In this document: one piece after another, positions 1-16,817 of the stretch
Position numbering within the stretch: the stretch's first letter is position 1
Layout of the letters: the number at the start of each line of letters is the position of its first letter
DNA from: Nitrospinota bacterium
Lineage (GTDB): Bacteria; UBA8248
Direction: 5' to 3'
Length of the DNA: 16,817 nucleotides
Assembly: GCA_036231405.1 (NCBI GenBank)
Contig: JAZAHK010000021.1
Coordinates: 1-16,817 of the forward strand
Notes under the pieces: model-generated
Databases searched by the model: none
The model's input: the letters and a program-made list of their open reading frames with translations, nothing else
Told to the model about the DNA's origin: nothing
Made by a program: the position numbers and the translations under genes

Positions 1-1339
1 TTAAATAATTAGGAAGATTAACTCTATTTTTCAGAACCGAAGTTCCTCTTGTTAGCAAAAGAAAATTTAGAAAACTTGACATTGAAGTTGCGAAAGCAAT
101 GCCTATATAACCAAAAGGATACACTAACAAAAGACTGAAAATAATATTAGCAAACAAGGTATAATATGCGCATTTCATAGGATATTTTGCATCTAAAGCT
201 GCATGGTAAGCAGAAACTATCAATCTATTTATTCCAAAAAATACGATGCCAAACGAATACGCCTGAAGTGTTCTAGCGCTGGATAAAACATCGTTACTGG
301 TAAATTCTCCCCTTTGAAAAAGTAATTCTATAATAGGATTTGCCAATATGATTAAACCTATTGAAGCAGGTATGGCAACACTTAATAAAATCTCACTAGA
401 TTTACTCAAAGTTTCTTCGGAATGTGAACTTCTATCTTCTCCTTTTTCCTCAGATAAAAGTGGAAATGCAACAGTAGTAACTGCAATGGATATTAGAGCA
501 TGAGGAAATTGGACTAATCTATTGGCATAGTATAAATATGAAATAGAACCAACCGACAGGAATGATGCTAACACCCTATCCACCAAAACATTGATTTGAA
601 GAACTCCTATGCTTAATGCAGTTGGTCCAACCATTAGCAAGAAATTTTTAATCTCAGGAGTTCTAAAAGAATTAGTAAAAACAGGAAAAATTTTATTTTT
701 ATATAAAACAGGCAATTGAATAAAGAACTGTATAAAACCACCAATCAAAACTGCCCATGACAAGTAAAATAGAATTCTTTCATATGAGGAACCAAGGAAT
801 AAAACCAACACAACGATCATGGTTAAGTTTTGAAAAGCCGGTGCAATGGCAGGGATGAAAAAAAACTTATTAGCATTTAAAATAGAACTGGAAATCCCCC
901 AAAGAGAAATGAAGAATAGAAAGGGAAACATTATTTTCAATAAAGCACTTGTTAAAAGGAATTTCTTATTGCTACTCATAAATCCTGGGAATAAAATTTG
1001 AACGATCTGATCTGAGAAATAGAAACCTATAACACTAAGAATTAGGAAAAAAATGATTATCATTACAGAGACAGACCCACTAAACTTTTCTGGTGTTGTT
1101 TTTGTGTTTACACTTTTAATATTTTTATAAATAGGAATAAATGAGGAATTTAACGCACCATCTGTAAAAATCCTTCTAAAAATACTTGGCACTGAAAAAG
1201 CTGCAAAGAAAATATCAGCATACATTCCTGCCCCTAGTGCCCTGGCTATTAAAACGTCTCTTAAAAAACCGAGGATACGGCTAATTAATGTGGCTAAACT
1301 TACTTTTCCAGAAAAAAATAGTATTTGTTTATAATTCAT
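1..1339 (-). CDS. murJ: Lipid II flippase MurJ (MviN), 3' end runs off the window
   Basis: Not in the ORF track because its stop is outside the window. Manual translation from ATG at 1339: MNYKQILFFSGKVSLATLISRILGFLRDVLIARALGAGMYADIFFAAFSVPSIFRRIFTDGALNSSFIP...LQINVLVDRVLASFLSVGSISYLYYANRLVQFP...GYIGIAFATSMSS. These are typical MurJ motifs, all in the same frame through to position 1. Divergent from rpsT, a common arrangement. Confidence 0.96.
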   Translation of the reverse strand, partial: MNYKQILFFSGKVSLATLISRILGFLRDVLIARALGAGMYADIFFAAFSVPSIFRRIFTDGALNSSFIPIYKNIKSVNTKTTPEKFSGSVSVMIIIFFLILSVIGFYFSDQIVQILFPGFMSSNKKFLLTSALLKIMFPFLFFISLWGISSSILNANKFFFIPAIAPAFQNLTMIVVLVLFLGSSYERILFYLSWAVLIGGFIQFFIQLPVLYKNKIFPVFTNSFRTPEIKNFLLMVGPTALSIGVLQINVLVDRVLASFLSVGSISYLYYANRLVQFPHALISIAVTTVAFPLLSEEKGEDRSSHSEETLSKSSEILLSVAIPASIGLIILANPIIELLFQRGEFTSNDVLSSARTLQAYSFGIVFFGINRLIVSAYHAALDAKYPMKCAYYTLFANIIFSLLLVYPFGYIGIAFATSMSSFLNFLLLTRGTSVLKNRVNLPNYL

Positions 1340-1409
1340 AATATTTTCTTAATCACTATGTGATTTATGTATAAATTTTTAAGAAACTAAATATTTTAAA
1401 GATCTAAAC

Positions 1410-1437
1410 TTGACAAGTCTTCGCATAATGTTATTTT
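1410..1437 (+). promoter_or_regulatory. Putative sigma70 promoter for rpsT
   Basis: Perfect TTGACA at 1410-1415, 16-nt spacer, then TGn-TATTTT (extended -10-like) at 1429-1437. A second perfect TATAAT lies at 1447-1452, closer to the start codon. Confidence 0.55.
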
Positions 1438-1471
1438 CTTTTCTTTTATAATCTTATAGCTAGGAAAAAAA

Positions 1472-1723
1472 TTGGAACATAGTCCATCTGCTAAAAAAAG
1501 GCACAGACAAAACCTTATTCGAAATTCTCGAAATAGATCTGTTAGAACGCAACTTAGAAACAAAATCAAAATAGTTAGAGATTTAACAGAAAAAAAAGAA
1601 GACTCTGATAGTGCATTAATAGAAGCACAACGCTCTTTAAGCAAGGCTGCCACAAGACACATAATACACAAAAAAACTGCCTCCAGGCTAATTTCTAGAT
1701 TGGCTAAATTGTCACAAAAATAA
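1472..1723 (+). CDS. rpsT: 30S ribosomal protein S20 (bS20)
   Basis: 83 aa basic protein with SAKKRHRQ..RNRSVRTQLR and KAATRHIIHKKTASRLISRL motifs. TTG start with AGGA (1462-1465) upstream; a UUG start is also known for E. coli rpsT. Confidence 0.96.
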   Translation: MEHSPSAKKRHRQNLIRNSRNRSVRTQLRNKIKIVRDLTEKKEDSDSALIEAQRSLSKAATRHIIHKKTASRLISRLAKLSQK

Positions 1724-1725
1724 TT

Positions 1726-2763
1726 TCAAACAGCGGCCTTCAGTTGTTTTCTCCTAACTAAATGAGACTCTATAAAAAAGATTTCAAATAATCTACATAG
1801 ATTTGATTTATCTCCTTCCCGTTTTATTCTCCTATCAAGTTCTTGAAGTCTTAAACATAAATATCTCAAATAAGACACTGAAAGATTTTTCGATTGGTTC
1901 TTTACGTTTTTTAAAAGAAACTTAGGGATTTTAGTAGTTTCAATTATTTTCGAATCGTCCAACCCTTTTGAAACTGCAATTTTACATGCTAACCACCTAC
2001 TTACATTTGATCGCAAAACACCCAAAAGCATTTCTGGAGCCTCATTACTTAATAGTCTTCTAACCACGACAAGTGCTTCTTCCAAATTTCCTTGAAGAAA
2101 TAGATCTCCAAGCTTAAAAATCGCATCTACTTTAGATCTTCCTACCAAATTTGAGACATCGTTAATAGACACATTCCCACCAACTCCAACAAAATCTCTA
2201 AGTTTTTTTAATTCCGAATATATATGTCCCATAGAAGGTTCAACAACTTCAAAAATAAATTCTGAAACATCTTTCGTCAAATTAATTCCTAAAGTCTTAG
2301 CAGTAGCTATAGTCCAGTCCTTTAGTAAATAATTAGGAAATGTATCAACATCAAATATTTTCCCATATTTTTTTATGATTTTATAAAATATGCTTCTTAC
2401 GTCTACTTTATCTGAAATGAAGAATAAGATTACTGAATCTACTTTATCTTCAATCATTTTTTCTAATTGTTCTTTATCATCAGCATTAAATTTTTCTGAA
2501 TTTTTAATTTCTATTAGGCGTTTGTCTGAAATAAAGGGAAAAGTCTGTGAAGCTGCCTGAACATCCATTAATGAAACGTTATTTAAATCAAAAAAATCAT
2601 GATTAAAAGAATTCTCATCTTCAGATAAAGATTGTGACCTAATTTTTTCTATAAATTGATCTCTTAGAAAAAAATTCTTGCCAAAAAGTAATATTACCGA
2701 TGGAATTTCTGCCGAATTTATGTTTTCTAATTCTAATAATATATTTGAATTATTAGTTCTCAT
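1726..2763 (-). CDS. holA: DNA polymerase III delta subunit
   Basis: 345 aa. Shows ILLFGKNFFL, SQTFPFISDKRLIEIKN, SELKKL, IFKLGD and LQELDRRIK patterns of HolA, and sits downstream of lptE next to rpsT as is typical. Confidence 0.9.
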   Translation of the reverse strand: MRTNNSNILLELENINSAEIPSVILLFGKNFFLRDQFIEKIRSQSLSEDENSFNHDFFDLNNVSLMDVQAASQTFPFISDKRLIEIKNSEKFNADDKEQLEKMIEDKVDSVILFFISDKVDVRSIFYKIIKKYGKIFDVDTFPNYLLKDWTIATAKTLGINLTKDVSEFIFEVVEPSMGHIYSELKKLRDFVGVGGNVSINDVSNLVGRSKVDAIFKLGDLFLQGNLEEALVVVRRLLSNEAPEMLLGVLRSNVSRWLACKIAVSKGLDDSKIIETTKIPKFLLKNVKNQSKNLSVSYLRYLCLRLQELDRRIKREGDKSNLCRLFEIFFIESHLVRRKQLKAAV

Positions 2764-2769
2764 AGGTTT

Positions 2770-3300
2770 TTAAAATGTTTCAAAAATAGTGTCTAACAAT
2801 TCCAAAGAAAAATTTTCTGCGCCCTTTTCGACCGCATCATTTCTATTTTTATCGCTTTCATCTACTTTTGAAGATATTTCAAATTCTATTTCTGTTTCTA
2901 TTTTCTTGAACTGTAACCTATCCCCATTAGTCAGGTCTGACAACTCGTACTCGATCTTGACAAAAACTCTATACCTTTTCACTTGATCATCTTTACTAAA
3001 ACCAACAGGAATTAATTTGTATTCAATGATTTTCGCCTGAAGAGACACATTCGCTTTATTTTTATCTGCAGGCTTTAGCCTTCCATCCTTTAGAAAACTA
3101 TTCCTAACATTACGCGTAAAAATCTGAGATAGATTCGATTCACCAGATAGGTTTTTAAATTGAGAAACATAAACATAGTTTTTTCCAATCAAAAAATTTG
3201 GAATTTTAGTACCTTCCAAACTGTACCCACATGAATTCATGCAAAGAATTAAAAAAGGAAAAAAGAGTAAAAAGTAATTAAATTTATATCTTCTTATCAT
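2770..3300 (-). CDS. lptE: LPS assembly lipoprotein LptE
   Basis: Start reassigned to ATG at 3300 (176 aa). Basic N-terminus, hydrophobic core and lipobox-like MNS-C-GY followed by SLEG, matching the CG(F/Y)xL start of LptE. Directly upstream of holA. Confidence 0.82.
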   Translation of the reverse strand: MIRRYKFNYFLLFFPFLILCMNSCGYSLEGTKIPNFLIGKNYVYVSQFKNLSGESNLSQIFTRNVRNSFLKDGRLKPADKNKANVSLQAKIIEYKLIPVGFSKDDQVKRYRVFVKIEYELSDLTNGDRLQFKKIETEIEFEISSKVDESDKNRNDAVEKGAENFSLELLDTIFETF

Positions 3301-3310
3301 GGATTTTTTT

Positions 3311-3784
3311 TTAAGCTGTAATTTTTTCACGAAAAATTTTATCCAATATACCATTAATGAAAGAAGGGGTTTTTTTATCTTCCTCGTAAAGCTTTGATAG
3401 TGCAACGGATTCATCTATTACTACTTTTGGTGGAATATCCTTAAAATAGATAAATTGGCAAATTCCTAATCGTAAAATGCAAAGAGTTATTATGTCGATT
3501 CTTTCTAAACGTCGATTTTTACTGTATTTTTCAATATTAAAGTCTATATCTTCTTTATTTTCATATATTTTACAAATAAGACTTAAAGCAAATTCTCTAC
3601 TTTTATTTAACTTCCGATTTTTGGTATCATATGGATGAATTTTTTCATAATCTTTAATTAAATCATTTATTGATGTAACCTTTAATTTTTTATCAGAAAA
3701 AGCATTCTCTATAAAATACAATATTCTCAATGCTTCTTCTCTTCCGCTACTCCTTTGACCTTTAATCATTTTTTTTACTGCCAT
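3311..3784 (-). CDS. nusB: Transcription antitermination factor NusB
   Basis: REEALRILY, ILRLG, IPPKVVIDESVALSK and FINGILD motifs; follows ribH with a 10-bp overlap. Alternative start ATG at 3769. Confidence 0.93.
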   Translation of the reverse strand: MAVKKMIKGQRSSGREEALRILYFIENAFSDKKLKVTSINDLIKDYEKIHPYDTKNRKLNKSREFALSLICKIYENKEDIDFNIEKYSKNRRLERIDIITLCILRLGICQFIYFKDIPPKVVIDESVALSKLYEEDKKTPSFINGILDKIFREKITA

Positions 3785-4248
3785 GTCATCAGACCCATTT
3801 CAACAGCAGAAAGTGCACATTCATACCCTTTATTATTCATTTTTTCACCTGAACGTTCTTTTGCCTGTGCTATATTTTCAGTTGTCAAAATGCCATGCAA
3901 TATAGGAACGTTAAATTCCAATGAAATGCTCATAAGGGAACGTGTTACTTCATTACATATTAAATCGTAATGGGAAGTTGCACCCCTAATAACACAACCT
4001 AATGCAATAATTGCGTCATAATGTTTTTCTAAGCTTGGATTAGCACATTCATTCTTAACTGCTAAAGGTATTTCAAAAGCACCCGGCACTGATCTATAAA
4101 AAATATCTTCATTAGAAACTTTACATGTCGACAAACCATCCATAGCACCTCTAAACAAAGAATGTACAATAGATTGATTATATTCAGAATATACTATAGC
4201 TATCCTTAAACCCATTCCGTCGAGAATTCTCTCTTTACTTTCGCCCAT
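3775..4248 (-). CDS. ribH: 6,7-dimethyl-8-ribityllumazine synthase
   Basis: VPGAFEIPL, DAIIALGCVIRGATSHYD, GILTTENIAQAKERSG and NKGYECALSAVEM motifs. ATG directly follows the upstream TAA, with a GGAG Shine-Dalgarno (SD). Confidence 0.97.
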   Translation of the reverse strand: MGESKERILDGMGLRIAIVYSEYNQSIVHSLFRGAMDGLSTCKVSNEDIFYRSVPGAFEIPLAVKNECANPSLEKHYDAIIALGCVIRGATSHYDLICNEVTRSLMSISLEFNVPILHGILTTENIAQAKERSGEKMNNKGYECALSAVEMGLMTWQ

Positions 4249-5505
4249 TTATTTCTCCACATTGAATTGTTGCCTGTCAAGCAAAGAGTTTTTCAATTCC
4301 ACTCCATCCCTCTTAACTGGAACACTCGTCTCCGTATCTACAAACATTCTTCCAGTTAATTCTAGTCCATAACCTTCAAGTGCAATGATCCTTCTCTCAT
4401 CATTCGTTATTATCTTAATTTTATTGAGTCCTAAGTCCGCTAATATTTGTGCCCCTATTCCATAATCTCTCAATCCTGGTTCATCAGCAGGAGAAGTACT
4501 CTTTTCATTCTCCTTTCTTTCTAAAAGTGAATTTTCAAAATTTGACGGCAACTTATTTACAGGCATATCTGGCTGCAAATAAACAAAAACCCCTTTGCCT
4601 TTTTCTTGAATAAGAGACAATGCATTTCTTAGTCTGTCGGGCATGTCTGCCCTTAAAAGATGAAAAAAATCTTTTATATTTTCTGATGGATGAACACGAA
4701 CAAGCGTCTCCTCTTCTGGCGCAACCTCACCTTTAACCAGTGCCATATGCAATTGCATGGTTGCTTTGTTTCTAAATAGTACTGTCTTAAAATCTCCGTA
4801 ATCAGTAGTGATTTCACCTTCTTCTAGTCTTTCAATTAGTCCCTCATGCACCATTCTATATGCAATCAAATCTTTAATTGTAATAATCGACAAATCCTTT
4901 TCTTTAGACAACTCTATAAGATCCGGCAATCTTGCCATCGAACCATCGTCTTTCAAAACTTCACATATAACACCAGATGGCTTCATACCAGCCAGACGAG
5001 ACAGATCTACAGCAGCTTCTGTGTGCCCCGCTCTTCTCAAAACACCGCCTGACATACCCCTTAGAGGGAAAACATGCCCTGGGCTTACAAGATCAGAAGG
5101 AACTACATTTTCATTAATTGCTGTCGCAATTGTATGAGATCTATCAAAGGCACTTATTCCAGATGTAACGCCATCTCTCGCTTCAATAGAAACAGTAAAA
5201 TTAGTTCCAAACTTAGAGTTATTCTGGCCCTCTTCTATCATCATTTTAAGACCGAGAGAATCTACTTGATCGGGAGACAACGCTAAACAAACTAATCCTC
5301 TAGCTTCTTTTGTCATAACATTGATAGATTCAGGCGTCACTTTACTGGCAGCTTGTACTAAGTCTCCTTCATTTTCTCTCCCTTCATCATCAACCACTAT
5401 TATCATTTTTCCATTTTTAATCTCTGCAATTGCTTTTTCAATTGACGAAAAAGGAGATTGAGAATCATTCATTTTTATTTCTGCATCATTTTGATTGTTA
5501 GACAC
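4249..5505 (-). CDS. ribB: 3,4-dihydroxy-2-butanone 4-phosphate (DHBP) synthase fused to a degenerate GTP cyclohydrolase II-like domain (RibBX type)
   Basis: N-domain has intact RENEGDL, FTVSIE, PGHVFPL, RAGHTEAAVDL and ICE motifs. C-domain keeps LVRVH and RDYGIGAQILADLG but has no cysteines and no QEGRG motif. GTG start with AAGGA 7 nt upstream. Confidence 0.93.
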   Translation of the reverse strand: MSNNQNDAEIKMNDSQSPFSSIEKAIAEIKNGKMIIVVDDEGRENEGDLVQAASKVTPESINVMTKEARGLVCLALSPDQVDSLGLKMMIEEGQNNSKFGTNFTVSIEARDGVTSGISAFDRSHTIATAINENVVPSDLVSPGHVFPLRGMSGGVLRRAGHTEAAVDLSRLAGMKPSGVICEVLKDDGSMARLPDLIELSKEKDLSIITIKDLIAYRMVHEGLIERLEEGEITTDYGDFKTVLFRNKATMQLHMALVKGEVAPEEETLVRVHPSENIKDFFHLLRADMPDRLRNALSLIQEKGKGVFVYLQPDMPVNKLPSNFENSLLERKENEKSTSPADEPGLRDYGIGAQILADLGLNKIKIITNDERRIIALEGYGLELTGRMFVDTETSVPVKRDGVELKNSLLDRQQFNVEK

Positions 5506-5508
5506 CGC

Positions 5509-6114
5509 TTATTCCTTTAAGTCTGTATACGGAGAAACTAGCTTTTCAACGTACTTGCCGATCATGTCAACTTCAAGATTAACTTTCGAATCTACCTCTT
5601 TATTATTCAAAGTTGTACACTCTAATGTATGCGGAATAATTGCAACTGAGAAAGAATCCTCATCGCATTCTGCGATAGTAAGGCTTATTCCATCAACTGC
5701 AACAGAACCTTTATATACAACATATTTCATAATTTGTTTATTAGCTTTAATTTTAAACCAAAAAGACTCTCCGTCTTTTTCTATAGATTCTACTATTCCT
5801 ACTCCATCAATGTGGCCGCTTACTAAGTGCCCTCCAATTCTTTCATTTAAGTGCAAAGCTTTTTCCAAGTTACATTCATCACCTACTTTCAAATTTGCCA
5901 ATGTTGTTTTATTTAAAGTTTCATTAGATAAATCAGATTCAAATTTTGAAGTATCAAACGATACAACTGTTATACACGCACCATCTAGGGCTATAGAATC
6001 TCCTAATTTCACATCATCGAGGAATGAGTCTACTGATACAGATAGTCTTGCACCATCAGAATTTTTTTCAATTCCAGATATCTTTCCGATCTTCTCGATT
6101 ATTCCTGAGAACAT
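5509..6114 (-). CDS. ribE: Riboflavin synthase (alpha type; named ribC in E. coli)
   Basis: Start reassigned to ATG at 6114, giving the family's N-terminal MF(T/S)G motif (MFSGII; 201 aa). Also GDSIALDGACITV, NLEKAL, GGHLVSGHIDG, KGSVAVDGISLT and IIPHT. Confidence 0.97.
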   Translation of the reverse strand: MFSGIIEKIGKISGIEKNSDGARLSVSVDSFLDDVKLGDSIALDGACITVVSFDTSKFESDLSNETLNKTTLANLKVGDECNLEKALHLNERIGGHLVSGHIDGVGIVESIEKDGESFWFKIKANKQIMKYVVYKGSVAVDGISLTIAECDEDSFSVAIIPHTLECTTLNNKEVDSKVNLEVDMIGKYVEKLVSPYTDLKE

Positions 6115-6119
6115 GCTAT

Positions 6120-7286
6120 TTACAACTCCAAGTATTTGGTCTGAGGATACCATAAAAAAGGTTTATGAAATCTACCTCTATACAAAATGTCTTCCCCAAC
6201 AAATTCACATTTAAGATCAAACAATTGAGCTAAATAACTCAAGGCTACTGGGTTCGTTTCTCTAAATGCAGAGACTCCATTGTTTTCACCTATTATGATA
6301 GGAGAAACAAAATACATTAGATGATCCGCCATTTTTTCTCTTACAAAAGAACCATGCACAAGTCCACCTCCTTCAACAAGCAAGTGAGTAACATTTAACT
6401 TGGCAAGATAATCAAGTACTTTATTAATATCTAACAAACCTTGATTATTTTTAGGAACAACAACAACTTTCACACCTAAATCTTGAAACTCCTTTGAGAG
6501 TTCAGATGAAACATCCTCTCCAGTCATAATAATTGTAGAATTATTGCCATCAACTTTTAAAATTTTTGAATTTAAGGGAGTCCTTAAATTTGTGTCTAAT
6601 ACCACTCTCACTAAAGGATTCCCGGCTACCCCTTTTGGCCTTGCGGTTAATTGTGGGTCATCTTCTAAAATCGTCTGAATTCCCACTAGTATGGCATCAA
6701 CCGTGTTTCTAAAATGATGAGACAACTCTCTAGATTTTTCTCCTGTTATCCATCTGTCTTTCGCATTTTTACTAAAAATAAATCCGTCAAGACTCGACGC
6801 AACTTTAATAGTTATCAGAGGTCTCTTTAATAATGTATGGTTAAAGAATGGCTCATTTAAGAGAGTAGCTTCTTTTTCCATTAATCCAGTTTCAACCGTA
6901 ATTCCATTTGATTCTAAAGTTTCTATACCTTTTCCATTAACTAAAGGATTTGGATCTTTCACAGCAACAACAACATTTTTGATGCCTGATTTGATAATCA
7001 AAGGTGCACAAGGAGGGGTCTTGCCTTGATGAGAACATGGTTCTAAATTCAGATACAAGGTTCCTTCTTTAGCTTTCGTGCCTGCTTCATCTAGTGCAAC
7101 AACTTCTGCGTGTGGTCCCCCATATTTTTCATGCCACCCTCGTCCAACAATTACACCTTCTCTGTCAACAACAATCGCTCCTACCAATGGATTTGGACTA
7201 GTTACACCAATACCCTTAGAAGCTAAATGCAACACCTCTGACATCAGAATAAATTCTTTGCTTTTTTTATTAGACAAGTTTACCAA
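6120..7286 (-). CDS. ribD: Bifunctional pyrimidine deaminase / reductase RibD
   Basis: TSPNPLVGA, HAE and LEPCSHQGKTPPC (deaminase Zn site); SLDG, WITG, DDPQLTAR and LLVEGGG (reductase). Start uncertain: TTG 7286 or ATG 7244. Confidence 0.97.
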   Translation of the reverse strand: MVNLSNKKSKEFILMSEVLHLASKGIGVTSPNPLVGAIVVDREGVIVGRGWHEKYGGPHAEVVALDEAGTKAKEGTLYLNLEPCSHQGKTPPCAPLIIKSGIKNVVVAVKDPNPLVNGKGIETLESNGITVETGLMEKEATLLNEPFFNHTLLKRPLITIKVASSLDGFIFSKNAKDRWITGEKSRELSHHFRNTVDAILVGIQTILEDDPQLTARPKGVAGNPLVRVVLDTNLRTPLNSKILKVDGNNSTIIMTGEDVSSELSKEFQDLGVKVVVVPKNNQGLLDINKVLDYLAKLNVTHLLVEGGGLVHGSFVREKMADHLMYFVSPIIIGENNGVSAFRETNPVALSYLAQLFDLKCEFVGEDILYRGRFHKPFLWYPQTKYLEL

Positions 7287-7291
7287 AAGAA

Positions 7292-9985
7292 TTAGAGAGT
7301 TAGATTAGTTTGCTTGCCAACTATATGATGATCTCCAAGCTTTTCATAAGCACCGTGAGTTAAAGTAGCTTGAGCAGCAGCCAGTCTTGCGATCGGAGCC
7401 CTATATGGGGCACATGACACATAATCCATTTTTATGATATGACAAAATTCAACAGAACTTGGCTCCCCTCCGTGTTCTCCACAAATACCGACTTCGAGAT
7501 TTGGCCTGTTTTTCCTTCCGCGTTCAACACCTATTTTCACCATTTCTCCAACCCCGTCCCTGTCTATTGCTACGAATGGGTCATGTGCAATAAGACCTTT
7601 ATCTAAATACTCTGGAAGTATTTTCCCAGAATCATCTCTACTAAGACCGTATGTCAACTGTGTAAGATCATTCGTCCCGAAACTAAAAAATTGTGCTTCT
7701 TTGGATATCTCTTCAGCTAAAAGACATGTTCTCGGAATTTCAACCATTGTACCTACGAGATAATTAACTTGAATTTTTTGTTCTGCTATTACTTCTTTAG
7801 CAACTTCATGTGCAATATCATTATTGAACTCCCATTCTTTCACACCAGAAGTTAATGGAATCATTATTTCCGGGAACACATCTATTCCCTGTCTTTTCAT
7901 ATGGCAAGCTGCCTCTATAATAGCCCTAACTTGCATTTTTGAAATTTCAGGATATGTTACCGCTAACCTACAACCTCTATGTCCTAACATTGGGTTTTGT
8001 TCTTTATGATCTTCTGTGGATTTAGCTACCATAGACACTTCCTTAACTAAAATCTGTGCAGTCTCAGCTATATCTTTTTCCGTTTTAGGAAGAAATTCGT
8101 GTAGTGGAGGATCGAGCAATCTTATGGTTACCGGTCTATCCTTCATAATTTCAAAAATTTCTATAAAATCAGCCCTTTGTATAGGGAGAAGATAATCGAG
8201 CGCTTTTTTTCTTTCCTCAAGACCATTTGCCAAAATCATAGCCCTTATATAATTAATTCGATCCCCTTCGAAAAACATATGTTCAGTTCTACATAAGCCA
8301 ATACCTTCACAACCAAATTTTAATGCCGCTTTACTATCTTCTTTCGTATCTGCATTTGCCCTAACACCAAGAGTCCTCACATCGTCAGCCCAATGCATAA
8401 ATTGCACATAATCTTTATTATTTTCAAGATCTGGCATTTTTAGTTTTTTCTCACCAGAAATCACAAGACCATTGTTTCCATCCAATGAGATCCATTGGCC
8501 AGCAGAAAGTATTTTCCCATCTATTTCAATTACCTGTTCTTCTTCCTTAACATCTATAGACGCACATCCTGCAACACAACATTTCCCCATTTGCCTAGCG
8601 ACTACTGCTGCATGAGATGTCAAACCACCTCTTGCGGTAAGAATACCTTCTGAGACTTTCATCCCACCAATATCTTCAGGACTTGTTTCTTGTCTAACAA
8701 GAATAACCTTTTCTCCTAAAGCAGCCTGTGCTTCAGCGGACGCAGCCGTAAAAACAATCTTACCGACAGCACCACCTGGCGATGCTGCAAGTCCTGTTGC
8801 TAAAACATCCAATTCTTGATCAGGATCTATCATAGGAAAAAGCAATTGATCTAAAAGATTAGCATCTACTTTCAATAAAGCGCTTTCTTTATTTATAAGC
8901 CCTTCATTTACCATTTCTACGGCAATTCTTATAGCAGAAGTTCCTGTTCTCTTTGCATTCCTTGTCTGCAGCATAAAAAGTGCACCATTTTGAATCGTAA
9001 ATTCCATATCCTGCATATCTTGGTAATGCCTCTCAAGCTTTTCAGATATTTCAATAAAGCTTGCATAACAATCAGGCATTTTTTTATGAAGTACTGTAAT
9101 TTTTTCTGGTGTCCTTACTCCAGCTACGACATCTTCGCCTTGTGCGTTAAAAAGGACTTCCCCATATAGTTTTTTTTCTCCTGTCGATGGATTGCGCGAA
9201 AAAGCAACGCCAGTTCCACAATCATCTCCCATATTTCCAAAAACCATGCATTGCACATTTACAGCTGTGCCCCATTCATCTGGAATATTATAAATACGTC
9301 TATACGCAAATGCTCTTTCATTATTCCAAGATTTGAAAACTGCTTCTATTGCTAGTTTAAGTTGTTGTTCTGGATCATCTGGGAAAATTTTACCATAATT
9401 TTTTCTTACTATTTTTTTATACTGAACTATCAACTCAAAAAGATCATCCTCATTGAGATCTACGTCCTCATTAGCGCCTTTATTGTTTTTCATTTCTTCA
9501 AGTTTTTTTTCAAATTTAGATGATTGAATCCCAAGAACAACATTGCCAAACATCTGTATAAATCTTCTATAACTATCATAAGCGAAACGAGCATTGTTTG
9601 TTTGTTTTGCAACGGCTTGAACTGTTTGATCGTTCATTCCTAAGTTGAGGACCGTATCCATCATTCCGGGCATTGAAGTCCTTGCGCCAGAACGTACACT
9701 TAATAGCAGAGGTTTATCTCCTCCACCAAGTTTCATGTCCATTAATTTTTCTAAACGTTGGATGCCTGCAAGAATGTCTTTCCATAGAGATTCAGAAATC
9801 TCTTCTTTATTCAAATAATCTATACAAACCTCTGTGCTAATAGTAAAACCTGGTGGGACTGGAATGCCTAAATTTGACATCTCTGCCAAATTAGCCCCTT
9901 TCCCTCCAAGTAAATGGGTTAGAGATGAGTTCCCATCAGTTTGATCAGAACCAAATGCATAGAGTAATTTTTCAGTTTCTGGCAT
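7292..9985 (-). CDS. ppdK: Pyruvate, phosphate dikinase
   Basis: LLGGKGANLAEM, LLSVRSGA, MPGMMDTVLNLG, GGLTSHAAVVAR (phospho-His), GIGLCRTEHMF, FSFGTNDLTQ and GICGEHGG motifs. ATG 9985 preferred over GTG 9988 on spacing to the AAGGA SD (7 vs 4 nt). Confidence 0.98.
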   Translation of the reverse strand: MPETEKLLYAFGSDQTDGNSSLTHLLGGKGANLAEMSNLGIPVPPGFTISTEVCIDYLNKEEISESLWKDILAGIQRLEKLMDMKLGGGDKPLLLSVRSGARTSMPGMMDTVLNLGMNDQTVQAVAKQTNNARFAYDSYRRFIQMFGNVVLGIQSSKFEKKLEEMKNNKGANEDVDLNEDDLFELIVQYKKIVRKNYGKIFPDDPEQQLKLAIEAVFKSWNNERAFAYRRIYNIPDEWGTAVNVQCMVFGNMGDDCGTGVAFSRNPSTGEKKLYGEVLFNAQGEDVVAGVRTPEKITVLHKKMPDCYASFIEISEKLERHYQDMQDMEFTIQNGALFMLQTRNAKRTGTSAIRIAVEMVNEGLINKESALLKVDANLLDQLLFPMIDPDQELDVLATGLAASPGGAVGKIVFTAASAEAQAALGEKVILVRQETSPEDIGGMKVSEGILTARGGLTSHAAVVARQMGKCCVAGCASIDVKEEEQVIEIDGKILSAGQWISLDGNNGLVISGEKKLKMPDLENNKDYVQFMHWADDVRTLGVRANADTKEDSKAALKFGCEGIGLCRTEHMFFEGDRINYIRAMILANGLEERKKALDYLLPIQRADFIEIFEIMKDRPVTIRLLDPPLHEFLPKTEKDIAETAQILVKEVSMVAKSTEDHKEQNPMLGHRGCRLAVTYPEISKMQVRAIIEAACHMKRQGIDVFPEIMIPLTSGVKEWEFNNDIAHEVAKEVIAEQKIQVNYLVGTMVEIPRTCLLAEEISKEAQFFSFGTNDLTQLTYGLSRDDSGKILPEYLDKGLIAHDPFVAIDRDGVGEMVKIGVERGRKNRPNLEVGICGEHGGEPSSVEFCHIIKMDYVSCAPYRAPIARLAAAQATLTHGAYEKLGDHHIVGKQTNLTL

Positions 9986-10033
9986 CACAAGTTCCTTTAT
10001 CTATGGGCTGACTATCACGTATAGGACTCGTTT

Positions 10034-10061
10034 ATATTACTTAATTATTGATTTTTGTAAA
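10034..10061 (-). promoter_or_regulatory. Weak candidate internal promoter upstream of ppdK
   Basis: TTTACA (10061-10056), 16 nt, TAATAT (10039-10034) at the start of the largest gap in the minus-strand run. Could arise by chance in AT-rich DNA. Confidence 0.25.
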
Positions 10062-12263
10062 ATCACAAATCAAGGAAAAAAATCTTCTTATAACTCTTAA
10101 CATAACAATTCTGTTTTCCCTAATTGTCTTATCTTCTTCCATGATTAACACATTATCAAAAAAATTATCAATTGGAATTATGAGCGTGCACATGGTTTCA
10201 TATATTTTTTTAAATTCTTCTTTAATCTGAGGAACCGAACAAATCTTAGAAGATTGAAAGGCATCTAAGATAGAAATAGATTTTTGAATGGATACATCTA
10301 ATTCATTATACAAGGACCGTTCTTCTTCATTAACGAAAAGAGAACTATCTATTTTTTCAAATCCAAAATCATTACCCTCTATTTCTTTAGAAAGAAAGGC
10401 GTCTTTTTTTGTTATATTAAAAACTCTTTTATATATTGAAGCGCATCCATTAAAATCCTCTTCATCAACAATTTCTTGAACTAGTTTCAATTTTGCCAAA
10501 GCCTCTGTAGGTAATTGCCATGTTCGACCTTTTGACGCTACCAAAACAGATTCAATCAAATCAGATCTGTTTGAATTTTGCATCAAATAAGCATGGACTC
10601 TATTTTCAAAAAAATTATGTAATCTATCCAATATTTGATCTTTATCCTTACTAAAAATATCACCAAAAATGGCAAGGGATTTTTCTATCGTCTCAGACAA
10701 ATTTAATTTCATCCCAGTAGAAGAGAGAATTTTGAAAATACCACTTGTTGTTCTTCTCAAAGCATATGGATCTTCGGAACCTTTAGGGACATAATTCAAT
10801 CCAATTAACCCAATGACTGTATCAAATCTATCAGAAAGAGAGACTATAGAACCTTCTAAAGTAGAAGGTACAGGATCCCCCTCACGAACAGGGAGATAAT
10901 GCTCATATATAGCACTTGAAATTTTTTTATTTTTCCCTTGAATTTCTGCGAAATATTTTCCAATTACACCTTGGAGTTCAGGGAATTCATATACCATGCC
11001 ACTTGTAAGATCAGCTTTACATAAATTTGAAATCTCCATAACATTTTTGTGCATTTCTTTTTCTTGAGGATAAAATTCTTTGCAAATATTCGAACTTATT
11101 AGAGAAAATCGATGAACTTTCTCCATACTTGTCCCTAATTTTGGATGGTATATAACATCTTTTAATTTTTTCGACATATCCTCTAGTGATACAGTAAGAT
11201 CTTTTTCCCAATAAAATTCGGCATCTTCCAGTCTTGCCTGGACTACACGTTCATATCCATTTCTTATGACTCCCATGTCCTCTGTTTCAATATTACTTAC
11301 AGCAACAAACTTCGCTTTAATATTCCCAGTATTTTCATCCCTCAAAGCAAAAAAACGTTGATTACTTTCCAGAGTATTGACAATAACTTCTTCGGGTATT
11401 TCCAAGTACTTTTCATCAAAATTACATTGAATAATTTTTGGCCATTCAACTAAATTGGAAACCTTCTCTACTAAAAATTGAAAACCTTCATCATCCAACG
11501 CTGGAACAGTACCTAATTCAAGAGCAGCCTTTAAAACCTCTTCTTTTATAAATTGGAAACGACTTTCAGACTTCTCTTTAGCACTTATAATATTCACAAA
11601 ATTTTTGTTTAATTTCTCAATATAATCTTCAAAATTCTTGACTTCAATTGGTCCATTAGACAAAAACCTATGTCCATATGTAAAATTATTAAATTCAGGT
11701 AGAAGTGAAGCAATTTCTTTATGTTCTTTTAACTTCAATTCCAAAGGAATCACTTCCCCTCCATACAAAGCTAAAATCCAACGTATCGGCCTGACGAAGT
11801 AGAAATTTCCTTTCTGCCAACGCATCGATTTAGGTGATGACAAAGTTGAAATTATCGAAATTAAAGAAGAAGAAAGAACTTCGATTGTTTCACTGCTATC
11901 ATGTGAATGTTCCAGAAACAATCTTTCTCCCTTAGGAGTTTCTTTTTTTTTCAAATCAGATAACTCCATTTGATTCTTTTTCAAGAAGGAAAGAGTAGCT
12001 TTAGTAGGTTCTCCATCAACATCAAAACCTATCCTGGCAGGAGGTCCCAAAATTTCTTCCGTATATGGCTCCTGTGATTCGTCTATGTTTCTGACATGAG
12101 CAACCAGTCTTCTGGGAGTTCCACATACTATAACCTCTGAAAATCGAATACGAGATTCCGACAAAATATTTCTTGTGTTTATCTCTAATTGAGACAAAAG
12201 ATCAGAAAGATATGTAGAAGGAATTTCCTCTGTTCCGATTTCAAACAACAAATCTTTAGGCAA
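10041..12263 (-). CDS. glyS: Glycine--tRNA ligase beta subunit
   Basis: LLFEIGTEEIP, TPRRL, GPP, KSMRW, FVRPIRW, TYGHRF, LVEWP, GYERVVQARLEDAEFYW, KADL, MVYEFPELQG, EHYLP, GSEDPYALRR and FFDNVLIM..IRENR motifs. TTG start with AAGGAG SD. Confidence 0.98.
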   Translation of the reverse strand: MPKDLLFEIGTEEIPSTYLSDLLSQLEINTRNILSESRIRFSEVIVCGTPRRLVAHVRNIDESQEPYTEEILGPPARIGFDVDGEPTKATLSFLKKNQMELSDLKKKETPKGERLFLEHSHDSSETIEVLSSSLISIISTLSSPKSMRWQKGNFYFVRPIRWILALYGGEVIPLELKLKEHKEIASLLPEFNNFTYGHRFLSNGPIEVKNFEDYIEKLNKNFVNIISAKEKSESRFQFIKEEVLKAALELGTVPALDDEGFQFLVEKVSNLVEWPKIIQCNFDEKYLEIPEEVIVNTLESNQRFFALRDENTGNIKAKFVAVSNIETEDMGVIRNGYERVVQARLEDAEFYWEKDLTVSLEDMSKKLKDVIYHPKLGTSMEKVHRFSLISSNICKEFYPQEKEMHKNVMEISNLCKADLTSGMVYEFPELQGVIGKYFAEIQGKNKKISSAIYEHYLPVREGDPVPSTLEGSIVSLSDRFDTVIGLIGLNYVPKGSEDPYALRRTTSGIFKILSSTGMKLNLSETIEKSLAIFGDIFSKDKDQILDRLHNFFENRVHAYLMQNSNRSDLIESVLVASKGRTWQLPTEALAKLKLVQEIVDEEDFNGCASIYKRVFNITKKDAFLSKEIEGNDFGFEKIDSSLFVNEEERSLYNELDVSIQKSISILDAFQSSKICSVPQIKEEFKKIYETMCTLIIPIDNFFDNVLIMEEDKTIRENRIVMLRVIRRFFSLICDFTKINN

Positions 12264-12287
12264 ATTTAACTCCTTGTATCAAGAAAA

Positions 12288-13232
12288 TCACTGAAAAAGT
12301 TCTTCATTGTTTTTCTTGAATTTTTCAAGCTCTTTATTTCTTTTGTCGACATCAACAATAAGTGGAAACCCCATTTCAAACCTCGATTTTAAATATGACT
12401 CTGCACATGCTTTAGCCATTTTACGAATCCTCAATATATATCTTGCCCTTTCACTAACGCTGATAGCACCTCTAGCATCCAAAAGGTTAAAAAAGTGAGA
12501 ACACTTCAGAGTAAAATCATAAGCTGGGAAAGATAAATTTTTTTCAGTTAGCCTCAAACCTTCCACTTCACACATATTAAACATCTGCAACAACATCTCT
12601 ATATTAGCGTGATCGAAATTAAATTTACTAAACTCAATTTCTGTCTGCATATGAACATCTCTATAAGTAATTTTATCACCATTCTTATCTACCCAAATCA
12701 GATCAAAGACATTGTCCACTCCTTGCAAATACATTGCTATTCTTTCAATTCCGTAAGTAATCTCAGCAGATATATATTCTAGATCTAAACCACCAGCTTG
12801 CTGAAAATAAGTAAATTGAGTAACTTCCATGCCATCCAACCAGACTTCCCATCCCAAACCCCATGCCCCAAGATTAGGAGATTCCCAATCATCCTCTACA
12901 AAACGAATATCGTGTTGAGAAGTATCAATACCCAAGAACTCCAAACTGTTGAGATACAAATCCTGAACATCAGAGGGTGATGGTTTTAGTATTACTTGGT
13001 ATTGATAGTAATGTTGAAGCCTATTTGGATTTTCTCCGTACCTGCCATCAGTAGGTCTTCTGCTTGGTTCAACATATGCTACATCCCAAGGTTCTGGACC
13101 TAAAACTCTTAAGAAAGTAGCAGGATTCATCGTTCCTGCACCCACTTCTATATCGTAAGGCTGCTGGATCAAACAACCATGTTTTGACCAAAACTCTTCT
13201 AGCTTAAGAAAAATTTCCTGAAAAGTAATCAC
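12288..13232 (-). CDS. glyQ: Glycine--tRNA ligase alpha subunit
   Basis: [76 protein letters not shown] and [17 protein letters not shown] motifs. GTG start. Confidence 0.99.
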
Positions 13233-13235
13233 AGC

Positions 13236-14444
13236 CTACTCAATGAACTCTTGATGTAAAAGTTTGACAGCAGCATCAGAATGCTTTGAATCAATTATGA
13301 CTGAAATTGAGATCTCAGAAGTAGAGATCATTAGAATATTTATAGTAGATTCAGACAGAGCAGAAAAAACTCTCGCAGCAACACCTGTCTGACTTTTCAT
13401 TCCGATACCAACTACGGATACTTTAGCAATTTCATCATTTCTTATAATTTCAATATCTCCAAGAACGGACTTAAGATCTTGAATAATTCTTTCCGCATCT
13501 TTTGCAAAATCACGGTTAACCGTAATAGAAATATCAGCGTACCCGTTTTCTCCAACATTCTGAACTATCATATCTATCATGATGGAGTTCTCTGCTAATT
13601 TTCCAAACAATTTTGATGCTATTCCTGGTTTGTCTGGTACATTCAATACTGTCAACTTAGATTGTTTCTCGTCACAATTCACCCCACTAACAGCTGGAGC
13701 TTCTAAAAATTCATCTTCAGGTTTAATCAAAGTACCTTCTCCTTCTCCAAATGAAGATCTTACAACTAAAGGTAATTCATACTTGGCTGCCAAATCTACT
13801 GCTCTGGGCTGTAAAATTTTTGCTCCTAGAACAGCCATCTCCATCATTTCGTCGAATGAAATCTCTTTAAGACAAATAGATTTTTCGACAATTCTAGGAT
13901 CTGCAGTATAAACCCCATCTACATCAGTGTATATCTCACATAAATCTGCTTTTAAAGCTGAAGCTAATGCGACGGCTGTAAGATCCGACCCTCCTCGTCC
14001 TAAAGTTGTTTCTTCATTAAATTCATCTACACCTTGAAACCCAGCAGCCACAACAATTCTGCCCAGTTCTAATTCTTTTATTATCCTATCTGGTCTGATA
14101 GTCCTAACTCTAGCATGCAAATGTTCTCCATCGGTCATGATGCCAGCCTGACCTCCGGTTAAAGAAATTGAAGAAAACCCAAGGGAATTTATTGCAATGG
14201 ATAACAAAGAACTTGAAATTCTTTCACCACTAGTTAAGAGTAAATCCATTTCTCTTTTCTGAGGATTCTCACTTAAAGCACCAGCCATATCAATAAGACG
14301 ATCTGTTTCTCCGCCCATAGCGCTTACAACCACAACAATTTGATCCCATTTTTTCTTTTGAGAGACAACGCGCTTAGCTACTGCTTCAAGACGGTCAATA
14401 TCTCCAACCGATGTGCCTCCAAATTTTTGAACTACCAAACTCAT
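13236..14444 (-). CDS. lysC: Aspartate kinase (monofunctional, two C-terminal ACT domains)
   Basis: VQKFGGTSVG, VVVVSAMG, TLGRGGSDLTA, IYTDVDGVYTADPR, VPDKPGIA, KVSVVGIGM and MISTSEISIS motifs. Perfect AGGAGGT SD at 14455-14449. Confidence 0.98.
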   Translation of the reverse strand: MSLVVQKFGGTSVGDIDRLEAVAKRVVSQKKKWDQIVVVVSAMGGETDRLIDMAGALSENPQKREMDLLLTSGERISSSLLSIAINSLGFSSISLTGGQAGIMTDGEHLHARVRTIRPDRIIKELELGRIVVAAGFQGVDEFNEETTLGRGGSDLTAVALASALKADLCEIYTDVDGVYTADPRIVEKSICLKEISFDEMMEMAVLGAKILQPRAVDLAAKYELPLVVRSSFGEGEGTLIKPEDEFLEAPAVSGVNCDEKQSKLTVLNVPDKPGIASKLFGKLAENSIMIDMIVQNVGENGYADISITVNRDFAKDAERIIQDLKSVLGDIEIIRNDEIAKVSVVGIGMKSQTGVAARVFSALSESTINILMISTSEISISVIIDSKHSDAAVKLLHQEFIE

Positions 14445-14461
14445 TACGACCTCCTGAAAAG

Positions 14462-15691
14462 CTAACTTGCAAACACTTTCGAACGTAAAATAATAGGATT
14501 AACAGTTCTTCTTTGATTAAATTTCTTTTCAATAAATCTAGAACAGCTTGGTTCGGGTGGCGATATTGCATTAGAAATGAAACAAAGTAAATCAAAAATT
14601 GTGAATTTTCTACGAGGCAAATAAAATTTACCTTTCTCTATTTCAGTTAGAAGGAAAGAATATCCTTTTTTACCTAGAGAATTTTTATTATATGGATAAT
14701 TAAAAAGAAATAGAACTTTCGCACTTTCTTTGTTTAAGAGGTGTGTTAATTGCAGTATTTCATTATCTAATTTCTGTATTCTATCTACCTTCTCAAATGA
14801 ATCAAATTGGTATTTACTATACTCTTTATCTATAAAAACAAATTCGTTTTCTTCAAATACCTCTTTAGCTTTAAAATCCTTCCATGGGAAAAATTGCATC
14901 CCAGTCATTTTCGAAAATCCTTTTAAAATTAAATTAGAAGAAACAACACTAGCAGACTTAAACTCGACTATATTTTCATTTTCACTCTGGTCTTCAACAA
15001 ATGCACCTTCATAAAGCCATATACTATTTGGAAAAAAGAAATCACTCCCAGACTTTTCAGTTATTAAAGGATGTTTTGACAACAACATTTGAGATTCATT
15101 CATGATATACATAAATCTTTTAGATTGTTCCTTTATTTGAGGAGTACCGTCAATTTCTCTGCCAATGTTCTCGTATGGAGATTTAAATTGTTTAAAGGAA
15201 ACAGAATCTTTCTCTAATTTTTCTCTTCTATATATAAAAACTGAATCTCCTTCAGAATTTGTCTTCAAAAAAAAGTATTCGTCTCTTTTTTTAAAAAGAT
15301 TAGCATTCAAGAATTCTGTGAGTTCTTGCTTATCTTCAACAGAAAGACTTGACCCTGATGGGTCAACTATAGAAAGGCTCTTTGTTGTAGGTTTGAGCGT
15401 AACAAAATTATTTTTAAAAACGATATCATTTCTATTTAATTCACATTCTAATCCCTCAGCAAGTTGAACAGAGGAATGTTGAAAATTTTTATAGCCAAAC
15501 ATTAAGGACATCAAATGAGTGACTAAAAAAGAATCATCAATATTAGGAACTGAAAAAGAACCACTAAAAGAACGAGAATAAAGATGGTCTAGATGAGGAG
15601 TGCTAGCCACTTCTAGAGGTGTACGGTCTTCTAGAGAATCCTCACTTATATCGAATACTGATCCAAGATGAAAAACAATAACCTTCTTCAT
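14462..15691 (-). CDS. Degenerate ApgM-family protein (cofactor-independent phosphoglycerate mutase / proposed homoserine kinase-like), catalytic residues apparently lost
   Basis: 409 aa intact ORF. Scaffold motifs match ApgM in order: RTPLEVASTPHLD, FGY, DIVFKNNFVTL, SQMLLSKHP, PNSIWL, VVSSNLILKG, EFVFI, KVDRIQKLD. Located between hom and lysC. Metal-binding and nucleophile motifs are absent. Confidence 0.8.
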   Translation of the reverse strand: MKKVIVFHLGSVFDISEDSLEDRTPLEVASTPHLDHLYSRSFSGSFSVPNIDDSFLVTHLMSLMFGYKNFQHSSVQLAEGLECELNRNDIVFKNNFVTLKPTTKSLSIVDPSGSSLSVEDKQELTEFLNANLFKKRDEYFFLKTNSEGDSVFIYRREKLEKDSVSFKQFKSPYENIGREIDGTPQIKEQSKRFMYIMNESQMLLSKHPLITEKSGSDFFFPNSIWLYEGAFVEDQSENENIVEFKSASVVSSNLILKGFSKMTGMQFFPWKDFKAKEVFEENEFVFIDKEYSKYQFDSFEKVDRIQKLDNEILQLTHLLNKESAKVLFLFNYPYNKNSLGKKGYSFLLTEIEKGKFYLPRRKFTIFDLLCFISNAISPPEPSCSRFIEKKFNQRRTVNPIILRSKVFAS

Positions 15692-16817
15692 TTAACCTTC
15701 GCGAAAACGGGCATCGTTAGATTCAACTCTTATAATTGAATATTCAGTATTAACAACTTTCAGTTTCATGATATTCATTAATGATTCGCTCATATCTTTT
15801 TCAATTGCCTTATGTGTCATGATTATTAACGGAACGTAACCTTCAGTTAAAGCTTTTCCTTTCTGCAATACTGTCTCAATACTTATATTTTTTTCACTGA
15901 ACAAGCCTGTAATTTCACTAAGCACCCCAGGACTATCTAAAACAGAAAGTCTGAGATAGAACTTTGTAGAGTTCAACTCACTATCCAAAACCTTTAAGGT
16001 CTTTCTGTAGTTTGGTAAAAAAGATGCAGCAGGCACTCTGGAGTTAGTGCCCAAAAGCTTATTTCTAGCCAATTCTATAATATCTGAAACGACGGCACTT
16101 GCAGTCGGGTCCGCACCTGCACCTCTACCAATGAAGACTTGACGTCCTGCATAAGCAGCAGTGACACTAACCGCATTTAAAACCCCGTTTACCTGGGCAA
16201 TAGGATTTTCATTTGGTAATAAAGCAGGGTGAACCCTTACATCCAACCCTTGTTCTGTTTCTTTTGCAATAGCAATGAGTTTAATCCTATAACCCAATTC
16301 AGTTGCATATTGAATATCAAAAGAATCAATATTTCTAATACCTTCAACAGTAAAAGAATCAATGCCAACTGGACTGCCAAAAGCGATATTCGCAAGAATA
16401 GCAATTTTATGAGCAGAATCTATCCCATCTATATCAAACGACGGGTCAGCTTCCGCATAACCTAATTTCTGAGCGTTCTCTAAAGTTGACGAAAAGTCCA
16501 CGTTATTTTCGGTCATTTCAGTCAGAATATAATTTGATGTCCCATTTAAAATTCCAGTAATTTCTCTGATTTTGTCTGAGGCAAATGATTCACGAATATT
16601 TCTTACAATTGGAATAGAACCAGCAATAGAAGCCTCAAATCCAATTGGGCAATCTGCTTTTACAGATGCACTAAAGATTTCCTCACCGTGCACTGCAAGA
16701 ACTGCTTTATTAGCAGTAACGACTGGTTTTCTAAAATCAAAACATTTAAGTAAATATTTTCTAGCATCCTCTAATCCACCAATCAATTCTGCGACTATGT
16801 CAATGTTGGGATCTTCT
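15692..16817 (-). CDS. hom: Homoserine dehydrogenase with C-terminal ACT domain, 5' end outside the window
   Basis: Frame is open to the window edge (EDPNIDIVAELIGG), so 16786 is not the true start. VVTANKA, FEASIAGSIP, GILNGTSNYIL, LGYAEADPSFDIDGIDSAHK and GRGAGADPTASAVVSDI motifs; ACT domain begins YLRLSVLDSPGVLSEI. Confidence 0.98.
   Translation of the reverse strand, partial: EDPNIDIVAELIGGLEDARKYLLKCFDFRKPVVTANKAVLAVHGEEIFSASVKADCPIGFEASIAGSIPIVRNIRESFASDKIREITGILNGTSNYILTEMTENNVDFSSTLENAQKLGYAEADPSFDIDGIDSAHKIAILANIAFGSPVGIDSFTVEGIRNIDSFDIQYATELGYRIKLIAIAKETEQGLDVRVHPALLPNENPIAQVNGVLNAVSVTAAYAGRQVFIGRGAGADPTASAVVSDIIELARNKLLGTNSRVPAASFLPNYRKTLKVLDSELNSTKFYLRLSVLDSPGVLSEITGLFSEKNISIETVLQKGKALTEGYVPLIIMTHKAIEKDMSESLMNIMKLKVVNTEYSIIRVESNDARFREG

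Follow-up and report, generated by a model that had tools for sequence, protein, structure and literature searches.

A gene between hom and lysC in a marine Nitrospinaceae genome encodes a 409-amino-acid protein, here called X. The protein is a true homolog of the group formed by archaeal-type cofactor-independent phosphoglycerate mutase and HomK (TIGR02535). None of the seven catalytic residues of this group is kept. Classification of X as a putative pseudoenzyme is well supported by these sequence comparisons. Because every catalytic residue has been lost and yet selection has kept the gene intact, X probably has a new, non-catalytic job. We favour, with moderate confidence, the following explanation. 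X would be a HomK-derived pseudoenzyme in which the two-domain fold is kept and the chemistry is lost. It would be made in step with Hom and would tune the enzymes of the aspartate family non-catalytically.

The locus and the ancestry of X

We analysed a stretch of DNA of 16,817 nucleotides, referred to as the window. The X open reading frame is intact, with 409 codons, an ATG start and a TAG stop. As described in the earlier note on this DNA, the ATG abuts the hom stop codon and the frame ends 17 bp before lysC. The features of the locus are:

15692..16816, minus strand: hom, encoding homoserine dehydrogenase (ACT domain at the C terminus); the 5' end lies beyond the window edge (profile matches)
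15689..15694, minus strand: hom stop and X start, abutting as TAA/ATG; GAAGG lies 3 nt before the stop (sequence)
14462..15691, minus strand: X, 409-residue HomK/ApgM-derived protein with 0/7 catalytic residues (open reading frame, family scores, catalytic columns, fold, selection)
14445..14461, minus strand: spacer of 17 bp between X and lysC, with AGGAGG before the lysC ATG (sequence)
13236..14444, minus strand: lysC, encoding a monofunctional aspartate kinase that has two ACT domains (profile matches)

Identification of hom relies on PF00742 (E 2.4e-65) and NF004976 (449 bits), that of lysC on NF005155 (544 bits). The TAA/ATG junction is identical in all four loci compared (the window, L001, L002 and L003), and X is adjacent to homoserine dehydrogenase in each. 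The hom-X-lysC order is complete in L001 and L002. In L003 it extends as far as X, where the contig allows. Scans of the window for Rfam families and tRNAs gave no matches.

Homology was assessed with family profiles. PF10143 (PhosphMutase) matches residues 74-208 of X with E 2.8e-10 and 40.8 bits, against a cut-off of 21.5 bits. The best NCBIfam match is TIGR00306, with E 7.6e-25 and 87.7 bits, below the 320-bit cut-off. TIGR02535 matches residues 13-267 only (E 2e-16), with 59.8 bits and a curated cut-off of 446.3 bits. PF01676 (Metalloenzyme) had no match in X at E <= 1, compared with E 1.9e-43 for the intact relative P0039. In profile-profile comparison using hhalign, the X family matched 26 intact relatives over 321 columns (probability 99.87, E 1.2e-31). 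An AF2 model of X, built from a 92-sequence alignment, has a pLDDT of 88.6 and a pTM of 0.90. It supersedes an earlier run from six sequences (pLDDT 48.2). In Foldseek, the model matched three archaeal iPGM structures (3idd, 3kd8 and 2zkt), with E from 7e-20 to 2e-18 and TM 0.45-0.61. Hence, by PF10143 score and Foldseek, X has the iPGM fold that characterises ApgM, with two domains, one of them a PF10143 cap. Family and structure searches found matches to ApgM/HomK and to no other kind of protein. The ApgM homology claimed in the earlier note is thus significant, although X misses both TIGR cut-offs, and structure prediction gives a confident model with the expected fold.

HomK was confirmed only recently as a replacement for ThrB (10.1101/2024.10.14.618325). 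BT2402 and DET_RS08350 are reported in that study to complement a thrB deletion of E. coli, and the name HomK is given to the family. The same study places homoserine kinase among the four steps most often apparently missing in prototrophs. The earlier note's description of TIGR02535 as a proposed homoserine kinase is therefore outdated, now that thrB rescue has been reported (10.1101/2024.10.14.618325). The study also gives a specificity rule: HomK has E299 (BT2402 numbering) where phosphoglycerate mutases have Lys. In X, the equivalent column holds E290, and Glu is present in 6/6 members of the window family. Elsewhere, the column has Lys in 16/16 intact ApgM-clade rows and Glu in 35/60 intact rows overall. 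E290 therefore appears to fit the acidic HomK rule, the mapping to BT2402 being drawn from the distribution of Glu and Lys and from the spacing of the motifs. Three ligands, as numbered in 10.1101/2024.10.14.618325, do not fit the motif spacing seen here. In the tree, X groups with E/D-type relatives, outside the Lys-type ApgM clade.

Gene order could have a trivial cause. X may be a structural or regulatory protein with a partner outside the aspartate pathway, and the order may persist only through operon compactness. The same-strand genes downstream (glyQ, glyS and ppdK) are unrelated in function, so the gene string does mix functions, and the pseudoenzyme features of X are explained just as they are by our preferred reading. 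We nonetheless consider an outside partner unlikely. The acidic specificity residue is retained and hom abuts X in 4/4 loci. Furthermore, the wider clade described below is probably also hom-linked, as suggested indirectly by six members whose longest contig is equal in length to that of a Hom hit. The hom-X junction is the same, base for base, in all four loci, and from this we argue for a functional tie between X and Hom.

Catalytic residues of X and its relatives

The seven catalytic columns comprise the nucleophile Ser and six Asp/His metal ligands. We mapped these columns with MAFFT and hhalign. In the MAFFT alignment, X reads G, V, K, gap, N, Y, K in place of D, S, D, H, D, H, H, and 0/7 residues are kept. 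The hhalign mapping agrees at 4/7 columns; it puts the Ser on H59 not V57, and the last His falls beyond its alignment. The catalytic Ser/Thr and the six Asp/His ligands of HomK are therefore lacking from X. The positions concerned are:

15662..15664, minus strand: G10 codon, aligned with the first metal-binding Asp (GDGM); Gly in 6/6 family members (MAFFT, hhalign)
15518..15523, minus strand: codons of V57 and T58, the nucleophile Ser region; the Ser column is V57 (MAFFT) or H59 (hhalign)
14813..14824, minus strand: codons of E290 to K293; E290 is the HomK-type acidic specificity column and K293 is in a metal-binding Asp column, followed by a 3-residue gap at a metal-binding His (MAFFT, hhalign)
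14696..14701, minus strand: codons of N331 and Y332, in place of the Asp-His ligands of the PDHxTP motif (MAFFT, hhalign)

The surrounding motifs have also changed. PGS(D/E) is replaced by F55-L56-V57-T58, with the AF2 helix beginning at residue 56. G-R-G is replaced by H72-S73-S74, PPHD by S171-P172-Y173-E174 and PDH by F330-N331-Y332. The GATG..DT segment is absent and the last catalytic His has no counterpart. Arg residues conserved in intact relatives (R74, R94 and R143 of P0039) correspond to Ser73, Lys93 and Ser150. The motif replacements had been called by eye in the earlier note. MAFFT, and hhalign over the columns that it reaches, bear out the replacement or absence of the catalytic residues, but the G-R-G string had been placed one residue off. 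The note's central claim, of a full-length ApgM/HomK relative with neither the nucleophile nor any metal ligand, stands. Among the six window-family proteins, four (including X) keep 0/7 residues and the other two keep one Asp, in the column of P0039 D299.

The window family sits within a wider clade of 27 full-length rows (support 100/100). Its other members (P0007-P0011 and P0247-P0266) are named Nitrospinota or Candidatus Tectomicrobia. The first metal-binding Asp is missing in 27/27 full-length rows, and the column is uncovered in three more fragments. Most members of the wider clade keep 1-3 of the seven residues; P0253 and P0266 keep none. One subgroup (P0259, P0260 and P0268) keeps five and has Thr in the Ser column. 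Judged from these patterns, the other catalytic residues were evidently lost several times within the clade. Because the first Asp is gone clade-wide and the other residues then decayed several times, the data suggest that a second role may have arisen before catalysis was lost. The window family itself has 100/100 support; its stem measures 2.17 changes per column and its end branches 0.02-0.22. Of the full-length relatives found with the X-family profile, 35/100 keep three or fewer of the seven residues, in several separate clades, and this figure should be read with the profile's preference for degenerate relatives in mind. Given this number, catalytic loss may be general in the superfamily.

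Could X be a working homoserine kinase all the same? O-phosphohomoserine might still be formed using another donor or a rebuilt site, for instance with Thr58 as phospho-acceptor and new acidic metal holders. X occupies the post-hom slot where HomK sits in other bacteria (PMC9026213, 10.1101/2024.10.14.618325) and keeps E290 in the specificity column. Position 58 lies no more than one residue from the nucleophile column, and 6/6 family members have Thr or Ser there. Invariant acidic residues are available in the family (D14, D288, E290, D297 and D309). Thr is tolerated as nucleophile in intact relatives with the pattern DTDHDHH, and the clade subgroup noted above combines Thr with five ligands. 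Purifying selection on X also fits this idea. Against it, six of six Asp/His ligands are gone, one through deletion, and the conserved Arg residues have become Ser73, Lys93 and Ser150. The old catalytic half is also the least constrained part of X. We know of no metal-free phosphotransferase in the alkaline-phosphatase superfamily, which counts further against a rebuilt site. We see only a small chance that X retains this activity.

Selection and the location of constraint

Selection was measured using DNA copies from the four loci and the six family proteins. All six proteins have 408-409 residues, at 55-94% identity, and stops or frameshifts occur in 0/4 DNA copies. The NG86 omega of X is 0.19-0.375 over six pairs (overall ~0.2), compared with 0.07-0.096 for hom and 0.035-0.051 for lysC. 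Saturation is lowest for the pair L001-L003, with dN 0.13 and dS 0.63. YN00 gave an estimate for this pair only, the remaining pairs being saturated. Constraint on X is only moderate, because its dN is 2.4 to 5 times that of its neighbours and its G+C is 0.30 versus 0.37-0.38. Even so, omega of about 0.2 and 4/4 intact copies indicate purifying selection and not decay, in line with the earlier note's view that the gene is being kept. X thus combines loss of catalytic residues with purifying selection in several lineages, as expected of a pseudoenzyme.

The constraint is unevenly placed. Two features are relevant:

15050..15466, minus strand: cap (PhosphMutase, PF10143) domain, residues 76-214, the most constrained part of X (PF10143 match, conservation, omega)
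14546..14611, minus strand: C-terminal insert specific to the clade, 22 residues long (361-382, RKFTIFDLLCFISNAISPPEPS) and missing from intact HomK/ApgM (alignment)

The window family has 147 invariant columns, with invariant residues in the segments K93-N95, K100-S105, R178-D181, Q189-L203, D288-E290 and F366-S377. In the cap, 51% of columns are invariant in the family versus 14% conserved in intact relatives; for core-C, both values are 23%. The intact set covers more phyla than the dead clade, so its conservation is lower overall, and the ranking between domains is unaffected. Consistent with this ranking, omega is 0.09-0.18 for the cap in 6/6 pairs versus 0.24-0.59 for core-C. The clade's cap motifs are FKNNFVxLKPTxKSLSxxDP and QSKRFMYIMNESQMLxSKxP. 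Intact relatives have gaps at the columns of the insert, where residues are present in both the intermediate clade and the window family. Ten of its residues are invariant in 6/6 proteins (F366, D367, L368, L369, C370, S373, N374, A375, I376 and S377). We conclude that constraint has shifted away from the old catalytic core and now falls on the cap domain and the clade-specific insert.

Such a shift might also be produced by an enzyme of a different kind, using the cap and the new insert, for which a place beside hom is merely historical. The new cap motifs are indeed strongly conserved: residues 189-203 are invariant in 6/6 proteins, the motifs are common to the intermediate clade and cap omega is low. 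However, the searches returned ApgM/HomK families and structures only, and the hom-X junction is base-identical in 4/4 loci. We regard this alternative as no likelier than the rebuilt site. Least credible by far is that X is a dying gene with deletion still to come: it evolves faster and has lower G+C than its neighbours, on a very long stem, but omega, at 0.17-0.375, is not close to 1, 4/4 DNA copies are undisrupted, 6/6 proteins hold 408-409 residues despite identity of only 55-61%, 147 columns are invariant and the clade is old, with names from two phylum-level groups. Simple decay was rejected on omega and intact length.

A possible role for X and its implications

Our preferred explanation, a HomK-derived pseudoenzyme, can be set out as follows. 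The ancestor of X would be HomK, a homoserine phosphotransferase found in many bacteria in place of ThrB. X would have given up the superfamily's chemistry, based on two metals and a phospho-serine, and remained a folded two-domain protein. Coupled translation would produce Hom and X in step. The old cleft would most likely bind a homoserine-type amino acid, E290 having been kept. Binding would then tune or organise the enzymes of the aspartate family whose genes surround X. On this reading, X is probably an amino-acid-binding or regulatory protein. A role as scaffold or allosteric partner of Hom or LysC may be inferred from the gene order, TAA/ATG in 4/4 loci and the shift of constraint to the cap. 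Complex prediction for Hom and X, using the L001 proteins, scored 0.00 (mark 0.32), which speaks neither for nor against binding.

A bolder version covers the whole clade. Nitrospinota and Tectomicrobia would carry a phylum-wide, hom-coupled pseudo-HomK that is now a homoserine-type sensor controlling Hom, aspartate kinase or both. We consider this doubtful. If it were true, these globally important nitrite oxidisers would phosphorylate homoserine by another, not yet identified enzyme.

X can be compared with several known groups. HomK (also ThrB2 or TIGR02535; BT2402 and DET_RS08350) shares the two-domain fold, clear homology, adjacency to hom and an acidic specificity column. By contrast, X lacks the nucleophile Ser, the six ligands and GATG..DT, has the 22-residue C-terminal insert, scores 59.8 and not 446.3 bits, and inverts the cap/core conservation pattern. 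ApgM (TIGR00306; 2zkt, 3kd8 and 3idd) provides the best structural matches, the best NCBIfam hit and PF10143. Here, X differs in scoring 87.7 rather than 320 bits, in having no PF01676 match and 0/7 residues, and in having Glu not Lys in the specificity column. Like X, the wider clade has lost the first Asp and carries the C-terminal insert, with NFVxLKPxxxS and (R/K)RFxxIxN(D/E)SQM as shared cap motifs. Identity to this clade is only 23-25%, and the window family is its most diverged branch. Pseudoenzymes in general, such as pseudokinases and pseudophosphatases, keep a fold, lose catalytic residues, are under purifying selection and have genes linked to the pathway of the active ancestor. X resembles them in all four respects, as far as its sequence and model describe it. 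Our literature search found no description of a dead HomK/ApgM member, nor of a homoserine kinase in Nitrospina.

These observations matter for annotation. If every ApgM-like gene next to hom were called a homoserine kinase, the threonine pathway would wrongly appear complete in this Nitrospinaceae lineage. The same error probably reaches much of Nitrospinota. The intermediates in the clade run from 5/7 to 0/7 catalytic residues, which allows experiments, in core metabolism, on why a dead enzyme is kept.

Organisation of the hom-X-lysC locus and selection on X

The 409-residue, HomK/ApgM-derived protein X is encoded between hom and lysC. The relevant features of the window are as follows.

15692-16816, minus strand: hom, upstream of X in the direction of transcription and truncated at the edge of the window (PF00742, E 2.4e-65; NF004976, 449 bits)
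14462..15691, minus strand: X, 409 codons with an ATG start, a TAG stop and no interruption
13236-14444, minus strand: lysC, downstream of X (NF005155, 544 bits)
7292-13232, minus strand: glyQ, glyS and ppdK, directly after lysC and in the same orientation
1472-1723, plus strand: rpsT (ribosomal protein S20), the sole plus-strand gene, in the holA-murJ gap (PF01649, E 1.2e-18)

The ORF listing and a junction check agree with the earlier note, which described an uninterrupted frame set tightly between its neighbours. The hom stop and the X start abut (GAAGGTTAA followed directly by ATG) and the 17 bp spacer between X and lysC contains AGGAGG. All large ORFs of the window except one are on the minus strand. 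The genes 3' of lysC are, in order, glyQ, glyS, ppdK, ribD, ribE, ribBA, ribH, nusB, an LptE-like gene, holA and murJ. The LptE-like ORF (2770-3414, minus strand) overlaps the end of nusB (3311-3784, minus strand) by 104 bases; its Pfam match begins only at residue 81 and, therefore, the true start is probably further downstream. A 91-residue minus-strand ORF overlapping rpsT is without a family match. Scans of the window found no Rfam families or tRNAs.

The gene order around X, and the junction of TAA with ATG, are the same in three uncultured Nitrospinaceae MAG loci. At one of these, L001, the stretch 8448-13217 agrees with glyQ-glyS-ppdK of the window in a comparison of ORF order and length only. 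Upstream of hom, L001 encodes argS, a SPOR-domain gene, lipoyl synthase and a class I/II aminotransferase.

Purifying selection clearly acts on X, more loosely than on its neighbours. Among 5.8 billion proteins searched, X has five close relatives (94, 61, 56, 56 and 55% identity), each of 408-409 residues. Across these six proteins, hereafter the window family, 147 columns are invariant. The NG86 dN/dS of X was 0.19-0.375 (six pairs), compared with 0.07-0.096 for hom and 0.035-0.051 for lysC; dS is near or above 1 in most pairs, so absolute values are rough. For the least saturated pair, L001 and the further locus L003, dN was 0.13 and dS 0.63 (omega 0.21; YN00 0.167). Compared with L001, the window's copy of X is 56% identical, whereas hom reaches 77% and lysC 90%. 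The G+C content of X is 0.30 in the window, against 0.37-0.38 for hom and lysC, and 0.296 in L001, against 0.374 and 0.382. Simple decay, for which the earlier note had proposed the dN/dS check, is contradicted by these omega values, the intact full-length relatives, the invariant columns and the kept gene order.

Fold and catalytic site of X

The ApgM homology claimed in the earlier note is borne out. PF10143 (PhosphMutase) matches X residues 74-208 (E 2.8e-10); PF01676 (Metalloenzyme) gave no match at E <= 1. The NCBIfam models TIGR00306 (apgM) and TIGR02535 ("proposed homoserine kinase") gave 87.7 and 59.8 bits, below their cut-offs of 320 and 446.3, respectively. Searching with a profile built from X plus the five close relatives recovered the P. 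horikoshii iPGM 2zkt at E 8.8e-5. Aligned by hhalign to a profile of 26 intact relatives, X matched over 321 columns (probability 99.87, E 1.2e-31). The AF2 model had a pLDDT of 88.6 and a pTM of 0.90 when built from a 92-sequence alignment; a 6-sequence alignment gave a pLDDT of 48.2. Foldseek matched the X model to the archaeal iPGM structures 3idd, 3kd8 and 2zkt (E 7e-20 to 2e-18, TM 0.45-0.61). TM values of this size would be compatible with two domains that the model sets in another open/closed state. Together, the HMM matches, hhalign and AF2/Foldseek results put the homology and fold of X beyond doubt.

X is without the catalytic apparatus of its superfamily. Our ruler was the intact relative P0039 (535 bits to TIGR02535), with catalytic columns D9, S55, D299, H303, D343, H344 and H353. 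In a 100-sequence alignment, X has G10, V57, K293, a gap, N331, Y332 and K at these positions. Hence, none of the seven residues is kept, and a second alignment gave the same count. The hhalign result concurs on the D9, D299, H303 and D343/H344 columns; it places the Ser column on H59, rather than V57, and ends short of the last His. This leaves an uncertainty of about two residues in the alignment of the nucleophile loop. The loss of the Ser nucleophile and metal ligands, reported in the earlier note, stands, as do its change of PPHD to SPYE, the missing GATG..DT segment and the replacement of GRG, which reads HSS once the note's string is shifted by one residue. Three Arg residues, invariant or near-invariant in intact relatives (R74, R94 and R143 of P0039), correspond to S73, K93 and S150 in X. 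X is probably non-catalytic for phosphotransfer. A main rival is a homoserine-phosphorylating site rebuilt around T58. This residue falls between the V57 and H59 placements; every one of the six window-family members has Thr or Ser here, and a helix starts at residue 56 of the AF2 model.

Probable HomK ancestry, constraint and proposed role

The TIGR02535/ThrB2 family has been renamed HomK; two members, BT2402 and DET_RS08350, reportedly complement an E. coli strain deleted for thrB, and the enzyme is thought to use two metals and a phospho-serine intermediate (10.1101/2024.10.14.618325). The same paper describes a specificity position, E299 of BT2402, that is Lys in phosphoglycerate mutases. 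In our alignment, the third column ahead of the metal-binding Asp follows this HomK/phosphoglycerate mutase rule. It is Lys in all 16 intact rows of the clade holding the true ApgM P0025; of all 60 intact rows, 35 have Glu. X has E290 here, invariant in the window family. The BT2402 ligand numbers in Appendix 3 of the paper (D274, H278 and H325, one metal site) mismatch the motif spacing relative to D346/H347 and E299 in alignments of relatives. Hence, we infer the correspondence between E290 and the BT2402 residue. If this mapping is right, X would be descended from a HomK-type enzyme and would keep the residue thought to hold the substrate amino group.

Constraint was compared between domains using the window family and 15 intact relatives (conserved, >= 70%; omega over 6 pairs).

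Domain constraint in the window family and intact relatives
Residues 76-214, cap domain: 51% of columns invariant in the window family, 14% conserved in intact relatives, NG86 omega 0.09-0.18
Residues 215-360, C-terminal half of the core: 23% invariant, 23% conserved, NG86 omega 0.24-0.59

In 5 of the 6 pairs, omega is lowest in the cap domain. Because the intact set spans a wider phylogenetic range, its conservation figures are lower overall; despite this, the ranking of domains is reversed in the window family. X and an intermediate clade of relatives share cap motifs missing in intact relatives, NFVxLKPxxxS..DP and (R/K)RFxxIxN(D/E)SQMxLSxHP. A C-terminal insert (X residues 361-382) is likewise common to both and shows strong conservation in the window family. 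A different enzymatic activity, residing in the cap domain, is a second main rival.

X is a folded, selected and hom-coupled HomK descendant lacking its superfamily's catalytic apparatus. We propose that X would be translated in step with Hom and work without phosphotransfer. Most plausibly, its old cleft would accommodate a homoserine-type amino acid, and X may modulate or organise the ACT-domain enzymes encoded beside it. This specific partner role is tentative and rather doubtful; a partner outside the pathway is its remaining main rival. Literature searches, including pseudoenzyme with cofactor-independent phosphoglycerate mutase, returned nothing on inactive HomK/ApgM forms. Among the papers listed for HomK with homoserine, only the GapMind preprint concerns the enzyme family by title, and the parts of it covered hold nothing on inactive forms. 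Searches for homoserine kinase in Nitrospina, and for Nitrospinae with auxotroph and threonine, found nothing related.

The wider clade and probable repeated catalytic loss

When all 1.84 billion representatives were scanned with HMMER, 122 proteins passed E <= 0.001 and just 4 reached E <= 1e-30. With TIGR00306 scores of 175-218 bits, the relatives P0007, P0008, P0009 and P0011 fall between X and the intact enzymes. A search seeded with these four gave about twenty further relatives, named Candidatus Tectomicrobia or Nitrospinota where the source gives a name.

An IQ-TREE phylogeny built on 45 rows, without three fragments, groups 27 rows in a clade (100/100) that uniformly lacks the first metal-binding Asp. 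Within it, the window family forms a single branch (100/100), whose stem measures 2.17 changes per column and whose end branches are short; its sister is P0008 (99/98). P0259 and P0260, with the fragment P0268, keep the five other Asp/His ligands and have Thr in the Ser column. On the tree, P0259 and P0260 are nested, not basal (92/96, not starred as well supported). Most other members keep one to three catalytic residues, and P0253 and P0266 none. Each catalytic column needs 3-6 changes. This pattern points to one early event, in which the first Asp was probably lost and the insert gained, then repeated independent decay. The specificity column is mostly Asp or Glu in the clade. Conversely, P0259, P0260 and P0268 have Arg, unlike the Glu of HomK or the Lys of ApgM; this subgroup may still be enzymatic, possibly on another substrate. 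P0259 is on a 2.84-Mb contig. For six clade members, the longest contigs equal those of Hom matches in length (4390, 21925, 3989, 10255, 4434 and 8590 bp), which indirectly suggests that the entire clade is hom-linked.

Among 100 full-length relatives, a sample biased by the degenerate query profile, 35 keep three or fewer of the seven catalytic residues, in several separate clades. Well-supported branches force at least 7 changes of this label. Hence, dead forms may be common in the superfamily. In the Atlas, Armatimonadota and Nitrospirota clusters have PF10143 with little PF01676, and one cluster is fused to a signal-peptidase-like domain. P0024 (1101 residues), P0073 (1016 residues), P0040, P0046, P0099, P0103 and P0110 are longer proteins containing an ApgM/HomK-like part and, given their size, are presumably fusions.
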